A stretch of 64,000 nt of DNA from Escherichia phage FL23. The stretch lies in sequence record PP400787; one strand, given 5' to 3'. The notes under the pieces were generated by a model. The model was given only the letters and a program-made list of their open reading frames with translations. It was not told where the DNA came from and ran no database searches. The position numbers and the translations under genes are program-made. Of this stretch, positions 1 through 64,000 are shown piece by piece; within the stretch, counting starts at the first letter, position 1; each line of letters starts with the position of its first letter.

Positions 1-149
1 CTGATACGAAGGAAGAAGCTAAAAAGAAAGCTCTAGAATATCTTGAAGAGTATGAAGAAGGTCCGGTAATGATTACTCAAGATGCTGAATTAGTTTCTGT
101 CAAATTAGTTAAAAACGTTGAAAGTAAGGAGCTGGGATCAACATGCTAA
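1..149 (+). CDS. hypothetical protein, 5'-truncated by window edge (cd.x-like position)
   Basis: Open frame from the window edge to TAA at 147-149; its stop overlaps the next ATG (ACATGCTAA), the usual T4-type translational coupling. Confidence 0.4.
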   Translation, partial: DTKEEAKKKALEYLEEYEEGPVMITQDAELVSVKLVKNVESKELGSTC

Positions 150-379
150 GTGAAAAACCAATTACTGTTAAAGAATTCCAAGAAAAAGTTAAGCTATTTG
201 CGCAGGAATTGGTAAATAAGGTTTCTGAACGATTTCCTGAAACATCGGTTCGTGTTATTACCGAAACTCCTCGTTCAGTATTAGTAATTGTGAATCCAGG
301 TGATGGCGATCAAATATCGCATCTTAAATTAGATTTTGATGGATTAGTTGAAGCACAAAGGGTGTATGGCGTACTATGA
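143..379 (+). CDS. hypothetical early protein
   Basis: ATG with AAGGAG upstream; stop overlaps next start; position matches the cd.x genes upstream of cd in T4. Confidence 0.6.
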   Translation: MLSEKPITVKEFQEKVKLFAQELVNKVSERFPETSVRVITETPRSVLVIVNPGDGDQISHLKLDFDGLVEAQRVYGVL

Positions 380-714
380 TGAATTTAACTGATATAATTG
401 ATAATTGTCTTGAAAATGATACTGGCGATCATAGAGCGCTTGATTCTGAAACAGCAAAGTTCATTAGAATAACTTTAATGAATGATACTCTGGTGAATAG
501 TATTCATCCTTCTGTGTATGATGCTATTATTGTGACGAAGTATCCAGTTGAGCTTCACAAAAAGATGACTGGCGCAGTTTTTATTGATAAGAAAAACCGC
601 TTTAAAGATGGGCTGAATATAATTACTTCTGTTGTTAAAAGTATAACTAAACTTCGTCACGAAATTTATCGTGTTGAAACTGCTAAATCTGCTTATCTGG
701 TGATTATGAAATGA
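376..714 (+). CDS. hypothetical early protein
   Basis: ATG start overlapping previous stop; stop overlaps cd start (ATGA). Confidence 0.6.
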   Translation: MMNLTDIIDNCLENDTGDHRALDSETAKFIRITLMNDTLVNSIHPSVYDAIIVTKYPVELHKKMTGAVFIDKKNRFKDGLNIITSVVKSITKLRHEIYRVETAKSAYLVIMK

Positions 715-1292
715 AAGCGAGTACAGTACTTCAAATTGCATATTTAGTATCACAGGAATCAAAATGTTGCTCCTGGAAGGTAGGAGCAGTAATTGAAAAG
801 AATGGACGTATTATTTCTACTGGGTATAATGGTTCACCCGCAGGGGGTGTGAACTGTTGTGATTATGCTGCTGAGCAAGGTTGGTTGCTAAATAAACCTA
901 AACATACTATCATTCAAGGTCATAAGCCTGAATGTGTATCATTTGGTTCAACTGATCGTTTTGTCTTGGCGAAAGAACACCGCAGCGCTCACTCGGAATG
1001 GTCATCTAAAAATGAAATTCATGCTGAACTAAATGCAATTTTGTTTGCTGCACGAAATGGTTCTTCTATTGAAGGTGCTACTATGTATGTAACACTTTCT
1101 CCTTGCCCAGATTGCGCAAAAGCGATAGCTCAATCTGGTATTAAAAAGCTGGTTTATTGTGAAACATACGACAAAAATAAACCTGGTTGGGATGATATTC
1201 TGCGAAATGCAGGTATTGAAGTGTTTAATGTTCCTAAGAAAAACTTGAATAAGTTAAATTGGGAAAATATCAACGAATTCTGCGGTGAATAA
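711..1292 (+). CDS. cd: dCMP deaminase
   Basis: 193 aa; cytidine/dCMP deaminase zinc motifs HAELNAI and PCPDC; length and position match T4 Cd. Confidence 0.92.
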   Translation: MKASTVLQIAYLVSQESKCCSWKVGAVIEKNGRIISTGYNGSPAGGVNCCDYAAEQGWLLNKPKHTIIQGHKPECVSFGSTDRFVLAKEHRSAHSEWSSKNEIHAELNAILFAARNGSSIEGATMYVTLSPCPDCAKAIAQSGIKKLVYCETYDKNKPGWDDILRNAGIEVFNVPKKNLNKLNWENINEFCGE

Positions 1293-1528
1293 TGAAATTT
1301 CGTTTGGTAAAGCTCACAGCAATTAGTTCTTATTCTAACGAGAACATCTCATTTGCTGTAGAGTATAAGAAATATTTTTTCTCTAAATGGAAACAGTATT
1401 ATAAAACTGACTGGACTAGTATTGATAGACCATATAGTTGGAAATCTGATTTAGAAAAATGTCAAAAATTACTTTCCACCCTTAAAGAACGTGGAACAAC
1501 TCATATTAAAACTGTAATAGGTAAATAA
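1292..1528 (+). CDS. hypothetical protein (31.2 position)
   Basis: ATG overlaps cd stop (TAATG); 78 aa; synteny. Confidence 0.6.
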   Translation: MKFRLVKLTAISSYSNENISFAVEYKKYFFSKWKQYYKTDWTSIDRPYSWKSDLEKCQKLLSTLKERGTTHIKTVIGK

Positions 1529-1837
1529 ATGAAACTAACAACTGAGCAGAAAGTAGCAATTCGTGAAATTTTGAAAACTAAATTGTCCATGGGTGTTTCA
1601 AACGTAGTTTTTGAAAAGTCTGATGGTACTATTCGTACTATGAAAGGTACTCGTGATGCAGACTTTATGCCAACCATGCAAACTGGTAAATTGACTGAAT
1701 CTACTCGGAAAGAATCTACGGATATGATTCCAGTATTTGATGTTGAACTTGGCGCTTGGCGAGGTTTTTCTATTGACAAATTGATTTCTGTTAATGGTAT
1801 GAAAGTTGAGCATTTGCTCCAATTTATTGGTAAATAA
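1529..1837 (+). CDS. hypothetical protein (31.1 position)
   Basis: ATG immediately after previous stop; 102 aa; synteny. Confidence 0.65.
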   Translation: MKLTTEQKVAIREILKTKLSMGVSNVVFEKSDGTIRTMKGTRDADFMPTMQTGKLTESTRKESTDMIPVFDVELGAWRGFSIDKLISVNGMKVEHLLQFIGK

Positions 1838-1838
1838 A

Positions 1839-1863
1839 TGCTTTAAGAATTATTTGTTAATAT
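1839..1863 (+). promoter_or_regulatory. MotA-dependent middle promoter upstream of gene 31
   Basis: MotA box TGCTTTA (1839-1845), 12-nt spacer, -10 TAATAT (1858-1863). Confidence 0.5.
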
Positions 1864-1894
1864 TAATTTATCTGTTAACAAAAAAGGAAAAACG

Positions 1895-2230
1895 ATGTCT
1901 GAAGTACAACAGCTACCAATTCGTGCTGTCGGTGAATATGTTATTTTAGTTTCTGAACCTGCACAAGCCGGTGATGAAGAAGTTACAGAATCAGGACTTA
2001 TTATTGGTAAACGTGTTCAAGGTGAAGTTCCTGAACTGTGTGTAGTTCACTCTGTTGGTCCTGATGTTCCTGAAGGTTTCTGCGAAGTTGGTGATTTGAC
2101 TTCTCTTCCAGTTGGTCAAATTCGAAATGTTCCGCATCCTTTTGTAGCTCTGGGTCTTAAGCAGCCAAAAGAAATTAAACAAAAATTCGTTACCTGTCAC
2201 TATAAAGCTATTCCGTGTCTTTATAAGTGA
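1895..2230 (+). CDS. 31: co-chaperonin for GroEL (GroES-like), needed for major capsid protein folding
   Basis: 111 aa; sequence matches T4 gp31 as I recall it; preceded by a MotA-type middle promoter and AAGGAAA SD. Confidence 0.9.
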
Positions 2231-2238
2231 TATAAATA
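2231..2238 (+). promoter_or_regulatory. candidate late promoter (TATAAATA) between 31 and rIII
   Basis: Exact TATAAATA immediately after gene 31 stop; lies about 140 nt upstream of the rIII ATG. Confidence 0.35.
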
Positions 2239-2377
2239 ATAATATGAATTGGGTGTCGGAATAATAAGTTAACCGAACAATTCTATGTGGTAGTCTACAA
2301 CTGAGAGATCTGTCGAAAGAAGATGAAATTCAGAAGAACGTGACTACCGAGTTTTAATCTCTAACGAGAATTTTTAA

Positions 2378-2626
2378 ATGATTAAACAATTACAACACGC
2401 TCTTGAACTGCAACGAAACGCATGGAATAATGGTCACGAAAACTATGGCGCATCTATTGATGTTGAAGCCGAAGCTCTTGAAATCCTGCGTTATTTCAAA
2501 CATCTGAATCCTGCTCAAACTGCATTAGCTGCTGAGCTTCAGGAAAAAGATGAACTTAAATATGCTAAGCCTCTGGCTTCTGCTGCACGAAAAGCAGTTC
2601 GTCACTTTGTGGTAACACTGAAGTAA
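2378..2626 (+). CDS. rIII: lysis inhibition accessory protein rIII
   Basis: 82 aa; N-terminus and length match T4 rIII from memory; synteny between 31 and the 30.x genes. Confidence 0.8.
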   Translation: MIKQLQHALELQRNAWNNGHENYGASIDVEAEALEILRYFKHLNPAQTALAAELQEKDELKYAKPLASAARKAVRHFVVTLK

Positions 2627-2914
2627 TTTACTGGAGATTCACTGCCTTAGTGTGAGCTAAAATCGAGGAGCCGTCGAACTGTCTGATTAATGATTTGCGA
2701 ATCATTATAGTTTTAAGACCCCGGCAGTTTTACGGTGTACCTCTTGAATGTTACTATCATGCGTCAGAAAAGTGTTATCTGTGTAAGTCTTGGTGGTATG
2801 ATGACGAGGTTTATGGTTATCCTGTCGGTAAATATTCAAAACCTATGTTCCCCTTGAGGGCTTGCGCAGGCAATGCCAATAAGTCCTGCATTTTCATTTA
2901 AAAGAGAATTTATA

Positions 2915-3091
2915 ATGGCAAAACAAGCTAAAGCAAAGAAAGCAGTTGAAAAGAAAGTTGGTGATTCTAAACGCGCTGGCTACAAGCGTGGGTCGAACTC
3001 TCGTATCAATCAAACTGTTGAGAAGATCATGCGCCGAGCACGTGCGGTTCTTCGAGATGATGCTTCTCGTTTTGGTAAGCAGAAAGCATAA
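2915..3091 (+). CDS. small basic protein (30.9 position); alternative start 2873
   Basis: ORF ends at TAA 3089-3091 followed by a strong terminator; in-frame ATGs at 2873 and 2915; Lys/Arg-rich product MAKQAKAKK... Confidence 0.55.
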   Translation: MAKQAKAKKAVEKKVGDSKRAGYKRGSNSRINQTVEKIMRRARAVLRDDASRFGKQKA

Positions 3092-3095
3092 GTTG

Positions 3096-3121
3096 AGGAC
3101 TCCTTCGGGAGTCCTTTTTTA
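3096..3121 (+). terminator. rho-independent terminator
   Basis: AGGACTCC-TTCG-GGAGTCCT hairpin followed by TTTTTTATTTT. Confidence 0.75.
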
Positions 3122-3144
3122 TTTTCCAAAGATTGCATAAAGTT

Positions 3145-3187
3145 GTTTACAGTACGGTTCCTTTGTGATAGTATTATCTTACACAAA
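3145..3187 (+). promoter_or_regulatory. early promoter with stem-loop (PeSL-like)
   Basis: -35 GTTTAC (3145-3150), 18-nt spacer, extended -10 TGaTAGTAT; the -10 sits in the loop of inverted repeat TTTGTG/CACAAA. Confidence 0.55.
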
Positions 3188-3201
3188 CAAAGGAGAATAA
3201 A

Positions 3202-3534
3202 ATGAAAACGATTAATCTGAACGCTGCAGTTAAAACTAAATGCTTCAATGGTAAATATAATGAAACTATGTGGTTCTTAATGGCAGTTGAAGGTGATATT
3301 ATTGAAGTAGAAACAACAGAAGGTATGGGAACAGATTTCACCTTTACAATTCAAGTTCATAATTTCTTTACTGGTTGGATTTATGAATTGAATAAAGTAA
3401 TCGTTGGAAAAATTGAACAAAATGAATTAGGTGAATGGTATTATGTTACAGCTCGCCAACGTGCCGAACGCTTAATTGAGAAGATGAAAAAAGTTGGTAA
3501 ACTTGACATGCAGCATTGGAAAGTAGTAAAATAA
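3202..3534 (+). CDS. hypothetical early protein (30.8 position)
   Basis: AGGAGA SD then ATG; preceded by an early promoter with stem-loop. Confidence 0.7.
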   Translation: MKTINLNAAVKTKCFNGKYNETMWFLMAVEGDIIEVETTEGMGTDFTFTIQVHNFFTGWIYELNKVIVGKIEQNELGEWYYVTARQRAERLIEKMKKVGKLDMQHWKVVK

Positions 3535-3536
3535 TT

Positions 3537-3575
3537 GTTTACTTTTGTACAGGACATGATATTATATACCTGTAC
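3537..3575 (+). promoter_or_regulatory. early promoter with stem-loop (PeSL-like)
   Basis: -35 GTTTAC (3537-3542), -10 TGaTATTAT inside inverted repeat GTACAGG/CCTGTAC. Confidence 0.55.
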
Positions 3576-3601
3576 CGCAATTAAACATCTTGGAGAATAA
3601 A

Positions 3602-3967
3602 ATGAACTACATTAACTTTGAACGTAAATATGTTTCTAATGGTATTGCAGGTTCTATTGATACCATCTGCCTTTGGAAACATCAAAATGGATCAGTATGC
3701 GAAATCGAACAGTATATGACTCCTAACTACGTTTATATGCGATTTGAAAACGGTATCACGGTTTCAATCACGATGGAAGGTTCCAACTTTAAAATCGCTC
3801 TGGATGATGATTTCCGTCAACGTGATTTAGGGACTCATCCTTGCTGGAATGGTGCTAATCGTAAACTCTTAGTTAAAACTTGGATTCGTCATATTCTGAG
3901 TAACAAAGCTAAACCTGAGCACTTGGAAGCAATCTTTGATGTAGTTCTTAACGAATTTGATATTTAA
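3602..3967 (+). CDS. hypothetical early protein (30.7 position)
   Basis: Track start 3590 is TTG; the in-frame ATG at 3602 has a GGAGA SD. Confidence 0.7.
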   Translation: MNYINFERKYVSNGIAGSIDTICLWKHQNGSVCEIEQYMTPNYVYMRFENGITVSITMEGSNFKIALDDDFRQRDLGTHPCWNGANRKLLVKTWIRHILSNKAKPEHLEAIFDVVLNEFDI

Positions 3968-3976
3968 AATAAATGA

Positions 3977-3998
3977 GGGGCTTCGGCCCCTATTGAGG
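3977..3998 (+). terminator. GC hairpin with UUCG loop (weak terminator or RNA stabiliser)
   Basis: GGGGC-TTCG-GCCCC followed by TATTGAGG (poor U-run). Confidence 0.35.
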
Positions 3999-4006
3999 AA
4001 AATATT

Positions 4007-4294
4007 ATGTTTATGACTACTTATTTTGATACCCGCAAAAATTTCTGTGAAGTTGTTTTCTCAAAGGCACCTAAAGACCTTCCTGCACATTTGCAACCTA
4101 CTAGCGAATCGATTAAAAACTACGTTGATGTGGTTTGTCCTTTAGAGTTCCGTACTGTAAATGGGCGTGATACTTTAGCTATCACTAAACTCAATCGCGA
4201 AATTGACATTGACCCTTCAATTGCGCGCGAAATTAATATCTCTGATATTGGCGGCGGTAATGTTAAATCGCACGGTTTTCAGATGAGGTTCTAA
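4007..4294 (+). CDS. hypothetical protein (30.6 position)
   Basis: GAGGA SD, ATG; stop overlaps next start. Confidence 0.65.
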   Translation: MFMTTYFDTRKNFCEVVFSKAPKDLPAHLQPTSESIKNYVDVVCPLEFRTVNGRDTLAITKLNREIDIDPSIAREINISDIGGGNVKSHGFQMRF

Positions 4295-4491
4295 TGAAAT
4301 TCTTTTTAGGTCAAACTGTTGAATTAAAGGGAGTTGGTATACCTGGATTAATTTCTAAGGTTCTACCTCCATTTAAATGGAGTGGTATTCAAATAAAAGA
4401 GGCTTATATTGTTTCCTGGGTAGATGGAAATGAAGACCTTCGTATGGGTGATGAATTATCTCCTATCTACGGATTAAAGGAATTAGTATGA
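4294..4491 (+). CDS. hypothetical protein (30.5 position)
   Basis: TAATG start/stop overlap; 65 aa. Confidence 0.6.
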   Translation: MKFFLGQTVELKGVGIPGLISKVLPPFKWSGIQIKEAYIVSWVDGNEDLRMGDELSPIYGLKELV

Positions 4492-4694
4492 ATATAATTA
4501 ATAAGATTTTTGGAATTCAGTACATTAAGGTCACATATAAAGTAACAGATAAAAATCCATATACTGATGAACGTGAAGAACCACGAGTTGAGTCTATTAT
4601 ATTAGAAAAGGACCCTAACTGGCCAGTTGAATTTCGTCTACCAAACTATGGTCATTGGGCTGATGTTGAAATTATAAGCATTGAAAATGTCTGA
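4488..4694 (+). CDS. hypothetical protein (30.4 position)
   Basis: AAGGA SD; ATG overlapping previous stop; 68 aa. Confidence 0.6.
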   Translation: MNIINKIFGIQYIKVTYKVTDKNPYTDEREEPRVESIILEKDPNWPVEFRLPNYGHWADVEIISIENV

Positions 4695-5145
4695 GTTAGA
4701 GATTAGAAGCAATTTTAGGTGGCCATCATGTGCATTAAGTAATTTCGCCCATTGGCCTTTCGTTATGGATGGTATTCAATTTGGAGGTCTTGAAGGATTC
4801 CTCCAAGGATGCAAGGTGAAAAATGTTGAACAACAACGTCGTATATTTGGGTTATCCGGGCTTGCCGCCCAACAAGCTGGAAGGTCTTATGCAAGAGCTC
4901 AGGACCGCGGAACCCTCTTCTGGCTTGGAGTTCCATTTTCAAGATACTCCCCAGCGTGGAAAGAATTATACACAAATGCATATTTTGAAGCAGCGATCCA
5001 AAACAGAGGCTTTCGCGATGCATTACAAGCCTCGAAAGGAAAAGTTTTGAAGCACAGCATGGCTAGTGGTCTAACAAAAGATGATACAATACTAACCGAA
5101 GCTGAATTTATTGATGTGTTAAACCTATTAAGAGACTCTCTATGA
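4687..5145 (+). CDS. NADAR (YbiA-like, DUF1768) domain protein (30.3 position)
   Basis: Motif block SNFAHWPF-x3-DG...EGFLQGCK aligns with the YbiA/NADAR signature (SNFAAWP..DG...EHYFQAQK); track start 4681 is TTG, ATG at 4687; locally GC-rich coding sequence. Confidence 0.75.
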   Translation: MSELEIRSNFRWPSCALSNFAHWPFVMDGIQFGGLEGFLQGCKVKNVEQQRRIFGLSGLAAQQAGRSYARAQDRGTLFWLGVPFSRYSPAWKELYTNAYFEAAIQNRGFRDALQASKGKVLKHSMASGLTKDDTILTEAEFIDVLNLLRDSL

Positions 5146-5978
5146 AGCCTACTATTTTAACTGATATTGATGGAGTATGTTTAAGCTGGCAATCAGGCCT
5201 TCCTTATTTTGCTCAGAAATATAATCTTCCGTTAGAACATATTTTAAAAATGATCCAAGATGAAAAATTTATTTCTCCAGGTAAACTCTTTAACTGCGAT
5301 GAAGAACTTGGTGTCAAGTTAATTGAAAAATACAATCGTTCAGATTTTATTCGTTACTTGTCTCCATATAAAGATGCTCTGTGTGTAATTAACAAATTAA
5401 AAGAAGATTATAATTTTGTTGCTGTTACAGCATTGGGTGATTCTATTGACGCTCTGCTGAATCGTCAATTTAATTTGAATGCTCTTTTTCCTGGTGCCTT
5501 CTCAGAAGTAATGATGTGTGGTCACGATTCTTCAAAAGAAGAGTTGTTCAAAAAGGCAAAAGAGAAATATAACGTAATTTGTTATATCGACGATCTCGCT
5601 CACCACTGTGATCATGCGAGTGAAATATTAAGTGTTCCTGTTTATTGGATGGCTCGAGGGGAGCGTGACAATATTCCAAAAACTGCTCAGCGAGTTTATA
5701 CATGGAATGATGTAGAGAATAAGCTTTTTTCGCCGAAGGAAAATAAAGAAAGTTTTGATCGTGAAAAAGCTATAAAAGATGCAATCGAGAAGATGATTAA
5801 AAACGATTCTTTTCCTTGGAACACTACCTGGAGAACTCCTGGATTTAATCCTTATAATCTATATCATCCATATCAGACGCATCCGTTTCAGACATGGAAC
5901 TATATTAAACCCGGTGGCATAGAGTATTTGTATAATAGACCTACTTGTGGTGATAATATTTTCCAAGGAGCATTTTAA
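5142..5978 (+). CDS. HAD-superfamily phosphatase-like protein, 5'(3')-deoxyribonucleotidase-like (30.2 position)
   Basis: N-terminal HAD motif I ILTDIDGV (DxDG), candidate motif II AVTALGD and motif IV YIDDLAHH; ATGA coupling with upstream gene. Confidence 0.75.
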   Translation: MKPTILTDIDGVCLSWQSGLPYFAQKYNLPLEHILKMIQDEKFISPGKLFNCDEELGVKLIEKYNRSDFIRYLSPYKDALCVINKLKEDYNFVAVTALGDSIDALLNRQFNLNALFPGAFSEVMMCGHDSSKEELFKKAKEKYNVICYIDDLAHHCDHASEILSVPVYWMARGERDNIPKTAQRVYTWNDVENKLFSPKENKESFDREKAIKDAIEKMIKNDSFPWNTTWRTPGFNPYNLYHPYQTHPFQTWNYIKPGGIEYLYNRPTCGDNIFQGAF

Positions 5979-6247
5979 TGTTTGTTGTTCACACTATTTA
6001 TGAAAATGAAGGTAATACTACACGTGATTACGGTCACGTAAATCAATTTTTTAGATGCAATCCAGAATTCCGAGCTCAAAAAGACGAACGAATTTTTAAA
6101 AAATGCGTAGAGCAAGGTTTCATTTATATCAAGCACTGGATGCAAGGAAATAAAGTTAGAACCACATATCATAAGTCTTTGACTGAGCTTAATGATGAAT
6201 TGATTTATAATAGAGCTGTAAACCAAACTCTGAAGGATGAACAATGA
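5978..6247 (+). CDS. hypothetical protein (30.1 position)
   Basis: AAGGAG SD, TAATG overlap; stop overlaps ligase start. Confidence 0.65.
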   Translation: MFVVHTIYENEGNTTRDYGHVNQFFRCNPEFRAQKDERIFKKCVEQGFIYIKHWMQGNKVRTTYHKSLTELNDELIYNRAVNQTLKDEQ

Positions 6248-7707
6248 TTCTTAAAATTCTGAACGAAATAGCATCTATTGGTTCAACTAAGCAGAAGCAA
6301 GCAATTCTTGAAAAGAATAAAGATAATGAATTGCTTAAACGAGTATATCGTCTGACTTATTCTCGTGGGCTGCAGTATTATATCAAGAAATGGCCTAAAC
6401 CTGGTATTGCTACCCAGAGTTTTGGAATGTTGACTCTTACCGATATGCTTGACTTCATTGAATTCACATTAGCTACTCGGAAATTGACTGGAAATGCAGC
6501 AATTGAGGAATTAACTGGATATATCACCGATGGTAAAAAAGATGATGTTGAAGTTTTGCGTCGAGTGATGATGCGAGACCTTGAATGTGGTGCTTCAGTA
6601 TCTATTGCAAACAAAGTTTGGCCAGGTTTAATTCCTGAACAACCTCAAATGCTTGCAAGTTCTTATGATGAAAAAGGCATTAATAGGAATATCAAATTTC
6701 CAGCTTTTGCCCAGTTAAAAGCTGATGGAGCTCGGTGCTTTGCCGAAGTCAGAGGTGATGAATTAGATGATGTTCGTCTTTTATCACGAGCCGGTAATGA
6801 ATATCTAGGATTAGATCTTCTTAAGGAAGAATTAATCAAAATGACCGCTGAAGCTCGCCAGATTCATCCAGAAGGTGTGTTAATTGATGGCGAATTGGTA
6901 TACCATGAGCAAGTTAAAAAGGAGCCAGAAGGCCTAGATTTTCTTTTTGATGCTCATCCTGAAAACAGTAAAGTTAAAGACTTCACAGAAGTAGCTGAAT
7001 CACGTACTGCTTCTAATGGAATCGCTAATAAATCTTTAAAGGGAACCATTTCCGAAAAAGAAGCACAATGCATGAAGTTTCAGGTCTGGGATTATGTACC
7101 GTTGGTAGAAATATACGGTCTTCCTGCATTTCGTTTGAAATATGATGTACGTTTTTCTAAACTAGAACAAATGACATCTGGATATGATAAAGTAATTTTA
7201 ATTGAAAACCAGGTAGTAAATAACCTAGATGAAGCTAAGGTAATTTATAAAAAGTATATTGACCAAGGTCTTGAAGGTATTATTCTCAAAAATATCGATG
7301 GATTATGGGAAAATGCTCGTTCAAAAAATCTCTATAAATTTAAAGAAGTAATTGATGTTGATTTAAAAATTGTAGGAATTTATCCTCACCGTAAAGACCC
7401 TACTAAAGCAGGTGGATTTATTCTTGAGTCAGAGTGTGGAAAAATTAAAGTAAATGCTGGTTCAGGCTTAAAAGATAAAGCCGGTGTAAAATCACATGAA
7501 CTTGACCGTACTCGCATTATGGAAAACCAAAATTATTATATTGGAAAAATTCTAGAGTGCGAATGCAACGGTTGGTTAAAATCTGATGGCCGCACTGATT
7601 ACGTTAAATTATTTCTTCCGATTGCGATTCGTTTACGTGAAGATAAAACTAAAGCTAATACATTCGAAGATGTATTTGGTGATTTTCATGAGGTAACTGG
7701 TTTATGA
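6244..7707 (+). CDS. 30: ATP-dependent DNA ligase
   Basis: 487 aa; adenylation motif KADGAR (KxDG); N-terminus MILKILNEIASIGSTKQKQ matches T4 DNA ligase from memory. Confidence 0.95.
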   Translation: MILKILNEIASIGSTKQKQAILEKNKDNELLKRVYRLTYSRGLQYYIKKWPKPGIATQSFGMLTLTDMLDFIEFTLATRKLTGNAAIEELTGYITDGKKDDVEVLRRVMMRDLECGASVSIANKVWPGLIPEQPQMLASSYDEKGINRNIKFPAFAQLKADGARCFAEVRGDELDDVRLLSRAGNEYLGLDLLKEELIKMTAEARQIHPEGVLIDGELVYHEQVKKEPEGLDFLFDAHPENSKVKDFTEVAESRTASNGIANKSLKGTISEKEAQCMKFQVWDYVPLVEIYGLPAFRLKYDVRFSKLEQMTSGYDKVILIENQVVNNLDEAKVIYKKYIDQGLEGIILKNIDGLWENARSKNLYKFKEVIDVDLKIVGIYPHRKDPTKAGGFILESECGKIKVNAGSGLKDKAGVKSHELDRTRIMENQNYYIGKILECECNGWLKSDGRTDYVKLFLPIAIRLREDKTKANTFEDVFGDFHEVTGL

Positions 7708-7892
7708 AAGCTTACTTAGAAACAATTGTCGTGGCTCAAAAAGAAGGTGGAGATGTTTCTACTTCTGTATCACAAATCATGATTGAATTTATAGATGCAT
7801 ACGCTTATAATAAATTCACAGAAACATTTGATGCCTATGAAAAAGGTCCAAAGTTTGAAATATATCGTACTCTCTTACCACTAGATTATTAA
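7704..7892 (+). CDS. hypothetical small protein
   Basis: ATGA overlap with ligase stop; followed by UUCG hairpin terminator. Confidence 0.55.
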   Translation: MKAYLETIVVAQKEGGDVSTSVSQIMIEFIDAYAYNKFTETFDAYEKGPKFEIYRTLLPLDY

Positions 7893-7915
7893 AGGCCTTC
7901 GGGCCTTTAATTTTA
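7891..7915 (+). terminator. rho-independent terminator
   Basis: AAAGGCC-TTCG-GGCCTTT followed by AATTTTA. Confidence 0.6.
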
Positions 7916-7921
7916 TAAATA
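7914..7921 (+). promoter_or_regulatory. late promoter (TATAAATA) for alt
   Basis: Exact TATAAATA 24 nt upstream of alt ATG, with GAGAGGA SD in between. Confidence 0.6.
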
Positions 7922-7944
7922 GAATAAACACTAGAGAGGATATG

Positions 7945-10032
7945 ATGGAACTAATTACAGAATTATTTGACGAAGATACTACTCTTCCGATTACAAACTT
8001 AAATCCAAAGAAGAAAATACCACAAATTTTTTCAGTTCATGTTGATGATGCAATTGAACAACCAGGCTTTCGTTTATGTACCTATACATCTGGAGGTGAT
8101 ACTAATCGCGATTTAAAGATGGGCGATAAAATGATGCATATTGTTCCTTTTACATTAACTGCTAAAGGTTCAATTGCCAAATTAAAAGGTCTTGGTCCAA
8201 GCCCAATTAATTATATCAATTCAGTTTTTACTGTTGCAATGCAAACAATGCGTCAGTATAAAATTGATGCCTGCATGCTTCGTATTCTTAAGTCTAAAAC
8301 CGCTGGTCAAGCTCGACAAATTCAAGTTATTGCTGATAGACTTATCCGTAGTCGTTCAGGGGGCAGATACGTCCTTCTTAAGGAACTCTGGGATTATGAT
8401 AAAAAGTACGCATATATTCTTATACATCGCAAAAATGTATCACTGGAAGACATTCCGGGAGTTCCGGAAATTAGTACCGAGCTCTTTACTAAAGTTGAAT
8501 CGAAGGTCGGTGATGTTTATATCAATAAAGATACTGGAGCTCAAGTAACTAAAAATGAGGCAATTGCAGCATCTATTGCGCAAGAAAATGATAAACGTTC
8601 TGATCAAGCTGTAATCGTTAAAGTTAAAATTTCCCGTAGAGCAATTGCACAAAGCCAGTCATTGGAATCTTCTAGATTTGAAAGTGAATTATTCCAGAAG
8701 TATGAATCTACCGCAGCTAATTTCAATAAACCTGCTACCGCTCCTTTAATTCCCGAAGCAGAAGAAATGAAGCTTGGAATTAATTCATTAGCTTCTAAAA
8801 CTAAGGCAGCAAAAATTATTGCCGAAGGAACTGCGAATGAACTTCACTATGACTATAAATTCTTTTCAAAAAGTGAGGTTGATGAAGTTTCTGAAAAAAT
8901 TAAAGATGTAATTCTTAATGCGATTAAAAATGAACCAACTACTTCAATAAAATGTTTAGAGAAATACGCAGCAGCTGTTAATCAACTCTTTGAAGAATAT
9001 AAAGATAATTGGCTTGATAAACATAATAAAACTCGTAAAGGGCAGACAGATGAAGTCTGGGGAGAAATAACTAAAAATGCCTGGAATGCAGCAAAAACTA
9101 AATTCCTCAAACGAATGATTTATAGTTTTTCTGGAATTGGTGCAGGCCCAATGATTGATATTACTATTGCCCGTGATGGTTCTAAATATACTCCATCGCA
9201 AAAGCGCGGTATTAGAGAGTATTGTGGTTCAGGATATACAGACATTAATAATCTTCTTTTAGGTCGTTACAATCCAGAACGATATGATGTAATGAGTGAA
9301 AAAGAAATTGAATCTGCTATAAATAATTTAGATTCAGCTTTTGAAAATGGTGACCGCATACCGGAAGGCATTACAGTTTATCGTGCTCAAAGTATGACTG
9401 CTCCTATATACGAAGCACTAGTTAAAAATAAAGTGTTCTATTTCAGAAATTTTGTATCTACTTCTTTAACTCCTATCATTTTTGGACGTTTTGGAATTAC
9501 ACATGCTGGTATTGGTCTTTTAGAACCAGAAGCTCGTAATGAATTAACAGTTGATAAAAATGAAGAAGGAATAACTATTAATCCAAACGAAATAAGAGCG
9601 TATAAAGAAAATCCTGAATACGTTAAAGTTCAAATAGGATGGGCAATTGATGGAGCTCATAAAGTTAATGTTGTATATCCAGGAAGTCTCGGAATAGCAA
9701 CAGAAGCTGAAGTTATTCTACCGCGCGGACTGATGGTCAAAGTTAATAAAATAACTGATGCTTCTAATAATGACGGAACAACATCTAACAATACAAAACT
9801 CATTCAAGCTGAAGTTATGACCACAGAAGAACTCACCGAATCGGTAATCTATGACGGAGACCATTTAATGGAAACTGGTGAATTGGTTACAATGACAGGT
9901 GATATAGAAGATAGAGTTGACTTTGCATCATTTGTTTCATCAAATGTTAAACAGAAAGTAGAATCATCTCTTGGAATTATTGCGTCTTGCATAGATATTA
10001 CAAACATGCCTTACAAGTTCGTTCAAGGATAA
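7945..10032 (+). CDS. alt: Alt mono-ADP-ribosyltransferase (packaged, modifies host RNA polymerase)
   Basis: About 695 aa; ART catalytic triad elements R (YRAQS), STS (FVSTSLTP) and ExE (EAEVILPRG); late promoter TATAAATA at 7914-7921; GAGAGGA SD; ATG at 7942 is an alternative start. Confidence 0.88.
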   Translation: MELITELFDEDTTLPITNLNPKKKIPQIFSVHVDDAIEQPGFRLCTYTSGGDTNRDLKMGDKMMHIVPFTLTAKGSIAKLKGLGPSPINYINSVFTVAMQTMRQYKIDACMLRILKSKTAGQARQIQVIADRLIRSRSGGRYVLLKELWDYDKKYAYILIHRKNVSLEDIPGVPEISTELFTKVESKVGDVYINKDTGAQVTKNEAIAASIAQENDKRSDQAVIVKVKISRRAIAQSQSLESSRFESELFQKYESTAANFNKPATAPLIPEAEEMKLGINSLASKTKAAKIIAEGTANELHYDYKFFSKSEVDEVSEKIKDVILNAIKNEPTTSIKCLEKYAAAVNQLFEEYKDNWLDKHNKTRKGQTDEVWGEITKNAWNAAKTKFLKRMIYSFSGIGAGPMIDITIARDGSKYTPSQKRGIREYCGSGYTDINNLLLGRYNPERYDVMSEKEIESAINNLDSAFENGDRIPEGITVYRAQSMTAPIYEALVKNKVFYFRNFVSTSLTPIIFGRFGITHAGIGLLEPEARNELTVDKNEEGITINPNEIRAYKENPEYVKVQIGWAIDGAHKVNVVYPGSLGIATEAEVILPRGLMVKVNKITDASNNDGTTSNNTKLIQAEVMTTEELTESVIYDGDHLMETGELVTMTGDIEDRVDFASFVSSNVKQKVESSLGIIASCIDITNMPYKFVQG

Positions 10033-10035
10033 ATC

Positions 10036-10422
10036 ATGGAACTTATTACAGAATTATTTGACGGCGCTTCGGCGCCGGTTGTTAACTTAAATCCTAAGCA
10101 TAAAATACCACAAATTTTTGCTATCCAAGCCGGCGAAGAAAGCGTGCTTCCTGGATTTAGATTTTGTACATATACCTCTGGTGGTGATACAAATAAAAAC
10201 GTTAAGCCAGGCGATAAAATGATGCATATCGTAATGATAGGCGTCAACGAGAAATTATCGCTGGTTAAGCTTAGAAACTTGGGTGGAAATCCAATTGGCG
10301 TCATTAATGCGGTTTTTGATACTGCTCTTCAAACAATGAAGCAGTATAAAATTGACGCATGCCTATTCCGCGTACTAAAAAGTTCAAAATGTAGTTTACA
10401 AGTCCCTCGTGTTGTGTTATAG
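10036..10422 (+). CDS. Alt N-terminal-domain paralog, 128 aa (alt.-x-like)
   Basis: N-terminal ~110 aa closely parallel the Alt N-terminus (MELITELFD...NLNPK.KIPQIF...PGFR.CTYTSGGDTN...GDKMMHIV...YKIDAC); no ART motifs; AAGGA SD. Confidence 0.65.
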   Translation: MELITELFDGASAPVVNLNPKHKIPQIFAIQAGEESVLPGFRFCTYTSGGDTNKNVKPGDKMMHIVMIGVNEKLSLVKLRNLGGNPIGVINAVFDTALQTMKQYKIDACLFRVLKSSKCSLQVPRVVL

Positions 10423-10454
10423 TAGTCTTACTGACATAACATGAGGAACACAAA

Positions 10455-10745
10455 ATGAAATCTTCTTTGCGCTTTTTAGGTCAAGAACTTGTAGTTGAAG
10501 GCGTTATTCCTGCTGATAATGCTTTTAACGAAGCAGTTTATGATGAATTTATCAAAATTTTCGGAACAGATAAAAAGTTTGGAATTTTTCCTTCTAAAAA
10601 TTTTTCAAAGCCAGAACAGACTGAAAGTATTTTTCAGGGTGTAGTAACAGGTAAATTTGAGTCAGAAGCTCCTGTAAAAATTGAAGTTTATATTGAAGAC
10701 GGTTTAGTTGCTTCAGTTGCTGCTTTCATTTCATTCCGTAAATAA
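10455..10745 (+). CDS. hypothetical protein
   Basis: GAGGA SD + ATG; followed by a bidirectional hairpin terminator. Confidence 0.6.
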   Translation: MKSSLRFLGQELVVEGVIPADNAFNEAVYDEFIKIFGTDKKFGIFPSKNFSKPEQTESIFQGVVTGKFESEAPVKIEVYIEDGLVASVAAFISFRK

Positions 10746-10747
10746 AA

Positions 10748-10775
10748 ATATGGGGACCGAAAGGTCCCCATTGTT
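10748..10775. terminator. bidirectional hairpin terminator between convergent genes
   Basis: TGGGGACC-GAAA-GGTCCCCA with U-runs on both strands. Confidence 0.65.
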
Positions 10776-11739
10776 ATATTGCTCCTAATATTTTACTTTG
10801 CGAATTGACAATTCCTGTCATGGTATTAATGTTTGAAATGCTTCCAGCAGTTCCCCCTAATCTACTGAGTCGTGAAAGCGAATTAGATAGTCCAGTAACG
10901 CCTCCGCTATTTCCGAGAACGCTTTGAATACCATTTATAGCAGCAGATTCAAGCCATTCAAGCGCAGCTTGCCTATCAACTGCTCCAGCCTGCATCACTC
11001 TATACGCAAAAGTAACGTCAAATGTAGTTATTTGGTTATCTCCATCATATGATAACTCAGGAGCGCTCACTGATATTGGAATGCATCCGGTGAACATCAC
11101 CGCAGTATGAGGCAATCCATTACGAGAATGAAGATTAACTTGGATATCCGCCTCAACATCTTGCGGCAGAGCACGCAATCCAGTTACTGGGTCTTGAACA
11201 GCATTAACCCAGTCTTGCATTGCACGATAGTTACAAGCTTCTGAATCCATTCTAAATGAAATAACCAAAGGGTCTAATTCTCTCCCAGTTATACGAATAT
11301 TAGGGGAATTATAGTTCCAGTCAGTTTCATAAGATAATCTATTCTCTGGCATTTTTACAGAATATATCATCAATCCAGATGAGTTATATGCCATGTTAAA
11401 GAAGTCAATTAAATATGTACCAACTGTAAATGAGCCTAATAAACTCTGGACAGTACGTTGACTCATGGCACCAATAAGATATTTACTGACTCCTGATTTT
11501 CTTATTAGTTTTTGTGTGCCAGCTGTAATTAGCGTGGTAATTCCCTGATTAATATCACCTTGAGTTAATCCTAACCAATTTGAATTTAGGCCCAAGTTAT
11601 TATAAGAAAAGTTGCTAATTGAACTTATCAACGAAGAGCTTTTAGTTGATGGAGTTGTCGCAAAAACGCAGCTAAACATATTATTACGTTGGAAATCTGC
11701 GTTTATTGCTTGATTATTAAATTCCTCTAAAGAATACAT
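10774..11739 (-). CDS. 54: baseplate tail tube initiator/cap
   Basis: 321 aa; synteny 54-48-29-28-27-51; length matches T4 gp54. Confidence 0.9.
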   Translation of the reverse strand: MYSLEEFNNQAINADFQRNNMFSCVFATTPSTKSSSLISSISNFSYNNLGLNSNWLGLTQGDINQGITTLITAGTQKLIRKSGVSKYLIGAMSQRTVQSLLGSFTVGTYLIDFFNMAYNSSGLMIYSVKMPENRLSYETDWNYNSPNIRITGRELDPLVISFRMDSEACNYRAMQDWVNAVQDPVTGLRALPQDVEADIQVNLHSRNGLPHTAVMFTGCIPISVSAPELSYDGDNQITTFDVTFAYRVMQAGAVDRQAALEWLESAAINGIQSVLGNSGGVTGLSNSLSRLSRLGGTAGSISNINTMTGIVNSQSKILGAI

Positions 11740-12833
11740 TAAAAAGTCCCCGCATATAAAGAAGCACGGTTTAACGTGATAATTTCTCTCATAGTAATCT
11801 CGAGAGTAAATGTACTAGGGAGGTTTGGAGCAATAGCTAATCCGTTAAAGTTACCATTAGGTGTTTTATCAAATCTGATGCTCTGGATTTGGCATGGACC
11901 AAATATTTCCGTTTTTCCATCAAACTTAGATGTTGCACCAAAGTTTTTCACCATCCAAACTGTCGGGTTTGAAACTACTAGAACGTTGGTTAAACTCGAT
12001 GTCATTTTCTCAAATAGTGTTTTATTTTTAGCTGCGTCTTCCGGAGATAAAGGTTCAATTAACGTAGAACGATACCAATCATCTAAATACCCCTTTATTT
12101 CAGCAGCATATTGAGATTTACCCGTTTCACCATAAGAAAAATAGTTAAAATATTGATAGATATTAATAATAGCCATTAAATCTTCTGTTGAACGTGGAGT
12201 CAAATCCCATGTAAACACTTTAGTTCTATTTTCAGCACCACCATACATACTTCTGGCTGTCGTATAAATCTGTTCATTATTATCAGCCATTATACCTTGT
12301 GTTATACTTTCCAACGCCCCAAATACTGCAGTTGAAGCAATATTACTTAGCACACCAGTAGCAGTACCTCCGCCTCTACTGATGAGGCTTTCTTGAACAT
12401 CATTAAATCTATGTGATGATGTATCAACATCAGATTTAGATCTCGGTAAAAGAATGTTTGCGATAGGAGATTTACTTATTGTTCCTGAATTATTATTTGA
12501 TATTAATCCATTTGATAGTTTTGATACTGTACTACTAATAGTGTTTCTAGCTGTACGTAAAATACTCGAAGATGAAGAAGAGTAGTTAGATCTCATCGAT
12601 CTAAGACTTCCAGAATCCCTAGATGACATATTGTATGCAGTAAATAATAATCCATTCTTATATAGATCTGTTACCTGGAAGTCCCCTGTAGTGTCATTAC
12701 CACTAGCACGCCCAGTTGGAAACTGGGCTGTGTATGTTTTAGTTCCTACTTCTGATTTAGTGCTCTGTCCGGCTGAAATTTTCTCACCGGACTTTTTAAT
12801 TAAATCAGCAGTTATTTCTTTAACAATTGCCAT
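11739..12833 (-). CDS. 48: baseplate-tail tube junction protein
   Basis: 364 aa, matching T4 gp48 length; start/stop overlaps with neighbours. Confidence 0.9.
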   Translation of the reverse strand: MAIVKEITADLIKKSGEKISAGQSTKSEVGTKTYTAQFPTGRASGNDTTGDFQVTDLYKNGLLFTAYNMSSRDSGSLRSMRSNYSSSSSSILRTARNTISSTVSKLSNGLISNNNSGTISKSPIANILLPRSKSDVDTSSHRFNDVQESLISRGGGTATGVLSNIASTAVFGALESITQGIMADNNEQIYTTARSMYGGAENRTKVFTWDLTPRSTEDLMAIINIYQYFNYFSYGETGKSQYAAEIKGYLDDWYRSTLIEPLSPEDAAKNKTLFEKMTSSLTNVLVVSNPTVWMVKNFGATSKFDGKTEIFGPCQIQSIRFDKTPNGNFNGLAIAPNLPSTFTLEITMREIITLNRASLYAGTF

Positions 12834-12841
12834 ATTATTCC

Positions 12842-14614
12842 TTAATTAACTCCAGTCGCATCAAATACACCAGGAGCAGTCGTGCTCGTTACGGGTGTCA
12901 TATTATGAACGACAGTATTTTTCTTAATAACATTATTAGTATTATTGATTGAAGGAGATGCTTGTTGAACAGGAGCTTGCTGTGCTTTGTTCTTTTCAAT
13001 CACCTGGACTTGTTTCGCTTCTGGTGATTTAGCAGAAGTTTCAGGTTTGGCATTAGGCTGATTTTTCTTGAGCTCTTGATAAGTAGCATCAATTTTAGAA
13101 AATCTAGCAGCAAGTTCTTTTTTAACTGCCGGTGAATTATTTAAATCCGGGTCATCCATCCGTTTTTTAAGGTCTTCATAGGCAGCTTCAACTGATTTAA
13201 CCGTTGAGTCTTTACTCATATCAGCTGAATCGGCATATTGTTCAAAACGATTCATAGCAGCACGAGCTTCATTAGCTTTCATTAAAGCAATTTTAGCTTC
13301 TTCCGGAGAAAGTTGCTTTAATTTTTCTTCTTCCTCTGCTCTCTCTTCATCAGTCGTTAGTGCTTCTTTATTATCAACACCACGAATCCAGTTAGATGCG
13401 CGAGTTTTCCAGTTCGCAATTTTGTCTAATCCTTTCGCTATAGGCCCAAGATCTCCGTTCATTCTTTTGTATTGATAATTTGCAACTTTTTCTTGATCTT
13501 CTTTGCTAAGAGAAGCATTTGTAGTATTTTGGAAATTTTCCAGTGCTCTTCCTTCTACTTCATCAGCAGTGTCTTTCATGCCAGGAATGACTCGAAGAAT
13601 TGCAGCAGATAATTTAGCCATACCTAATTGAATAAGCTCTCCTAAATTAAAAAGAACCTTTCCAAGCCCTTCTACAATAGCTACCGTCAAACCACCCCAA
13701 TCTCCAGCTTCCCAGAACTTTTTAATTCCATCGATAGAACTAAAGATGCTCTGTAATAAAGGACCCCATGTTCCGGTTTCGCTAGAGAATTTAGTAAAGT
13801 CAGTATTAAATAAATCCCAGGCTTTTGAAAATTTATCTGACCAATATTTAAAGTGAACCATCAGCAGATCTATTCCAACAACAACAGCCAATATCATTGC
13901 AGTCATTTTAGCAGCTTCAATAGCAGCACTGACGGTGTACTTAAATAACATGCTTGATATTTTATCACTAATTGAAATGGATTTCTTAAATCCAAAATCA
14001 ACAGTCTTTGTTAATTTATCTAAAGCTTGAGATAATTTTAAGTTAAATGCTTCTTTTTTCTGTTTTTCTTCTGGCGATTCTTGTTTGGGTTCAACTGGCC
14101 GAGGGGTAGGGAAAAAATCAGCGTCAGGATCATTATTAACTGCTTCAGGAGTCGGTAATAAAGGACCCACAGATTCGGCAGTATCATCCTCAACGACTTT
14201 AACAGGAATAGCGCTTTCAACAGTGGCTAAACTAGTTCCAGTCTGTTGAATTCCAGCTGTCTGGATTTTTTGCTCTAGTAAACTTGTTAATTTATCTAAT
14301 TTGCTTCCGAGTGATTCACCGATTTCTTTATTAATATTGTTGCCAATTTCGACAGTTTCAGCAATTAACTCAGAACCGGCAGTAGTATCACTCACTGCGC
14401 TTTCTACGTTACCAATTGCTCCAACTATTTCATTCGATTTTTCTTCGACAGTTTGAGCTATTAATTCAGAAGCAGCTTGAGCATCATCCAATTTCGTAGA
14501 TATATCATTAAGTCCAGATAAAGTGTTAGAAGCGGATTTAGCCGCTTCCTGTGTCGGTTTATTATCTGAAATAACTTTTCTACGCATCGTTTGCATTTCT
14601 TGTGGCTTTTTCAT
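12842..14614 (-). CDS. 29: tail tube length tape-measure / baseplate hub protein
   Basis: 590 aa as in T4 gp29; extended low-complexity coiled regions; synteny. Confidence 0.9.
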   Translation of the reverse strand: MKKPQEMQTMRRKVISDNKPTQEAAKSASNTLSGLNDISTKLDDAQAASELIAQTVEEKSNEIVGAIGNVESAVSDTTAGSELIAETVEIGNNINKEIGESLGSKLDKLTSLLEQKIQTAGIQQTGTSLATVESAIPVKVVEDDTAESVGPLLPTPEAVNNDPDADFFPTPRPVEPKQESPEEKQKKEAFNLKLSQALDKLTKTVDFGFKKSISISDKISSMLFKYTVSAAIEAAKMTAMILAVVVGIDLLMVHFKYWSDKFSKAWDLFNTDFTKFSSETGTWGPLLQSIFSSIDGIKKFWEAGDWGGLTVAIVEGLGKVLFNLGELIQLGMAKLSAAILRVIPGMKDTADEVEGRALENFQNTTNASLSKEDQEKVANYQYKRMNGDLGPIAKGLDKIANWKTRASNWIRGVDNKEALTTDEERAEEEEKLKQLSPEEAKIALMKANEARAAMNRFEQYADSADMSKDSTVKSVEAAYEDLKKRMDDPDLNNSPAVKKELAARFSKIDATYQELKKNQPNAKPETSAKSPEAKQVQVIEKNKAQQAPVQQASPSINNTNNVIKKNTVVHNMTPVTSTTAPGVFDATGVN

Positions 14615-15144
14615 TCAAATAATCCAATAATATTGCCAATTCCAGTTATTGGACCATTAGGGCCAGGAATTGCTAAAGTTGTAAAAATATCATTTGCCCA
14701 TTTTAAAACGAATGCTGGCATCTCAAGAAAATTAATTTCTTTAACTTCATCATTGACCTTAAGCAAGCATTTAGATAACATATCGCTCACCGTTAAAAAT
14801 TGTTCAAATTTTCCAGGAGGTCTAAAATAAAATGTATTTCCTTGGTATTGAAATTCTAATCTTTGGCATACATAAACATCATTAATGTCATAAGTATAGC
14901 CATCTATTTCTTTACGAGATTTAATCTTTCCATTAAATTCCAATAAATGAATAGAAACGAAATCAACTTCTGCCGGTGATAAATTCGGACAAATAGAATC
15001 AATAAGAAGTTTTAAATTTTCATCAGGACCTTTAACATCCTTTAAAATGTTATAATGTTTAAGACCCATTTTAGGAATAGAAACTTCTTTATTACTTATT
15101 GGAAGAACTACTTTCTTCAGTGGTAGTATCAGATTTAAATTCAT
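14611..15144 (-). CDS. 28: baseplate hub distal subunit
   Basis: 177 aa as in T4 gp28; overlaps 3' end of gene 27 as in T4. Confidence 0.85.
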
Positions 15145-16264
15145 TTTTAACCTTAACTGGGTCTATTGTTTCCAGTTTCGTTGCATTAGTGAACATATAT
15201 AGATGAGTTACTGAATTATTATTGGATAATTCATGGATAACTTCATCAACGTAAAATTCTGTTTTAAATTGGTTTTTACTATCATTAAAAATAATTTTAA
15301 CACCAGGAGTCAAGTTAAAATTACCGACAGTAGAACATTTAGCATAGCCGTCATATTGTGCCATAGTTTGAAGACGAATAGCTTCTTCATATCCATTCCT
15401 ATAAGTCATTTCAGAATAAGCACCTGACCTTGACACCACAATAGAGTTTTCACCCTTTCCTGTAGTAATCATTGGCAGTGAAGAATCTAAAAATGAATGA
15501 GCATAGATAGTAGCATTTTTCATTGGGTCACGTTTGTGAGGATTCGATTTAGTCAACCAAACAAAATCATATGCTAATGGATATTTTAATTCTTGGACAA
15601 ATTGACCTATTAAAGATGGCTCACCGGCAATCATTGGATATGGTTCTTGATTTATCATCATATCATAGTCCATCATGTTAACTCCCATGATGTCTTGCCA
15701 TACAAATACAAATTTGTCGCTTCCTACAGCTAGAGCAACTTCTCTTACATATGACAAATAATTTTCAAATGTACTAGTCCATGGAATATCAGGAACATAA
15801 GCATTTATAGCATTTATTGCTGGAGTTAATAATGTGCGGTCTTGATAAATGACGCCAAGCATTTCTTTTATAGATTCACCTGCATCAGGGAAAAATGGTC
15901 GACCAAATTTAAGATTTTCTATAGAATGAATAGTTCCCAATTCAATAGCAATGATGTTATCACCTTTTGAATCTACTGACACAGAAAAATGCTTACATCC
16001 ATAAATTCGTGTTTTAACATTATTAATATCATTTGCATTAGCTACAGAAATCTGAATTATTTCATTTCCATCCATTTTTGTATGGATGTTTTTAGAATCA
16101 TAAAACTGCAGCATTCCTTCATTTCGGCCATAAAGAGAATCCCGCATAGTTAATGTAGTAATAGTAGCAGCTAATTCAACAAATCTATTATTACTCCAAG
16201 CGTCGTAGCTATCAAATAATTTAACGCTGAGATTTGGATATCCGGGGCGTTGCAACATACTCAT
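15092..16264 (-). CDS. 27: baseplate hub protein gp27
   Basis: 390 aa; N-terminus [18 protein letters not shown] matches T4 gp27 from memory. Confidence 0.9.
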
Positions 16265-17013
16265 TATTGTTTATCCTTCTCAATCAGTTTTAATACGAAT
16301 CCGCGCTCAGCAGGAATCATTTTCATTATTGAATTTAAGCTATAATTACTTTTTACGAGTGTGTGATTAATTTGATAAAAAGTAAATATCTCATCTGGGT
16401 TAACTAATAGCTTAAACACGTCTACTATATCAGTGTATTTTTTAATGTACTTATTACAGCATGACATATGTAGAGTTAAATTAATAGGATTCATTGCATC
16501 GAGAATTTTTTCTAATGTTTCTATCTCGATGGCATCAACAAGTTCTATTTGACTGGACTCGCTAATTTCCTTCCAATCATACCAAATTTCATCTACTTGA
16601 ACAGAATGAATATTTTCAGTAATCATCTTTGCTTTATTTTCATAAAACTCAGAAGGAAACTTTAATTTAATTTTAACATTAGCTACATCAAAAACAGGTT
16701 CCTTTAATTCTTTTTGATATATTTCAAATGGAACTGTCTTTTCTTTTTTACATTTTGGACATACGAATGTGACTGGTACTTTAGTTTTACCTATTGACCC
16801 TACAAATACCTGCAAAAATATAAATGGTTGCCAAGTCTTCGGATAGTCTCCAAAATAATCATCAATTAAATCAGTAATTATTTCTTTTTGTTCTTGTGGT
16901 GACCGATGTTCTATATCGTTTCGAACTAACAAAAAATCTCGATAATCTTCTACCGTAAATGGTTTAAAACGATGAACACCATCTGGTAATTTACAACGAA
17001 TAATGTTTGCCAT
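16264..17013 (-). CDS. 51: baseplate hub assembly catalyst
   Basis: 249 aa as in T4 gp51; late promoter immediately upstream. Confidence 0.88.
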
Positions 17014-17030
17014 AGATGCTCCTTTTATTC

Positions 17031-17042
17031 TATTTATAAATA
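17031..17042. promoter_or_regulatory. overlapping divergent late promoters for genes 51 (-) and 26 (+)
   Basis: TATTTATAAATA: TATAAATA on the plus strand at 17035-17042 and on the minus strand at 17031-17038, each followed by an AAGGAG SD and ATG. Confidence 0.65.
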
Positions 17043-17063
17043 TGATAAATAAAGGAGCTAAAT

Positions 17064-17690
17064 ATGTATGAATACAAATTTGATGTGAGAGTTGGTTCTA
17101 AAATAATCAATTGTCGCGCATTCACGCTTAAAGAATATCTAGAACTTATTACTGCCAAAAATAATGGTTCCGTAGAAGTAATTGTTAAAAAGCTAATCAA
17201 AGACTGCACAAATGCAAAAGATTTAAACCGTCAAGAATCAGAACTATTGTTAATTCATTTATGGGCACATTCTCTCGGTGAAGTTAATCACGAAAACTCC
17301 TGGAAGTGCACCTGTGGAACTGAAATACCAACCCATATAAATCTATTACATACACAAATAGATGCACCAGAAGACCTCTGGTATACACTAGGTGACATTA
17401 AAATTAAATTCCGATACCCTAAAATTTTTGATGATAAAAATATAGCCCACATGATAGTATCATGCATAGAAACGATTCATGCTAACGGGGAAAGCATTCC
17501 AGTTGAAGACTTAAATGAAAAAGAACTGGAAGATTTATACTCTATCATCACAGAGTCAGATATTGTAGCTATAAAAGATATGCTTTTAAAGCCTACTGTT
17601 TATTTGGCTGTTCCAATTAAGTGTCCAGAGTGTGGAAAAACTCACGCTCATGTAATAAGAGGACTCAAAGAATTCTTTGAGTTACTATAA
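17064..17690 (+). CDS. 26: baseplate hub subunit gp26
   Basis: 208 aa as in T4 gp26; divergent from gene 51 with late promoter; AAGGAG SD. Confidence 0.88.
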
Positions 17691-18088
17691 TGGCAAATAT
17701 TAATAAGCTTTATTCTGACATCGACCCAGAAATGAAAATGGACTGGGACAAAGACGTTTCCAGATCTCTTGGATTAAGGTCAATTAAAAATAGCCTTTTA
17801 GGAATTATTACAACCAGAAAAGGTTCAAGACCGTTTGACCCTGAATTTGGATGTGATTTATCAGATCAGCTTTTTGAAAATATGACTCCTCTTACTGCTG
17901 ATACGGTTGAGCGTAACATCGAAAGCGCAGTAAGAAACTATGAGCCACGTATTGATAAATTAGCAGTTAATGTAATACCGGTTTATGATGATTATACTCT
18001 GATAGTAGAAATACGCTTTTCGGTCATCGATAACCCCGATGATATTGAGCAGATAAAACTGCAATTGGCTTCCAGTAATAGGGTATAA
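17690..18088 (+). CDS. 25: baseplate wedge protein gp25 (LysM-like sheath initiator)
   Basis: 132 aa as in T4 gp25; TAATG coupling to gene 26. Confidence 0.9.
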   Translation: MANINKLYSDIDPEMKMDWDKDVSRSLGLRSIKNSLLGIITTRKGSRPFDPEFGCDLSDQLFENMTPLTADTVERNIESAVRNYEPRIDKLAVNVIPVYDDYTLIVEIRFSVIDNPDDIEQIKLQLASSNRV

Positions 18089-18114
18089 TGCTTCACGTTA
18101 AAACGTGGTATAAT
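18089..18114 (+). promoter_or_regulatory. MotA-dependent middle promoter for uvsY
   Basis: MotA box TGCTTCA (18089-18095), 13-nt spacer, -10 TATAAT (18109-18114). Confidence 0.55.
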
Positions 18115-18154
18115 GAATCTAAGTCCATCCAATAACAATTGAATAGAGAACAAT

Positions 18155-18568
18155 ATGAGATTAGAAGATCTTCAAGAAGAATTGAAGAAAGATGTGTTTA
18201 TAGATTCGACTAAATTACAGTATGAAGCAGCTAATAATGTGATGTTATATAGTAAATGGCTTAATAAGCATTCAAGTATTAAAAAGGAAATGCTTAGAAT
18301 TGATGCACAGAAAAAAGTTGCTCTTAAAGCAAGATTAGACTACTACTCGGGACGAGGAGATGGTGATGAATTTAGTATGGATCGTTATGAGAAGTCAGAA
18401 ATGAAGACAGTTCTATCAGCTGATAAGGATGTTTTAAAGGTTGATACTTCATTACAATATTGGGGAATTTTATTAGATTTTTGTAGCGGAGCTCTTGATG
18501 CTATTAAATCACGTGGATTTGCTATTAAGCATATTCAAGACATGCGGGCATTTGAGGCTGGAAAATAA
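18155..18568 (+). CDS. uvsY: recombination mediator protein UvsY
   Basis: 137 aa as in T4 UvsY; MotA-box middle promoter upstream. Confidence 0.9.
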   Translation: MRLEDLQEELKKDVFIDSTKLQYEAANNVMLYSKWLNKHSSIKKEMLRIDAQKKVALKARLDYYSGRGDGDEFSMDRYEKSEMKTVLSADKDVLKVDTSLQYWGILLDFCSGALDAIKSRGFAIKHIQDMRAFEAGK

Positions 18569-18795
18569 TGAGATATAGCATTGATGACGCTTTTAATTAT
18601 GAAGAAGAATTTGAAACTGAGATTCAATTCTTAATGAAAAAGTATAATCTTAAGCGTCAGGATATTCGTATCCTGGCCGATCACCCGTGCGGTGAAGATG
18701 TCCTTTATATTAAAGGAAAATTTGCCGGATATCTTGATGAATATTTTTATTCTAAAGATATGGGCATTGATATGCATATGAGAGATATGGGGTAA
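18568..18795 (+). CDS. hypothetical protein (uvsY.-1 position)
   Basis: TAATG overlap with uvsY; 75 aa. Confidence 0.6.
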   Translation: MRYSIDDAFNYEEEFETEIQFLMKKYNLKRQDIRILADHPCGEDVLYIKGKFAGYLDEYFYSKDMGIDMHMRDMG

Positions 18796-18885
18796 ATATG
18801 ACAAATTATAAAGAAGTATTTAGACTTTTAGCAGAAATGGAAGCATGTTTAAAGCGTGTACAAGAAATGCGTTTTAAGATGGGGT

Positions 18886-18893
18886 TATAAATA
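18886..18893 (+). promoter_or_regulatory. late promoter (TATAAATA)
   Basis: Exact TATAAATA upstream of GAGGAG SD and the 55-aa ORF at 18923. Confidence 0.5.
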
Positions 18894-18922
18894 GATATAT
18901 ATATAATTCAGAGGAGACAATC

Positions 18923-19090
18923 ATGTCAGATAAGATTTGTGTTGTCTGTAAAACTCCAATCGATTCTGCATTGGTTGTTGAAACAGACAAAGGTCCTGTA
19001 CATCCTGGGCCTTGCTATAATTACATTAAAGAACTACCAGTTTCAGAAAGTTCGGAAGAACAATTAAATGAAACACAACTTTTGCTATAG
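18923..19090 (+). CDS. small Cys-containing protein, 55 aa (uvsY.-2 position), possible zinc ribbon
   Basis: Not in ORF track (<60 aa). GAGGAG SD, ATG at 18923; CVVC...C motif; late promoter TATAAATA at 18886-18893; terminator downstream. Confidence 0.45.
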   Translation: MSDKICVVCKTPIDSALVVETDKGPVHPGPCYNYIKELPVSESSEEQLNETQLLL

Positions 19091-19111
19091 TGTGACCTTT
19101 AGTCTATAGTT

Positions 19112-19142
19112 TTGGCCCTTCCTTTTTGGTTGGGCCTTTTTT
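19112..19142 (+). terminator. rho-independent terminator
   Basis: GGCCC...GGGCC hairpin followed by TTTTTT. Confidence 0.55.
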
Positions 19143-19145
19143 AAT

Positions 19146-19376
19146 TTAAAAGCTTTCTTCTACTTCATCGTCTGAATCTTCTAATTCAGCTCTTTTTCCT
19201 GCCAAAGCATCTCTCACAGAGATGTCATCAGTATCTTTTAATTCAGTTTCTTTAACTCTTTTCTTATAATAAGCTTCAAGTTCTTCTAAACCTTCTAATG
19301 TTTGACAAGAGGCAATTTTACCCATAAATTCATCAATAGAAGCTTCATAAAGAAATTGTTTAAATTCTAGTAACAT
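19146..19376 (-). CDS. UvsW.1 small protein
   Basis: Track start 19388 is TTG; in-frame ATG at 19376 with GGAGAA SD gives 76 aa, the size I recall for T4 UvsW.1. Confidence 0.7.
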   Translation of the reverse strand: MLLEFKQFLYEASIDEFMGKIASCQTLEGLEELEAYYKKRVKETELKDTDDISVRDALAGKRAELEDSDDEVEESF

Positions 19377-19401
19377 CTTTTTCTCCAAAGGGCCGAAGCC
19401 C

Positions 19402-20910
19402 TTATAAATTAACTGTTTTCATTACGTAATTAAATTTTTCATCTGCGTAGCGCTGAATACGATCAATGCCGTGTTTTAAAAGATAGTTCAAATGAACGTA
19501 TTTCTTTTTCGTATTAGCAGATTTTGGCTTGACGCCTGCGTCATCTATAAGATCCCAGACTGTTGCAATTGTTTTAGAACCATGTTTACGTAATACGCGA
19601 CCTATTGTTTGCAATACAATAATTTTAGATTTAACACCGTGTGCTAAAACAACGTGATGCAGATTTTTAACTGAAATACCAGTAGAAAATACACCATAAC
19701 TAGCTACTATAATTATTCCTTTACCGTTTTCAGCTAAGGTTTTCATTATATTGCGGGTTTCGGTATCAACTTCCCCTGATACGTAATAAACTTTATCGTA
19801 TTCATTTTTAATTAAATCGAAAATAGCTTTACCGTGCGATACGTGTTTAAACATGACAAAAGCGTTTTCATCTTTTTGTGCAAGCTTAATAGCCAATTTA
19901 GCGATCCATTTATTTCTTTTACTAAGCCCCGTAATAATTTTTATTTCTTCTTGATAAGTTTTTCCCTTTAATTTAGTAGTGAACTCATCGGGATAGCGAA
20001 GAAAAATACTATTAATTTTTAGCTCAGTTACTTGTCCATCTTCCATTAACTTAGAAGTCGTTACTGGCTTAAATATTTCACCAAACATTCCAACATACTG
20101 CATGATATTGGCTTTGCCATCACGTAATGAACCAGACAAACCGAATTTGAACATGCAGTTATTTAAACCTGATATGATAGATGAAATACTTTTTCCTGTA
20201 GCAAGATGACATTCATCATTCATCATCATTCCAAACTGTGAGAACCATTCTTTCGGTTGTTTTACTACAGTTTGCCATGTACCAACAACGACTGGTGCAT
20301 CATTTTTATATTTATCATCTTTTGATGCTCCGCCACCAATTTTCTTTATCATTGCATGACTGAATAAACGATAGTCAACGAAGTCATCAGCCATCTGAGT
20401 TGTCAGAGCAGTTGTTGGAACAATGATAAGAATTTTACCTTCATAATTTTCCAAATAATATCGCGCAAGCAAAGCTTGAATTAACGATTTACCAGCGGAT
20501 GTTGGAAGATTAAGAATTCTACGACGATTAACTAATCCTTCGAACACTGCATCTTTTTGATACCAGTGTGGTTCAATTCTTTTATTTCCTGAATAGATTT
20601 CTAATTTAGAAAGCCATTCATCAAAATCTTTTCTTGATAATTCTTCTTTTTCGTTAATTTGTGGGTCAATCCAGGCTTTATAGCCAAAGTTATCACAGAA
20701 CTTTTTAATTTGCCCGACTAAGCCGAATGGAAGAAGACGATTATAATCTAACAGACGGATTCGTCCATCCCAGTTGCCATATCTGAAGCGAGGGTTAAAT
20801 CTATATCCATCGGCCTCAAACGAAAAGAAATCTCTTAATTCGTGGAACGTGCTCTCTTCACAATCGATGCGTACATGACTGAAGTCGTGAAAATGTACTT
20901 TAATATCCAT
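19402..20910 (-). CDS. uvsW: UvsW RNA-DNA / DNA helicase (SF2)
   Basis: 502 aa; helicase motifs (Walker A-like LPTSAGKS, DECH box MMNDECHLATGKS); synteny. Confidence 0.92.
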   Translation of the reverse strand: MDIKVHFHDFSHVRIDCEESTFHELRDFFSFEADGYRFNPRFRYGNWDGRIRLLDYNRLLPFGLVGQIKKFCDNFGYKAWIDPQINEKEELSRKDFDEWLSKLEIYSGNKRIEPHWYQKDAVFEGLVNRRRILNLPTSAGKSLIQALLARYYLENYEGKILIIVPTTALTTQMADDFVDYRLFSHAMIKKIGGGASKDDKYKNDAPVVVGTWQTVVKQPKEWFSQFGMMMNDECHLATGKSISSIISGLNNCMFKFGLSGSLRDGKANIMQYVGMFGEIFKPVTTSKLMEDGQVTELKINSIFLRYPDEFTTKLKGKTYQEEIKIITGLSKRNKWIAKLAIKLAQKDENAFVMFKHVSHGKAIFDLIKNEYDKVYYVSGEVDTETRNIMKTLAENGKGIIIVASYGVFSTGISVKNLHHVVLAHGVKSKIIVLQTIGRVLRKHGSKTIATVWDLIDDAGVKPKSANTKKKYVHLNYLLKHGIDRIQRYADEKFNYVMKTVNL

Positions 20911-20912
20911 AA

Positions 20913-21530
20913 TTATGCCTTACTAAATTTGCCTTTAGAATCTCTTTTCATGAGACGACCTTTAATAAATCCGTCGGGAATAATACCGTCTGGTTGTATT
21001 AATTTATTTATTGCGCCATTATTGACCCAAAAAGTTCCTGTGGTAGTCGGTTTGACTTTACATCCTTTTCTGGACTTTCTATTAGGATGAACCATCCCTT
21101 TTACAAATCCTTCTGGAACAAGTTCTCCAGGCTTAATAAAAATATTTTTAGTTCCATTAGTGTAACAAGTTGTACCTAATACCGTGCCCGGTGAGTTTTC
21201 AAATCTCTTAGCGGAAGATTCTTTCATCTTTGCTATAACCTCTGTAGTCATAACAATTCCACCAATTCCGCCAGGTTTCATATTATAATAATTTTTGCTT
21301 TTTATTATTTCAGAAGTTATAATTTCTTCTTCATACATGTACGCTTCTTCGGAAGTTTTAAACTCTTTTAGTATTGTTCTAGAGAAATTGTTTTCACCAT
21401 ATTTCTTTATGGCCTGCTGAATTGCCTTACCGGAACCAAGGTAACCATCATTCAAGTCATCAGTAGAGTGTTTTCCTATATACTTTTTACCATTTATTAG
21501 ATTTGTTGTTTCATATACAAAGTGGTACAT
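20913..21530 (-). CDS. segD: GIY-YIG homing endonuclease SegD
   Basis: N-terminal GIY-YIG module (KYIGKHS...YLGSGK); C-terminal IPDGFIKGR DNA-binding-type motif shared with SegB; located between uvsW and inh as in T4. Confidence 0.85.
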   Translation of the reverse strand: MYHFVYETTNLINGKKYIGKHSTDDLNDGYLGSGKAIQQAIKKYGENNFSRTILKEFKTSEEAYMYEEEIITSEIIKSKNYYNMKPGGIGGIVMTTEVIAKMKESSAKRFENSPGTVLGTTCYTNGTKNIFIKPGELVPEGFVKGMVHPNRKSRKGCKVKPTTTGTFWVNNGAINKLIQPDGIIPDGFIKGRLMKRDSKGKFSKA

Positions 21531-21558
21531 ACTATTTTCCGAGTAATAAATATATCTA

Positions 21559-21566
21559 TATTTATA
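21559..21566 (-). promoter_or_regulatory. candidate late promoter (TATAAATA on minus strand) upstream of segD
   Basis: Plus-strand TATTTATA in the segD/inh intergenic region. Confidence 0.3.
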
Positions 21567-21579
21567 CTGAGGAAATATT

Positions 21580-22260
21580 ATGATAGATAAAGATTATATT
21601 GCAGAGCTGAAGGCTCTTGATGATAATAAAGAAGCTAAAGCTAAATTAGCTGAATATGCTGAACAGTTTGGTATAAAGGTCAAAAAGAATAAATCTTTTG
21701 ATAATATCGTTGTTGATATTGAAGAAGCCCTCCAGAAGCTCGCTAGTGAACCTATGCCAGAGACTGATGGGTTATCTATTAAAGACTTAATTGATGCTGC
21801 TGATGCCGCAGAGGGATTAAAATATGACGATGAAGAAGTCAATCCAGAAGCAGCACTTTTGATTGATTCTCCGGTTAAATCTGACATTAAAATTGAAGTA
21901 GTAGAAACGGATAAAATTCCTGAAAATACCGATGTTTTGATTGAAGATACTCCTTTTGTTGAAGAAAAATTCGAGCAGGCTGTAGCTGAGATTATTGAAT
22001 CTGAAAAGCCGTCTGTATTTACTCTTCCGGAAAACTTTAGTCCGAATCTTCAGCTGATTGGAAAAAATCCAGGATTCTGCACCGTTCCTTGGTGGATTTA
22101 CCAGTGGATTGCTGAAACTCCGGATTGGAAATCTCACCCAACTAGTTTTGAGCATGCGTCAGCACACCAAACTTTATTTAGCTTAATTTATTACATTAAC
22201 CGTGACGGATCAGTTTTAATTCGTGAAACACGCAATTCTTCTTTCGTAACATTAAAATAA
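21580..22260 (+). CDS. inh: Inh, inhibitor of prohead protease gp21
   Basis: 226 aa; synteny upstream of hoc; acidic N-terminal half. Confidence 0.8.
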   Translation: MIDKDYIAELKALDDNKEAKAKLAEYAEQFGIKVKKNKSFDNIVVDIEEALQKLASEPMPETDGLSIKDLIDAADAAEGLKYDDEEVNPEAALLIDSPVKSDIKIEVVETDKIPENTDVLIEDTPFVEEKFEQAVAEIIESEKPSVFTLPENFSPNLQLIGKNPGFCTVPWWIYQWIAETPDWKSHPTSFEHASAHQTLFSLIYYINRDGSVLIRETRNSSFVTLK

Positions 22261-22269
22261 GGATAACTT

Positions 22270-23400
22270 ATGACTTTTACAGTTGATATAACTCCTAAAA
22301 CACCTACTGGAGTTATAGATCAGACTCAGCAGTTTACTGCTACACCCAGTGGTCAAACTGGAGATGGACCTATTACATATGCTTGGAGCGTAGATGATGT
22401 TCCGCAAGATGGAACTGAAGCAACTTTTAGTTATGTACTAAAAGGACCTGCTGGTCAAAAGACTATTAAAGTAGTTGCAACAAACACAGTTCCAGATACT
22501 GATGCTGAAACAGCAGAAGCTACTACAACTATCACAGTTCAAAACAAGACACAGACAACTACCTTAGCTGTAACTCCTGCTAGTCCTGCTGCTGGAGTAA
22601 TTGGAACCCCAGTTCAATTTACTGCTGCCTTAGCTTCTCAACCATCAGGCGCATCTGCTACGTATCAGTGGCATGTAGATGGTTCTCCTGTGAGCGAAGC
22701 AACTAGTGCTACATTCAATTACACTCCTACTACAAGCGGAGTTAAAAAAATTAAGTGTGTAGCTCAAGTAACCGCGGCAGATTATGATGCACTGAGCGTT
22801 ACTTCTAATGAAGTATCACTGACTGTTAATAAGAAGACAATGAATCCACAGGTTACATTGACTCCTCCTTCTATTAATGTTCAGCAAGATGCTTCGGCTA
22901 CATTTACTGCTAATGTTACTGGCGCACCTGAGGCAGCACAAATTACTTACTCGTGGAAGAAAGATTCTTCTCCTGTAGAAGGGTCAACTAACGTATATAC
23001 TGTCGATACCTCATCTGTTGGAAGTCAAACTATTGAAGTTACTGCAACTGTTACCGCTACTGATTATGATAGCAAAACTATCGCAGCAGAAGGTCAAGTT
23101 CAGGTAACTGATAAAGTTGCTCCGGAACCAGAAGGTGAATTACCTTATGTTCATCCTCTTCCACATCGTACTTCAGCTTATATCTGGTGCGGTTGGTGGG
23201 TTATGGATGAAATCCAAAAAATGACTGAAGAAGGTAAAGACTGGAAAACTGACGACCCAGACAGTAAATACTACCTGCATCGTTACACTCTTCAGAAGAT
23301 GATGAAAGACTATCCAGAAGTTGATGTTCAAGAATCACGCAATGGATACATCATTCATAAAACTGCTTTAGAAACTGGTATCATCTATACCTATCCATAA
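22270..23400 (+). CDS. hoc: Hoc highly immunogenic outer capsid protein (tandem Ig-like domains)
   Basis: 376 aa as in T4 Hoc; internally repetitive T/V/A-rich beta-type segments; conserved C-terminal capsid-binding tail; terminator follows. Confidence 0.9.
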   Translation: MTFTVDITPKTPTGVIDQTQQFTATPSGQTGDGPITYAWSVDDVPQDGTEATFSYVLKGPAGQKTIKVVATNTVPDTDAETAEATTTITVQNKTQTTTLAVTPASPAAGVIGTPVQFTAALASQPSGASATYQWHVDGSPVSEATSATFNYTPTTSGVKKIKCVAQVTAADYDALSVTSNEVSLTVNKKTMNPQVTLTPPSINVQQDASATFTANVTGAPEAAQITYSWKKDSSPVEGSTNVYTVDTSSVGSQTIEVTATVTATDYDSKTIAAEGQVQVTDKVAPEPEGELPYVHPLPHRTSAYIWCGWWVMDEIQKMTEEGKDWKTDDPDSKYYLHRYTLQKMMKDYPEVDVQESRNGYIIHKTALETGIIYTYP

Positions 23401-23404
23401 TCAT

Positions 23405-23432
23405 AAGGGGCTTCGGCCCCTTTCTTCATTTT
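23405..23432 (+). terminator. rho-independent terminator after hoc
   Basis: GGGGC-TTCG-GCCCC followed by TTTCTTCATTTT. Confidence 0.65.
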
Positions 23433-23489
23433 GAAAGCACACAAAACACAATCAGAAAATGATGTATATAATGGCACCAACTCGATAAC

Positions 23490-23687
23490 ATGAGATTGAT
23501 TATGAGAACTGAGGTTGTGGTGTTTACTCTTCATGAGTCTGGAAAGTCATTCATTGAAATTGCTCGTGAATTAAACTTACAGGCGAAAGAAGTGGCTGTA
23601 TTATGGGCTCGAGCTATGACTGCTAAGAATAAATTTGAAACTCGAGAAAAAGTTGTCTATAGAAAAAGACATATTAATAAAAGGTGA
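23490..23687 (+). CDS. hypothetical protein (24.3 position)
   Basis: ATG-initiated ORF but weak SD; synteny only. Confidence 0.45.
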   Translation: MRLIMRTEVVVFTLHESGKSFIEIARELNLQAKEVAVLWARAMTAKNKFETREKVVYRKRHINKR

Positions 23688-23690
23688 AAA

Positions 23691-23969
23691 ATGGAACAGT
23701 ATGATCTTTATGAAAATGAATCTTTTGCTAATCGATTACGCGAAAAAGCACTTAAAAGTAAACAGTTTAAACTAGAGTGTTTTATTAAAGATTTTTCGGA
23801 ACTTGCTAATAAAGCAGCTGAACAAGGTAAAACATATTTTAGTTATTATTGTACTGCTCGCGATAAATTGATTACTGAAGAAATTGGTGATTGGCTGAGA
23901 AAAGAAGGATTTAGCTTTAAAGTCAATAGTGATCAGCGTGATGGTGATTGGTTAGAAATTACATTTTGA
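23691..23969 (+). CDS. hypothetical protein (24.2 position)
   Basis: AAGGTG SD; 92 aa. Confidence 0.6.
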   Translation: MEQYDLYENESFANRLREKALKSKQFKLECFIKDFSELANKAAEQGKTYFSYYCTARDKLITEEIGDWLRKEGFSFKVNSDQRDGDWLEITF

Positions 23970-23978
23970 GGATTAATT

Positions 23979-24983
23979 ATGTTTAAAAAGTATAGCAGTC
24001 TTGAAAATCATTACAACTCTAAATTTATTGAAAAACTTTATAGCTTGGGATTGACTGGTGGGGAGTGGGTAGCTCGTGAAAAGATTCACGGCACAAATTT
24101 CTCATTGATTATTGAGCGTGATAAAGTAACTTGCGCTAAACGCACTGGTCCTATTCTTCCTGCTGAAGATTTCTTTGGGTATGAAATTATTTTGAAGAAT
24201 TACTCTGATTCCATTAAAGCAGTACAAGATATTATGGAAACTTCAGCGGTTGTATCTTATCAAGTTTTTGGCGAATTCGCTGGACCTGGCATTCAGAAGA
24301 ATGTCGATTATGGCGATAAAGATTTTTATGTATTTGACATTATTGTTACTACAGAAAGTGGTGATGTGACTTATGTCGATGATTATATGATGGAATCATT
24401 CTGCAATACATTTAAATTTAAAATGGCTCCACTTTTAGGTCGCGGTAAATTTGAAGAACTTATTAAATTGCCAAATGATTTAGATTCTGTCGTCCAGGAT
24501 TATAATTTTACGGTAGACCATGCTGGATTAGTTGATGCAAATAAATGCGTTTGGAATGCTGAAGTAAAAGGCGAAGTATTTACCGCTGAAGGATATGTAT
24601 TGAAACCTTGTTATCCTTCTTGGATGCCTAATGGCAATCGCGTAGCTATCAAATGCAAGAACTCTAAATTTAGTGAAAAGAAAAAGTCTGATAAGCCTAT
24701 TAAAGCTAAAGTTGAACTGTCAGAAGCTGATAACAAATTGGTTGGAATTTTAGCTTGTTACGTTACACTGAACCGAGTAAATAACGTTATTTCTAAAATT
24801 GGTGAAATTGGTCCAAAAGATTTTGGAAAGGTGATGGGGCTAACTGTTCAAGATATTTTGGAAGAAACTTCTCGTGAAGGTATTACTCTAACTCAAGCGG
24901 ATAATCCTTCTTTGATTAAGAAGGAATTAGTTAAAATGGTACAAGATGTACTTCGTCCGGCTTGGATTGAATTGGTAAGTTAA
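23979..24983 (+). CDS. rnlB: RNA ligase 2
   Basis: 334 aa; nucleotidyltransferase motif I KIHGTN; matches T4 Rnl2 from memory. Confidence 0.9.
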
Positions 24984-24985
24984 AT

Positions 24986-25018
24986 AAAAAGGGACCTTTC
25001 GGTCCCTTTGTTTTATTC
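24986..25018. terminator. bidirectional terminator between rnlB (+) and gene 24 (-)
   Basis: AGGGACC-TTTC-GGTCCCT hairpin flanked by A-run upstream and TTGTTTT downstream. Confidence 0.7.
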
Positions 25019-26296
25019 ATCAATGATAATTTTTGGTAGCTTAACACCTAATAAAACAGACAAATCTGAACGACCCGCCATTTTATCCATATCTCCACCA
25101 TCAATTACTCTTGCTTCTTTTTCATCTTTTGCTACAGTGTAAGGATTTGCAGATAAAGCATATCTAACTAATAAACCGATAGATGGCTGCAAACTTTCTG
25201 GATCAACTACAACTTTAAATGCACCTACATGTTCAGGGTCATCTAAGTCAAGACCTTCTGTATACGGAGCATAGAAAATTGATCCAACAATTTCTTTTTC
25301 ACCAATATTTTCTACTACGCCAACGATTACATAATCTAATGGACTGTTGGTATCGCAATAAAGCGGTAAACCATTAGCTAAGAACCCGTAGGCATTTTGT
25401 GAAAGATATTTGTCATCTTCTGGTTTATGTTTTAACCAACCTGATGCAGCAAGAATCGCAGCGGCACGAGCTGAAGCAACACAGAACGTTGCTGTATAAG
25501 TTGATTCTTTTTGGATATGTGAAACCATTTCACATACCATTCGATATAATGAACGACCCGCTTCAGGTGCAGATGCATAACTCAAATCAATGAATCCAGT
25601 ATCAGTAATTCCTGTAACTTTATAACGTTTTGATACTGTAATCAAAGACTGCAGAATATCTTTATTGATTTCATCTGCCATTTCGGTTGCAAGCAAATCT
25701 TCCAAGAAATTAGGAGCATCGAATCCATTTGCTTCTAAATCTTGTGCTAATTCAACTGTAATGCCAGTTTTAAGTTTACGAGATTTAACTGCGGTTTGCC
25801 ATTTATTAATCTGGAATCTAGCATCCGCAATTTCACTATCAGAGCTTTCAAATTTGCTTGTTACTGCAGCATCAGAAAATAGACGAACCTTTAAAAGAAC
25901 GATTGCAATCTGAAGAGCTAATTCTAAATCGCTTTCTTCAATATCAGCAAATGGTGTATCTTCTAATACTTTATAAACGATATTATTATATTTGAATAAA
26001 TCGCCTTTATTGAGAGTTAATTTAGACTCTTCTGTTAATTCTGTGATTTGTTCTCGGTCTACATACCCAGCTTCGCCAGCGTAAGTAGCACCAGTTTTAA
26101 ATGTAAATTCGTTATCTGGGTTAAGGTATTTGATACCATAAAAAGCAGCAACAGGTTGATTAGTTCTTTGCGTTGCTACAATGTCAGAATATATTAATTT
26201 AGTGGTAGCGCGAGTCAAAGCAACGAGATTTGGGCGACCGATTGAGTTGCTATTCGTTGTGGTTGATTCGCGCAGAAGTTCGTTGATTTTAGCCAT
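25013..26296 (-). CDS. 24: head vertex protein gp24
   Basis: 427 aa; paralog of gp23 fold; late promoter at 26324-26331; synteny. Confidence 0.92.
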   Translation of the reverse strand: MAKINELLRESTTTNSNSIGRPNLVALTRATTKLIYSDIVATQRTNQPVAAFYGIKYLNPDNEFTFKTGATYAGEAGYVDREQITELTEESKLTLNKGDLFKYNNIVYKVLEDTPFADIEESDLELALQIAIVLLKVRLFSDAAVTSKFESSDSEIADARFQINKWQTAVKSRKLKTGITVELAQDLEANGFDAPNFLEDLLATEMADEINKDILQSLITVSKRYKVTGITDTGFIDLSYASAPEAGRSLYRMVCEMVSHIQKESTYTATFCVASARAAAILAASGWLKHKPEDDKYLSQNAYGFLANGLPLYCDTNSPLDYVIVGVVENIGEKEIVGSIFYAPYTEGLDLDDPEHVGAFKVVVDPESLQPSIGLLVRYALSANPYTVAKDEKEARVIDGGDMDKMAGRSDLSVLLGVKLPKIIIDE

Positions 26297-26323
26297 TGCG
26301 CTTTCCTTTTGGTTTATATGATT

Positions 26324-26331
26324 TATTTATA
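26324..26331 (-). promoter_or_regulatory. late promoter (TATAAATA) for gene 24
   Basis: Plus-strand TATTTATA about 28 nt upstream of gene 24 ATG, AAAGGAAAG SD. Confidence 0.6.
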
Positions 26332-26345
26332 CCATAAAAACAACT

Positions 26346-26368
26346 AAAGGGACCCGAAGGTCCCTTAA
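26346..26368 (-). terminator. hairpin terminator downstream of gene 23
   Basis: GGGACC-CGAA-GGTCCC hairpin right after gene 23 stop; partial U-run on the minus strand. Confidence 0.5.
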
Positions 26369-26379
26369 ATCGTCAAAGA

Positions 26380-27945
26380 TTAGATACCTTTAACATATAC
26401 ACGTCTAAAGTAAGCGTTCTTACCAAGGCTATTCAGAATAGAAGGCATACCGCTCTGGATGCGAGAAGCCGGAGCCTGAGCAGCGGATTCTGCAAATGGG
26501 TTGATACCGATACCGTAACGAGTTTTGAATCCCATTACCGGTTGGAAGTTCTTCGGATCGGAACCACGCAGCGGAGTCAGAGCTACATATGGAGCATAGT
26601 AAATACCAGCATCCATTTCGTTAGGACCTTTATAACCTACAGTGAAATAATCCTGTTTAGCATACTGGTCGATATATACACGGTATTTACCACCCAGAAC
26701 ACCAGCAAATACTGACTTGGTAGTATCAGTGTTAAAGCCAGTAGCCAGACCTTGTGCAGCATAAGAAATGCCGGTATCAACTGAAGCCAGAACGTTAACT
26801 ACGTTACGGGAAGCGATAATGAAGTTACCTTCGCCGCGACCAGTCTGACGAGCAATTTCAACTGCTTCTTTGTCAATCTGGAACAACAGAGCTTTAAAGG
26901 ATTCACCTGCCCAGCGAGCACCACGAATATCGATTGGGTCCTGGAAGTCAAATACACCAGCTTTAGAACCCGGAGTCAGGGTCATACCAGATTTACCAAC
27001 CTGAGCGGAGTAGTTAATCCAATCAACAACTTCGCGGTTGATTTCCAGCATAATTTCGGTAGCCAGAATACCAGACAGTTCAGCATCAGCATCCATACCG
27101 TGAACAGCGCGAAGGTCTTGTGCTAATTCAATAGAGTAAGCAGCTTTCAGCTGACGAGATTTAGCTTCGATAACTTGCTTATCGATACGGAAGCCCATTT
27201 CATTCCATGGGTTATCGGTAGAACCATTGAAACCTTCCTGGAGTTCAGCGATAGAAGTAGCCATACCTTCAGCGATTTCTACCAGTACACCAGCTTCCAT
27301 TTGTTTCTTAATTTCAGCATCTAATTTAGCTGCGTCAGATGCACTAGTATCAATTTGCTTAACTTCTGTAGCTTGCAGATATACAGTACCAGTGTCCTGG
27401 AAGAAGTGGGTGTAAATAGTTCCAACTTCAAGAGTATCACTTGCTTTCAAAGCAGCGAATTTCTTAGCAGCACCCTGACCAGAGAACATTGCATCTGGAC
27501 CATACATTGGGTGGAATGCTTCTTTAGCACCGGCAGCGATCGGATCTTTACCATATACCGCGCGGAGTGCGAATACCTGACCGGTTGGGCTGTTCATCGG
27601 CTGAACACCACAAATATCGAAAGCAATCAGGTTAGGAATAGCACGACGTACCATACCCATAACAGCCGGGCCAATCTGGGTTACTGCGCCAGAAGTCTGA
27701 CCTGCAGCGATGTTGGTAGCATTGTAACCGTGGTCACCACCAATTTCAGCTTCTGTTAAGAAAGAACCGAATGCCTGAGCAATTTTTTCGTCTTTATATT
27801 CCGGAGCTGTCTGGAAATCTTTTTCCTGGTTTTCAAAGATTTTAGCGATAATCGCTTGTTTGCTATTAGCAATTTCCGGTAAACCTTCACCTTCCAGTAA
27901 TGGCTTCCATTTGTTCAAAAGTTCAGCTTTAGTTTTGATAGTCAT
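26380..27945 (-). CDS. 23: major capsid protein gp23
   Basis: 521 aa as in T4 gp23; N-terminal propeptide then capsid domain; highly expressed-type codon usage. Confidence 0.95.
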   Translation of the reverse strand: MTIKTKAELLNKWKPLLEGEGLPEIANSKQAIIAKIFENQEKDFQTAPEYKDEKIAQAFGSFLTEAEIGGDHGYNATNIAAGQTSGAVTQIGPAVMGMVRRAIPNLIAFDICGVQPMNSPTGQVFALRAVYGKDPIAAGAKEAFHPMYGPDAMFSGQGAAKKFAALKASDTLEVGTIYTHFFQDTGTVYLQATEVKQIDTSASDAAKLDAEIKKQMEAGVLVEIAEGMATSIAELQEGFNGSTDNPWNEMGFRIDKQVIEAKSRQLKAAYSIELAQDLRAVHGMDADAELSGILATEIMLEINREVVDWINYSAQVGKSGMTLTPGSKAGVFDFQDPIDIRGARWAGESFKALLFQIDKEAVEIARQTGRGEGNFIIASRNVVNVLASVDTGISYAAQGLATGFNTDTTKSVFAGVLGGKYRVYIDQYAKQDYFTVGYKGPNEMDAGIYYAPYVALTPLRGSDPKNFQPVMGFKTRYGIGINPFAESAAQAPASRIQSGMPSILNSLGKNAYFRRVYVKGI

Positions 27946-27963
27946 TTGTGTTAACCTTTAAAA

Positions 27964-28773
27964 TTAGAAACGAGATGCGACTTTCGCATATACACTTACA
28001 ATATCTTCTGCACCCTGTGCAGCTTTATCTTCTACAGCTTCAGTGACGAAATTCAGTCCGGCTGCTTCAGTATCAGGAGTATTTATACTCTCAGTAATAG
28101 TGCTTTCATCTTTATTAGATTTCTTCACCATTTCTACGATTGCACTCAATTTACTTGAGAATGCATCTGAATAATCCATACCTTCGACCAGAGCAGAGAC
28201 TTTTTCTTTTTGAGACTCAGTCAGATCTTTAGTACTTTCGCTCAATGCCACTTCACGCTGCACATAATTGATATATGCGTCACGCTTATTGAGTTCTTCG
28301 AACAGACGAGCTGATTCTTCTTTATGTTCTTGCAGCTCTTCTTCCATTTCAGCTACAACATCAACTGATTCTTCTGGAACAACAACGTTGTGTTCAATGA
28401 AGAGCTCTTTCAATCCACCAAGCATGGATTCAAACAGTTCGGCTTTGATACCTTTATCTACTGCTAATTTATTTTCAGTGAGCCATTCTTTTGCAAGATG
28501 GTCAAGGAATTTAGAAGCTTGCTCAGCGATTTTCTTCTCAGCTTTTTCTTCTGCTTCTTCTTTATTTTTTTCTACTTCTTCTTCTGCTTTTTCAGCAATT
28601 TTAGCGATATGAGATTCAGCTAATTTAACGGCGTGCTGCTTGACGGTAGCTTCGAATACAGTGCCGAAAGTTTCTTTTGCTTCCGGAGAAATATTAACTG
28701 ATTCGAAAATACTATCAAGAGCAACGGAAGCATCAATTTTCTGCGCTTCGGCAATCAGTTGTTCTTTAAGCAT
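27964..28773 (-). CDS. 22: prohead core scaffold protein gp22
   Basis: 269 aa; E/K-rich coiled-coil composition; late promoter at 28801-28808. Confidence 0.9.
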   Translation of the reverse strand: MLKEQLIAEAQKIDASVALDSIFESVNISPEAKETFGTVFEATVKQHAVKLAESHIAKIAEKAEEEVEKNKEEAEEKAEKKIAEQASKFLDHLAKEWLTENKLAVDKGIKAELFESMLGGLKELFIEHNVVVPEESVDVVAEMEEELQEHKEESARLFEELNKRDAYINYVQREVALSESTKDLTESQKEKVSALVEGMDYSDAFSSKLSAIVEMVKKSNKDESTITESINTPDTEAAGLNFVTEAVEDKAAQGAEDIVSVYAKVASRF

Positions 28774-28800
28774 TTTGTAGTCCTGTTGTTTAGATAATAA

Positions 28801-28808
28801 TATTTATA
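28801..28808 (-). promoter_or_regulatory. late promoter (TATAAATA) for gene 22
   Basis: Plus-strand TATTTATA overlapping the gene 21 stop codon, 28 nt upstream of gene 22 ATG. Confidence 0.6.
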
Positions 28809-29442
28809 ACGCTTTTTTCATGGCCTCTGCGAGAGCCATATAGGCGTCATCGGCACTTGTATCGGCTTCCGCCGTCTGTGATTCGGTAATTTCCTTAGGA
28901 GTTACCCATGCATCTGGAGCACTTGGACCCCATACTGCATCAACACCTACAGTTAATTTGAATCCTTCGTTTACGATACGATAACCTTTATTTGTGTCAG
29001 TCAATGAACCTAATCCACGAGAAGAAACTCCTGGAATCCATCCGGCACGAATATTAGCTGCTAATTTATCTCCAGGACCATGGTCACCTTCAATAACACG
29101 AGCTCGTCCGTATACGTCATTTCCTTTCCACCACATATCTTCTATAATGATAGCGGCTTGCATCGGGTCAACATTAGCGCGTGGAGGATGATTTAATTCT
29201 CCGAGAGCTTGTTTAGTTAAAACTTGCTCATTAATATAGTCTTTTACCGCTTTTTCTAATATACGTTTTGGATAAAGACGTTTATTTCTATTGACGACTT
29301 CCGCTTGCATGAATATTCCTTCGATGTATAAACCAGGTTTTAAACCTAAGTCTTTTCCATCATGAGATTCAAGCATTGGTACGCCATCAATAATTTCGCC
29401 AGGTTGACCCCAAGTTTCAATTAGTAATTGGGGTTCATTCAT
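28804..29442 (-). CDS. 21: prohead core protease gp21
   Basis: 212 aa as in T4 gp21; synteny 21-22-23. Confidence 0.92.
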   Translation of the reverse strand: MNEPQLLIETWGQPGEIIDGVPMLESHDGKDLGLKPGLYIEGIFMQAEVVNRNKRLYPKRILEKAVKDYINEQVLTKQALGELNHPPRANVDPMQAAIIIEDMWWKGNDVYGRARVIEGDHGPGDKLAANIRAGWIPGVSSRGLGSLTDTNKGYRIVNEGFKLTVGVDAVWGPSAPDAWVTPKEITESQTAEADTSADDAYMALAEAMKKAL

Positions 29443-29867
29443 TAGCTTAATCCTAATGCTTTACGGCGTTTAAGAGCTTTTTTACGCTTACGCTGAGCAC
29501 GAGATTGACCTGCTGGATTGGCAATCTTCGTTTTGGTAGCTTTACGAGCAATTTGTCTACGTTTTGCTTTAGACAACCCGGTAGTTTGAAATGCATTACG
29601 TTCGCGGGTTTTGCGATCTTTAGTGCGAGTAATTTCACCACGGGCAGAAACATGTTTAACGATAAATTCATTTAACGGCATATTTTCATTAATAGAAGCT
29701 AATGCAACCGCTAAATCAGTTTCATCATCAAGCATATTCTCGACAATTGTATTTATATCGTCTTTATTTAAAGCGGAAGACAATTCGTCAAAGCGACCCT
29801 GTGCTTCAGGAATAAGTGCTTCGACATTCTCGAGAACTAATTCATGAGTTTCAGGGATCAGAAGCAT
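29442..29867 (-). CDS. 68: prohead core protein gp68
   Basis: 141 aa; synteny; basic C-terminus. Confidence 0.85.
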
Positions 29868-30105
29868 TATTCATCATCCTCGTCTTCGTCAGAGTCTTTG
29901 TCTTTTTTGTCGTCTTTATCATCACTATCTTCGTCTTCGTCATCATCCTCGTCATCAGGTTCTTCACCTTCGATTAAGAAATTACGAGCGATAGCGATTT
30001 TTTCTTCTTTAATTAAATCAGTCGTTCTTGCAGCCATGGCTTCAGCAAATAATTTACGAGCGGCTACGAGGTCGTTTGATTTAATAGCTTCAATTAAACC
30101 TTCCA

Positions 30106-30106
<1 letters not shown>
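29867..30106 (-). CDS. 67: prohead core protein gp67 (acidic)
   Basis: 79 aa with poly-acidic C-terminus ([13 protein letters not shown]...); synteny. Confidence 0.85.
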
Positions 30107-31731
<1,625 letters not shown>

Positions 31732-31763
31732 TTAAGCAGGATGGGGATTTCTCCCCATTCATT

Positions 31764-32255
31764 TTATTCCCAATAATCGAGAGCAAGAGTTACTTCAAAG
31801 GTTTGGATTTCATTGTTTGAATCCCAATCTAATTGAAGTTCACCCACGTTAGTAGGCCACAGACCTTTAATTTCAATTTCTTTTGTTACTGTTTTAGCAT
31901 CACGAGCATATTGACGAACAATAGCGCTCTTTTTATACTCTGCAGGTTTTCCACCAGTAATTTCGTTTCCTTGACCAGCAGCAATGCTTTGCCAATCAAC
32001 AAACTTCTGGCGAGCATCATGAGCTTCATCGTTCATTACTGTAACAGTCCAGTCATCGAATGTACGATCGCCTGCTACGTTAATTTTACGGTTCATAAAT
32101 CCAACTGGAATTTTTTCTACAATACCAGCTGGTAAAGCAGTGGCTTTACATTGGAATGTAAAATTTTGTCCAAGATAAGAAATTTCTACTTGGAATAAGT
32201 TAGGTCGAGCAAAATCACCAGATTCAAACGCTCGTGTTACATCATCTACAAACAT
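31764..32255 (-). CDS. 19: tail tube protein gp19
   Basis: 163 aa as in T4 gp19; two late promoters upstream. Confidence 0.92.
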   Translation of the reverse strand: MFVDDVTRAFESGDFARPNLFQVEISYLGQNFTFQCKATALPAGIVEKIPVGFMNRKINVAGDRTFDDWTVTVMNDEAHDARQKFVDWQSIAAGQGNEITGGKPAEYKKSAIVRQYARDAKTVTKEIEIKGLWPTNVGELQLDWDSNNEIQTFEVTLALDYWE

Positions 32256-32269
32256 ATTAGCCTCTGTAG

Positions 32270-32277
32270 TATTTATA
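32270..32277 (-). promoter_or_regulatory. late promoter (TATAAATA) for gene 19, proximal
   Basis: Plus-strand TATTTATA 15 nt upstream of gene 19 ATG. Confidence 0.55.
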
Positions 32278-32328
32278 TCCCTATGTTTAACCTAGGGCAT
32301 ATAGAATTAAAGAATTAAGGATATAGTG

Positions 32329-32336
32329 TATTTATA
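32329..32336 (-). promoter_or_regulatory. late promoter (TATAAATA) for gene 19, distal
   Basis: Second plus-strand TATTTATA in the 18/19 intergenic region, adjacent to a GGCCTG-CCGAAA-CAGGCC hairpin. Confidence 0.45.
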
Positions 32337-32371
32337 TGGCCTGCCGAAACAGGCCTTTAGAATGCACCGTA

Positions 32372-34351
32372 TTAACCAGCAAGACCAGTTAACTCATCGA
32401 AATCTGCACCAGTAGCAGTTGCTACGAAGTTCAAGGTAATGTAGTTAATGCTTCTAGCCGGTTGAATGTAGAATGTTGCAACAAACTCATTTCTATCAAT
32501 TACTGACGGAGTGTTATTTGTTGTATCGCAAACTACACGATATTCATAAATTCCACCGAGAGCTTTAATTCCCTGTAAGTATTGGGCAGTTTCTGTGCGG
32601 AATGATGAACGAGTAAACGCGTTGTTTAATTCGAACAAACGATATTTTGAACTACGTCCGATATTCGTTTTCAACATATTAAACAGACGACGAACGTTAA
32701 TACGATCAAATGGAGAAGGAACAGAAGTAGCTGTTTTATCACCATACAATACGTAACCATCACCACCTGTACCAGTTACTGGGTTGATAGCTTCTTGATA
32801 TAAACGGTCGCGCTGAGCTTGGCGAGTTTCAATAGCAAGTTTAATAACGTTAAGAATCTGACCACGATTATAACCAGCTGGAGACATCCAAGTCTGAGAA
32901 ACGTTATCAGTTCTCGCGCATAAACCAGCAATGTCAGCTGCTAATGGAACCCAACGATTCACATCATTATATTTGTCATACTGATATTTGTAGTTACCAT
33001 CAATTGCTGCGTAGGTTGAACTGATATTAAAGTTATTATCAGTGTATGAACCTGCTGCAGTTCTCCAGTTAACTAAATTATCTACTGCACGAGTTACAGG
33101 AATTCCAACTACAGTTTCACGCGGAGGTGAGCACAATACTAAGCAATCTTGACGAGCATCACCAATTGAAACAACATGTTTTTGGACAGTAGATGCTGTT
33201 TCAAGAGATTCACCGGCACAAGAACCAGCAATAAACAATTGAACGTCAACAGATTCACGGTCAGCAAAGAAGTCCCAAGCTTCCATCAAATCTCCTGATG
33301 TTACTTCAGCATTTGATGATAATCCACCAGACAGAGTTAAAATTCCAGAGAAGCCTTCTGGCCAGTTTTGTGCAGTTGCAAAAATATATTCTGAGCCGCC
33401 TTTTGCGAAAAAGTCATCGATATAGATGTTACTATCGTAAATATCTTTTTCACCACGCTTAGTTGAAAGAACAACGCTTTGAACAATAGCATCATTGCGA
33501 CGAACTATAATAGCGTACTGTGAATCAGTTTGCGGTCCATATCCAAACACTGCCTTGGCAGTAGATGCACGAGTACCACCACCTGGATAAATTGGGAGTA
33601 ATGCAGAAGCGCCTTTCGCGTAATCAGCTTTAGATACGATTTCGATTTCGATTTTATCGCCTAATTCGCCTGGATAAAGAGCTACTACTCCTGGAATTCC
33701 ATATTTTTTAAGATTTTCCTGAAAATCAACAGCTGTTATAGCAGCTTCAGCATTTTCAATTTCAGCTAATAAAATACCAGAATCAGTAATAATTTTTCCA
33801 AGAGTTATTACTGCAGCTAAACCAGAGGAAGACGAAGAAATTTCCGCAGTCCAGTTAGAACCTAGTGTTGGATATTCACCGACTTCTTTCGCTTTAGCGA
33901 TAATTTTTGCAGTAGGAATACTAATTTTCTTGATTTTTCCATCAGCATCTACTTCGGTGATTTTACCTTCAGTTTCAATATCATCTGAAACATATTTGAC
34001 CGTGATTTTATCTCCAACCGCATAGTTACTACCTGGGGTAGAAATTGTGTATTCAATATTACCAGCAATCGGAGATGAGTTTTTAGCGGTATCTCTATCG
34101 ACAGCGCGCACAACTCGCAAATCATTTCCATATTGTAAGAAATTCATTGCAGACATAAAATAGTCAGCAGTTTCAGCTGTAGGTTGACCAAAAGTATTAA
34201 CTAAATCTACTTCGTTTGTAACCTGTTTAATCTGAAAAGCAGGACCCCACTGGAATTTACCGGCCAAAGCTGCTGTACCAGTAGAGTTATTAACCACGGT
34301 GCTTTGAACCGTAGTTTCTTTGAGCTCAATGCCCGGAGATAATAAAGTCAT
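32372..34351 (-). CDS. 18: tail sheath protein gp18
   Basis: 659 aa as in T4 gp18; late promoter 34380-34387. Confidence 0.95.
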   Translation of the reverse strand: MTLLSPGIELKETTVQSTVVNNSTGTAALAGKFQWGPAFQIKQVTNEVDLVNTFGQPTAETADYFMSAMNFLQYGNDLRVVRAVDRDTAKNSSPIAGNIEYTISTPGSNYAVGDKITVKYVSDDIETEGKITEVDADGKIKKISIPTAKIIAKAKEVGEYPTLGSNWTAEISSSSSGLAAVITLGKIITDSGILLAEIENAEAAITAVDFQENLKKYGIPGVVALYPGELGDKIEIEIVSKADYAKGASALLPIYPGGGTRASTAKAVFGYGPQTDSQYAIIVRRNDAIVQSVVLSTKRGEKDIYDSNIYIDDFFAKGGSEYIFATAQNWPEGFSGILTLSGGLSSNAEVTSGDLMEAWDFFADRESVDVQLFIAGSCAGESLETASTVQKHVVSIGDARQDCLVLCSPPRETVVGIPVTRAVDNLVNWRTAAGSYTDNNFNISSTYAAIDGNYKYQYDKYNDVNRWVPLAADIAGLCARTDNVSQTWMSPAGYNRGQILNVIKLAIETRQAQRDRLYQEAINPVTGTGGDGYVLYGDKTATSVPSPFDRINVRRLFNMLKTNIGRSSKYRLFELNNAFTRSSFRTETAQYLQGIKALGGIYEYRVVCDTTNNTPSVIDRNEFVATFYIQPARSINYITLNFVATATGADFDELTGLAG

Positions 34352-34379
34352 TTTTAATCCTCTTTAATATGCTTTAATA

Positions 34380-37520
<3,141 letters not shown>

Positions 37521-37561
37521 GACTTCTCCTAATCTGGGCTTTAATTAGTTTATAATATTTA

Positions 37562-40753
<3,192 letters not shown>

Positions 40754-40762
40754 TTGTAATCC

Positions 40763-42313
40763 TTAGTAATGAATTTTAATAATATAGTTTAATGATATAT
40801 TCCATGGTCTAGTTTCATAACCAATTAATCCTTCACGATTAAGTGTACCAAGGGCATCTCTCGGTCCACCTAATTCAAATCCATCATTAGTGAAGTATGA
40901 AGCATTATCCCAGTCGGCATATTTTCTAGTTCCAAGATATCCTTGATAAACGGACGCGCCAAATGGAGCTTCATGTCTTTGGTATTCTCCCCAACCACCA
41001 GCATGTTTATGGTATGACATCTGTTGTGCTTGAACACCGCCAACATGCATTCCGTCACATCCTACACCAAGTCTATCCTTCCCGTAACCATCTTGCCCTC
41101 GTTGATTTAAAATATGACCACCAGTACCAGCTCCTCTGACGAAAAGACCTCGCATATCAGGAATGCCAGGATTATTCCAATCGCCACCAAATCTCGTTCC
41201 AACTGTGTTTCTATAATCAGGATATTGATCTCCTGACACGGTTCCACCATGACACATAATCCAACCAGGAGGAGCTGAATCTCCAGCAAACATCATAATA
41301 GTTCCAACTGGAACCCTTTCGGACGCATATCTTTCAGTGGCAACAGGTTGATCGCCATTTTTCCACATTCCGCCGCGTGACCAAATTCCATTTGCTGTGA
41401 GATGATCTAAATTTAAAGAACCATTAATAGTTTGTCCACCACGAGTATTAATTACATCTGCGTTCCAGGCTAATGCACCAGAGCTATCACCTTCAGGAGC
41501 AATACCAGCTTGCGTCGTTAATTTTACTACCCCACGCATAGAACCGGTAGCTCCTCGACCATTTAGTGTTTCACCTGTTACTGCAACATCCCCCAAATTA
41601 TTATTAATTTCTGCTTGTGTTCCTAGACGTATAACACCTTTATATTCTTGTGTTGCAACAGAATTCATAAAGGTATACGGGGAAATTGCATATCCTTCAC
41701 GGAGAGTTCCTTGACGAGTTTGAGCGACAGTTGATAACTGAACTACACCTCTAACAGATTCTGATGCTGTGTCTTCTGAAGGAGCTATTTGCGAAATTAA
41801 TTTTATTGCGAGTTTTTGGGTTTTCAACGGAGTCATCGCCGTAGTATCATCTATACCAGCCAAAGCCGCAGGAGTAGATGATATTTTAATAACTCCATTT
41901 GATGATTCAGATGAATACCTATTTTGGAATACATCGTCAGTATGGTATTTCAGTTTTTGCGGCGTTATTGATGAATTATTATCTGAGCCTTCTAAAGTTT
42001 CTTCATTTGTTGAATAGCGCGTTAATCCATATTTAGTTTCAGTAGCATTTGGATACAATAATCTTGTTGCTAATGTAGCTGGTGTAACGATTTTAGAATT
42101 ATTTGTTCCATCTAAAACCTCTTGCTCTGACGCAATCATTGCTATTCCTTTAACTTCCATAGTTGCATCAGGAATACCATTTACGCCGATATTACTTATT
42201 TTTGATAATGCAGACTGCACCGTCGTAACAGTGTCAGGAAAATTCGATCCTACTGGATCGAATTTAACATATTTTGATTCATTTGATACGTGCTGATATG
42301 TATTATTACTCAT
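40763..42313 (-). CDS. 12: short tail fibre protein gp12
   Basis: 516 aa; N-terminus [13 protein letters not shown] and C-terminal region (SYHKHAGG...NISLNYIIK) match gp12; central region appears diverged from T4 as I recall it. Confidence 0.88.
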
Positions 42314-42969
42314 GCTATTCTCTCAAAATAATAAAATACTGTAGGTTGTGTGTGACTATCTAACGTGACAGTTTGCGCACCTAATAATTGCCAAGTTCCA
42401 TATCCAGGTTTAGAAGGAGAAATTATTTCTTGTTTGAAAGTAATTCCTTTATCAGAATATTGCTCTAAGATATGTTCTTGGTTATCTAAATACTTAACTT
42501 GTATTTTATTTCCTATTGTAGGATGGTCTTCAAATGAATCAATTGCAATAAATTTTGCAACCATTTCCTGTAGAGCTGTTCTAACGGCACTGGTAAATTC
42601 AATTGAAGTCATTCCATTAGTAGCTTTAACAGGAATGCCAAACATGTTAACAATAACTGGGTCACCCGGTTTGGCTGAAGTATCAGTAACAGTTCCTTCA
42701 AATGACCAATAGTCGGTTTGTTGTACGCCAGTAGGAGATACGCCGCTTATATTAATTAATACAGCTCCAACCTGTTGCTCTGCCATATTTCTAACATCAT
42801 TGATAGCAGATTCTACATTTGGGTCATAAAAACCTTTTGCTATTTGTGAAATTGTTACAGCACCTACCGGCTGATTATTCATAACCGAAATATCATTTTT
42901 CTTAGTTCTAAAACCAAGAAAATCTGCTAAGCGGGAAATAACTCCCGCTTTATTATTAAGTAAACTCAT
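42310..42969 (-). CDS. 11: baseplate wedge / short tail fibre attachment protein gp11
   Basis: ATG at 42969 (TAATG overlap with gene 10 stop) gives 219 aa starting [13 protein letters not shown]. Confidence 0.88.
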
Positions 42970-44774
42970 TATGCAATCCTTATCCAACGGTATACAGTAA
43001 TAGACGGTTGAATATTACTAATATTAGCAGGAGGAGTATGTGAAGAGTTTGTTGTTGCGTAGTCTTCACGATATTTTGTATATATAGGACCAGTTTCGTC
43101 TGGGTCATATTGACATCCTCCAATAATAACTGATCCATTTTCGTCTTCAATTAAAACTCTTTCATCAGTTTTAGTCGCAGGAAGATTTGCGTTTTCAAGC
43201 GTTACTGATGTTGTACCAACTGTTCCACCGGCGGTATGTGAAGGATTTCCGCTAGAATCTAAATCATTATTGTTTAAAGCAAAGTTTGGATCCGTAACAT
43301 CATCATTCCATCCTACTAAAACCTGCCCTTTACCAAATAATTTCCATGAACCAAATCCCATATAAGTCACTGGATTATTTGGATTTATAGCATTTTCATA
43401 AATTGAACCAACAGGATAAATGCTGTCGAAAATAGATGATATTGAATTATACGTTCTAGTATAAGAATCAACTTTTTCAACATTTGGCCAACCGATTTTA
43501 TCAAAATCTGTTAAGGCTACATCACCAGTAACTTCAGTAGATGATCCTTTACTAACATAACGGTCATCAGTTAATTCAATAATGTCATCTTTTTCTAAAA
43601 GAGTTCCTAAATCATTATTGAACCATGTTATAACGATTATATCGCCAGATTCAAATTTTCTATCAAATAAAAGACTGACAGGTTTTCCATCTTCATATTC
43701 TATAGAATAATCTGTATTCGATTCTTTCCATTCACCACCAAGAGATATACATCCTGCTTGCGTATCTGAATTAGCACCTTCACACAAAAACAGAGGATAT
43801 CCGGCTGTTCCAGCTTGTTGTTGTAAAATTCCATTAAAACGAACTTCAAGAGAATTAGGATTAATAGGTTCTCCAGGAATTAATCCAAATGCAGAGAATG
43901 GAATTGATTTCATTGTTGATAAATCAGTAACGTAAATACTTCCTTCTAAAGAAGTTTTTGACGTTAATTTTGAATCTAATACTTTTATTTGGCGTCTTGT
44001 ATATGAACTTCTCCATTGTGATACACCATCCATAAATGTTTCAATTTGAACAGTGTCACCAATATTACAAGGCTGTCTTAACCTAATATTAAATCCATCA
44101 AGAGGAATCAATTCTCCTTCATTTTCCCCAGGAGAGCCAAAGTCACTGTTTTCACTAAATACATCGCCATAATATAATTCATTACCGCGGTGTTTTACTC
44201 GGATGTTATTAACATTATAGCTAGTTCCACGGAAAACATCTAAAAAGTCTGTTTGCCCTTGAACTTCGACTAAAAATTCTTTACGTGCTACATTACTAAT
44301 ATCTGAACTAATAATTTTGTCAATTTGTTTGTTTTTGACATATTCCCAACGTCCTGGAGCACAATAAACTAACTCTAAATCGCTAAATTGGACATTAATT
44401 TCAACTGATGACGATGATCCTTTAATAGTATCACCAGAAGCGGCTACTAGAGTAACTGGATTAACATTCCATGTTGCAAATACATCCCTAGCTTTAATTA
44501 CTTTATTATAATCATTAACGGTTCCTTTAGGAAGTTGCAGAGTTACTCTTCCAGATGAAGTGTTAATGGCATATGATTTTCCCCATTCTGCTGTTAATGT
44601 TTGTCCTGATGAAGCATTATAAGTTTTCCAGGCACCAGCTGAATATGGAACATCACCGTCACCAAGCTCGTAATAAAGCTCATCAAAGTTTTCATTTATT
44701 TTTATACCACCTTTACGCAGGTAGTCACCGGTACCATCATCTACAACATTACCGATATTAATATTTTGTTTCAT
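42969..44774 (-). CDS. 10: baseplate wedge protein gp10
   Basis: 601 aa; synteny. Confidence 0.9.
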
Positions 44775-45640
44775 TATTGAGCCACCCCAATTTTCTGCGT
44801 AGCGATAACTTTAACTGCTGCTCTCATACCGACAGTTGAAGAACTTATAGTCGCCGTTACGTAATTTTCTTTAATACTAAATGCAATATTAGCGATTTCG
44901 TCTTCTTCGGTTTCATTCCCAACTCGCATGACAGCATATTCAGAAGAAATTACCTCTGAATTGACAGTATCCACAAGAATATTTATTTCTGCTGTTTTAA
45001 TTTTTCTTCCATCTACCGATTGGCACGTAACTAGCAATTTAGCCATATTGTATTCAGTGCGATGAAATAATGGAATGTCAACTGATCCAGATGTAGAAAT
45101 ATTCCATGTACCTTCAGCTGGTGATTCCTTTTGTCCAAACATACTTTCAATAGAATAATTCCAAACCGACGTAGAATTATCAGATGAAATACAGCGTAAA
45201 GTAACTTTACTATATGGGCTAGTTACTACTAAATTACCTGAAACACCTTTAATTGAATCAATAGCTTGAATTGTCAAAGGATTAGTAACTGATATTGATC
45301 CATTAGAGTTAATGAATTCAACGCAGTCGCCAAGTTCGCCTCTTTCAATGATAACTTTAACACCTACAGTAGAGGTATCAATATCATGCCTAGTGCCAAC
45401 TTTTACTGGAGTTGCGTACTCTGCAATAGAGTGTTTTTGATAATATCCAGTAGCATGGATAATTTGGCCATCTGCTCCAGTGCCATTTGCTACTGCCATT
45501 TTACGTTGATCGCCAAACGCATTATAAATTGCGTTAAAATCACTATTAATTTTATTACCACCGTCGAATAAGATATCACCAGTAGAAGCGTTACCAATTT
45601 CGCCGGTATCAATCAATTTCTTTGGTTCTTGAATGAACAT
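44774..45640 (-). CDS. 9: baseplate wedge protein gp9 (long tail fibre socket)
   Basis: 288 aa as in T4 gp9; late promoter 45665-45672. Confidence 0.9.
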   Translation of the reverse strand: MFIQEPKKLIDTGEIGNASTGDILFDGGNKINSDFNAIYNAFGDQRKMAVANGTGADGQIIHATGYYQKHSIAEYATPVKVGTRHDIDTSTVGVKVIIERGELGDCVEFINSNGSISVTNPLTIQAIDSIKGVSGNLVVTSPYSKVTLRCISSDNSTSVWNYSIESMFGQKESPAEGTWNISTSGSVDIPLFHRTEYNMAKLLVTCQSVDGRKIKTAEINILVDTVNSEVISSEYAVMRVGNETEEDEIANIAFSIKENYVTATISSSTVGMRAAVKVIATQKIGVAQ

Positions 45641-45664
45641 AGCGGTTTCCTTATGAGTTTATAG

Positions 45665-45672
45665 TATTTATA
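45665..45672 (-). promoter_or_regulatory. late promoter (TATAAATA) for gene 9
   Basis: Plus-strand TATTTATA 25 nt upstream of gene 9 ATG. Confidence 0.6.
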
Positions 45673-45700
45673 AAGAAAAAGGGAGCCCATGGGCTCCCTT
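45670..45700 (-). terminator. rho-independent terminator after gene 8
   Basis: Palindrome GGGAGCCC/ATGGGCTCCC followed on the minus strand by TTTTTCTTTAT; overlaps the gene 9 late promoter. Confidence 0.65.
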
Positions 45701-45703
45701 AAT

Positions 45704-46708
45704 TTAAAATGTAAACAGAATATTGATTTCTTCTGTCTGATCCATTGCCATAATAATAGGTGGCCTATTTTCCATATAAATCATTTCGCCCGAATGCCTC
45801 ATTAAATCTTCCGGATCATAATAATCCTTTTCAGCTTTAACGTTTGGGTCATTTGGATGAGCTTTAGCTTCAAGAGGATTCGTGATTATTGATATTTGTC
45901 TAAATCCTTTATTTCCTGGCAATGCAGCTTCAGGAAAATAAACTGAATCTAAATATGCTTTAAAACGGACAGTATTTGCCTTAACACGGTAAATTAATCC
46001 AAAATCATCTTGCTGCCAAGTGAGATTATCTTCATACCCCCATCTAGTCGGGTCTTCTTTTAATTCCTCAGGCCAAGGAACCACGATATATTCATTCGTG
46101 CATCTATTTATAGATACATCAGGCGGAATCTCAAATAGATATTCCCACACATACCCGTCCCCAGGTTCAATTGTTCCTTCAGCATCTCCTCGACCTTCAG
46201 GAGGAGTCATTGACCTAGCAGAAGGAGTCCATTTTCCACCTAACTTAAGGCATTCATCCTTATCAGTTAAAGATGCGATTGAACACATTCCGGTATCAGG
46301 AACATCTAAACAACGATATACTAACCAGCCTGCGCCTGATTCAGTAGCGTTGTAAGGAGCTGAGTTACACACTACAATATCGTTAATTCTAAATGTGTAT
46401 GGATCCGGATATCTAGTATCTCCCCAATCTCTGCGAGGAATAACAGCATCAAGCATTGATGGAAGAACCTTTACTGTTCCCATCATATGCGTCCACATGT
46501 CAGTTACGCCTAATACAGAATCAGTTGGATAAGGTGGGGCAAAGCCCACCTCATTTTCATTTGATGACCACGGTTCTGATCTTCCAAATGTGATAAAGAT
46601 AGTGTTTTTATCCGGACCACTTCCAATTGAATTATAAAAATTCAACATTTTTTCTGTTCTAAATTTTGAAGTAACTATCGCACGATAGATAACACTTGAA
46701 TCATTCAT
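45704..46708 (-). CDS. 8: baseplate wedge protein gp8
   Basis: 334 aa as in T4 gp8; terminator downstream. Confidence 0.9.
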   Translation of the reverse strand: MNDSSVIYRAIVTSKFRTEKMLNFYNSIGSGPDKNTIFITFGRSEPWSSNENEVGFAPPYPTDSVLGVTDMWTHMMGTVKVLPSMLDAVIPRRDWGDTRYPDPYTFRINDIVVCNSAPYNATESGAGWLVYRCLDVPDTGMCSIASLTDKDECLKLGGKWTPSARSMTPPEGRGDAEGTIEPGDGYVWEYLFEIPPDVSINRCTNEYIVVPWPEELKEDPTRWGYEDNLTWQQDDFGLIYRVKANTVRFKAYLDSVYFPEAALPGNKGFRQISIITNPLEAKAHPNDPNVKAEKDYYDPEDLMRHSGEMIYMENRPPIIMAMDQTEEINILFTF

Positions 46709-49700
46709 CTATTTTAACCTGTGTTGGATTTTCAGGGTCTCTTGGATTTCCTATATTATCTTTTAGACGTTTATTAACTAAATCTCTAAATTGCGCAAAT
46801 GTTGTTCCAGATGCATCAAATAAAGGACTCATTAATTTACGTCGTTCAGACGGCAATTGACCTTGAAACATTGAATTATTATTTTCAGCATTATAGTCAT
46901 CAGGAAGAGGATATTCTACACCAGCCATTGGGCCAGGCTCATAAATTGCTTCGCCTGTTACTGAATCATGCTCAATTTCACCGGTTGGAGTTAATTTAGC
47001 TACTCTATCAGCATATTCAGTAGGTAATCCAGAATCCCATTTATAGTTTTTGTATTTATTAATTATAGTCTCTGTATGTTTAAGAGTTAAACCAACATTA
47101 ATAAACATCGTTAAAAGGGTAATTGCTATAAATCCAAATCCTACTGGATGAACAAAACGAATAACGTCAGATTTCCAGCGGGAAGAAGGTAAATTGGATT
47201 TAATTTTCATTACATAGTATGATCTACTTCTATTAATATAGTCTATATTGTTTTGAAGCAAATCCTTTCCTTTAACTCCACGAATAATTTCGCCTTCAAA
47301 ACTAGGAAGTCTTTCTGCTTTAACTTCTTGACCAGCAATTAATCTTCCCAAAAGATTATGAATAGTTACGGTCCATTGCAATTTACCATTAGAATAACTT
47401 CTTTCTATATAAGTAACATTACATCTTCCTGTTGCTGTATAAATCGTTTGTCCTACTAAATCTTCAGTCAAAGAATCAGATTGAACGATTATATCATATT
47501 CAGTACCAGCCCCAGATTCAATTTCAATTTCAACTTCTTCATTATAAAGAACTTTAAAAAGAAACTTGTATGATGCTTCAATTCCTTTAGTAGAATAAAA
47601 ATCATAGCTACGTGATTCAAAGAATCTCGCAACAGCATCACGTTTATCAGCATTTAAATAAATGTTTCTTTTATATATCTCTGACCACAAATATTCCCAT
47701 GCATGCTCTTCTCGTGGATACTGATTACGAATTAAATTTCGTAAATTATTATACTGAGTTCCATATCCGTCAGAAAGATATTGAATATATGCTTCGCAAA
47801 ATGACTCAAAATTCGAATCCTGCAACAAATAAGAATCAGGCATCATTGTGCCAATTAATGGTCTTAAATCTGGGTCAGCTAATCCATGCTCTTCTTCTGG
47901 TGACCAAGGAGTCTCATGCTCTTGGTTTTGTAAAAATGCTTTTAAAAATACTTCAGTTGGCTTCCAAATAATTTCTACTGTATCTCTCACGCGATAGTTA
48001 AAATCATAGTAAGAAATTATTTCACCAGAGGCTTTATAGAAAAGCATCCCAGATGCATATTTTTTAAATCCAGTGAATTTAACATTTGGCATTACTATAG
48101 TACAATCGCCATCATCCCAGTATTCATGAACTAATCTATCTGGTGATGTTTCCGGAATATTTTCTATAACTTTAGTGTATTTTAAATCAGCATAAACTAC
48201 TACAGCTCTATCAGAGTTGTTTATCCAACAACGTGTGTTAGATTTTTTAGACCAGTTAAAGAACGGTTCTGCGTAGTATTTCATTGGTTGAGGAGTAAAA
48301 GTCTCCCAATCAGATTTTTCATCCGCTATAAATGCCATCATATGATAATGCTTATCAGCTAGCCATTCACGAGGAAATTCATATTTAACGGCACCGATTA
48401 ACTGATATTTTGCTACAGTTTCAGGGTCATTAACAACATTATCACTTAAAAATTTAAAATTACTCGAAGACAGAGAAACTAATTTACCGTCAGTTGACAT
48501 ATTCGCATATCCGGGTTGAATACGTCTTCTTTCTTCTTCGGTATTACCAAAAACTCTTTTCCATGTTTTTTCGTCATGATTTAAAACATATATTCCTTTA
48601 TCAGCGGAATCAATTATTTTTGATGTTCTCGGATTGGCATTTAATGTTTCAACTTCTCCAATAATAAGAGCAAAAACTTTATCACCGATAGAATCCATTT
48701 TATAGCATACTGCTTTAGGATTTCCGGTTATAGTCATAGTATCAGGTTCAAAAAGTCTTTCCGAATATGTTGGAGATAATGGATCAGAATCTATAGGTGC
48801 ATTACTCGTTTTTATGTATCTAACTTTGTCTCTGGCGACAACGTAAATGTAATCATCGGTGCAAGTAATAGCTTCTGCAATGCGGTATACATTCGCTGGT
48901 AAAGTCGCATAAGTGGCAAAAATTTCTACATCAAATCCTAGATGCAATTGGTCACCAAGTTTAGCAAATGTTATATCCTGTGAACTAAATCTGACATCAT
49001 CAGCTGACCATCTAACATCAGTAGATTTACGGCCGTAGAAAATCTTGTCGTATCCTAGAACGTATGTTGTGTTTGCAGATTGGTAATATACTGTCTTAGA
49101 TAAAGGATATCCTACACGGTCATTGAAGAGCTTTACAGCTTTCCAAGTTTGTCCTTTATCATTAGATACTTTAACTACGGGTTGATAGCGCTCAAAAAGA
49201 TATAGAATCCCTTCTGATTCCATCAAATAAACACGGTTAATATCCTTACATACCTGCTGAATAGAACCTTGTATTTCATGATACTCATTTTCACCAATAA
49301 TAAAATTACTTATTGATGAAACATCAACATATGATGGACTGAATTGGAACGATTCATTCATCAATGCAGCCATTATAGTGTCATTGTTAAAATTAACATA
49401 ATCAGAATTATTAAGAGTAAATTTTTCCTGAATGAATTTATTGGCTAATTGCATTTCAATCATGTTTTGAAATGTATAAGCATTTGTAGCAAAAGTTTCA
49501 AACTCTTCGGTATAAATCCAATCAGACTGCTCAAAATCTTGCGCAGCTGTAGCTACTCTGATAATGTATGATGTCAATGGGTCAGCATCATCAAAAAAGA
49601 AGCTGTTATTTGCAGTATATCCTAAGTTAATCCATCTGTATTGATTACTCGGGAGATTTTCCCCCGAGTTCGTTTTTGTCTCAGCGATTTCTACAAAATA

Positions 49701-49799
49701 GTAGAAATTAGCACCAACGTCATCCCAGCGTACTTGCACCTGATTTGCGGATAACTTGGAAATTCTGAGACTAGTGACTGAAGGTGCTTTTACTGTCAT
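46701..49799 (-). CDS. 7: baseplate wedge protein gp7
   Basis: 1032 aa as in T4 gp7. Confidence 0.92.
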   Translation of the reverse strand: MTVKAPSVTSLRISKLSANQVQVRWDDVGANFYYFVEIAETKTNSGENLPSNQYRWINLGYTANNSFFFDDADPLTSYIIRVATAAQDFEQSDWIYTEEFETFATNAYTFQNMIEMQLANKFIQEKFTLNNSDYVNFNNDTIMAALMNESFQFSPSYVDVSSISNFIIGENEYHEIQGSIQQVCKDINRVYLMESEGILYLFERYQPVVKVSNDKGQTWKAVKLFNDRVGYPLSKTVYYQSANTTYVLGYDKIFYGRKSTDVRWSADDVRFSSQDITFAKLGDQLHLGFDVEIFATYATLPANVYRIAEAITCTDDYIYVVARDKVRYIKTSNAPIDSDPLSPTYSERLFEPDTMTITGNPKAVCYKMDSIGDKVFALIIGEVETLNANPRTSKIIDSADKGIYVLNHDEKTWKRVFGNTEEERRRIQPGYANMSTDGKLVSLSSSNFKFLSDNVVNDPETVAKYQLIGAVKYEFPREWLADKHYHMMAFIADEKSDWETFTPQPMKYYAEPFFNWSKKSNTRCWINNSDRAVVVYADLKYTKVIENIPETSPDRLVHEYWDDGDCTIVMPNVKFTGFKKYASGMLFYKASGEIISYYDFNYRVRDTVEIIWKPTEVFLKAFLQNQEHETPWSPEEEHGLADPDLRPLIGTMMPDSYLLQDSNFESFCEAYIQYLSDGYGTQYNNLRNLIRNQYPREEHAWEYLWSEIYKRNIYLNADKRDAVARFFESRSYDFYSTKGIEASYKFLFKVLYNEEVEIEIESGAGTEYDIIVQSDSLTEDLVGQTIYTATGRCNVTYIERSYSNGKLQWTVTIHNLLGRLIAGQEVKAERLPSFEGEIIRGVKGKDLLQNNIDYINRSRSYYVMKIKSNLPSSRWKSDVIRFVHPVGFGFIAITLLTMFINVGLTLKHTETIINKYKNYKWDSGLPTEYADRVAKLTPTGEIEHDSVTGEAIYEPGPMAGVEYPLPDDYNAENNNSMFQGQLPSERRKLMSPLFDASGTTFAQFRDLVNKRLKDNIGNPRDPENPTQVKIDE

Positions 49800-51778
49800 T
49801 GTGATATAGGCTCCAAATCGATAGTTAAGTATTGTGGACGTAAGTCATTTTCAAATACAATCAGTGAACCGTCGCGAGTAAAGATAACATCATCGGTTGG
49901 GTCAGAATATAATTCGATGGTCTGAACTTCAAATTTTTCAGATGTTAAATTAATTTTAGCGATATTCCAATAAATCACATCAGCTGGATAATTTATTTCA
50001 CCGATAACATAGTATTTGTCGCGTCCATCAGAATTTGCTAATTTGTTAAAATCGTTGCCTGTATATGGCTGAATGTTTTCATTTTCTGTAACATCGCCAG
50101 AAGCAAATGGACCAATAATAACTTTACCAATTCCTTTAGAATCTCGGTCTGTTGATACTATACGAACGTCATATAATACATCTTCTTCTAAACCAGTATC
50201 AGGATTTACAACCTTTCGTCCAGAATTAAATGAAAACGTATTAGATTCCATAGAACGATCTTTTATTTGATTATTGTATTTAATACCCGCTTCAGGCGTT
50301 TTATAGAAGTTTTGTACTTCACGAACCATTTGAATAGTCGCTGATGAACCAATGACAGAATGATCTGCATCATCTACATATGTCAACATCTTAGATTTAG
50401 CGAAAGACGAGTTAAAAATTTCTACATCTTCGGTATAATAGCGATCAATTTTATCAATTATTTGACCTTCAAGCCACTGTTCGGATTCTTGCAGTTTATT
50501 TAAAGCATATGTGACTTTTAAATTAGTCTTAATAAAAAGATAATTAGGAGAAATAATTGATGGCGTAATAGGAGCTAAATTATAGTCTTTGAGATAATTT
50601 TTAATATCTTCACGCTGTACAGTAGTTAAATACAGACCTGATTTAGGTTTAGCAGCAATGAATGCATAACCAGGTTTAGTAGAATCAGTGAAAGTCTGAA
50701 CTGCTTGAATAATAGAACCAAATCTCTCTGAAACGAATGTATCATAGTCAGTCGCAGTTACGCAGCGTTGCTGGGTTTCGCGTTTAATAGTACCCAATTC
50801 GCGAATACGTTCAATATCTTCTGGATCGCCGCCGCCATCTGCCCCAACAAAATCTGGGTCATCGTTTGGATTTTCATTAATGTTGATGACAGTTATATTT
50901 GTCAATGTATCTGCATATGAAAATCCGACTGCTCCGTTCGCGTCAGCACCATTAGTACTGATGTACTCAATGACAATCGTAGAATTCTGAGTAGGTTTAA
51001 GACCTCCGATATAATTAGCGGTCAAAGCTCCTTCTGCCGCATTAACAGAAATTTCACCTTCACCAAAATAGAATTCAGTGTTTCCATCAATAGTTTCACG
51101 CATATAGTAAATCGTTGATGTTGAACCAGCATGAACCATTGACTTTCTTGTCCAGTTAATCCATTCTGCTCCATCAACGTATAGTTTAACTTGGTTTCTA
51201 TCTATATTTTTGTCATAAATGATAATAGGTGTTAATTTATCATAAATGATTTCAGTTCTTACTATACGTCCCTGGGCCAATTTTAAACGTGGAAAATATT
51301 GGTTATTTTTATCACGAATAGCAATAACATCTTCAGTAGATACAAAGTTGTAAGGATTAACTGAAGTATCTTTTGCATATGCTAAAAAGCGAGTACCACG
51401 AGGAATAGTAATGTAATTTCTATTCAATGCGTCTGTACAAGTTAGCATAATTTCAGTTTGAGCAGCTGATTTTGAAGTAGGTAAATATCCATTATCTTGT
51501 GCCGCTTGAACTACTGAACTACGTAAGTTAGCAGTACGCATAAAGCTTTCATACACGGCAGCATTACCAAACTGCTGAATGTATAATGTATTATAAGCCA
51601 AAAGGTCGCACAGAACGTTTAATCTCGAGCCTTCAAAATCATAATCCAAAAATTCATTTTGACCATTAAGCCATTCAATGAGGTTTTGTTTTATTTCAGC
51701 AAACGTACCCCCGACGAATATCTCGGGAATAGCATTTGCTGTTCTTGTTAATTGATAATTTACAGGGGTATTTGCCAT
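49796..51778 (-). CDS. 6: baseplate wedge protein gp6
   Basis: 660 aa as in T4 gp6. Confidence 0.92.
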   Translation of the reverse strand: MANTPVNYQLTRTANAIPEIFVGGTFAEIKQNLIEWLNGQNEFLDYDFEGSRLNVLCDLLAYNTLYIQQFGNAAVYESFMRTANLRSSVVQAAQDNGYLPTSKSAAQTEIMLTCTDALNRNYITIPRGTRFLAYAKDTSVNPYNFVSTEDVIAIRDKNNQYFPRLKLAQGRIVRTEIIYDKLTPIIIYDKNIDRNQVKLYVDGAEWINWTRKSMVHAGSTSTIYYMRETIDGNTEFYFGEGEISVNAAEGALTANYIGGLKPTQNSTIVIEYISTNGADANGAVGFSYADTLTNITVININENPNDDPDFVGADGGGDPEDIERIRELGTIKRETQQRCVTATDYDTFVSERFGSIIQAVQTFTDSTKPGYAFIAAKPKSGLYLTTVQREDIKNYLKDYNLAPITPSIISPNYLFIKTNLKVTYALNKLQESEQWLEGQIIDKIDRYYTEDVEIFNSSFAKSKMLTYVDDADHSVIGSSATIQMVREVQNFYKTPEAGIKYNNQIKDRSMESNTFSFNSGRKVVNPDTGLEEDVLYDVRIVSTDRDSKGIGKVIIGPFASGDVTENENIQPYTGNDFNKLANSDGRDKYYVIGEINYPADVIYWNIAKINLTSEKFEVQTIELYSDPTDDVIFTRDGSLIVFENDLRPQYLTIDLEPISQ

Positions 51779-51786
51779 TTTAAATC

Positions 51787-52080
51787 CTATTTAATGAATA
51801 CTTTAGATGATGCCTGAGCCACAGTATCACCGCATGATATTGGATCAGCCATTTGAACAGCTTTCTTTCCAGTGACATATACCTTAGAAGTTCTAGGTTG
51901 TGTCACTCCGCCATGTGTTTCATATGGCTTTTTAATTTCTGTATGTTCTGTAATTGGATCGCCTGCTACTAGAACAGCAATTCCTCCGGTGAATACTTTA
52001 CTTTGTGTAGCATTCACAACTGTTGGAGGCCATGCTTCATGGCCGGCAGTAACACATTTATCATAACTTAATCCTGACAT
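51787..52080 (-). CDS. 5.4: PAAR-repeat spike tip protein gp5.4
   Basis: 97 aa; Gly-rich small beta protein in the gp5.4 position directly downstream of gene 5/5.1. Confidence 0.85.
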
Positions 52081-52635
52081 CTATGACCTCTCATACACAT
52101 AGCTTCTTAATTTATTAGCCCAACGACTCCAATTTCCAACTATAGTTTTAGTATAATTTTTAACGAGAGTTTTTCTTACTGGAGCAGGAGGATCTGTCGG
52201 TTCAGTAGTATCAGAAGATGACCTAGAATTACTGCCAGAACCTCCAGATTCACTTTGTTCTTGGTAGTCATATATTAATGTTACTTCGTAAGTGAATGTC
52301 TTCTGGAGGTTTTGAGGAGCTTTCCATAAATACAACTGAGTATCAGAATCAGTAGGAAGTTCTTCCCATGAAGCAGCAGTTTTAAATTCATCGCCTAAAC
52401 GATATTTCAACGCGTCATTTCCAAATCCAAACACAGATTCATATGTTCCGTATAAGCGATTTTCTTCTACTAAAACCCCAGGAGTTTCTTCGTAACTAGT
52501 TATATTTATAGATACTAACGTTTCACCTGTTTCTAATTGAGCGGTAAAGGTGACGTCGATAGAAGAACCTTCCATGGATTCTCCTAAATCAGCGCTCATT
52601 GGAAGTATATTAGCCAATGTCAATCCTCGATCCAT
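52081..52635 (-). CDS. 5.1: hypothetical protein gp5.1
   Basis: Track start is TTG; ATG at 52635; overlaps 3' end of gene 5. Confidence 0.75.
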
Positions 52636-54337
52636 CAATTGTGTATTGACCAGATGAAATAGAACTCATAGATGCCATTTTTTCTGTCCAATCACCACCA
52701 ACGTCCCAATCAACTGTCCCAGCAACTTTCCAAGAAAGATTTCCATTTACTGTATTAGTCTGATTTCCTTCAACTAAAGTGGTAGCATCTCCTTTAACTG
52801 TAATGTCAGCATTACCTTCAACTACAATAGTAACATTACCTTTGACTAGGAGAGTTCCATTACCTTCAACCGTCTTAGTTTCATCGCCGCGCACAAATAT
52901 TGTATTGCTTCCATCTATTTGGTGGAGACGATTATCCATGTTGTAATAAATTTCTGATCCACCGACGTTAGTCTTTTTATCACCGGCTACCAAAAAATTA
53001 CCATCAGCGTTGGTTATATCATACAAATTATCAACAGTTTTTCTTGTTCTTCTTCCTGACGGTGATACTTCTTCATAAGTTCCAGTTGGATGAACTAATC
53101 TGTATCGTTCTTGCCCAGGGGTATCATCAAATTCCTGAATATGACCGCTTTCAGTTTCCATTGTGTGAACATACGGATATTCACCTTTATATGAAGAAAC
53201 AGGTTCTTTAAATAAAATTCTCGAATCATTCGGAATAGGAGGATCAGCTGGATCAGAAGACTTTGCTACAGTAGCAGCCATTGCTGACAAAGACCTAGAC
53301 GGTGTTTTCACTTCAATACCGTATGATTCCAAATTACCTGTAAGAATAATCATGGTAACACGAGATGCACGGCCTTTTGTTTGTTGATACCACAATGAAT
53401 CACGACCAGCTTTATATGCCTTTTCCCAATCTCCGGCTAACATAGCAGTTAACATTGTGTTAAATTTAGCTACACCACCAACGCCCATCTGAAATGCCAT
53501 ATTTTCTAATGCCATTTGACGAGAACGATTAACTGCTTGCCAAACTGGGCCAACTTTAGAATGTGATTTAATGTCACGTTGCATATCAGCCAAATCACGT
53601 TCAAATAAAGTTACCGCTTCTTCCATTGTAATAGAACCTGGATTTCCGGTAATTTCACGACCAACCTGTTTTGATAAAACTTTATTAATTTGAGTCATAT
53701 CACGAACTGGCTGCTTCATGATAAGATGACCAATACCAATTGTCGGATATCCTTCGGTATCCCAATAAACTTTTAGTCTTAATCCTTCATCGCGGCGAAG
53801 CATTTCAGCCATTGACATATTTGGATTATCATCAGTTGGAATCTCTGATAGTGGTCTATCATCAGGATTTATCGCAGTGTCTAAGTTACTATCTTGGATA
53901 ATGTTAGAAGACGAATCATATCCTACTTCTCCGCCTTGGTTTAATACATTAGTATCATTTCCTAAACGTCTAGGATATTGCCCAGTTGGGTCAGAAAATC
54001 CTTCAAGTCTATTCGGTTTTTCGCGAACTATTCCACCATACGTGCCAAGGACAATTCCATTAGTTTTCCATTTGTCTAAAAAATGACCATAAACTCTAGT
54101 TCCTTCTACCGGTCCAGTAACGGAGCCTCCAATTCCAGACATTGCTGCAGAAGTTATGGGTTGAATAACTGACATCCACGGTAATTTATCAGTTGGAATA
54201 CCCATTACATCGCCTTGTGCTCTTTGAGGTGGATGCAGACCAACTACACGAACACGAACACGACCTAATTTTAATGGGTCCATTCTATCTTCAACAACAC
54301 CAACAAACCAATTAAGGTTATTACTTATCATTTCCAT
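52610..54337 (-). CDS. 5: baseplate central spike with lysozyme domain gp5
   Basis: 575 aa; embedded T4-lysozyme-like module (MAEMLRRDEGLRLKVYWDTEGYPTIGIGHL) and C-terminal beta-helix repeats (VEGN..T repeats). Confidence 0.95.
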   Translation of the reverse strand: MEMISNNLNWFVGVVEDRMDPLKLGRVRVRVVGLHPPQRAQGDVMGIPTDKLPWMSVIQPITSAAMSGIGGSVTGPVEGTRVYGHFLDKWKTNGIVLGTYGGIVREKPNRLEGFSDPTGQYPRRLGNDTNVLNQGGEVGYDSSSNIIQDSNLDTAINPDDRPLSEIPTDDNPNMSMAEMLRRDEGLRLKVYWDTEGYPTIGIGHLIMKQPVRDMTQINKVLSKQVGREITGNPGSITMEEAVTLFERDLADMQRDIKSHSKVGPVWQAVNRSRQMALENMAFQMGVGGVAKFNTMLTAMLAGDWEKAYKAGRDSLWYQQTKGRASRVTMIILTGNLESYGIEVKTPSRSLSAMAATVAKSSDPADPPIPNDSRILFKEPVSSYKGEYPYVHTMETESGHIQEFDDTPGQERYRLVHPTGTYEEVSPSGRRTRKTVDNLYDITNADGNFLVAGDKKTNVGGSEIYYNMDNRLHQIDGSNTIFVRGDETKTVEGNGTLLVKGNVTIVVEGNADITVKGDATTLVEGNQTNTVNGNLSWKVAGTVDWDVGGDWTEKMASMSSISSGQYTIDGSRIDIG

Positions 54338-54911
54338 AAGATTTCTCCATTATACGTATAAGGTCGTTCATAAATGAATTGATGTCTGATTTTGCTATTA
54401 TTTTTATTTGACGAAGTTTTTCATTTTCAAGAACAGCAGCTTCATACGTATCGACCGCAGCAAGTGCTCCTTCATATTGAGGATATTTTCTAGCTTTATC
54501 GCCTTTGTCATACCAAACATATGGATTATCATCGTATGATATTAAATTATAAAATTTTTCACCGTTCTCATTCACATGATATACTATTTGGTCTCCACCT
54601 ACGTTTTTGTATTTTTGTATAGATGCTTGATAAGCAGCTTCTTGCGAAGTAATCCATCCATAATACGGATCATAATTATCATTACACATCAATAAAACCC
54701 AATACAACTGCGGATTTCCATATATAGTATTTGCTAATTCTTCCGGGCGTGGTGAACCTTTGATATAATAAGTACGTAAGCGGTATCCCGCAAGAGCGCG
54801 TTTAAAATAGTCTTTATAGTTTCTAAAAATATCTGTCATAGGAATAGTCGGCGCGTTTTTATTCACCGTTTTGGCCGCATATTCAATCGGATCAAAAAAT
54901 GTAAAGAGCAT
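54321..54911 (-). CDS. 53: baseplate wedge protein gp53
   Basis: 196 aa as in T4 gp53; late promoter at 54940-54947; AGGAGG SD. Confidence 0.88.
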   Translation of the reverse strand: MLFTFFDPIEYAAKTVNKNAPTIPMTDIFRNYKDYFKRALAGYRLRTYYIKGSPRPEELANTIYGNPQLYWVLLMCNDNYDPYYGWITSQEAAYQASIQKYKNVGGDQIVYHVNENGEKFYNLISYDDNPYVWYDKGDKARKYPQYEGALAAVDTYEAAVLENEKLRQIKIIAKSDINSFMNDLIRIMEKSYGNDK

Positions 54912-54924
54912 GGGCCCTCCTGTT

Positions 54925-54947
54925 TATAAATATATTATCTATTTATA
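54925..54947. promoter_or_regulatory. divergent late promoters for gene 4 (+) and gene 53 (-)
   Basis: TATAAATA on the plus strand at 54925-54932 (AAGGAG SD, gene 4 ATG 54959) and on the minus strand at 54940-54947 (AGGAGG SD, gene 53 ATG 54911). Confidence 0.6.
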
Positions 54948-54958
54948 AGGAGAATCCA

Positions 54959-55411
54959 ATGGCATATTCTGGAAAATGGGTTCCTAAAAATATATCAAAA
55001 TATAGAGGTGACCCTAAAAAAATTACGTATAGATCAAATTGGGAAAAATTCTTTTTTGAATGGTTAGATAAAAATCCAGAAATTATTGCATGGGGTAGTG
55101 AAACAGCAGTAATTCCTTATTTTTGTAATGCAGAAGGGAAAAAACGTAGATACTTCATGGATATTTGGATGAAAGATTCTTCTGGACAAGAATTTTTTAT
55201 TGAAATAAAACCTAAAAAAGAAACACAACCACCAGTTAAACCAGCACATCTAACAACCGCAGCGAAGAAAAGATTTATGAATGAAATTTATACATATTCT
55301 GTTAATACCGACAAATGGAAAGCAGCGCAAGCTTTAGCTGAAAAGCGTGGAATAAAATTTAGAATTCTGACAGAAGATGGATTACGAGCTCTTGGCTTTA
55401 AGGGGGCATAA
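54959..55411 (+). CDS. 4: head completion protein gp4
   Basis: 150 aa as in T4 gp4; late promoter at 54925-54932; AAGGAG SD. Confidence 0.9.
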
Positions 55412-56238
55412 TGGCTATTTTTCAAATAATTAATGAAAGCACTCCCCAAGTTCCAAAGGTTAAGCAATCATTAAACGAAAAGAAATGGATTCAGATAGGT
55501 CTTGAATATAAAAAGGCCAAAGCAAAAGGAATGACAGGAAAGCAATTTGCTGAAGAAAGAGGAATCAAATACTCTACGTTTACTTCAGCAATGTCAAAAT
55601 ATGCTTCAGGAATTAAAACGGCTGAAAAGATTCAAAAGCTTGAATCAAAACCAATGAATAAACTCAATAAGCAAGAAAGACAACTGCTTATGATAAATTC
55701 ATTCAGACAAACATTGCGCGATAAAATTCGTAATGAAGGTGCAGCAATTAATAATAAAACCAGAAAATGGTTTGCTGAAACTATTAAGCAAGTAAAAGGA
55801 CATAAAGTTGTTCGCCCGCAACCGGGACGAATATATGCTTTTGCTTATGACGCTAAACACAAGGAAACTCTTCCTTACTGGGATAAATTTCCTTTGATAA
55901 TTTACCTTGGCTTAGGTAAGCATAACTTAATGTACGGATTAAACTTGCACTATATTCCACCTAAAGCTCGTCAGCAATTCCTAGAAGAGCTTTTAAAGCA
56001 ATATGCAAATACACCTACTATTACTAATAAAACGAAATTAAAAATTGATTGGAGTCAAGTGAAAGGATTTAGGGGTGCAGACCAAATGATTAAGGCATAT
56101 ATACCTGGTAATATTATGGGTAGCCTTGTTGAAATCGCCCCGAAAGACTGGGCGAACGTTGTGTTAATGCCACTCCAAAGCTTCTACTCAAAAGGAAAAC
56201 GTTTCTCTGCAAACAAAGTTTGGAGCAATGTACGATGA
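55411..56238 (+). CDS. 2: DNA end-protector protein gp2
   Basis: 275 aa; TAATG coupling with gene 4; synteny. Confidence 0.88.
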
Positions 56239-56893
56239 ATTATGAAAAAATTTATAATTCACTAATTGATAGGGCTCGCAATAGAGCCCTTACTGGATAT
56301 AAAGAAAGACATCATATTATTCCGAAATGTTTAGGCGGTAGTAATGATGCTTCTAACTTGGTTGATTTAACTCCAGAAGAGCATTATGTTGCACATCAGC
56401 TATTAGTAAAAATCACCCAAATTCTTTAAAATTATCTTATGCAGCCATAAAAATGACGGTTTCAACTAAATATGTTAGGAGAAATAATAAAGTTTATGGT
56501 TGGTTAAAAAGAAAACATGCAAATAATATTTCAAATACACAAACTGGACGAAAATATTATAATAATGGTAAAAGATGTATAAAATTGCATGATGGAGATA
56601 TAATTCCTGAGGGATTTATTTTAGGAAGAGGATGGAGTCCGACACAAGGAACAACTCATTCTAGAAAAAATGACACATTTAAAAACAAAAAGCTTCAATC
56701 TGCTTTAGCTAATAAACGGTGGGAAAAAGAAAAGAAAATAATGTTAGATAACTTTGGAGTTAACACTATTGATGAAGCAAAGAAAATTGTTCTTGATTTT
56801 AAATCAACTTGTCATCTAAGATATTGGCGAAAGCCAACTTTAGAAAAATTTCCATTTATGACTTCTGCTCGTTTAAGAAGTCTAATAAATTAA
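56235..56893 (+). pseudogene. HNH homing endonuclease gene split by a frameshift (N-terminal HNH ORF 56235-56429; C-terminal ORF 56453-56893, whose frame is open from 56366)
   Basis: N-terminal ORF has HNH motif HHIIPKCLGG...NLV.LTPEEHYVAH and ends after ...QLLVKITQIL; downstream frame continues ...KNHPNSLKL...NGKRCIKLHDGDIIPEGFILGRGW, a C-terminal motif shared with SegB/SegD. The frames meet at an A5 run (56408-56412). Confidence 0.6.
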
Positions 56894-56999
56894 TTCTATT
56901 ATCTTCCATTCTTTTCTGTTGTTTGTTCTAAATGGAATTGAATGGAAGGGACTTAGACCCATTATACCACCAACATTTATAAAGCATTATGAGGAATAT

Positions 57000-57530
57000 A
57001 TGTCGCAAGCACTGCAACAAATTTTTAACCAAGCAAATACAACTAACTTTGTAGTATCAATACCACATAGTAATACTACATCTGCTTTTACTTTAAATGC
57101 TCAGTCAGTTCCTATTCCAGGAATTAGAATACCTGTTACTGATACCGTGACTGGGCCGTTTGGACTGGGCCGAGCACAACGTCCAGGTGCTACATTTGAG
57201 TACGATCCACTCATCGTGAGATTTATAGTTGATGAAGAACTTAAGTCATGGATAGGAATGTATGAATGGATGCTAGGAACTAGCAACTATCTTACAGGTG
57301 AAAATACTGCCCAAAAAACAGGTCCTGAATACATTACGCTTTACATTTTAGATAATAGCAAAACTGAAATCGTGATGTCAATAAATTTTTATAAGCCTTG
57401 GGTTTCTGACCTGTCTGAAGTAGAATTTAGCTATACGGAAGATTCAGACCCGGCTTTAGTATGTACAGCAACGATTCCTTATACGTATTTTCAAGTAGAA
57501 AAAGATGGAAAAATTATAGCGGAAGTTTAA
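57000..57530 (+). CDS. 3: tail completion / sheath terminator protein gp3
   Basis: Track start 56919 is TTG; ATG at 57000 with GAGGAA SD gives 176 aa, the T4 gp3 length as I recall it. Confidence 0.85.
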   Translation: MSQALQQIFNQANTTNFVVSIPHSNTTSAFTLNAQSVPIPGIRIPVTDTVTGPFGLGRAQRPGATFEYDPLIVRFIVDEELKSWIGMYEWMLGTSNYLTGENTAQKTGPEYITLYILDNSKTEIVMSINFYKPWVSDLSEVEFSYTEDSDPALVCTATIPYTYFQVEKDGKIIAEV

Positions 57531-57554
57531 TGCTTCAGTTTCATGTGTTATAAT
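57531..57554 (+). promoter_or_regulatory. middle (MotA box) / early-type promoter for gene 1
   Basis: MotA box TGCTTCA (57531-57537), 11-nt spacer, extended -10 TGtTATAAT (57546-57554). Confidence 0.5.
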
Positions 57555-57579
57555 CTTAACTAAATTTGAGGAGAAACAT

Positions 57580-58304
57580 ATGAAACTAATCTTTTTAAGC
57601 GGTGTAAAGCGTAGTGGAAAAGATACTACTGCTGATTTTATCATGAGCAATTATTCTGCAGTTAAATACCAACTTGCTGGTCCTATTAAGGATGCATTGG
57701 CTTATGCATGGGGAGTATTTGCAGCAAATACCGACTATCCTTGCTTAACTCGTAAAGAGTTTGAAGGAATTGACTATGATCGTGAGACTAATTTAAATCT
57801 AACTAAATTAGAAGTAATCACGATTATGGAACAAGCATTTTGCTATCTTAATGGTAAAAGCCCAATTAAAGGTGTGTTTGTTTTTGATGACGAAGGACAA
57901 GAATCAGTTAATTCCGTAGCATTTAACAAGATTATTGACGTTATAAATAATATTGAAGATCAATGGTCAGTCCGTCGTCTGATGCAAGCCCTAGGTACGG
58001 ATTTGATTGTTAATAACTTCGACCGCATGTACTGGGTAAAATTATTTGCTTTAGATTATCTTGATAAATTTAACTCAGGTTATGATTATTATATCGTTCC
58101 TGATACTCGTCAAGATCATGAAATGGATGCGGCTAGGGCGATGGGTGCTACAGTAATTCATGTAGTTCGTCCTGGTCAAAAATCCAATGATACACATATT
58201 ACAGAAGCTGGATTGCCAATTCGTGATGGCGATTTAGTAATTACAAACGATGGTTCTCTTGAAGAACTTTTTTCTAAAATTAAAAATACACTAAAGGTAC
58301 TATA

Positions 58305-58305
<1 letters not shown>
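57580..58305 (+). CDS. 1: deoxynucleoside monophosphate kinase gp1
   Basis: 241 aa; P-loop GVKRSGKDT; matches T4 gp1 from memory; GAGGAG SD. Confidence 0.95.
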
Positions 58306-59002
<697 letters not shown>

Positions 59003-59014
59003 TTTCACAAAGTT

Positions 59015-59054
59015 GTTTACATACTGATGAGGTAGTGATACTATTACCTCATCA
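59015..59054 (+). promoter_or_regulatory. early promoter with stem-loop (PeSL-like), ip locus copy 1
   Basis: -35 GTTTAC (59015-59020); extended -10 TGaTACTAT in the loop of perfect 10-bp inverted repeat TGATGAGGTA (59025-59034) / TACCTCATCA (59045-59054). Confidence 0.6.
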
Positions 59055-59075
59055 AAATTAATTAGGAAAATAAAA

Positions 59076-59333
59076 ATGAAAACTTTCAAAGAGTTTGCTA
59101 CAAAAACTACTATCACTGAATCTTCCCACGGTATGGAAGTAAAGCTTGGAATGGCTTTAGCTGAAGCTGAGCGTCTTTTCTCTCGTATTAAAGAACTTGC
59201 TGCTGCGGTCGATCCTTCATCTTTTAAAGGAGACCAAACTAAAGTTAAAGCACTTTTAGCATTATGCTCCGATGCAGGAGAAATTGCTAAAAATGGCTCT
59301 AAGATGAAGAAACGATTAGAAGATTTAAAATAA
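59076..59333 (+). CDS. internal head protein with N-terminal capsid-targeting sequence (ip-locus gene)
   Basis: N-terminus MKTFKEFATKTTITE resembles the T4 internal-protein CTS (MKTYQEFIAE) with a candidate gp21 cleavage site I-T-E; own early promoter; AGGAAA SD. Confidence 0.7.
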   Translation: MKTFKEFATKTTITESSHGMEVKLGMALAEAERLFSRIKELAAAVDPSSFKGDQTKVKALLALCSDAGEIAKNGSKMKKRLEDLK

Positions 59334-59345
59334 TTTCACAAAGTT

Positions 59346-59383
59346 GTTTACATAGGGTTTTAGTTGTGATACTATTACCCTAT
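59346..59383 (+). promoter_or_regulatory. early promoter with stem-loop (PeSL-like), ip locus copy 2
   Basis: -35 GTTTAC (59346-59351); same GTGATACTAT -10 core; flanked by imperfect inverted repeat ATAGGGT/ACCCTAT. Confidence 0.55.
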
Positions 59384-59409
59384 CAAAACAAAACCAAATG
59401 GAAATCAAA

Positions 59410-59643
59410 ATGAAAACTTACCAAGAATTTATTGCTGAAACTGCTGATGTAAAAGTTGAGTTTATTTACACTGGCAAGAAAGATAAAATGGGTGAAATGC
59501 CTCATGGAGTTCTTCGTGATGCATTAGATAATTTCGGTCAACTCGCCGCAGAAGATTACGGTGATAAAATTGTTGTTACTGGTCCTGCTGCAGTTATTGA
59601 AAAATGGGCAGCAGAAAATAAATCAATTTTTCGTAAAAAATAA
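59410..59643 (+). CDS. internal head protein with canonical CTS (ip-locus gene)
   Basis: Begins exactly MKTYQEFIAE at the second in-frame ATG (track start 59398 adds MEIK); own early promoter. Confidence 0.7.
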   Translation: MKTYQEFIAETADVKVEFIYTGKKDKMGEMPHGVLRDALDNFGQLAAEDYGDKIVVTGPAAVIEKWAAENKSIFRKK

Positions 59644-59683
59644 GTTTACTTTTAGATAGGGTAGTGATACTATTACCCTATCT
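59644..59683 (+). promoter_or_regulatory. early promoter with stem-loop (PeSL-like), ip locus copy 3
   Basis: -35 GTTTAC (59644-59649); GTGATACTAT in the loop of perfect 10-bp inverted repeat AGATAGGGTA (59654-59663) / TACCCTATCT (59674-59683). Confidence 0.6.
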
Positions 59684-59701
59684 ACTACTGAGGAGAATAA
59701 A

Positions 59702-59887
59702 ATGAAACGTTGTGAATTAATTCGAAATGTTGCTATTGCAATTTCTGCTTCCGCTTTTAGTTTTTCAATGTTTGTTGGATTTATATGTGGATTATTGACT
59801 ACAGCAGAAAATGTGTTTTCACTTGTAGTAGCATTTTTAATTGGTTTAATTGCTATTGTTATGGATAAAATTTCTAAAGGTGAATAA
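59702..59887 (+). CDS. small hydrophobic membrane protein (61 aa)
   Basis: GAGGAGAATAAAATG strong SD; two predicted hydrophobic segments; own early promoter. Confidence 0.6.
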   Translation: MKRCELIRNVAIAISASAFSFSMFVGFICGLLTTAENVFSLVVAFLIGLIAIVMDKISKGE

Positions 59888-60285
59888 TGAACGTTGAATA
59901 TTATGTATATGCGGATTACGAAAATAATCCGTCTAAAGATGAAGATAATCGTTTAGGTGTAGATGCTTTCGATTCCCCTGCGGCGGCATGGCAATGGGTT
60001 GAAAGAACCGATATTCCTTACCGTTATATTGAAGTGGTTGACCACGCAGGAAACAAGTATCCTAAGGAAGCATATGTTGCTTCCGGGAAGGTAAATTTCC
60101 TTTTGTTTGCAGGTGATAATTATTATCCCCGTGGTGGGTATACCGATTTAATTGCTAAAGCATTCTCTGAAGATGAACTCCGTGACATTATCAAAGAAAA
60201 TGAAAACAAACCGATGGATTCTAATCGCTTTGATTGGTGGCAAATCGTAAATGCTAATACTCACACTATTGTTGATGAAGGCTGA
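59887..60285 (+). CDS. hypothetical protein
   Basis: TAATG coupling; 132 aa. Confidence 0.65.
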   Translation: MNVEYYVYADYENNPSKDEDNRLGVDAFDSPAAAWQWVERTDIPYRYIEVVDHAGNKYPKEAYVASGKVNFLLFAGDNYYPRGGYTDLIAKAFSEDELRDIIKENENKPMDSNRFDWWQIVNANTHTIVDEG

Positions 60286-60287
60286 TA

Positions 60288-60575
60288 ATGATTCTTTATG
60301 CGAAAGTATCATCCATTGAAAATGGATATAAATATGATCAAGACGCGGCTAAAGCTTTGATTGATGATTATGGCATTTTAACATGTTTTGAAGTTGAAAA
60401 GGTTTACATTGACCGTTCATCTTCTCAAGTTAAATTAGTGAAGGAAGAACGTAAATTTAATACAGTAAATTTTGATTTCTTTATTGAAACAGAAAAAGGT
60501 CCTCTTGAATATGATATTTTCAAGAATCCTTTGGGTCTTGAATGCATCGTAAATATGTATTATTATAAATGGTAA
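60288..60575 (+). CDS. hypothetical protein
   Basis: ATG 2 nt after previous stop; 95 aa; followed by middle-promoter cassette. Confidence 0.65.
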   Translation: MILYAKVSSIENGYKYDQDAAKALIDDYGILTCFEVEKVYIDRSSSQVKLVKEERKFNTVNFDFFIETEKGPLEYDIFKNPLGLECIVNMYYYKW

Positions 60576-60578
60576 ATA

Positions 60579-60603
60579 TGCTTTAAGAATTATTTGTTAT
60601 TAT
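60579..60603 (+). promoter_or_regulatory. MotA-dependent middle promoter upstream of the tRNA cluster (second copy of the gene 31 cassette)
   Basis: 22-nt string ATGCTTTAAGAATTATTTGTTA (60578-60599) identical to 1838-1859; MotA box TGCTTTA, 12-nt spacer, -10 TATTAT. Confidence 0.5.
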
Positions 60604-60672
60604 TAACTCATATCGCACTGATTAATACCCTCTATCATCAAGGGTTCTTGCTTAAGAGCCTTTGTTAATAAT

Positions 60673-60745
60673 TGGGAATTAGCCAAGTTGGTAAGGCACT
60701 GGATTTTGATTCCAGGATGCAAAGGTTCGAGTCCTTTATTCCCAG
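60673..60745 (+). tRNA. tRNA-Gln (anticodon UUG)
   Basis: Cloverleaf: acceptor TGGGAAT/ATTCCCA, anticodon loop TTTTGAT, T-arm GGTTCGAGTCC; CCA not encoded. Confidence 0.85.
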
Positions 60746-60746
60746 C

Positions 60747-60833
60747 GCGAGAATGGCCAAATTGGTAAAGGCACAGCACTTAAAATGCTGCGGAATGATT
60801 TCCTTGTGGGTTCGAGTCCCACTTCTCGTACCA
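60747..60833 (+). tRNA. tRNA-Leu (anticodon UAA), long variable arm
   Basis: Acceptor GCGAGAA/TTCTCGT, anticodon loop CTTAAAA, T-arm GGTTCGAGTCC, encoded CCA. Confidence 0.85.
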
Positions 60834-60839
60834 AAGTTT

Positions 60840-60911
<72 letters not shown>

Positions 60912-60923
60912 AAATTTAATTTA

Positions 60924-60997
60924 CTCCGTGTAGCTCAGTTTGGTAGAGCGCCTGATTTGGGATCAGGAGGTCCAAGGTTCAAATCCTTGTATGGAGA
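60924..60997 (+). tRNA. tRNA-Pro (anticodon UGG)
   Basis: D-arm TAGCTCAGTTTGGTAGAGC, anticodon loop TTTGGGA, T-arm GGTTCAAATCC. Confidence 0.8.
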
Positions 60998-60999
60998 TT

Positions 61000-61086
61000 G
61001 GAGGCGTGGCAGAGTGGTTTAATGCACCGGTCTTGAAAACCGGCAGTCGCTCCGGCGACTCATAGGTTCAAATCCTATCGCCTCCG
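61000..61086 (+). tRNA. tRNA-Ser (anticodon UGA), long variable arm
   Basis: Acceptor GGAGGCG/CGCCTCC, anticodon loop CTTGAAA, T-arm GGTTCAAATCC. Confidence 0.85.
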
Positions 61087-61093
61087 TAATTTC

Positions 61094-61166
61094 GCTGATT
61101 TAGCTCAGTAGGTAGAGCACCTCACTTGTAATGAGGACGTCGGCGGTTCGATTCCGTCAATCAGCA
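61094..61166 (+). tRNA. tRNA-Thr (anticodon UGU)
   Basis: Acceptor GCTGATT/AATCAGC, D-arm TAGCTCAGTAGGTAGAGC, anticodon loop CTTGTAA, T-arm GGTTCGATTCC. Confidence 0.85.
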
Positions 61167-61172
61167 TATCAA

Positions 61173-61244
61173 GGCCCTGTAGCTGGAAGGTTCAAGCAAG
61201 CGACTCATAATCGCCAGATGGTGGTTCAATTCCACCCAGGGCCA
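61173..61244 (+). tRNA. tRNA-Ile (anticodon CAU, presumed lysidine-modified; reads as Met by sequence alone)
   Basis: Acceptor GGCCCTG/CAGGGCC, anticodon loop CTCATAA, T-arm GGTTCAATTCC; T4 encodes a CAU tRNA-Ile at this position. Confidence 0.7.
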
Positions 61245-61285
61245 TATTTTGAGAACATAAATACTCTTAGAAATAGGAGATATTT

Positions 61286-61951
61286 ATGTTCCATTACATT
61301 TATAAAATAACAAATAAAATTAATAATAAAATCTATATAGGCGCTCATTCTACCGAAAATTTAGATGATGGATATATGGGTTCTGGTAAATTATTAAAAA
61401 GAGCCCAAGATAAGTATGGTATAGAAAATTTTTCTAAAGAAATATTAGAGTTCTTTGACGATAAAACCTCTATGTTTGAGTCAGAAAAGAATATTGTGAC
61501 TGAAGAGTTTTTAAAGCACCCTGATGTTTATAATTTGAAATTAGGTGGTGAAGGTGGTTGGGACCATTTAAACACTAAAGAATATTTGGATAAAAAGAAA
61601 GAAGCTTCCTTAAAAGGAGCTGCCGCTTTTAAAACCAGATTTGAGAACGACCCAGACCTTAAAGAAAAATATCGTAAAATGGGTTCAGAAAGGTTTAAAC
61701 AGCTTTGGGATAATCCTAAGTATAGAGAGAAATTTTTAAATACTAAATCTTTCTTGGGTAAGACCCATACTCCTGAAACTATTAATAAAATGAAAGAATC
61801 TCACGCTAAAAATAATCACCAGAAAGGTGAAAAGAATTCCCAATTTGGTATGATGTGGATTCATTCATTAGATGAAAAAGTTTCTAAACGTATTAAGAAA
61901 ACTGACCCAATTCCAGAAGGATGGTTTAAAGGTCGAAAAATGAAATTTTAA
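61286..61951 (+). CDS. segB: GIY-YIG homing endonuclease SegB
   Basis: N-terminal GIY-YIG module (KIYIGAHS...YMGSGK); 221 aa; inserted between tRNA-Ile and tRNA-Arg as in T4; AGGAGA SD. Confidence 0.85.
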   Translation: MFHYIYKITNKINNKIYIGAHSTENLDDGYMGSGKLLKRAQDKYGIENFSKEILEFFDDKTSMFESEKNIVTEEFLKHPDVYNLKLGGEGGWDHLNTKEYLDKKKEASLKGAAAFKTRFENDPDLKEKYRKMGSERFKQLWDNPKYREKFLNTKSFLGKTHTPETINKMKESHAKNNHQKGEKNSQFGMMWIHSLDEKVSKRIKKTDPIPEGWFKGRKMKF

Positions 61952-61954
61952 CTA

Positions 61955-62030
61955 CGAGGCATAGCTCAGAAGGAAGAGCAAGGACCTTCTAAGTCCTGGG
62001 TCGTAGGTTCGATCCCTACTGCCTCGACCA
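61955..62030 (+). tRNA. tRNA-Arg (anticodon UCU)
   Basis: Acceptor CGAGGCA/TGCCTCG, anticodon loop CTTCTAA, T-arm GGTTCGATCCC, encoded CCA; starts 4 nt after segB stop. Confidence 0.85.
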
Positions 62031-62035
62031 GACAA

Positions 62036-62376
62036 GAAGCCGGGTCGCTACCGGCAAGTCGTCGGACTGATGTTCCCTGTTTAAGGACTGGCATTAACAA
62101 ATCTTTACGATCTGCTAATGCCCCCTTATATCACAGCAGAAACGGCGCACCGAATTATCGATTCGAGGAAATATCTTTGCCATAAGCCGAGTAGCGTTTT
62201 TGACGGAACGTTCGGATATGGTCGAGATATGGCCTTTTAAAAATATTGAGTAGCGTCAACTGCTTAATAACCGGGTTCGAATCCCGGCGTTTCGTACAAA
62301 CACTTGCCTTAGCAGGTGGAACCCCGACAAGGTTGCCGCAAGGCTTAGCCCCGACCGAAAGGTTGGGGCTTTTTAG
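62036..62376 (+). ncRNA. small stable RNA region (T4 RNA C / RNA D-like), boundaries approximate
   Basis: No credible ATG ORF with SD; lies directly downstream of tRNA-Arg where T4 encodes two small stable RNAs; contains a tRNA-like T-arm (CCGGGTTCGAATCCCGG at about 62271-62287) and ends in a hairpin plus T-run terminator. Confidence 0.4.
62347..62376 (+). terminator. rho-independent terminator ending the stable RNA region
   Basis: CCCCGACC-GAAA-GGTTGGGG hairpin followed by CTTTTT. Confidence 0.65.
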
Positions 62377-62464
62377 TTTGAATCACTCGGATAACGCTGT
62401 TACGGATAGTAACAAAGTAATAAATAATTAATAACCAACCGATAAATTATTTCAAGGATTTTAA

Positions 62465-63028
62465 ATGAAAACCTATGCCGAATTTTTAACCGAAGCAGCA
62501 AAATTACCATCTGAAGCAGATCTTACTAAAGTATTCTTCCAATTGGACCCAAAAGACCGCGGCGATTTTCTTAAGTGGAAAGCTAAAGCTATTGAAATGT
62601 ACAACATCGATAATAGTTCTTTTACAATGAGTCAAGAAAATAAATTCAATAAAGCATTTTTCAAAATTTCTAAGAAATTGGCATCTGGCGCTCAGGTTCC
62701 TAAATCTGTGTTAGCTACTCCTGAACGCGCACCTGTTAAAATTTCTAAGAATATGTTCGACACTAAAAAATACGTTAATGCTTTGAATAAAGCTCTTGAT
62801 GCATTGGATGATGCAAAGAAGGCAGCCCGCGATCTTCAAGACGTGTACACCGATTTTGACCGCAAAACTAAAGGTTCTATTTCAAATAGCGAACGCAATA
62901 GTGTAAGTGTTTATTCTGATAGCCTTGATGTTCTTGGCGATGCGTATACTGAAATTAAAAATCGTATTAACACTGCATCTAAGCTAAAAGCTGCTGCAGA
63001 AGCTATAATAAGTAAACTAGGTAAATAA
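62465..63028 (+). CDS. internal head protein with CTS (IpIII-like)
   Basis: N-terminus MKTYAEFLTE matches the CTS consensus with L-T-E cleavage site; 187 aa; AAGGA SD; terminator follows. Confidence 0.7.
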   Translation: MKTYAEFLTEAAKLPSEADLTKVFFQLDPKDRGDFLKWKAKAIEMYNIDNSSFTMSQENKFNKAFFKISKKLASGAQVPKSVLATPERAPVKISKNMFDTKKYVNALNKALDALDDAKKAARDLQDVYTDFDRKTKGSISNSERNSVSVYSDSLDVLGDAYTEIKNRINTASKLKAAAEAIISKLGK

Positions 63029-63036
63029 TTTTAAAT

Positions 63037-63061
63037 CCCTATCTAAATGATAGGGCTTTTT
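63037..63061 (+). terminator. rho-independent terminator after the IpIII-like gene
   Basis: CCCTATC-TAAAT-GATAGGG hairpin followed by CTTTTT. Confidence 0.7.
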
Positions 63062-63184
63062 GGTATCTAGGCCTTTCTGGACCTCTCTAGGCATCATTTA
63101 GTTTATACCCTTTATAATATATTATCCTATCCTTTAATTGCCCATCCCTGCCCTAGAATTCCCTAAAAATTTTTTCACAAAACT

Positions 63185-63214
63185 GTTTACATCTCTGTTC
63201 TTCCATGGTACTAT
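63185..63214 (+). promoter_or_regulatory. early promoter
   Basis: -35 GTTTAC (63185-63190), 18-nt spacer, extended -10 TGgTACTAT (63206-63214). Confidence 0.55.
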
Positions 63215-63257
63215 ACAACTATCAACTACTGATACAGAAAACAACTTGGAGAATGAA

Positions 63258-63521
63258 ATGGATAATTACGGCGAACTGTTCAACTTCTTTATGAAATGCG
63301 TTTCAGAAGATTTCGGTCGTACAGTGAATGATATTAAAGTTATCGGTCCTGACCATCCGATGTTTGAAACTTACGCAGTAATGGGTAATGAAGACGGTCA
63401 GTGGTATACTGTAAAAGTTGTGATTAATATGTTCACAGCAGAAGGTTATGTTAAACTGTCTTCTAAAGTTTACCATGATAACGACGAAATCGCAGAAGAA
63501 TATTTCAATAATATGAAATAA
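63258..63521 (+). CDS. hypothetical protein
   Basis: Track start 63138 is TTG and would run through the promoter; ATG at 63258 with GGAGA SD gives 87 aa. Confidence 0.6.
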   Translation: MDNYGELFNFFMKCVSEDFGRTVNDIKVIGPDHPMFETYAVMGNEDGQWYTVKVVINMFTAEGYVKLSSKVYHDNDEIAEEYFNNMK

Positions 63522-63622
63522 GTTTACGCAGGCTCATGATTGAGATATTATGAGCCTATAATTTGACGATAGAGTATTATACTCCTACGGATTTTAAATC
63601 TCAATTAACCTAAGGAAATACT

Positions 63623-64000
63623 ATGAACACACTGAAGAAAATTGTTGAGTTTATTCGCACTAAACTTGGTTCTGCTATGGCTAAAAATCTATCTGTCGAA
63701 GAACAGTATACTGCTGCAGCAGCAAAACTACTTGATAAAATTAAAGATCTAAAAACTGCTTCTGTTAAATCTATTAACGAAGAAAAACGTATTCGTGAAC
63801 TTGTTATCGAAAAGAATCGACAGGCCGAATCAAAAGAGCGTGAAATTCGTAAACTTCTTTCCGAAGGCCAAGATGTAACAATGCATGCTAAACTCGGTTT
63901 ACTATATCGTCGAACAGCTGAGCAGTTGACTACTAAGGCTGACGGTTATGCTGAAATGCGAATTGAAATCGCCAAGAAAGTAGTTGAGTTAGATGATGCT
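63623..64000 (+). CDS. coiled-coil protein, 3'-truncated by window edge (possibly PspA/IM30-like)
   Basis: AAGGAAA SD, ATG 63623; heptad-rich K/E/R sequence; family assignment is tentative pattern resemblance only. Confidence 0.55.

Follow-up and report, generated by a model that had tools for sequence, protein, structure and literature searches.

The window, by which we mean the whole 64,000-nucleotide stretch of DNA from Escherichia phage FL23 (PP400787) that was analysed, carries two nearly identical blocks at two gene junctions (Table 1). By T4 annotation, genes 31.1 and 31 meet at locus A, and at locus B trna.2, a 95-aa open reading frame, is followed by tRNA-Gln, which opens the tRNA cluster. 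The window is 100% identical to FL44 (PP400790.1), a Tequatrovirus close to T4, across the two loci compared (1300-2400 and 60000-61100), and its orientation is the reverse complement of the FL44 record. T4 shares 97.8% identity with the window at the gene 31 locus. Within the tRNA cluster, ARAGORN calls the gene at 61173-61244 a tRNA-Met (anticodon CAT), whereas the T4 record gives tRNA-Ile at the same position of the cluster; this discrepancy could reflect the naming of the tRNA by its unmodified anticodon.

Table 1. Genes and promoter elements at the two loci of the window
Feature	Position	Strand	Remarks
Gene 31.1, 102 aa	1529..1837	+	Stop TAA 1835-1837 abuts the MotA box; from the open reading frame list and T4 annotation of the orthologous locus
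Copy A promoter block GGTAAATAAATGCTTTAAGAATTATTTGTTAATATTAATTTAT	1829..1871	+	Ortholog of T4 P31; T4 start 131540 maps onto the block
Copy A MotA box AAATGCTTTA	1836..1845	+	Fits the consensus of PMC2988021
Copy A 12-bp spacer AGAATTATTTGT	1846..1857	+	Ends in extended -10 TGn; identical in copy B
Copy A -10 TAATAT	1858..1863	+	TATTAT in T4 and most relatives
Copy A predicted start (A)	1870	+	By homology with T4 P31 start 131540; 7 nt after the -10
Gene 31, GroES-like co-chaperonin, 111 aa	1895..2230	+	Predicted to be driven by copy A
trna.2, 95 aa	60288..60575	+	Stop TAA 60573-60575 within the shared GGTAAATA
Copy B promoter block GGTAAATATGCTTTAAGAATTATTTGTTATTATTAACTCAT	60571..60611	+	Ortholog of T4 PtRNA (PtRNAE/PtRNAsc1); T4 start 72593 maps onto the block
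Copy B MotA box ATATGCTTTA	60576..60585	+	Fits the consensus of PMC2988021
Copy B 12-bp spacer AGAATTATTTGT	60586..60597	+	With TGn
Copy B -10 TATTAT	60598..60603	+	
Copy B predicted start (A)	60610	+	By homology with T4 PtRNA start 72593
tRNA cluster	60673..62030	+	Transcription unit predicted to be driven by copy B
tRNA Gln, Leu, Gly, Pro, Ser, Thr, Met/Ile	60673-61244	+	
segB	61286-61951	+	Within the tRNA cluster
tRNA-Arg	61955-62030	+	Within the tRNA cluster

A sequence-only reading of this DNA had pointed to a 22-nt identity at two loci about 58.7 kb apart, and we found exactly that: ATGCTTTAAGAATTATTTGTTA occurs twice in the window, at 1838-1859 and 60578-60599, both on the + strand and 58,740 bp apart. 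A search of the window at up to three mismatches returned no match beyond these two copies. Ungapped similarity runs from 1838 to 1871 and from 60578 to 60611 (31 of 34 positions identical; repeat family D7), and, as the same reading had proposed, shared sequence also lies upstream of the 22-mer, where GGTAAATA is common to both copies across a 2-nt indel. The leaders that follow the two copies on the 3' side are unrelated, and the shared block, from about -41/-39 to +2, amounts to a whole promoter and little else. The further claim that both copies start at a stop codon holds in that a stop touches the block at each locus, but the registers differ: copy A reads GGT AAA TAA (stop 1835-1837) and copy B reads TGG TAA (stop 60573-60575), at positions of the repeat that are not homologous.

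Among the exact direct repeats of the window, the 22-nt repeat ranks second in length. The longest, 33 nt at 58991/59322, lies within blocks of ~71 nt with early promoters (GTTTACA ... TGATACTAT), which stand at 58987-59057, 59318-59388 and 59616-59686, with a weaker one at 3117-3187. These blocks lie upstream of internal-protein-like genes, an inverted repeat flanks the -10 in each, and they look similar to promoter/stem-loop cassettes within a variable region. A direct repeat of ~72-94% identity (7942-8144 vs 10033-10232; families D2 and D8) looks, by its position, like the ancient duplication of the beginning of gene alt (alt.-1/alt.-2) that the T4 record notes. At 3976-3991 and 23406-23421 the window has the same hairpin, GGGGCTTCGGCCCC, whose loop is of the UUCG type.

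Both copies are recognisable as middle promoters of the T4 type. At T4 middle promoters, AsiA restructures region 4 of sigma-70 and MotA binds a box centred at -30 (PMC2988021). The consensus of this box is (a/t)(a/t)(a/t)TGCTTtA, centred near -30; RNA polymerase starts 7 nt after the -10, and TGn occurs in roughly half of the T4 middle promoters (PMC2988021). The mapped promoters in Table 1 of that paper include P31 (131540) and PtRNAE/PtRNAsc1 (72593), whose starts the table credits to Nivinskas et al. 1989 and Guild et al. 1988, respectively. When we placed the two starts on the T4 sequence, each landed on the same A within the shared block, 7 nt downstream of the -10. Against the middle-promoter spacing of 12 +/- 1 bp between MotA box and -10 (TAnnnT), both copies have 12 bp, in line with the sequence-only reading, which had seen a MotA box and a -10 at correct spacing in each. 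A scan of the + strand for the sigma-70 -35/-10 consensus called neither copy. Outside the window, the FL44 record encodes MotA (211 aa; PF09158, E 9e-67, and PF09114, E 5e-61) and AsiA (90 aa; PF09010, E 1e-42), and the record of phage Lutter has a promoter annotated at the place equivalent to copy A (2038-2064 of the retrieved segment). As orthologs of the mapped T4 promoters P31 and PtRNA in a phage that encodes both MotA and AsiA, the two copies are, on this homology, MotA/AsiA-dependent middle promoters of a kind already known and mapped in T4, and their activity in FL44 itself is predicted from the T4 orthology.

Finding middle promoters in a T4 relative is ordinary; the likeness between these two is not. 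We assembled the T4 genome from four retrieved pieces and extracted its 58 listed middle promoters, which gave 1,653 pairs. From -36 to +2, P31 and PtRNA agree at 34 of 38 positions, compared with a mean of 16.7 (SD 2.5) over the 1,653 pairs and 26 in the next best pair. Their gapped local score is 35, compared with a mean of 9.2 (SD 2.6) and a next best of 25, the latter from P39/P47, which have a terminator hairpin in common. At T4 P39, P47, P43 and PmobB, a UUCG-type hairpin like those noted above is joined directly to the MotA box, and these promoters form the next most similar pairs. P31/PtRNA is a single extreme outlier among the listed T4 middle promoters, and the two are alike even where the consensus leaves positions free. 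Without the MotA box, the remaining 21 nt (spacer, -10 and three more bases) match the whole of T4 at PtRNA with 0 mismatches, at P31 with 1 and at P32 with 2, and the fourth-best match has 4. The same 21-nt part has no third match in the window, where the next one has 4 mismatches, and although a loose MotA-box/-10 pattern finds 11 sites in the window against 4.75 expected, none of the others has the spacer of the two copies.

Two A+T-rich sequences that both fit the middle-promoter consensus might match by chance, given that the genome is A+T-rich and that the MotA box and -10 already fix ~15 of the 34 positions. However, no second match to the 22-mer arose in any of 100 shuffles of the sequence, the longest exact repeat in 60 first-order Markov simulations of the window was 14-19 nt and never 22, and the pair lies ~7 SD above real middle-promoter pairs in identity and ~10 SD above them on gapped score. 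The shuffles, simulations and promoter-pair distributions refute the chance reading, to which we assign practically no probability. With the 21-nt scan of T4, the same analyses rule out a generic consensus as the explanation. The sequence-only reading had named a 22-mer common genome-wide as the result that would speak against it; instead, the 22-mer has 2 copies in the window and the pair is extreme among the 1,653. In the searchable literature, which does not reach Guild 1988 and Nivinskas 1989, we found no paper noting the exceptional similarity of P31 and PtRNA; the promoters themselves are known, and their paralogy is a modest new point.

A 50-nt promoter query matched 723 phage records at 1,214 places in all, a total that fits two places in ~490 records and one in the rest (~230). 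Among the matches listed, records with two places bore Tequatrovirus-type names, and the four single-place records examined belonged to Mosigvirus, Karamvirus and Dhakavirus. BYEP02 (OR757454.1) had three places for this query, compared with at most two in the other records among the matches listed; its third place may be genuine or may stem from a duplication in the assembly. Matches to a degenerate pattern in 7 IMG/VR and 14 metagenome loci, a sample too small for a population test of conversion, lay at one of the two loci in 21 of 21 cases.

This distribution bears on the proposal of a mobile regulatory module made by the sequence-only reading. In its strongest form, the block would be an actively mobile regulatory cassette resembling the PeSLs of RB49/phi1-type phages, in which a sigma-70 early promoter is coupled to a terminator stem-loop (PMC2839356, PMC4122927). 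Many copies of PeSLs cluster in hyperplastic regions and recombine to mini-circles (PMC2839356), and a comparable element here would move, or would act as a site of recombination by which adjacent genes are shuffled between phages. Such mobility would be in keeping with a 172-aa open reading frame that is present or absent directly upstream of the PtRNA block among Tequatroviruses, and with the related T4 promoter P32, which lies within the mobile gene segG, whose insertion replaces 35 nt that carry a different P32 in FL44. However, the record counts fit two places in ~490 Tequatrovirus records and one in ~230 others, every environmental match lies at the same two loci, the block is without stem-loop, terminator or -35 element, and a crossover between the direct copies would delete 58.7 kb with head and tail structural genes. 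No terminator-like site was found in 1500-2700 or 60200-60760, and no G+C-rich inverted repeat was found beside either copy. The proposal of a mobile module is not borne out by these results, and we consider an actively mobile cassette very improbable.

In megablast, homology to Mosigvirus sets in precisely at the edge of the block, at 1835, as a module junction might; we rejected such a junction because the Mosigvirus JK42 keeps a 31.1 ortholog that is 44% identical, which indicates unequal divergence rather than replacement, and the apparent breakpoint, which might have favoured a mobile cassette, reflects only the faster divergence of 31.1. At the other locus, the extra 172-aa open reading frame stands between trna.2 and the PtRNA block in several Tequatroviruses (five contigs) and in Mosigvirus, with 80% DNA identity between the Tequatrovirus and Mosigvirus versions. 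It is absent in FL44 and T4, where its site corresponds to window 60556-60567. The MotA box is made up of its final codons and stop (TTG CTT TAA), and this variable gene adjoins the PtRNA block on one side only.

We then consider how two promoters at fixed places came to be so alike. Orthologous promoters were compared in seven other lineages (Mosigvirus, Dhakavirus, Karamvirus, Gelderlandvirus, Jiaodavirus, Marfavirus and an Erwinia phage). Most of them have, at both loci, the middle promoter frame TGCTTTAA...TG.TA.TAT followed by TAATTCAT or TAATCTAT, and the P31 start region of Jiaodavirus deviates from it. The P31 spacer varies freely between lineages, whereas the PtRNA spacer is nearly constant. 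Over 34 nt, a length too short for a reliable tree or a formal conversion-tract test, Tequatrovirus P31 differs from the PtRNA of other genera at 2-6 positions and from the P31 of the seven lineages at 5-13. Within single genomes, P31 and PtRNA differ at 0 positions in Lutter, 2 in T4, 3 in FL44, 4 in Dhakavirus and 12 in Karamvirus; the 8 mismatches for Mosigvirus come from promoters taken from two different phages. Paralogs are closer than P31 orthologs in Tequatrovirus (0-3 vs 5-13) and marginally so in Dhakavirus (4), but not in Mosigvirus (8, two phages) or Karamvirus (12). Tequatrovirus P31 thus lies nearer to PtRNA from other genera than to P31 orthologs, which suggests that P31 was overwritten by a copy of the PtRNA type, or is repeatedly converted, in the Tequatrovirus line, and near-identity that includes consensus-free positions makes paralogy the best explanation.

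We consider it quite probable that these are two middle promoters made near-identical by paralogy through ectopic copying, and copying between these two loci is itself reasonably likely. Ectopic, non-crossover homologous recombination would have replaced one promoter with a copy of the other, most likely in the direction PtRNA to P31 and in the ancestry of Tequatrovirus; both the event and its direction are read from the pattern of the sequences. Purifying selection would then hold both copies at their fixed positions, where copy A would drive gene 31 and copy B the tRNA cluster. By T4 annotation, the 58.7-kb interval between the copies contains structural genes of the head and tail; these are essential in T4. 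Because a crossover between the direct copies would delete this interval with its essential genes, we infer that only non-crossover conversion is plausible. The sequence-only reading had offered a recombination footprint as its other possibility. The common descent that this implies is the best reading of the cross-genus distances, and we regard the footprint as plausible, with 34 nt falling short of proof.

Several observations temper this view. An older duplication followed by slow divergence, together with quicker drift in Mosigvirus and Dhakavirus, would explain the distances almost as well as a conversion specific to Tequatrovirus, because the P31 of Gelderlandvirus is also PtRNA-like (3 mismatches to Mosigvirus PtRNA). 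The C/T polymorphism of position 30, present at both loci within Tequatrovirus, is in keeping with copying, but its minor allele occurs in only 3 of ~25 sequences and the shared variation could be recurrent mutation. Nor do we take the upstream GGTAAATA as proof of copying, because each locus explains it by its own conserved C-terminal codons: at P31 it specifies the Gly-Lys-stop that is conserved in 31.1 and found also in Jiaodavirus, and at PtRNA the Trp-stop of trna.2. The shared upstream sequence can be read as coincidence.

Selection could also account for the likeness if spacer, TGn, TATTAT and start region each influence how well polymerase modified by MotA/AsiA works, so that both promoters converged on, or were stabilised at, one optimal sequence without any copying. 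The PtRNA spacer, AGAATTAT(T/G)TG(T/A), hardly varies across Tequatrovirus, Mosigvirus and Karamvirus, and this conservation means that the spacer may be selected, which weakens the case for copying. The frame TGCTTTAA...TG.TA.TAT TAATTCAT persists at P31 even in Karamvirus and Gelderlandvirus, and the use of TGn by about half of T4 middle promoters (PMC2988021) points the same way. However, P31 orthologs have quite different spacers (GAATAGCG, AATGAGCA, ACTGACCA and AATTGTTT), the consensus leaves spacer positions free, and the shared spacer is absent from the other 55 listed T4 middle promoters with the sole exception of P32 (2 mismatches). We regard convergence or stabilising selection without copying as unlikely. 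If copying between the loci is the correct account, it would show that concerted evolution can reach the regulatory elements of a lytic phage with high recombination, and the pair would provide a natural way to test whether the spacer of a middle promoter has a bearing on its MotA/AsiA-dependent activity.

The third relative, P32 (NC_000866.4 148061-148081), is a mapped T4 middle promoter (PMC2988021). With its start at 148057, it carries AGAATTATGTGTTATTATTA, which matches Mosigvirus PtRNA at 20 of 20 positions and Tequatrovirus PtRNA at 19 of 20. It lies inside segG, in the 3' portion of this GIY-YIG homing-endonuclease gene, where the same DNA encodes ...IAYENYVLLL.... A P32 segment of the T4 type was found in 142 records and, among the 40 listed, it lies under an endonuclease gene wherever a function is annotated. 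FL44 is without segG; where T4 has the ~620-nt segG insertion, 35 nt stand that carry a middle-type promoter, TTGCTTATTATAAATAGATTATAAT, unrelated to the block (235-265 of the retrieved segment, minus strand). A promoter of the shared family would travel inside segG and replace the resident gene 32 promoter upon segG insertion. P32 in segG is the only hint of promoter portability, and it is a diverged relative outside the window. We tentatively propose that dispersed middle promoters of T4-like phages form paralogous families under ectopic gene conversion (here P31, PtRNA and P32), with segG carrying a portable promoter; if so, segG would be a selfish element that supplies one.

Overall, the two copies can be set beside several known systems. 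Like a PeSL, the block is a short repeated promoter module at a gene boundary in a T4-type genome, and one copy, the PtRNA block, borders an insertion/deletion polymorphism of an open reading frame. Unlike PeSLs, the copies have a MotA box in the -35 region and no stem-loop, and there are only two of them in 64 kb, 58.7 kb apart; the absent -35 and stem-loop exclude both from PeSL membership. T4 P32 differs from P31 and PtRNA by one extra base between MotA box and spacer and by a different start region. The closest counterparts are T4 P31 and PtRNA themselves. Relative to T4 P31, copy A of FL44 has T for C in the spacer, TAATAT for TATTAT and TTTAT for TTCAT. The loci and their flanking genes (31.1/31 and trna.2/tRNA-Gln) are the same in the window as in T4, the MotA box, 12-bp spacing, -10 class and start A are all matched, and T4's own pair is likewise nearly identical, at 32 of 34 positions.

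Follow-up and report, generated by a model that had tools for sequence, protein, structure and literature searches.

The window, that is the whole 64,000-nucleotide stretch of DNA that was analysed, is assigned to Tequatrovirus (T4-like phage). Over 4000-6300 it matches Escherichia phage FL44 at 100% identity and several hundred T-even genomes at 95-99%. From position 1 the genes run cd.2, cd.1, cd, 31.2, 31.1, 31, rIII and 30.9 down to 30.1, followed by 30 (DNA ligase, 6244-7707), alt.1 and alt (7942-10032; PF03496, E = 1.7e-37), which is the order of the T4 reference on the opposite strand. Alt is located near ligase, as stated in the first-pass annotation, being the second gene after it with alt.1 intervening. 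A partial duplicate of the alt N-terminus is found at 10036-10422 (+) as one uninterrupted 128-aa ORF, and the same duplicate is split by a frameshift into alt.-1 and alt.-2 in T4. The window ORF is uninterrupted because its A-run is one base longer than that of T4 (aataaaaacg vs aat-aaaacg), and it looks like the unsplit form of the alt duplicate.

The gene of interest, T4 gene 30.3 or adfN, lies between 30.4 and 30.2 (Table 1). The earliest possible start is a TTG at 4681; the ATG at 4687 yields the 152-aa product and agrees with gene 30.3 as annotated in T4 (459 nt). The product has the same length as T4 gp30.3 and is identical to it in 149 of 152 residues (98%), the substitutions from T4 to the window being Q22H, K107R and I125M. 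Judged from the sequence, the window ORF is the ortholog of T4 gene 30.3/adfN. The two genes differ at 14 nucleotides, 10 of them synonymous, which indicates that the reading frame is under purifying selection. M125 is also found in RB69, JS98 and the consensus of the Phage_30_3 family, and Q22H falls within a conserved SNFA(x)WPF motif at a position that varies between H, Q, K, P, Y, G, A and R in the alignment rows shown. Since the 30.4 stop and the adfN start overlap, the two genes may be co-transcribed and translationally coupled.

Homologs of gp30.3 were found by tblastn in 1510 phage records, mostly Straboviridae. Together with the Pfam match given below, this places the reading frame well beyond chance. 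Two records labelled as Pseudomonas phages, PV654520.1 (vB_PSGBLB0006, 142 kb) and OR584013.1 (PsgM02F, 165 kb), carry a gp30.3 that is 100% and 96.7% identical to that of the window, respectively. Such values are typical of E. coli Tequatroviruses, and the host label or isolate purity of both records may merit a check.

Table 1. Coordinates of adfN and associated features in the window
Feature	Position	Strand	Remarks
adfN (T4 gene 30.3) CDS	4687..5145	+	stand-alone phage-type NADAR domain, 152 aa
30.4 stop / adfN start overlap (ATGTCTGA)	4687..4694	+	read from sequence
E36 codon GAA, catalytic glutamate	4792..4794	+	invariant in the family alignment; equals PnNADAR E43 and E. coli C7 NADAR E88
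K43 codon AAG, phosphate-coordinating lysine	4813..4815	+	equals PnNADAR K50 and E. coli C7 NADAR K95
30.3', 75-aa ORF inside adfN, +1 frame	4823..5050	+	annotated in T4 (own RBS in X53848)
H123 codon CAC, last-strand histidine	5053..5055	+	invariant in the family alignment; beside model strand 120-122
Equivalent of T4 middle promoter PM30.2 (drives 30.2), inside adfN 3' part	5065..5090	+	X53848 553-578, by offset
C-terminal alpha-helix, residues 138-151, intact	5098..5139	+	AF2 model helix H138-151
adfN stop / 30.2 start overlap, ATGA	5142..5145	+	read from sequence; identical arrangement in T4
Gene 30.2, 278 aa	5142-5978	+	product begins MKPTILTDIDGVCLSW

Two further elements are embedded in adfN. 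The frame of 30.3' is open in the window but contains stop codons in RB69 and JS98. Compared with T4 it carries 10 nucleotide changes, of which 8 are synonymous in adfN, and these give 9 amino-acid differences in 30.3'. A real overlapping gene was rejected because of these stop codons and because every substitution relative to T4 alters the protein; 30.3' is most likely a chance ORF and not a conserved protein. The second element is the putative middle promoter of 30.2, and a -10-like TACAAT is present at its predicted position (5085-5090). The nucleotide change behind I125M (5059-5061; T4 ATTGCTAG, window ATGGCTAG) lies a few bases upstream of the PM30.2 interval and converts TTGCTA of T4 to TGGCTA in the window, a sequence that is a candidate MotA box and may affect expression of 30.2. 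The window G at this site is shared with RB69 and JS98, T4 being the odd one out. A scan of 2200-6400 for sigma-70 promoters and terminators gave counts equal to the shuffled expectation, with nothing specific upstream of adfN.

The first-pass annotation had identified the product as a NADAR domain protein, quoting a signature that is indeed present at residues 18-43 (SNFAHWPFVMDGIQFGGLEGFLQGCK) and comparing it with a YbiA stretch (SNFAAWPIKVDG...EHYFQAQK) that is genuine E. coli K-12 YbiA sequence. At the level of the single sequence, gp30.3 belongs to Pfam PF08010 Phage_30_3 (E = 1.7e-69, 232.4 bits at a cut-off of 36, model positions 1-138 of 138), and direct hmmscan gave no match to PF08719 (NADAR) even at E<=10, the only matches being Phage_30_3 and a chance DUF724. 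Likewise, a single-sequence phmmer search of gp30.3 against the PDB returned one insignificant match (E = 0.58), and PADLOC and NCBIfam returned nothing for gp30.3.

The relationship becomes apparent at the level of the family. In hhalign, the alignment of 49 Phage_30_3 homologs matches E. coli YbiA with a probability of 94.3% and E = 1.1e-7 over 91 columns, pairing gp30.3 E36 and K43 with YbiA E48 and K55. When the profile of the same alignment was run by hmmsearch against all PDB sequences, the sole credible match was YbiA (2b3w, E = 0.0023). PF08719 is matched individually by 7 of the 49 family members (best E = 1.5e-7), one homolog (P0073) matches both PF08010 and PF08719, and several homologs of about 40% identity have been named 'YbiA (DUF1768 family)' by JGI. 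The AF2 model of gp30.3 (mean pLDDT 94.2, pTM 0.89) has the YbiA fold, with a helical core flanked by small beta-sheets, and Foldseek with this model gave 2b3w, 8bat and 8bau as the top three matches, the remainder being noise. Comparison of the predicted structure with YbiA and NADAR structures, which had been suggested as a check, thus bears out the assignment.

From the profile, the PF08719-matching members and the fold, Phage_30_3 is a divergent NADAR subfamily. The failure of gp30.3 to match PF08719 is then attributable to the divergence of the subfamily and does not speak against its place in the NADAR superfamily. The earlier annotation had named a missing Pfam NADAR/DUF1768 hit as an argument against its own reading; the direct hit is indeed missing, but that argument is overturned by the profile and fold evidence. 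The domain assignment itself holds, since NADAR structures alone match the predicted fold, the profile links the family to YbiA and PF08719, and conservation extends to the catalytic residues.

The E-x-[FY]-x-Q-x-x-K motif, which contains the catalytic Glu and the phosphate-binding Lys, is present in gp30.3, and K43 is conserved in at least 90% of the 49 aligned homologs. The importance of these residues is known from mutants: T4 AdfN E36A is inactive in vitro and gives partial rescue in vivo, K43A gives partial rescue only (PMC11825919), and E. coli C7 NADAR requires K95 (PMC11543638). A histidine in the last strand is the signature of phage NADARs of the gp30.3 type, while the position is occupied by Glu in YbiA-type and by Asp in DarG1-type proteins (PMC11125620, PMC11543638, PMC12945103).

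The identity of this last-strand residue bears on whether gp30.3 could be a YbiA-type metabolic N-glycosidase, whose substrates would be small molecules instead of DNA adducts, for instance intermediates of the riboflavin pathway or soluble immune signals derived from ADP-ribose. YbiA, which is annotated as an N-glycosidase, is the best match of the phage protein both at sequence level and in Foldseek. However, the Glu that defines the YbiA family gives way to the invariant H123, the phage proteins reportedly cluster nearest to DarG1-type NADARs and not with the YbiA clade (PMC11825919), and DNA de-ADP-ribosylation together with a DarTG1-specific phenotype has been directly shown for T4 AdfN (PMC11825919; HIDEN-SEQ preprint). 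A metabolic enzyme of this kind is therefore very improbable as the identity of gp30.3, which may still have a secondary small-molecule activity.

The C-terminus of the protein deserves separate attention. In RB69 an additional T at gene position 411 of 30.3 (corresponding to window 5097) gives a 137-aa protein that has lost the C-terminal helix, and a T4 allele truncated in the RB69 manner has reduced activity (PMC11825919). [quoted passage not shown] In the alignment this T is absent from the window, T4, JS98 and phage 04086, and the window ORF ends ...TEAEFIDVLNLLRDSL as in T4. Many Tequatrovirus-like contigs have shortened 30.3 products of 83-126 aa (P0004-P0007, P0013-P0018, P0020, P0037, P0086), some of which also match PF06919 Gp30.7, PF11097, PF06019 or PF26911. 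These products suggest that adfN may be disrupted repeatedly by deletion or recombination within the 30.x block, which, if true, would give rise to DarTG1-sensitive phages like RB69.

An inactive or decaying allele in the window, resembling that of RB69 and leaving the phage sensitive to DarTG1, might be imagined from such shortened or rearranged 30.3 genes in other Tequatroviruses and from the three residues by which the window allele departs from T4. It is nevertheless extremely unlikely, as the ORF is of full length without a frameshift, all catalytic residues are intact, the nucleotide differences are predominantly synonymous (10/14), and Q22H, K107R and I125M are conservative or at variable positions. 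We infer that the three substitutions leave function unchanged.

The function of the T4 ortholog is well documented. NADARs in phages were recognised bioinformatically by de Souza and Aravind in 2012 and by Schuller et al. in 2023 (PMC11543638), and the DarTG1 resistance of T-even phages was mapped to gene 30.3, renamed adfN, by Johannesman et al. (Nat Commun 2025, PMC11825919). Plaquing of T4 or T2 on DarTG1 hosts is abolished without adfN, and RB69 supplied with ectopic adfN forms plaques again on such hosts (PMC11825919). Purified T4 AdfN strips ADP-ribose from DarT1-modified DNA and the E36A variant does not; no AdfN-DarT1 binding was seen in a two-hybrid assay, and DarTG2 was unaffected by AdfN (PMC11825919).

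An independent study found that the T4 NADAR hydrolyses guanine-ADPr in vitro and does not reverse thymidine-ADPr (Toxins 2024, PMC11125620), and C-ADPr (cytidine) is not removed either (PMC12945103). The methods of the Toxins study give the T4 construct as 'gp30.3; residues 1-208', at variance with the 152 aa of T4 gp30.3, and the discrepancy could reflect tag residues, a different homolog or a typographical error (PMC11125620). In a transposon experiment, insertions in 30.3/adfN were lost specifically on DarTG1 hosts, the gene being dispensable on K-12 lacking DarTG1 (HIDEN-SEQ preprint, 2025). These reports describe AdfN as a guanine-specific DNA ADP-ribosylglycohydrolase that is necessary and sufficient for the DarTG1 resistance of T-even phages (PMC11825919; PMC11125620; HIDEN-SEQ preprint).

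Gene identity and fold are established in the window itself, as are the intact catalytic residues and the intact C-terminus, and with the 98% identity to T4 these lead us to predict the function of T4 AdfN for the window gene with high confidence. It is very probable, with a probability that we put at about 0.93, that the window gene is adfN, coding for a stand-alone phage-type NADAR enzyme that would counter DarTG1 by the AdfN mechanism. The first-pass suggestion of a counter-defence against DarT-type toxins is consequently well founded, having been demonstrated for the 98%-identical T4 AdfN (PMC11825919; PMC11125620; HIDEN-SEQ preprint). The anti-DarTG1 function is already known, having been published for the T4 ortholog in 2023-2025, and the finding is not new.

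In the mechanism envisaged for the window phage, expression of adfN from the cd-to-ligase block would fall in the early or middle period. Upon infection the host DarTG1 system would release DarT1, which would ADP-ribosylate guanines of single-stranded phage DNA and thereby block replication. AdfN, through E36, K43 and H123 in its YbiA-type fold, is predicted to hydrolyse the N-glycosidic bond that joins ADP-ribose to guanine N2, so that the phage DNA would be cleared and replication could continue. The target of AdfN would accordingly be the lesion and not the toxin, and the enzyme would be specific for guanine adducts, leaving the thymidine adducts of DarT2 and cytidine adducts untouched.

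The proximity of alt has led to a different suggestion, namely that AdfN erases or tunes the phage's own ADP-ribosylation by removing the arginine ADP-ribose which Alt, ModA and ModB put on host proteins. In the window alt lies about 2.8 kb downstream of adfN in the same transcriptional direction, and the two genes are also close in T4, RB69 and the Morganella and Acinetobacter phages. The bond between ribose and the arginine guanidino group and that between ribose and guanine N2 are both N-glycosidic. Co-expression of T4-like NADARs with early ARTs has been noted by Iyer et al. 2022.

Nonetheless, neither alt nor ligase occurs within at least 3 kb of the homolog in Klebsiella JD18, Vibrio D491s, Aeromonas avDM6, Ralstonia RSP15 and a metagenomic jumbo-phage contig (L003), which indicates that the linkage of adfN with alt is synteny and not a conserved functional pairing. 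In addition, the T4 NADAR activities measured were all on guanine-ADPr in DNA or RNA (PMC11825919; PMC11125620; PMC12945103), and the adfN deletion phenotype is fully explained by DarTG1, the gene being dispensable on K-12 without it. The available text of the AdfN/NADAR literature reports no test of a phage NADAR on arginine-ADPr. An action of AdfN on protein-linked ADP-ribose thus appears highly unlikely. The earlier proposal of a regulator of Alt-driven ADP-ribosylation finds no support, the adjacency belonging to the T4-type gene order that is lost in Jiaodavirus, Vibrio, Aeromonas and Ralstonia phages. The neighbourhood of P0073, the distant homolog with matches to both Pfam families, consists of many small unannotated ORFs with no conserved ART or DarT partner.

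Removal of guanine adducts by AdfN, although the preferred reading, may not be the whole of the resistance. Uninfected E. coli is not rescued from DarT1 by T4 AdfN, and phages other than T-even are rescued weakly (PMC11825919; PMC11125620). This suggests that an additional T-even factor or context is involved, and a picture in which the enzyme alone clears the DNA would then be incomplete. The adjacent gp30.2, whose gene begins in the ATGA that also holds the adfN stop, could be considered as such a factor. It contains a HAD-phosphatase-like motif I, DxDG (ILTDIDGV), with a YIDD motif further on, and in phage HY01 the gene adjoining 30.3, probably the 30.2 homolog, was annotated as a haloacid dehalogenase-like hydrolase by one depositor. 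Searches with gp30.2 gave no matches in Pfam (E<=10), NCBIfam, PADLOC or PDB sequences, and gp30.4 gave nothing in PADLOC.

Gene 30.2 adjoins adfN in Tequatrovirus, Mosigvirus, Dhakavirus, Gualtarvirus and one Acinetobacter phage, and the pairing is missing in Jiaodavirus, Vibrio, Aeromonas and Ralstonia phages. The homologs in JS98 and the Morganella phage are shorter (212-214 aa), the C-terminal ~60 aa being variable. A role of gp30.2 as conserved functional partner was rejected, as the two genes co-occur only where T4 gene order is retained in full, and five more distant loci have no 30.2 within 3 kb. On this comparison of loci, it is improbable that gp30.2 is the T-even factor potentiating AdfN.

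It had also been proposed that the coding sequence is more GC-rich than its neighbours and that this points to horizontal acquisition. The first part is correct, the adfN ORF having 42.3% GC compared with 31.9% for 30.4, 34.5% for 30.2 and 36.0% for the window, but the excess is modest. The gene ranks second among 80 ORFs (z about +1.8; GC3 0.33, mean 0.24), and an equal or higher GC content is seen in 5.5% of all 459-nt segments. Stretches as GC-rich as adfN or more so occur at twelve other places in the window and are therefore not peculiar to this gene; the most GC-rich ORF is one of 521 aa at 26380-27945 (-) with 44.6%.

In nine other phage lineages the GC of the adfN homolog minus the local GC ranges from -0.035 to +0.023, and in a Morganella phage (Gualtarvirus) and an Acinetobacter phage homologs with ~45% protein identity occupy the same slot (cd-31-rIII-...-30.3-30.2-ligase-alt). 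With a modest z, orthologs without an excess and a conserved slot, the GC content is a weak sign of horizontal acquisition. A recent transfer was rejected on the z of about 1.8, the 12 equally GC-rich stretches, the GC of the orthologs and the synteny. The conserved slot, the spread in Straboviridae and the ortholog GC indicate instead that adfN has long been resident in the T4 superfamily. The literature proposes that a DarG1-like NADAR was captured from bacteria in the distant past, and this is plausible.

It is useful to compare the window gene with known systems. T4 AdfN has the same flanking genes 30.4 and 30.2 with overlapping start and stop signals and the same E36, K43, H123 and C-terminal helix, and differs by the three residues Q22H, K107R and I125M. 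DarG1 is the NADAR antitoxin of DarTG1 (E. coli C7; G. lovleyi, PDB 8BAT), whereas the phage gene is an orphan without an adjoining darT. The neighbours of adfN in the window, 30.4 and 30.2, gave no ART, DarT or PADLOC matches, and the arrangement is not that of a DarT1 operon. The sole ART near adfN is Alt, an exotoxin-type ART (PF03496) that modifies RNA polymerase according to the T4 record. DarG1 has 219 aa with an N-terminal extension, while the phage protein of 152 aa consists of the core domain only (PMC12945103). Furthermore, the catalytic Asp of DarG1 is His at the equivalent position of the phage protein (PMC11125620, PMC11543638), and T4 AdfN cannot substitute for DarG1 in uninfected cells (PMC11825919).

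YbiA (PDB 2B3W), an N-glycosidase of riboflavin intermediates, has the SNFAxWP...DG...E..FQ..K motif in common with gp30.3 at an identity of about 17-24%, but carries Glu where the phage protein has His. It has a housekeeping role, with dinG and ybiB as chromosomal neighbours, and does not protect against DarT1 in vivo (PMC11125620). AdfN(Bas32) and AdfN(Bas60) of T5-like phages and Vequintavirinae likewise reverse the guanine ADP-ribosylation by DarT1 and are inactive against DarTG2; they fall into different NADAR clades and go back to separate acquisitions (PMC11825919). These two proteins work in uninfected cells and in unrelated phages, in contrast to the T4-type AdfN, which requires a T-even context (PMC11825919). 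Other anti-DarTG factors of T-even phages are AdfM (T4 Tk.4), which has a macrodomain fold and is proposed to erase an adduct, that of DarT2 on thymidine (HIDEN-SEQ preprint), and AdfA (T4 61.2-type), which has no enzymatic activity and blocks DarT by binding (PMC11825919; HIDEN-SEQ preprint). Neither the AdfM nor the AdfA gene is in the adfN part of the window.

For annotation, the value of this assignment is that a 'hypothetical protein' at 4687-5145 can be named adfN (DNA (guanine) ADP-ribosylglycohydrolase, anti-DarTG1), and the window phage is predicted to be DarTG1-resistant. AdfN would represent an enzymatic counter-defence that erases the DNA lesion rather than blocking the toxin, and it is probably descended from a bacterial antitoxin.

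Follow-up and report, generated by a model that had tools for sequence, protein, structure and literature searches.

The Alt protein of phage T4 is a mono-ADP-ribosyltransferase that is packaged and injected. It is reported to be cut at ITE-6 near the N-terminus and processed at LTE-619 near the C-terminus, and the ITE-6 propeptide is treated as a capsid targeting sequence (PMC5694885). For the internal proteins of T4, a short N-terminal propeptide is held to be enough to direct the protein to the capsid, and the propeptide of Alt is counted among these (PMC5694885). The T4 alt gene belongs to the late class for both RNA and protein (PMC9697503). Between alt and alt.-3, T4 carries two small reading frames, alt.-1 (61 aa, NP_049810) and alt.-2 (67 aa, NP_049809), which have been annotated as alt-derived for more than 20 years. 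Phages RB32, T2 and T6 have in this place a second full-length gene for an 'Alt-like RNA polymerase ADP-ribosyltransferase' of 685 aa, named alt.-2 in RB32. The paralogy of alt was described by Nolan 2006, the only source found in a literature search for further discussion of alt paralogs.

The window analysed here is a stretch of 64,000 nucleotides from Escherichia phage FL23 (sequence record PP400787). The features of its alt region are collected in Table 1. Directly behind alt it contains an open reading frame of 128 codons, located at the same site as alt.-1 and alt.-2 of T4. We consider this ORF to be the remnant left by a deletion in a full-length tandem Alt paralog, a pseudogene that is still open and has no selected function, with a probability of about 0.82. 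The remnant is real but ordinary, and remnants of this kind are already annotated.

Table 1. Features of the alt region, in positions of the window
Feature	Position	Strand	Remarks
Terminator-like hairpin, after alt.1 and upstream of the alt late promoter	7891-7908	+	-13.5 kcal/mol, z -3.26
Late-promoter motif TATAAATA for alt	7914-7921	+	exact match to the T4 late motif
alt ORF	7942/7945-10032	+	695 aa, RB32/T2 allele type; two possible ATGs
Conserved N-terminal module of Alt, about residues 1-237	7945-8655	+	predicted single compact GNAT-like fold
ITE, Alt residues 4-6, gp21 prohead-protease motif closing the N-terminal propeptide	7954-7962	+	motif present
ART catalytic domain, Alt residues 378-627	9076-9825	+	Pfam PF03496, Alt/VIP2 type, E 1.7e-37
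LTE, Alt residues 630-632, C-terminal gp21 cleavage motif	9832-9840	+	motif present
Shine-Dalgarno AAGGA of the 128-codon ORF	10025-10029	+	within the final alt codons; 6 nt before the ATG
Probable remnant of second Alt paralog, 128 aa	10036-10422	+	orthologous to RB32 alt.-2 and to T4 alt.-1 plus alt.-2
Codon 6 (GAA)	10051-10053	+	intact in the window; TAA (E6*) in many sister alleles
A5 run	10195-10199	+	intact in the window; A4 (-1 frameshift) in T4-type alleles
Deletion junction, single copy of the 9-bp repeat CTAAAAAGT	10375-10383	+	full-length alt.-2 has two copies, spaced by 1,699 bp
Out-of-frame tail, residues 117-128 (SKCSLQVPRVVL) and stop	10384-10422	+	crosses the last 11 nt of the old gene, then intergenic DNA
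Early-type promoter of alt.-3 (TTTACA, 17 nt, TATAGT)	10395-10423	+	consensus scan 10/12, extended TG; overlaps the tail of the remnant
alt.-3, DUF5498, 96 aa, outside the paralog	10455-10745	+	PF17602, E 3e-63
Bidirectional terminator between alt.-3 and gene 54	10750-10771	.	annotated in e11/2, fPS-90 and OE5505

The start of alt at the second ATG is the one annotated in relatives. It gives a protein that opens with MELITE and agrees with the way in which the N-terminal cleavage site is numbered in the literature (ITE-6). The product matches PHROG 802 (E 5e-273) and has 98% identity to cluster P0004; its identity to T4 Alt is 71%. The catalytic residues R480, S505-T506-S507 and E587-x-E589 all lie within the PF03496 domain, and the R, S, E and E of the ART signature are invariant in comparison with 45 distant homologs. 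The E of the LTE motif is nearly invariant across the Alt family. Cleavage by gp21 is known for T4 only. With the PF03496 domain, the R/STS/ExE residues, an N-terminal module of about 240 aa and both cleavage motifs present, positions 7945-10032 are assigned, from sequence, to a putative packaged ADP-ribosyltransferase of the Alt type. The annotations of phages fPS-90 and fPS-2 place a terminator at the site of the hairpin ahead of its late promoter. The original prediction, made from the DNA letters, had placed a late promoter before Alt and the R / S-T-S / E-x-E elements in its C-terminal half, and both were located here; its view that the N-terminal region probably mediates head incorporation agrees with the literature on the ITE-6 propeptide.

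It is important to define the extent of the N-terminal module. In Alt and its paralogs, conservation is unbroken over about 240 N-terminal residues, with no gap at position 117, and the module of the window Alt is at least 99% identical to those of T4 and T2 Alt over 237 aa. A model of Alt residues 1-250, for which Aeromonas-phage homologs were added to the alignment, gave a single compact fold with a pTM of 0.77. The model of full-length Alt was built from a low-diversity alignment of 17 rows and had a mean pLDDT of 38, so that nothing was drawn from it. The fold of the module appears GNAT-like in the model. This likeness comes from the comparison of folds, since a profile of 17 N-modules found no match among PDB sequences at E up to 10, and a Pfam search for a GNAT-type match returned only noise. 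Among 65 representatives, the domain is nearly always N-terminal in proteins of roughly 600-700 aa. A stand-alone family of the N-domain was considered and rejected; most of the short matches were proteins with frameshifted or junk tails or came from contigs of roughly 1 kb.

The 128-codon ORF repeats the beginning of this module. In a BLASTP alignment, its residues 1-116 matched Alt residues 1-117 with 71 of 117 positions identical (61%, E 2e-48), which confirms at the level of sequence a similarity far above chance. The same 116 residues are identical to RB32 Alt.-2. The ORF also matches the families of T4 Alt.-1 and Alt.-2, phrog_23015 over residues 1-56 (E 1.7e-41) and phrog_15247 over residues 62-128 (E 2e-48). 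It begins only 3 nt after the alt stop codon, and the layout of its Shine-Dalgarno sequence is identical to that found ahead of full-length alt.-2 in RB32, T2 and T6. MELITE is retained at residues 1-6 and, judged as a motif, fits the (L/I)-x-E propeptide pattern that gp21 cuts in the capsid-targeted internal proteins of T4 (IPI-III, Alt). The homology to PHROG 802 stops at residue 117, which is profile position 120 of 674, and the last 12 residues have no counterpart in any Alt. A Pfam scan of the short ORF gave no match, hence no ART domain, and the N-module is incomplete, with 116 of about 240 conserved positions covered and the cut located between strand 109-115 and helix 123-138 of the Alt 1-250 model. 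Lacking the ART domain and holding only half of the N-module, the product cannot be an ADP-ribosyltransferase. The label 'RNA polymerase-ADP-ribosyltransferase', which some GenBank records attach to the stub, is misleading for the same lack of an ART domain. The repeat of the first 110 or so residues of Alt and the separate Shine-Dalgarno sequence had both been foreseen, and pairwise alignment extends the repeat well beyond a few residues. The description of the ORF as the N-terminal domain only went too far, as the ORF covers about half of the conserved N-terminal module.

The origin of the short ORF is explained by comparison with other Tequatrovirus genomes. A word-indexed search with the 128-aa ORF returned 3 matches of 11 candidates and missed the full-length relatives, and tblastn and a search of representatives were used instead. 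In the phage collection, the same site is occupied by a full-length second Alt paralog of 683-685 aa in 402 records (T2, T6, RB32 and others), while the deletion junction is present in one piece in 90 records including that of T4; the long form is thus about four times commoner than the short. An intact ORF of 683-685 aa between alt and alt.-3 was found in RB32, T2, T6, PP01, CrRp10, W143 and OE5505. In alignment, the window tracks the 5' end of RB32 alt.-2 as far as CTAAAAAGT and resumes at the 3' end from the second copy of CTAAAAAGT; the paired repeat positions were checked in RB32, T6, T2 and CrRp10. The part absent from the window comprises codons 117-683 of RB32 alt.-2, which encode the remainder of the N-module, a variable middle part and the ART domain. 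The final 11 nt of the old gene, stop included, are still there past the junction, and the old stop TAG (10392-10394) is read through out of frame by the short ORF. Since 1,699 bp do not make a whole number of codons, the deletion is out of frame; translation therefore passes the old stop and goes on through 12 unrelated codons, entering the alt.-3 promoter. The annotation of phage Lutter also has a promoter here. The T4 alt.-3 gene is of the early class for RNA and protein, and alt.-3 is found in both the short and the full-length arrangements.

These comparisons suggest the following course of events. An ancestor would have carried two full-length tandem alt genes, alt itself and the paralog of 685 aa. 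Loss of the 1,699 bp between the CTAAAAAGT direct repeats would have removed codons 117-683 of the paralog, and with them the second half of the conserved N-module and the whole ART domain. The shift of frame at the junction would then have added the 12 foreign codons that run past the old stop into the early promoter. The junction is identical in T4 and in the 20 other distinct short alleles that were read. An independent deletion in the window allele was considered, since its 5' haplotype is RB32-like and the stubs of the T4 type are PP01/W143-like. The alleles are, however, visibly mosaic and have evidently recombined, and the present sample fits a single origin of the deletion as well as a recurrent one.

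The short copies show clear signs of decay. A small sample picked from BLAST listings was read, with 21 distinct short alleles and 7 full-length ones. Only four short alleles are open, namely the window allele (listed as FL44), AV121, N2 and SYGD1. Nine others carry E6*, four carry the -1 frameshift and four carry both; a 9-bp deletion is also present in one of the disabled alleles. The full-length alleles are all intact (7/7). Variants private to short alleles comprise 10 nonsynonymous or nonsense and 9 synonymous changes, against 2 nonsynonymous and 30 synonymous among variants seen in full-length alleles (Fisher p = 3e-4). Constraint on the short copies is relaxed. Neutral change is expected to give nonsynonymous and synonymous variants at roughly 3:1 as a rule of thumb. 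The private-variant ratio of 10:9 is below this value, which may be due to unsampled full-length alleles and recombination, and could also reflect residual constraint. As the remnant is disabled in most of its carriers, T4 included, it is not kept by selection, and the best reading of the window copy is that it has merely not yet been broken. The stub derives from a longer gene that is intact in relatives, it has lost essential domains, and its sister copies show lesions together with relaxed constraint, as is characteristic of a pseudogene.

The stub keeps the ribosome binding site of the paralog, starts 3 nt past the alt stop, and no terminator was found between alt and the 128-codon ORF; it is therefore most likely co-transcribed with alt, with its translation coupled. 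Transcription from the late promoter of alt with coupled translation would yield a short protein that opens with the propeptide MELITE. With the ITE motif retained, packaging is conceivable, if unlikely, for the few intact alleles. In T4, RNA of alt.-1 and alt.-2 has been detected and assigned to the 'middle' class, while the time-course proteome gives no protein class for Alt.-1 and Alt.-2; this proteome concerns the split form and not the intact ORF, and small proteins are easily missed in it.

The stub might accordingly be regarded as a functional small late protein, targeted to the prohead by MELITE, cut by gp21 after ITE-6, and serving as an injected cargo or as a competitor or decoy that tunes the packaging of Alt. 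We regard this as unlikely. The window ORF is open, with a good Shine-Dalgarno sequence and a position suited to coupling with alt, but 17 of the 21 alleles with the same junction are disabled and constraint on them is relaxed. It has ITE at residues 4-6, as in Alt, and propeptides of this kind, that of Alt included, suffice for capsid targeting in the T4 literature; however, the stop at codon 6 in sister alleles removes exactly the product that bears the propeptide. A folded or partly folded product is possible in that residues 1-116 are identical to those of a functional full-length paralog, yet the fragment breaks off within what is predicted to be one fold, and its tail is frameshifted promoter sequence. 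A few proteins consisting of the N-module only do occur elsewhere, for example one of 272 aa in Aeromonas phage 50AhydR13PP, but they hold the whole module of about 240 aa and not half of it. The split products, moreover, were undetected in T4 proteomics. The packaged cargo or decoy and the regulator offered by the original prediction are disfavoured by the same disabled alleles, the relaxed constraint and the undetected T4 Alt.-1 and Alt.-2. A narrower form of the idea, confined to the open stubs of FL44, AV121, N2 and SYGD1, is quite improbable. In these phages, translation coupled to alt, prohead targeting by MELITE and trimming by gp21 would let the stub occupy core sites where a second Alt enzyme would otherwise sit. 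If this were true, it would be a natural construct of 'capsid targeting sequence plus inert cargo', and the dose of injected ADP-ribosyltransferase would be altered.

It is very unlikely that just the 5' part of alt was duplicated to give the short ORF, and that the long form of RB32 and T2 was produced later by insertion. This order of events is implied by the GenBank notes, which speak of an 'old duplication of the first part of gene alt' in T4 and of an 'apparent insertion in alt.-2' in RB32, and the short form is the one carried by T4, the reference phage. However, the long form has 41% identity to Alt, bears PF03496, and is colinear with Alt from end to end, including the ART residues, the C-terminal cleavage region and the tail (LEESVYDGDHLMETGE ... 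KF), and this colinearity makes it a whole-gene duplicate. The last 11 nt of the long gene, stop included, persist in the short form out of frame. The junction holds one copy of the 9-bp repeat, and in the long form a copy stands on either side of the 1,699 bp that are missing, a pattern that marks a deletion. The long form is also the commoner one, and full-length tandem alt duplicates are found in distant Aeromonas phages as well. The two GenBank wordings are thus better replaced by the description of a full-length tandem paralog that lost 1,699 bp, out of frame, between two 9-bp repeats. Of the 'duplication remnant' proposed earlier, the remnant stands; comparison with T4 and RB32 makes it a deletion derivative of a full-length paralog rather than a duplicate of the 5' part only. 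That the short form is an artefact of assembly or sequencing has a negligible probability, for although assemblers can collapse similar tandem paralogs, and several stretches of 18-27 nt are identical between the two N-terminal regions, the junction joins two parts of the same paralog, not alt with the paralog, and occurs exactly in 90 independent records, several T4 sequences from different laboratories among them.

The deletion remnant may now be compared with the known systems. The Alt of the window shares with T4 Alt the late promoter, the ITE-6 and LTE motifs, the N-module and the R-S-E ART domain; the stub has in common with the window Alt the first 116 residues (61%), and is without the ART domain. 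The orthologous full-length paralogs of RB32, T2 and T6 have the same Shine-Dalgarno sequence, start and flanks as the window ORF, which differs from them by the absence of 1,699 bp and by the frameshifted tail of 12 residues. The window ORF agrees with T4 alt.-1 and alt.-2 in its position in the same alt to alt.-3 locus, in both family matches and in the 9-bp junction; the lengths are equal within 1 nt and the identity is 96% through the frameshift. The two differ in that T4 lacks one A of the A5 run, which splits the frame into two ORFs, while the window retains a single frame of 128 codons. In addition, the window stub adjoins an alt of the RB32 type, only 71% identical to T4 Alt. Another counterpart, g192c of Yersinia phage fPS-2, is the same remnant with the same junction, 99% identical to that of the window and annotated as Alt N-terminal-like and a 'putative pseudogene'. 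Its codon 6 is TAA where the window has GAA, and on this account the annotators called an ORF of 92 aa from an internal start.

The broad biological weight of the remnant is small, as it is another eroding accessory gene in a hyperplastic region of phage genomes. It is important to note, though, that most T-even relatives possess two full-length enzymes of the Alt type, while T4, the model for work on Alt, has one. This difference is relevant when results from T4 are extrapolated to other phages. A further parallel is provided by RB49, a phage of another genus, Krischvirus. Its ORF183c (274 aa, 'similar to C-terminal part of T4 Alt') is likewise a partial alt paralog, and it lies directly behind alt and ahead of gene 54. 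ORF183c keeps the ART end of the enzyme, whereas the window stub keeps the N-terminus. The slot between alt and gene 54 is a recurrent site of the gain and erosion of alt paralogs.

The segment comprising window bases 7700-10800 is identical (100%) to Escherichia phage FL44 in BLAST and 97-98% identical to RB32, RB33, T2 and many further Tequatroviruses. Residues 378-627 of Alt match PF03496, the ADP-ribosyltransferase (ART) exoenzyme family (Pfam, E 1.7e-37), with catalytic residues R480, STS 505-507 and E587-x-E589. The start of alt in the relatives' annotation is the second of two adjacent ATG codons, giving MELITE, and agrees with the N-terminal cleavage site as numbered in the literature, ITE-6 (PMC5694885). 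The original prediction, of an Alt protein with R / S-T-S / E-x-E elements behind a late promoter (TATAAATA) and a short ORF repeating its start with its own Shine-Dalgarno sequence, is confirmed. The 128-codon ORF, called here the stub, aligns with residues 1-117 of Alt at 61% identity (BLASTP, E 2e-48). Its AAGGA lies within the final alt codons, and 3 nt separate the stop codon of alt from the stub ATG.

Features of the alt locus in the window
Feature	Position	Strand	Remark
DNA ligase gp30	6244-7707	+	
alt.1	7704-7892	+	62 aa
Late-promoter motif TATAAATA	7914-7921		directly 3' of terminator hairpin
alt	7945-10032	+	
Alt N-module, as modelled	7945-8694		
Second exact TATAAATA	9318-9325	+	within alt
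C-terminal gp21 cleavage region of Alt	9832-9873		L-x-E-S...YDGD...ETGE
128-codon ORF (stub)	10036-10422	+	
A5 run	10195-10199		
Stop TAG of the old gene	10392-10394		now out of frame
Early-type promoter TTTACA-17-TATAGT	10395-10423		coincides with stub tail
Strong hairpin	10395-10447		CCCTCGTGTTGTGTTAT paired with ATAACATGAGG
alt.-3	10455-10745	+	
gene 54	beyond alt.-3, convergent	-	

Several other features of the locus may be mentioned. The ATG of alt.1 overlaps the ligase stop codon (ATGA), and its product hits PF24647, a recent Pfam family named "Phage blade protein" (E 7e-29). The second TATAAATA, if a late promoter, would give a transcript over the last third of alt and on through the stub and alt.-3; across the window the motif occurs 22 times against 9.3 expected, an enrichment as expected for a T4-type genome. 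Alt itself is a mosaic. Its first 237 residues are at least 99% identical in 489 Tequatrovirus records, T4 among them, yet the RB32/T2-type allele (695-697 aa, the type of the window) and the T4-type allele (682 aa) are only 71% identical over their full length. Stubs are found beside both allele types, so alt and its neighbour recombine independently. The C-terminal gp21 cleavage region is kept, with a nearly invariant Glu, in distant homologs 24-40% identical to the first sequence of the alignment, so C-terminal processing is probably shared by the whole family rather than peculiar to T4.

Most relatives cover the 3.1-kb query in two pieces across about 4.8 kb. RB32 carries a gene of 685 aa between alt and alt.-3, annotated alt.-2 ("similar to alt"), and this gene is also present in T2, T6, PP01, CrRp10, W143 and OE5505. 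RB32 Alt.-2 and Alt are colinear over their whole lengths, with 41% identity; Alt.-2 carries its own PF03496 domain and catalytic motifs, and its C-terminal region matches that of Alt around the LTE cleavage site. The window tracks the 5' end of this gene as far as CTAAAAAGT and resumes at a second CTAAAAAGT near the 3' end. The two 9-mers are 1,699 bp apart in RB32, T6, T2 and CrRp10; the window has one copy (the junction) and has therefore undergone a deletion between short direct repeats. Such a pattern is the classical mark of slippage or microhomology-mediated deletion and is well documented in T4 rII. The length 1,699 is not divisible by three, which shifts the frame: past residue 116 the stub has 12 unrelated codons, SKCSLQVPRVVL, that cross the final 11 nt of the old gene, stop codon included, before entering intergenic DNA. 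Six differences from RB32, all synonymous, mark the window stub as an undamaged copy rather than a divergent one. Judged from these alignments, the long form is ancestral.

A junction-spanning probe of 171 nt was found in one piece in 90 phage records, and a 1.5-kb probe for the deleted segment in 402 records, in one place each at 94-100% identity. These sets nearly partition the 499 records matched overall by the junction probe, and T4 falls in the minority with the deletion. The stub sequence was read in 21 distinct truncated phages (window and FL44 counted as one) and in 7 full-length alleles. The 128-codon frame is intact in FL44, AV121, N2 and SYGD1. Codon 6 is changed from GAA to TAA (E6*) as the only lesion in fPS-90, fPS-2, EC128, SG1, 215Ecol030PP, FL12, PTE-Eco15, AV119 and AV120. 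One A is missing from the A5 run, giving the alt.-1/alt.-2 pair of T4, in T4, e11/2, Pu-Krd-SF2 and RPN226; both lesions occur in Lutter, T-01, F1 and pSe_SNUABM_01, with a further 9-bp deletion in F1. All seven full-length alleles are open over 683-685 codons. Of the 90 records with the junction, only 16 gave a one-piece alignment in a tblastn survey, and 12 of these have the E6* stop, leaving the ORF intact in about 4 of 90. Of the variants in codons 1-116 that are private to truncated alleles, 10 are nonsynonymous or nonsense and 9 synonymous, against 2 nonsynonymous and 30 synonymous among those found in full-length alleles, private or shared (Fisher p = 3e-4), in a small sample picked from BLAST listings, visibly mosaic by recombination, where some "private" synonymous variants may occur in further long alleles. 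The polymorphism tells the same story as the lesions, of a stub that appears not to be maintained.

The stub had been described as a copy of the N-terminal domain only, and this description does not hold. Conservation between Alt and Alt.-2 is continuous over the N-terminal ~240 residues (the N-module), as it is in 45 distant homologs (24-40% identical to the first aligned sequence), and beyond it come a variable middle and then the ART domain, again conserved. The full-length Alt model was unusable (pLDDT 38), but Alt 1-250, modelled with a more diverse alignment, gave one compact fold (pLDDT 77.8, pTM 0.77; TM 0.95 to an independent BFVD model of an identical N-terminus). The deletion cuts between the predicted strand 109-115 and helix 123-138, removing helices and strands of one fold, so that the stub would correspond to no domain. 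In a representative library of 1.8 billion proteins, nearly every occurrence of the domain is at the N-terminus of a protein about 600-700 aa long, and most short matches carry frameshift-like tails. The 128-aa ORF matched no family in a Pfam set without PF26846; precomputed annotation places PF26846 on all Alt homologs and on a 92-aa version of the stub, so the N-module already has a Pfam entry.

In BFVD, weak fold matches to the N-module model (Foldseek E 1e-4 to 1e-6, TMq 0.35-0.5) come from large, uncharacterised proteins in unrelated phages. Labels on some of them are zeta-toxin, cytidine deaminase or ParB/sulfiredoxin domain protein, which may mean that injected effectors reuse the module as an N-terminal carrier. 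The BFVD matches also include Alt genes that are split or reduced to the N-module, for example in Acinetobacter phage Henu6 and as a 272-aa protein of Aeromonas phage 50AhydR13PP.

There is no terminator between alt and the stub in the window, and the stub starts from the Shine-Dalgarno sequence and ATG of the functional paralog; it is thus likely to be co-transcribed late with alt and translated by coupling. In T4, RNA for alt.-1 and alt.-2 was detected and classed as "middle", while neither protein was assigned a class in the proteome (PMC9697503 supplement). The six-residue Alt propeptide, cleaved by gp21 at ITE-6, is grouped by reviews with the capsid targeting sequences of internal proteins (PMC5694885). 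The predicted stub product starts with the same MELITE and could in principle be packaged from an intact allele. However, the commonest lesion, E6*, removes exactly the product bearing MELITE, which argues against its being needed. That the stub is inert packaged cargo in the few intact alleles is very improbable.

The alt.-3 gene is early in T4 (PMC9697503), and its early-type promoter is annotated in phage Lutter. The first arm of the hairpin listed in the table (81-nt fold, -23.3 kcal/mol, z -3.65) spans the 3' end of the stub ORF together with the -10 element of this promoter; the second contains the alt.-3 Shine-Dalgarno sequence. The ribosome site of alt.-3 would be sequestered in read-through transcripts from alt, and transcripts from the internal early promoter, without the 5' arm, would be translatable. 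Such logic is known for T4 genes e, soc and I-TevI.

The question is resolved in favour of a remnant. Of the options in the original prediction, that of a duplication remnant stands, refined as follows: an ancestor would have carried a full-length tandem alt paralog, in which an out-of-frame microhomology deletion produced the stub, now decaying. The 3' end of the long gene, retained in the short form, argues against both a partial 5' duplication ("duplication of the first part of gene alt", T4 record) and an "apparent insertion in alt.-2" (RB32 record). In substance the finding was already known from the T4 record, from Nolan et al. 2006, who counted T4 alt.-1 and alt.-2 as alt paralogs and noted a full-length alt duplicate in Aeromonas phage 44RR, and from the fPS-2 annotation, "similar to N-terminal of Alt; putative pseudogene". 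By position, junction and PHROG matches the stub is T4 alt.-1/alt.-2 in the form of an unsplit allele. Lacking an ART domain, it does not belong to the ADP-ribosyltransferase family, despite being so labelled in several GenBank records. Its mirror image lies directly downstream of alt in phage RB49: ORF183c (274 aa; RB49 locus 5540-6364), whose annotation notes similarity to the C-terminal (ART) part of Alt. Paralogs of alt seem to have been gained and eroded repeatedly between alt and gene 54.

Follow-up and report, generated by a model that had tools for sequence, protein, structure and literature searches.

A Mob-like HNH homing endonuclease gene between genes 2 and 3 of a Tequatrovirus, probably inactivated recently by a single-base deletion

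The analyzed stretch of DNA, 64,000 nt long and referred to as the window, harbors between the phage genes 2 and 3 a homing endonuclease gene (HEG) that is divided into two short open reading frames. In a megablast search of 50,697 phage records, the window positions 56100-57000 gave a 100% match to phage FL44 (PP400790.1), a Tequatrovirus from pig faeces in Denmark, and the window corresponds to the reverse complement of approximately 62944-126943 in the FL44 record, in which both short ORFs carry the annotation "homing endonuclease". The locus is composed of the following features:

54925..54932, plus strand: TATAAATA, a match to the late-promoter consensus of T4, in front of gene 4
54959-55411, plus strand: gene 4
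55411..56238, plus strand: gene 2, encoding gp2 (DNA end protector, 275 aa)
56222..56225, plus strand: GGAG, Shine-Dalgarno-like, 9 nt before the ATG of the HEG
56224..56890, plus strand: HEG cassette of 667 nt, as defined by the empty sites in T4, ASO78A and vB_SsoM_113
56235..56429, plus strand: ORF of the N-terminal fragment (64 aa), from ATG 56235 to the stop TAA 56427-56429
56408..56412, plus strand: A5 run AAAAA, intact and the same in all relatives compared
56413..56414, plus strand: site of the 1-nt deletion; T-A-C in relatives (codon 60 ATA, Ile), T-C in the window
56453..56893, plus strand: ORF of the C-terminal fragment (146 aa; residues 74-219 in the intact form)
56894..56999, plus strand: spacer of 106 nt between genes 2 and 3, 3' of the HEG and near-identical to the T4 spacer
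57000..57530, plus strand: gene 3, encoding gp3 (tail completion / tail-tube tip, 176 aa)
57580-58305, plus strand: gene 1, followed by gene 57A

Upstream of this gene group, gene 53 is located on the opposite strand. The late-promoter consensus has one match only in the region 54800-57200, namely the one in front of gene 4, which is the likely source of a late transcript reading over genes 4, 2 and the HEG; late co-transcription of the HEG and its translational coupling to gp2 are therefore likely.

The comparison of the gene 2/gene 3 junction with insert-free relatives, which the preliminary description had proposed, gave sharp edges for the cassette (56224-56890). In T4, ASO78A and vB_SsoM_113, gene 2 ends with ...AAA GTC TGG TCA AAT AT(C/T) TAA, which is followed by the 106-nt spacer and gene 3. 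Within the last codons of gene 2, the cassette stands in place of 9 nt (TCAAATATC/T), and homology resumes at TAA 56891-93, the ancestral stop codon of gene 2 that now serves as stop codon of the HEG. Thereby the end of gp2 is recoded: positions 56224-56238 read AGC AAT GTA CGA TGA (SNVR*), whereas T4 has TCA AAT ATC (SNI) and then the retained TAA. As can be read from the sequence, the GGAG motif arises at the left junction itself (TGG/AGC), where T4 has TGGTCA, and the ATG of the HEG overlaps the gene 2 stop codon (ATGA). No Rfam family, group I introns included, matched the region 55000-57800 at E<=1, so the HEG locus is not an intron. This null result together with the ATGA overlap bears out the earlier view of a free-standing, intron-less gene between genes 2 and 3.

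The affiliation of the gene to the HNH homing endonucleases, likewise claimed before, is supported. The intact form of the protein matches PHROG 655 ("homing endonuclease") with an E value of 1e-58 and the N-terminal fragment with 7e-38, while the Pfam scores stay below the gathering thresholds, at 17.8-20.2 bits for HNH_5 (gathering cut-off 27.5) and 16.5-18.6 bits for HNH (cut-off 21.4). The tblastn comparison with the mob genes of T4 revealed similarity over residues 1-114 at five places of the T4 genome (45% identity, E 2e-22), and further matches are situated beside nrdA, which is the mobE position. The AlphaFold2 model of the intact protein has a mean pLDDT of 90.1 and predicts a beta-beta-alpha core consisting of the strands 24-27 and 42-45 and the helix 47-60; it is accompanied by a helix at 3-16, helices at 65-73 and 89-103, a less confident linker and four C-terminal helices, and residues 107-130 form a small sheet that corresponds to the YYNNG...PEGFILGR module. 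Searching the PDB by sequence gave nothing close (5ukh at E 0.28, which is chance-level), and the fold search with Foldseek returned HNH domains as best matches, all of them weak (E >= 0.59, i.e. about 0.6), and did not recover I-HmuI.

The 64-aa ORF carries HHIIPKCLGGSNDASNLVDLTPEEHYVAH and, as had been described, an intact HNH motif with all its residues (H26, H27, N41, H50, H54). Its residues 1-59 are 100% identical to RB32 ORF146c, after which it ends in the out-of-frame tail (I)TQIL*. The downstream frame is open from 56366, after a TGA at 56363-65, and its earliest ATG, GTG or TTG codon is ATG 56453. The resulting 146-aa ORF bears the beta-hairpin module YYNNGKRCIKLHDGDIIPEGFILGR and the C-terminal helical region, and the corresponding residues 74-219 are 99.3% identical to RB32 ORF146c. 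All of the positions given previously for this arrangement, i.e. the stop codon 56427-56429, the opening of the second frame at 56366, the ATG at 56453 and the A5 run at 56408-56412, were confirmed in the sequence.

Among 503 records sharing the flanking regions, 36 carry the gene, one (CT01) has a remnant and approximately 466, including T4, are without the gene. The 35 other carriers (for example RB32 with ORF146c, RB33 and D5505) are all one base longer at the site of the split. In 33 of them the gene is an uninterrupted ORF of 660 nt encoding 219 aa that is mostly annotated as a single CDS, and in the carrier CE1 it measures 657 nt after an in-frame deletion of 3 nt. A query of 91 bases over the site was 100% identical only to FL44, and 92 bases were aligned in 35/35 other carriers. 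In the alignment with RB32, D5505, Manna and CE1, the relatives read GTAAAAATACACCC and the window GTAAAAAT-CACCC or, if the whole A run is included, AAAAATACACC versus AAAAAT-CACC. In codons, the intact GTA AAA ATA CAC CCA (V K I H P) is opposed to GTAAAAAT-CACCCA in the window, and the window allele across the deletion, AAAAATCACC, is opposed to ATACACC. Codon 60 (ATA to AT) has thus lost its second A, the base following T56413, and this T separates the site from the A5 run. The deletion moves reading to the +1 frame, and therefore the C-terminal part is found in the -1 frame relative to the N-terminal part. The four relatives also share a C at position 56817 (plus strand), at which the window has a private change to T (CCA to CTA, P195L).

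These alignments modify the preliminary description in two respects. A one-base frameshift does split the gene as had been stated; however, the lost base adjoins the A5 run and is not part of it, which rules out homopolymer slippage as the origin of the lesion. Similarly, one extra base in or beside the run would fuse the frames as suggested, and the fused protein has 219 aa instead of approximately 210 aa.

One might argue that the phage possesses an intact 660-nt gene and that one base was dropped beside an A-rich stretch during sequencing or assembly. The lesion is indeed a single-base indel adjoining the A5 run and is confined to the FL44/FL23 lineage, and the two phages, which were processed by one laboratory with one pipeline, may be near-clonal. 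However, FL44 was sequenced on Illumina MiSeq (2x250) with de novo assembly (PMC12032242). The indel error of this platform is low, and the deletion removed a single A flanked by T and C, where no homopolymer exists. The DNA of FL23 was outside the phage collection searched, and its comparison relates to the protein products only; by exact look-up the same 64-aa and 146-aa products, P195L included, were found to be deposited for FL23 too, i.e. lesion and substitution occur together in two separately deposited genomes. Moreover, a scan for non-triplet indels against the carrier APTC-EC-2A found, over the 64 kb, no isolated indel that breaks the frame of a conserved ORF except the one at position 56414, which speaks against an error-prone assembly in general. 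The other non-triplet indels represent compensated pairs in divergent segments, indels in intergenic or tRNA regions and one cluster at 2807-2838. Collectively, these data make a sequencing or assembly error, including an artefact shared by FL44 and FL23, an unlikely source of the split, and the earlier option of a homopolymer error has lost ground with the base outside the homopolymer, the Illumina data and the same split in FL23. As a side aspect of the scan, the cluster at 2807-2838 comprises three single-base indels in a small ORF (2695-2901) of the rIII region; this region is annotated in three fragments in APTC-EC-2A, and the errors probably lie in that record and not in the window.

A broader comparison shows a single reading frame over the site of the lesion. 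A search of 5.8 billion proteins found 2,933 relatives, and 30 homologues at 39-64% identity were aligned. All 30 are unbroken over the site (...HQLLVKI(H/Y)P...L.(F/Y)AA..M...). The HNH residues H26, H27, N41, H50 and H54 are invariant in these proteins, as are P62, L67 and A70; K59, A71 and M74 are near-invariant, and position 60 is hydrophobic throughout. In the AlphaFold2 model, the break falls where the helix 47-60 of the beta-beta-alpha core ends, and the helices 65-73 and 89-103 still belong to the well-ordered N-terminal domain. The homology to the T4 Mob proteins covers residues 1-114, and therefore the break is inside the conserved nuclease domain and not at a domain boundary. The previous assumption of a nuclease part separated from a DNA-binding part is thus right insofar as the two ORFs are N- and C-terminal parts of one 219-aa protein, and it fails regarding the place of the break.

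It could be imagined that the 64-aa and 146-aa fragments are made separately and reassemble into a functional two-piece enzyme or fulfil separate functions. In this regard, the N-terminal fragment keeps all HNH residues, and the C-terminal fragment keeps the entire Seg-like beta-hairpin module as well as the C-terminal helices. However, residues 60-73, with the invariant P62, L67 and A70, are out of frame in the 64-aa ORF and upstream of any start codon in the 146-aa ORF, hence they are absent from both products. Furthermore, the break occurs inside the domain common to the T4 Mob proteins, and a two-piece arrangement exists in no relative, because 35 near-identical relatives and 30 diverse homologues are continuous. 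The start Met of the downstream ORF is M74, a near-invariant internal residue of the intact protein, so the 146-aa ORF is without an N-terminus of its own; two separate proteins in relatives or an independent conserved N-terminus downstream had been named beforehand as what would refute the split-gene view, and neither was found. Reading of the sequence found no Shine-Dalgarno-like motif before ATG 56453. A weak hairpin predicted at 56444-56500 (plus strand) pairs the region of this ATG with 56493-56500 and would cover the start codon; it is not significant (z -1.19), and if it is real, independent initiation of the 146-aa ORF would drop further. A functional enzyme in two pieces is hence extremely unlikely.

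A further alternative is recoding, in which a -1 slip of tRNA-Lys on A-AAA-A (56408-56412) or slippage of the RNA polymerase regularly restores the frame, so that a functional full-length I60N endonuclease would still be made, possibly at an attenuated, less toxic level. The C-terminal part is in the -1 frame, the two frames overlap by 64 nt (56366-56429), and the A AAA A context is placed exactly two codons before the lesion. Several observations stand against this. The two-frame layout is not conserved, since 35/35 close relatives and the 30 distant homologues are in frame. The heptamer A-AAA-AUC does not follow the canonical X XXY YYZ pattern, and with GUA AAA AUC in the zero frame, re-pairing of the P-site tRNA-Lys would be the only possibility. 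The slip product LLVK-N-HPNSL... would have Asn as residue 60, where 30/30 homologues have a hydrophobic residue, and an A5 run is too short for efficient transcriptional slippage. A stimulatory RNA structure was looked for and rejected, because the minimum free energy fold (-14 kcal/mol) starts approximately 30 nt downstream, outside the spacing of 5-9 nt, and is not significant (z -1.19, 28 of 200 shuffled sequences were as good). The dnaX-type -1 sites (A AAA AAG plus stimulators) resemble the window in the A-rich, slippery-looking sequence and the downstream ORF in the -1 frame; unlike them, the window is without a canonical heptamer, a stimulatory Shine-Dalgarno sequence or hairpin and a conserved frameshift, and its ancestral state is in frame.

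Programmed frameshifting is therefore not supported, and we consider regular recoding very unlikely; the slippage site that had been listed among the options is weakened likewise, as no stimulatory structure was found and the deletion is located outside the homopolymer. A trace of the full-length I60N protein could nevertheless arise from -1 slippage at a low level on A-AAA-A. It is a long shot that the frameshifted allele is not dead and that slippage keeps the element mobile in an attenuated, less toxic form, i.e. as a naturally arisen "leaky switch". In a variant of this reading, a free 146-aa DNA-binding fragment may bind the gene 2/3 target and modulate the homing of related endonucleases in mixed infections.

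The favoured explanation, to which we assign a probability of about 0.85, is that a Mob-like, free-standing HNH homing endonuclease gene, inserted in the 3' end of gene 2, was recently inactivated by a real 1-nt deletion in codon 60. Judged from its sequence, the window copy is almost certainly inactive, a pseudogene of the Mob-type family and not a working member. The option of a decaying mobile element, which the preliminary description had also offered, is supported by the 35 carriers with intact frame at the site, the position of the deletion outside the homopolymer and the same products in FL23.

Other genomes with the element show different states of the same locus. In Salmonella phage Manna (PP987310), the HEG stop codon is lost and the right junction reads ...AGAAGTCAAATATCTAATTC with the T4-type gene 2 end (approximately window 56883-57000). 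The Manna ORF (locus 436-1501) thereby stays open over the 106-nt spacer and reaches gp3 in the same frame; its annotation is that of a hypothetical protein of 431 aa. Shigella phage CT01 (OK018184) has an in-frame internal deletion of 486 nt (approximately window 56275-56760) that leaves a remnant of 57 aa (locus 736-909; .../VSTIDEAKK...) without HNH motif and beta-hairpin module; from its sequence, this is the same element at a more advanced stage of decay. FL44/FL23, CT01 and Manna fit into the homing endonuclease cycle of invasion, degeneration and loss. In the protein databases, the HNH protein shares its 90%-identity cluster with gp3 tail-completion proteins and with entries named "phage tail protein, partial [Enterococcus faecalis]"; the mixed cluster has probably been chained by read-through fusions such as that of Manna, and contaminating phage contigs are the probable source of the Enterococcus entries.

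Homologues at the same gene 2/3 junction were also detected outside this genus. They exist as single ORFs in the Dhakavirus QL01 (61.5% identity, locus 1201-1851) and in the Acinetobacter Lazarusvirus Konradin (54% identity, locus 1201-1869), which belong to other genera and another subfamily. One lineage thus occupies the gene 2/3 site in three genera of Straboviridae. Konradin has another homing endonuclease gene upstream of gene 2. In total, approximately 115 records contain homologues of full length.

Regarding the target of the enzyme, a cluster of substitutions at the 3' end of gene 2 deserves attention. It is situated at window 56175-56190, 35-50 nt upstream of the insertion, where the window reads CCAAAGCTTCTACTC and T4 TCAGCAGTTCGTTTC, resulting in QSFY versus QQFV in gp2. 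The cluster is present in every HEG-bearing copy and in some 13-17 HEG-less genomes (vB_SsoM_113, T4_ev151, EC128, FL12 and others), in which the junctions are otherwise empty. From this pattern, the cluster may be a candidate recognition or cleavage target, an immunity region, a co-conversion tract or the trace of a precise HEG loss. An island of raised identity around the HEG was also considered as a sign of recent co-conversion; FL44 and another carrier are 99-100% identical over approximately 56000-58400, and similar blocks exist elsewhere, hence this comparison was uninformative.

The C-terminal part of the HNH protein has a short module in common with endonucleases of a different type. 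The motif ..NGKRCIKLHDGDIIPEGFILGR.. recurs in the Seg proteins of the window, as had been noticed from the sequence. The GIY-YIG Seg-like ORF at 20913-21530 (minus strand, 205 aa) contains two tandem copies of x-NG-x(n)-P(E/D)GF-x-KGR, which match the C-terminal part of the HNH protein in BLASTP at E 0.001 and 0.018. The segment 20907-21543 is missing from APTC-EC-2A, so it represents another homing endonuclease gene with presence/absence distribution. In the tRNA region, a SegB-like GIY-YIG endonuclease (61286-61951, plus strand, 221 aa) has the C-terminus ...DPIPEGWFKGRKMKF (...DPIPEGWFKGR), which is the same short module. Both GIY-YIG ORFs belong to the homing endonucleases of PHROG 314.

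How such an element would behave can be outlined by analogy to MobE and MobA of T4. The intact 219-aa enzyme would be made late in infection in translational coupling to gp2, and its targets would be co-infecting genomes without the HEG, which it would nick or cut in the vicinity of the gene 2/3 junction, after which the HEG would be copied in by recombinational repair. In FL44 and FL23, the deletion in codon 60 stops translation after 64 residues and leaves the 146-aa remainder without a ribosome-binding site of its own, and the element is regarded as an early-stage pseudogene in the cycle of invasion, fixation, decay and loss. Because it lies between essential genes, the element is probably carried passively.

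MobE of T4 has been shown to be active (PMC2790892), and the family MobA-E has been reviewed (PMC2988022). The element shares with the T4 Mob family the N-terminal HNH domain, a distinct and presumably DNA-binding C-terminus, the intergenic, intron-less site and the patchy distribution; it differs by its site between genes 2 and 3, which is empty in T4, by a C-terminal region with the GIY-YIG Seg module, and by the frameshift of the window copy. RB32 ORF146c is alike in locus, flanks and sequence, whereas the window copy has the 1-nt deletion in codon 60 and P195L and is split into 64 aa and 146 aa. Two mob-like genes have been counted in RB32 (PMC2993671), and a literature search found no paper on activity or homing of the RB32 ORF146c lineage. 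Carrier records name it "putative site-specific intron-like DNA endonuclease", and the RB32 entry bears the remark "similar to mobB; not conserved from T4 position". A comparable case of decay is I-TevIII, the HNH endonuclease of the nrdB intron of T4, which is truncated by a deletion and intact in RB3 (PMC2988022). Both examples represent an HNH endonuclease gene that is dead in one phage and has intact orthologues in close relatives, i.e. a decay series; however, I-TevIII is intron-encoded and was affected by a large deletion, whereas the window element is free-standing and its single-base frameshift marks an earlier stage.

The element is already known and annotated, and its decay is ordinary. 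The useful outcomes of the present analysis are the corrected position of the lesion, a better annotation and a documented range of decay states for a single locus. The pair of CDSs annotated as "homing endonuclease" in FL44 and FL23 should become one pseudogene. Beyond the correct annotation the finding has little significance, apart from the gene 2/3 lineage in three genera of Straboviridae and the natural decay series, which includes at one locus the empty state (T4), the intact gene (RB32 and others), the frameshift (FL44/FL23), the stop-loss into gp3 (Manna) and the large in-frame deletion (CT01). This series could be used to study how the homing cycle of phages passes through decay and could help to map the target of a Mob-like enzyme.

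Follow-up and report, generated by a model that had tools for sequence, protein, structure and literature searches.

What are the short, promoter-bearing spacers which separate the small genes between 57B and trna.4 in Escherichia phage FL23, and which role do their inverted repeats play? In the window, i.e., the whole stretch of 64,000 nucleotides that was analysed (PP400787), a first-pass annotation had viewed them as promoter-early-stem-loop (PeSL) cassettes. This identification is supported. The order of AT-rich block, -35, -10, stem-loop, Shine-Dalgarno sequence (SD) and ATG between small variable genes is that of the published PeSLs: an AT-rich upstream region, a sigma70-type promoter with -35/N17/-10, a stem-loop over the -10, an SD and an ATG (Arbiol 2010, PMC2839356; Comeau 2014, PMC4122927). 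Probably, we are dealing with PeSL-like cassettes of the T-even type in the hyperplastic ipI locus, the hairpin being an optional accessory which most likely acts in the sense RNA. The finding is real, yet already known: it dates back to 1994 (Repoila et al.) and to the PeSL papers of 2010 and 2014.

The locus and its genes

The window is assigned to Tequatrovirus. The 1.36 kb queried (58544-59900) are 100% identical to phage FL44; the identity to Yersinia phage PST, the phage dealt with in the 2014 PeSL paper, is 99% over 721 bases, the entire region compared, and the RB15 record from the 1994 study (Z35082) matches at 94.5%. The gene order 57B, ip5, ip6, trna.4, all on the plus strand, is that of the hyperplastic ipI locus. 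Some records label the upstream neighbour 57B (ORF 58544-59002, phrog_755) as Acb1 / 2H phosphodiesterase. The internal head protein gene ip5 (59076-59333; phrog_3499, E 1e-49) is termed ip5 or IpV in JK08, RB15 and PST, and its product starts with MKTFKEF, a capsid-targeting leader. The internal protein gene ip6 (59410-59643; phrog_8111, E 1e-52), ip6 or IpVI in other records, has the leader MKTYQEFIAE and a second possible ATG upstream at 59398. Downstream follows a gene for a small membrane protein resembling T4 trna.4 (59702-59887, phrog_1692).

The T4 proteins Ip1, Ip2 and Ip3, those characterised so far, each block one specific GmrSD-type restriction enzyme. The ip loci comprise genes of injected proteins, and cassettes as described here allow such counter-defence genes to be swapped as ready-to-express modules. 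Modular swapping of this kind bears on host range and on strains for phage therapy.

Anatomy of the three cassettes

All three cassettes are intergenic and share the layout GTTTAC-N14-GTGATACTAT. It had been proposed that they are three tandem units of one design. GTTTAC-N14-GTGATACTATTACC is indeed common to all, and a repeat search unites them in a 71-nt direct-repeat family whose unit D1, starting at 58987, already takes in the final four codons of 57B (DLK and the stop). Cassette 3, however, departs from the proposed design: it lacks AGTTG and reads ATAAGTTTAC, not AGTTGTTTAC. Immediately 5' of GTTTAC are TAATTTCACAAAGTT in cassettes 1 and 2 and AAAAAATAA in cassette 3.

Cassette 1 (59000-59075, plus strand, 57B to ip5) consists of an AT-rich upstream block, promoter, stem-loop and SD. 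GTTTAC is located at 59015-59020 and the -35 hexamer TTTACA at 59016-59021. The arms TGATGAGGTA (59025-59034) and TACCTCATCA (59045-59054) form a perfect 10-bp inverted repeat, 100% complementary, the loop of which is the TGn/-10 core GTGATACTAT (59035-59044) with the hexamer TACTAT at 59039-59044. The SD AGGA (59064-59067) is followed, after N8, by the ATG at 59076. The promoter attains a 9/12 match and possesses the TG; transcription probably starts near A59051. T4 carries the identical sequence. In cassette 3 (59641-59701, plus strand, ip6 to trna.4; GTTTAC 59644-59649, core 59664-59673) the arms TAGATAGGGTA (59653-59663) and TACCCTATCTA (59674-59684) are perfectly paired over 11 bp around a 10-nt loop identical to that of cassette 1, and the SD GAGGAG (59690-59695) precedes the ATG at 59702 by N6. 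Thus, the claim that the -10 core sits in the loop of a perfect repeat in copies 1 and 3 is borne out, as is the claim that pairing is kept although the arms differ: 3/10 positions are different between cassettes 1 and 3, and 3/3 differences are compensated. Cassette 2 (59331-59409, plus strand, ip5 to ip6; GTTTAC 59346-59351, core 59366-59375, ATG 59410) does not pair in the same register. Here, a 7-bp stem, ATAGGGT (59352-59358) with ACCCTAT (59377-59383), encloses the core in an 18-nt loop.

As RNA, cassettes 1 and 2 fold with -17.4 kcal/mol (z -3.56) and -19.4 kcal/mol (z -3.76), and cassette 3 with a centroid of -18.5 kcal/mol (z -3.69). With z from -3.6 to -3.8, 0/200 shuffles were equally stable. 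These RNA stems comprise 12-14 bp at -17 to -20 kcal/mol and lie 22-25 nt past the upstream stop codon. In the cassettes a purine-rich segment of the spacer is complementary to a pyrimidine-rich segment right behind the -10. The distances between 3' arm and ATG are 21, 26 and 17 nt in cassettes 1, 2 and 3, with the SD outside of the arm; a helix which sequesters the SD or the start codon, as in T4 e, soc, 49 and I-TevI, is not formed by cassettes 1-3. A covariance scan of 58900-59800 against Rfam 15 returned only two hits at chance level (E 0.29 and 0.95), far under the gathering scores.

The promoters of cassettes 1 and 2 read TTTACA-N17-TACTAT, that of cassette 3 reads TTTACT-N17-TACTAT, all with TG at -15/-14. 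They fit the PST/T4 PeSL consensus TTTACW-N17-TAYWAT (Comeau 2014, PMC4122927) and also agree with T4 early promoters as described under the term 'uber' (UP/-35/TGn/-10). By its sequence, each intergenic unit is a sigma70 early promoter of the UP/-35/TGn/-10 type with an SD and the first codons of a small gene behind it; thus, every gene has a promoter of its own, a strong early one in the case of the small injected-protein genes. All three sites are annotated as predicted early promoters in the records of fPS-90 and fPS-65. The T4 record AF158101.6 lists no promoter features between 60000 and 80000 and therefore supplies no independent promoter set for the ip locus.

Stems at other early promoters

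The same layout had been claimed for two further sites of the window, both on the plus strand. At 3537-3575 (GTTTAC 3537-3542, -10 TATTAT 3560-3565) this applies: a 7-bp stem, GTACAGG/CCTGTAC (3547-3553/3569-3575), encloses TATTAT in a 15-nt loop (DNA fold z -3.35), and the promoter belongs to the same class as the cassettes. The site at 3145-3194 (GTTTAC 3145-3150, -10 TAGTAT 3169-3174) is of a different design. The spacer segment TCCTTTGT (3159-3166) pairs across a 20-nt loop with ACAAAGGA (3187-3194), and this 3' arm is the SD of the ORF 3202-3534; in stability, the RNA fold at this site does not exceed shuffled sequences (z -1.5). An additional hairpin promoter, absent from the first-pass annotation, was found at 63522-63557 on the plus strand (GTTTAC 63522-63527, -10 TATTAT 63546-63551). 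Its arms (63530-63540/63547-63557) form an 11-bp RNA stem of -19.8 kcal/mol (z -3.25). The plus-strand early promoter at 63185-63214 has the same consensus and no stem (RNA fold z -0.33; no DNA structure), i.e., a promoter of this type does not need a hairpin.

The strict early-promoter pattern GTTTAC-N17-19-TAnnAT matches 33 times on the early strand vs 2 times on the other, genome-wide. Perfect stems of at least 7 bp between spacer and downstream region, scored in a rebuilt FL44 genome, are present at 10/33 early promoters vs 5.5% of chimeric left/right halves and 3.6% of random positions, and stems of at least 9 bp at 5/33 vs 0.3-0.4% of the controls. The enrichment has a binomial P of ~7e-6, or ~2e-4 once paralogues are collapsed. 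Thus, the genome-wide scan for promoters with inverted repeats suggested at the outset sustains the first reading: such repeats are not equally frequent around other sequences, where the rate is ~4-6%.

A stem of at least 8 bp in register is found in 13/97 distinct GTTTAC-N14-GTGATACTAT promoters, with 1.7 expected and a maximum of 6 in 2000 permutations. These 13 sort into about seven unrelated arm families, and these are the arms with which the identical geometry occurs in IMG/VR. In-register pairing amounts to 49.4% vs 43.0 ± 1.2% in shuffles, of which 0/500 reach the observed value, and vs 36-42% when the register is slid; the covariation score is 0.265 vs 0.188. The stem pattern is real and statistically solid. 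Stem carriers, however, are only ~13-30% of early promoters. The assertion that structure rather than sequence is conserved is supported by the unrelated arms in the same geometry, but it does not hold throughout: several natural cassettes have no stem.

Gene exchange at the cassettes

A role of the cassettes in gene shuffling, as surmised in the first-pass annotation, is supported by the related loci. The window and 12 relatives present nine distinct arrangements between 57B and trna.4, i.e., ip5-ip6, ipI, ip5-ip9-ip7-ip8, ip5-ipI, ip9-ip7, ip6, ip7, none and ip5-ip7, and every junction lies within cassettes; gene content changes exactly there. In the 12 relatives, stop codon, -35 and 5' arm, which make up the 5' half of the cassette, segregate with the gene upstream; the 3' half, consisting of 3' arm, 5' UTR and leader codons, segregates with the gene downstream. 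This places the crossovers inside the cassette. As deduced from a plain, not phylogeny-aware comparison of the 12 related loci, they fall in the loop/core and in the -35 block. The T4 ipI/trna.4 cassette is a hybrid: its 5' part is that of cassette 2, its 3' part that of cassette 3. DCP2 without ip5 and slur11 without any ip gene are natural deletion derivatives. Judged by their sequences, DCP2, slur11 and the T4 hybrid junction are consistent with an excision of mini-circles by recombination between neighbouring elements.

Genes are thus gained, lost or replaced via crossovers in the cassette at the common blocks TAATTTCACAAAGTTGTTTACATA and GTGATACTATTAYC, and exchange between cassettes appears to be homologous recombination over identical blocks of ~14-33 nt. 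At the ip locus, the 3' arm is present in just two alleles (CTCATC and CCTATC) and the 5' arm in a few types. The ip9-to-ip7 cassette of RB15, N2, Pu-Krd-SF7 and Mosigvirus SQ17 is stemless (z +1.0), and so is the ip5-to-ip7 cassette of SV76 (z -0.6). The existence of such hybrids demonstrates that the hairpin is dispensable. Presumably, the functions in promotion and recombination are independent of it.

What the hairpin may do

In the PeSL papers the stems are proposed to be intrinsic terminators or attenuators; terminator and promoter would stand back to back and each gene would be a transcription unit of its own. Distance from the upstream stop codon and stability of the RNA stems speak for this, and in phi1 the stem-loop of PeSL211/210 lowers lacZ about as much as rrnB T1 (Arbiol 2010, PMC2839356). 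This only published terminator assay was carried out with a G/C-rich RB49/phi1 stem, however, and the T-even elements are weaker, AT-rich analogues (Arbiol 2010, PMC2839356). An intrinsic terminator is a G+C-rich hairpin followed by a U-run; in cassettes 1-3 the 8 nt 3' of the stems contain just 0-3 T (AAATTAAT, CAAAACAA, CTACTGAG). A terminator scan flagged 0 of these three stems, yet canonical terminators with T-runs exist nearby (3096-3122 and 63037-63061). We consider this explanation unlikely, and for the T-even type the 'terminator' half of the published PeSL name does not appear to be supported by the sequence. A literature search for T4 transcript-end maps (cappable-seq, TSS and terminator studies) found none for T4/T-even cassettes.

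Alternatively, the inverted repeat might act in DNA, where a hairpin or cruciform would stimulate copy-choice or homologous recombination between cassettes, by stalling replication or by being cut by a structure-specific nuclease, or would modulate opening of the -10. The crossovers at loop/core and -35 block would suit such a role, and cassettes 1 and 3 with their perfect palindromic arms fold at the DNA level, too (z -4.2 to -4.3). Further, the 3' arm of cassette 2 is complementary to the 5' arm of cassette 3 across ip6; upon excision, the circle would thus regain a cassette with paired arms. On the other hand, a loop of 10 nt is unfavourable for cruciform extrusion, and stemless cassettes have recombined too. 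In the PST orthologue of cassette 3 four arm positions differ, with one full compensation and two G·U pairs; it is stable as RNA (-13.8 kcal/mol, z -2.1), not as DNA (-2.2 kcal/mol, z -1.0). Finally, G·T mismatches are tolerated far above A·C in the sense strand of the stems (32:10 and 30:6, i.e., ~3-5:1, counts which rest on partly related sequences), unexpected for a two-strand DNA structure. Against a chimeric background contaminated by paralogues the asymmetry is only marginal (P 0.02-0.9); this background is unsound because chimeras of paralogues recreate real stems and wobbles (p0 0.6-0.9), and a plain 50:50 test was used alongside. The asymmetry is suggestive only. Action in DNA is somewhat less probable still than termination, and a cruciform-assisted opening of the promoter, in particular, is unlikely considering the length of the loop, the asymmetry of the wobble pairs and the fold of the PST cassette as DNA. 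The stems may also be functionless by-products of paralogous gene conversion and of templated (quasi-palindrome) mutation. The paucity of arm alleles at the ip locus, the persistence of stemless hybrids in several phages of two genera and the many strong early promoters without stems are in line with this. It is improbable, however, in view of a geometry of 10-bp stem and 10-nt loop which recurs with ~7 unrelated arms at other promoters, of pairing and covariation above shuffled and slid controls, and of a strand asymmetry of wobble pairs which DNA-templated mutation would not predict. Two 10-bp arms with centres 20 bp apart, straddling the -10, might suggest that a dimeric protein, for instance a repressor of early promoters, binds to the DNA there. 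This was rejected as very improbable: the arms are unrelated between promoters of the same geometry, and thus there is no common recognition sequence.

Taken together, the missing T-run, the G·T excess and the RNA-only stem of PST favour an element of the sense RNA over terminator and cruciform; a canonical terminator or DNA cruciform role for the hairpin is unlikely. With a probable +1 at about 59051, the transcript from the cassette's own promoter would start inside the 3' arm, and the complete hairpin would consequently exist only in RNA reading in from upstream. In such read-in RNA the hairpin most likely delimits the upstream message at its 3' side, be it as attenuator, exonuclease barrier or insulator.

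This leads to a proposal which we offer tentatively, considering it rather less than an even bet: spacers of T4-type early promoters may double as read-through insulation in sense RNA, with two pairing classes and wobble-tolerant arms. In one class the spacer would pair with the segment right after the -10 and cap the upstream message; in the other it would pair with its own SD and silence translation from upstream transcripts. G-rich 5' arms (e.g., GATGGGGTA) could, by G·U wobble, keep pairing with any pyrimidine-rich 3' allele recombined in. If true, wobble-tolerant arms would permit gene shuffling with structure retained. Such a logic of read-through insulation is absent from the published PeSL papers, in which the stems are taken for terminators.

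Comparison with known systems

The closest relatives are the PeSL-like elements of the T-even ip loci. As far as the account in Arbiol 2010 (PMC2839356) goes, 'PeSL-like sequences' at the two T-even IP loci are to be credited to Repoila et al. 1994. The locus is the same, ip5/ip6 equal IpV/IpVI, and the cassettes are the same; no essential difference separates them. Comeau 2014 (PMC4122927) also proposed the same role, the shuffling of ip genes; according to the legend of the PST figure there, the stems are located immediately 5' of the promoter, but in the present cassettes they span the -10.

The PeSLs of RB49 and phi1 are likewise composite units of AT-rich block, -35, -10, stem-loop, SD and ATG, located intergenically in hyperplastic regions (Arbiol 2010, PMC2839356). 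Their stem is often positioned between the boxes or over the -10, and indels and gene replacement are observed in both systems. They differ by near-perfect TTGACA/TATAAT boxes and polyG/polyC stems, whereas those of the ip cassettes are richer in AT and have no T-run. Experiments on RB49/phi1 demonstrated terminator activity and mini-circles, and the T-even elements were termed analogues, not homologues (PMC2839356).

In T4 e, soc, 49 and I-TevI, too, a promoter is embedded in DNA from which the 5' strand of an RNA helix is transcribed; long read-through transcripts form this helix, those from the internal promoter do not (reviewed by Uzan and Miller 2010, PMC3014915). These, however, are late promoters and the helix sequesters SD or AUG, whereas in cassettes 1-3 it leaves the SD free. 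The site at 3145-3194 resembles this T4 promoter-in-hairpin control in that its spacer is complementary to its own SD, a feature of about 16% of early promoters (37/226 vs 14.5 expected). Insulation of sigma54 promoters (bioRxiv 10.1101/086108) relies on a CT-rich anti-SD, a pyrimidine-rich segment proposed to silence downstream translation upon read-through. It involves another sigma factor and other organisms and is relevant to the SD-pairing class, i.e., the 3145 site, only.

A more distant parallel, for which Arbiol 2010 (PMC2839356) includes a reference by way of comparison, are the integrons. The ip cassettes share with integron cassettes the small single-gene module with inverted repeats and the variable arrays; they differ in that no integrase is present, each module has its own promoter and exchange is apparently by homologous recombination. 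In integrons, small single-gene modules lie between the imperfect inverted repeats of the attC hairpin sites, and gene number and order vary from array to array.

Three promoter cassettes in the ipI locus

The three tandem intergenic early-promoter units, 57B-ip5 (cassette 1, 59000..59075), ip5-ip6 (cassette 2, 59331..59409) and ip6-trna.4 (cassette 3, 59641..59701), form a single 71-nt direct-repeat family according to sequence reading and a repeat search. The first-pass annotation had described perfect inverted repeats around the -10 core with compensatory arm changes, and the same two approaches recover them in cassettes 1 and 3. The arms of cassette 1 (59025-59034 / 59045-59054) are perfectly complementary, as are the 11-bp arms of cassette 3 (59653-59663 / 59674-59684). 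In both, the distance between the arms is exactly the 10-nt TGn/-10 core GTGATACTAT. The arms of the two cassettes differ at three positions, all three of which are compensated. The proposed common layout of all three units needs two corrections: cassette 3 reads ATAAGTTTAC, not AGTTGTTTAC, and the stem of cassette 2 is shifted, with 7 bp out of register and a loop of 18 nt. RNA folds of cassettes 1-3 range from -17.4 to -19.8 kcal/mol (z -3.6 to -3.8), and 0/200 shuffles were equally stable. Elsewhere in the window, the promoter-in-hairpin claimed at 3537 has the same layout, whereas at 3145 the 3' arm is the Shine-Dalgarno (SD) of the next gene and the folding energy is ordinary (z -1.5). 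A hairpin promoter beyond those listed earlier is located at 63522-63557; the early promoter at 63185 is without a stem.

The ORFs around the cassettes are gp1 dNMP kinase, 57A, 57B, two small genes, a 61-aa membrane protein gene, trna.3, trna.2, the tRNA cluster and segB, i.e., the T4 order 1-57A-57B-ipI-trna.4 on the early strand. The two small genes match the PHROG families of internal head and internal virion proteins (E 1e-49 and 1e-52) and are named ip5 and ip6 (IpV, IpVI) in the records of JK08, fFiEco06 and PST. By gene order, family matches and annotation, the cassettes sit within the hyperplastic ipI locus. Over 58544-59900 the window shares 100% identity with Escherichia phage FL44, and 778 phage records match this region, mostly from T4-like phages of Escherichia, Shigella and Yersinia. 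57B (58544-59002), immediately 5' of cassette 1, belongs to phrog_755 ('RNA ligase') and in some records is called anti-CBASS protein Acb1 or 2',3'-cyclic phosphodiesterase; going by the Acb1 annotation, a known counter-defence gene adjoins the genes of injected proteins.

Inverted repeats are specific to early promoters

The window and three further pieces, whose overlaps were checked to be identical, were joined into the whole FL44 genome. The strict motif GTTTAC-N17-19-TAnnAT has 33 early-strand occurrences and two on the opposite strand. At 10/33 early promoters the spacer can form a perfect stem of at least 7 bp with the 30 nt 3' of the -10, compared with 5.5% of chimeras whose left and right halves come from different promoters and 3.6% of random genome positions. 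Stems of at least 9 bp are found at 5/33 promoters versus 0.3-0.4% in the controls. The binomial P for the enrichment is 7e-6, or 2e-4 with paralogues merged. Inverted repeats thus are not equally frequent inside and outside of promoters; because the control rates are far below the promoter rate, they are specific to early promoters. The hairpin-promoter pattern is genuine and exceeds chance by a wide margin.

At several other early promoters an inverted repeat is contained entirely in the spacer, as in CCACAAGGACTGTGG (CCACA...TGTGG, running into TGn), e.g., at window-frame coordinates -37340, -17035, -41834 and 83095 on the FL44 early strand. This third stem position matches the subclass of promoter-early stem-loops (PeSLs) with the stem 'between -35 and -10'.

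Structure is kept while sequence is free

Scanning IMG/VR with GTTTAC-N14-GTGATACTAT yielded 112 DNA stretches, which together with other loci gave 97 distinct spacer/downstream combinations. An in-register stem of at least 8 bp touching the core is present in 13/97, versus an expectation of 1.7 when partners are permuted (at most 6 in 2000 permutations). Their arms group into about seven families unrelated in sequence: TGATGAGGTA, GATAGGGTA, TGGTGGAGTT, GTGTAGGAGC/TGGTAGGAGC, GGTGTAGGATG, CCGGAAGTTT and TGGTAGAAGACT. In an ungapped alignment of all 97, made without selection for pairing, 49.4% of cells are paired compared with 43.0 ± 1.2% after shuffling (reached in 0/500) and 36-42% with the partner slid. 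The covariation score reaches 0.265, compared with 0.188 in shuffles and 0.14-0.18 after sliding. The unrelated arms and the excess of pairing and covariation bear out the earlier proposal that structure rather than sequence is conserved: the geometry is preserved and the sequence is free, in a minority of promoters only.

Gene shuffling across phages

In the window and the relatives set against it, the 57B-to-trna.4 interval has nine distinct gene arrangements: ip5-ip6 (window, JK08, fPS-90, PST), ipI (T4), ip5-ip9-ip7-ip8 (RB15, record Z35082 of the 1994 study), ip5-ipI (RB5), ip9-ip7 (N2, Pu-Krd-SF7, Mosigvirus SQ17), ip6 only (DCP2), ip7 only (JoYop), no ip gene (slur11) and ip5-ip7 (SV76). 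In all cases the stop codon, upstream block, -35 and 5' arm, which make up a cassette's 5' half, accompany the upstream gene, and its 3' half (3' arm, 5' UTR, SD, leader codons) accompanies the downstream gene. The T4 ipI/trna.4 cassette consists of the 5' part of window cassette 2 and the 3' part of cassette 3, and the DCP2 and slur11 arrangements look like deletions between cassettes. From the halves tracking their own flanking genes, the T4 hybrid and the deletion forms we infer crossovers within the shared blocks TAATTTCACAAAGTTGTTTACATA and GTGATACTATTAYC. Judged by sequence, the cassette arms are barcodes of shuffling events.

In cassettes 1 and 2 the direct repeat already starts within coding sequence, at 58987-59002 (57B end) and 59318-59333 (ip5 end). 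It reaches the last four codons of both genes, which end DLK* (...DDLK*, ...EDLK*) with identical GATTTAAAATAA; the exchange unit therefore takes in the final codons of the upstream gene. A circle arising by recombination between the cores of cassettes 2 and 3 would carry a properly paired cassette; this would not be so for ip5. Across ip6, 59376-59388 (cassette 2 3' arm) is complementary to 59651-59663 (cassette 3 5' arm) over 13 nt (92%).

The ip9-to-ip7 cassette of four phages from two genera combines a CCTATC-type 5' arm with a CTCATC-type 3' arm and forms no hairpin (z +1.0), and in SV76 the ip5-to-ip7 cassette is unpaired as well (z -0.6). As such natural cassettes exist, a cassette can do without its stem.

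The cassette of this locus, TTTCACAAAGTTGTTTAC-N14-GTGATACTAT-AACCCTATCAAC...GAGGAGAATAAAATG, is also present in another genus, in Klebsiella phage JD18 (Jiaodavirus, 1262-1345). It is flanked by a trna.4-like gene and by a gene without annotation in the record that occupies the place of 57B. Identity to window 59661-59733 (cassette 3 and trna.4 start) is 93% over 73 nt, and the JD18 flanks gave no megablast match. The JD18 stem is shifted (GGGTT/AACCC).

The hairpin as a probable sense-RNA element

A stem next to a promoter may operate as a canonical terminator, as a DNA cruciform or in the transcript. The sequence argues against canonical terminators: the 8 nt after each stem in cassettes 1-3 include 0-3 T and no T-run, and a terminator scan flagged none of these stems, whereas canonical terminators with T-runs are nearby at 3096-3122 and 63037-63061. 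According to standard sigma70 geometry, the promoter's own transcript would start about 7 nt past the -10, inside the 3' arm, so both arms would be present only in RNA coming from upstream. In 265 distinct promoter segments, sense-strand mismatches in stems over the -10 are G·T versus A·C at 32:10 and 30:6 (P 5e-4 and 3e-5 against 50:50; weaker against the chimeric background, which is itself paralogue-contaminated). Yersinia phage PST 1050-1770 (minus strand) is 99% identical to window 58990-59710, and many of the roughly 20 differences are in hairpin arms. In PST cassette 3 one pair is fully compensated (A-T to G-C) and two G-C pairs have become G·U; the cassette retains a fold at the RNA level (-13.8 kcal/mol, z -2.1), not at the DNA level (-2.2 kcal/mol, z -1.0). 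The missing T-run, the G·T excess and the RNA-only folding of PST cassette 3 make a sense-RNA element on read-through transcripts more likely than either a canonical terminator or a DNA cruciform. Such an RNA hairpin might serve as a boundary, exonuclease barrier or attenuator.

The PST 5' arm GATGGGGTA is also located 3' of ip7 in RB15, N2 and JoYop and can pair with both 3' arm alleles if G·U is allowed. The terminator at 63037-63061 (CCCTATC-TAAAT-GATAGGG-CTTTTT) has the arm heptamers of cassette 3 in reversed order. It follows a 187-aa ORF (62465-63028, start MKTYAEFLTEAAK) with a leader resembling those of internal proteins, positioned past tRNA-Arg and the small-RNA region and without an upstream early-promoter cassette.

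Promoters pairing with the Shine-Dalgarno

A second, recurrent design has a spacer complementary to the SD of the very gene that the promoter serves, in the window 3159-3166 with 3187-3194. Complementarity of at least 6 nt is present in 37/226 promoter segments versus 14.5 expected (maximum 27 in 500), and of at least 7 nt in 18 versus 4.2. The SD would be sequestered in read-through RNA only. Further FL44 early-strand promoters of this kind are outside the window, at window-frame coordinates -36852, 67299, 70193 and 80122. The literature examined contained no description of SD pairing at T4-type early promoters. The same logic is known from T4, where the hairpins at e, soc, 49 and I-TevI involve late promoters (PMC3014915), and the design resembles the insulation reported for sigma54 promoters (bioRxiv 10.1101/086108).

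Comparison with known systems

PeSLs were defined in RB49 and phi1 as AT-rich / -35 / -10 / stem-loop / SD / ATG units of hyperplastic regions, with the stem frequently over the -10 or in the stretch separating it from the -35; for phi1/RB49 elements, activity as promoters and terminators was demonstrated, as were mini-circles (Arbiol et al., 2010, PMC2839356). The T-even elements are analogous, are built on T4 early promoters and have weaker, AT-richer stems (Arbiol et al., 2010); T4 early promoters are UP/-35/TGn/-10 promoters (Hinton, 2010). As cited by Arbiol et al. (2010), PeSL-like sequences at both T-even IP loci had been seen by Repoila et al. (1994). The PeSLs of PST and T4 were catalogued with the consensus TTTACW-N17-TAYWAT, and the IP differences between the two phages were remarked on (Comeau et al., 2014, PMC4122927). 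PST carries exactly this ip5-ip6 locus, and the fPS-90 and fPS-65 records annotate early promoters at all three cassette sites. The cassettes display every defining PeSL feature that can be tested by sequence, which supports the first-pass interpretation as PeSL-like cassettes. As such they are already known, at this very locus; the novelty that remains concerns how the stems are read at the RNA level and the SD-pairing promoter class.
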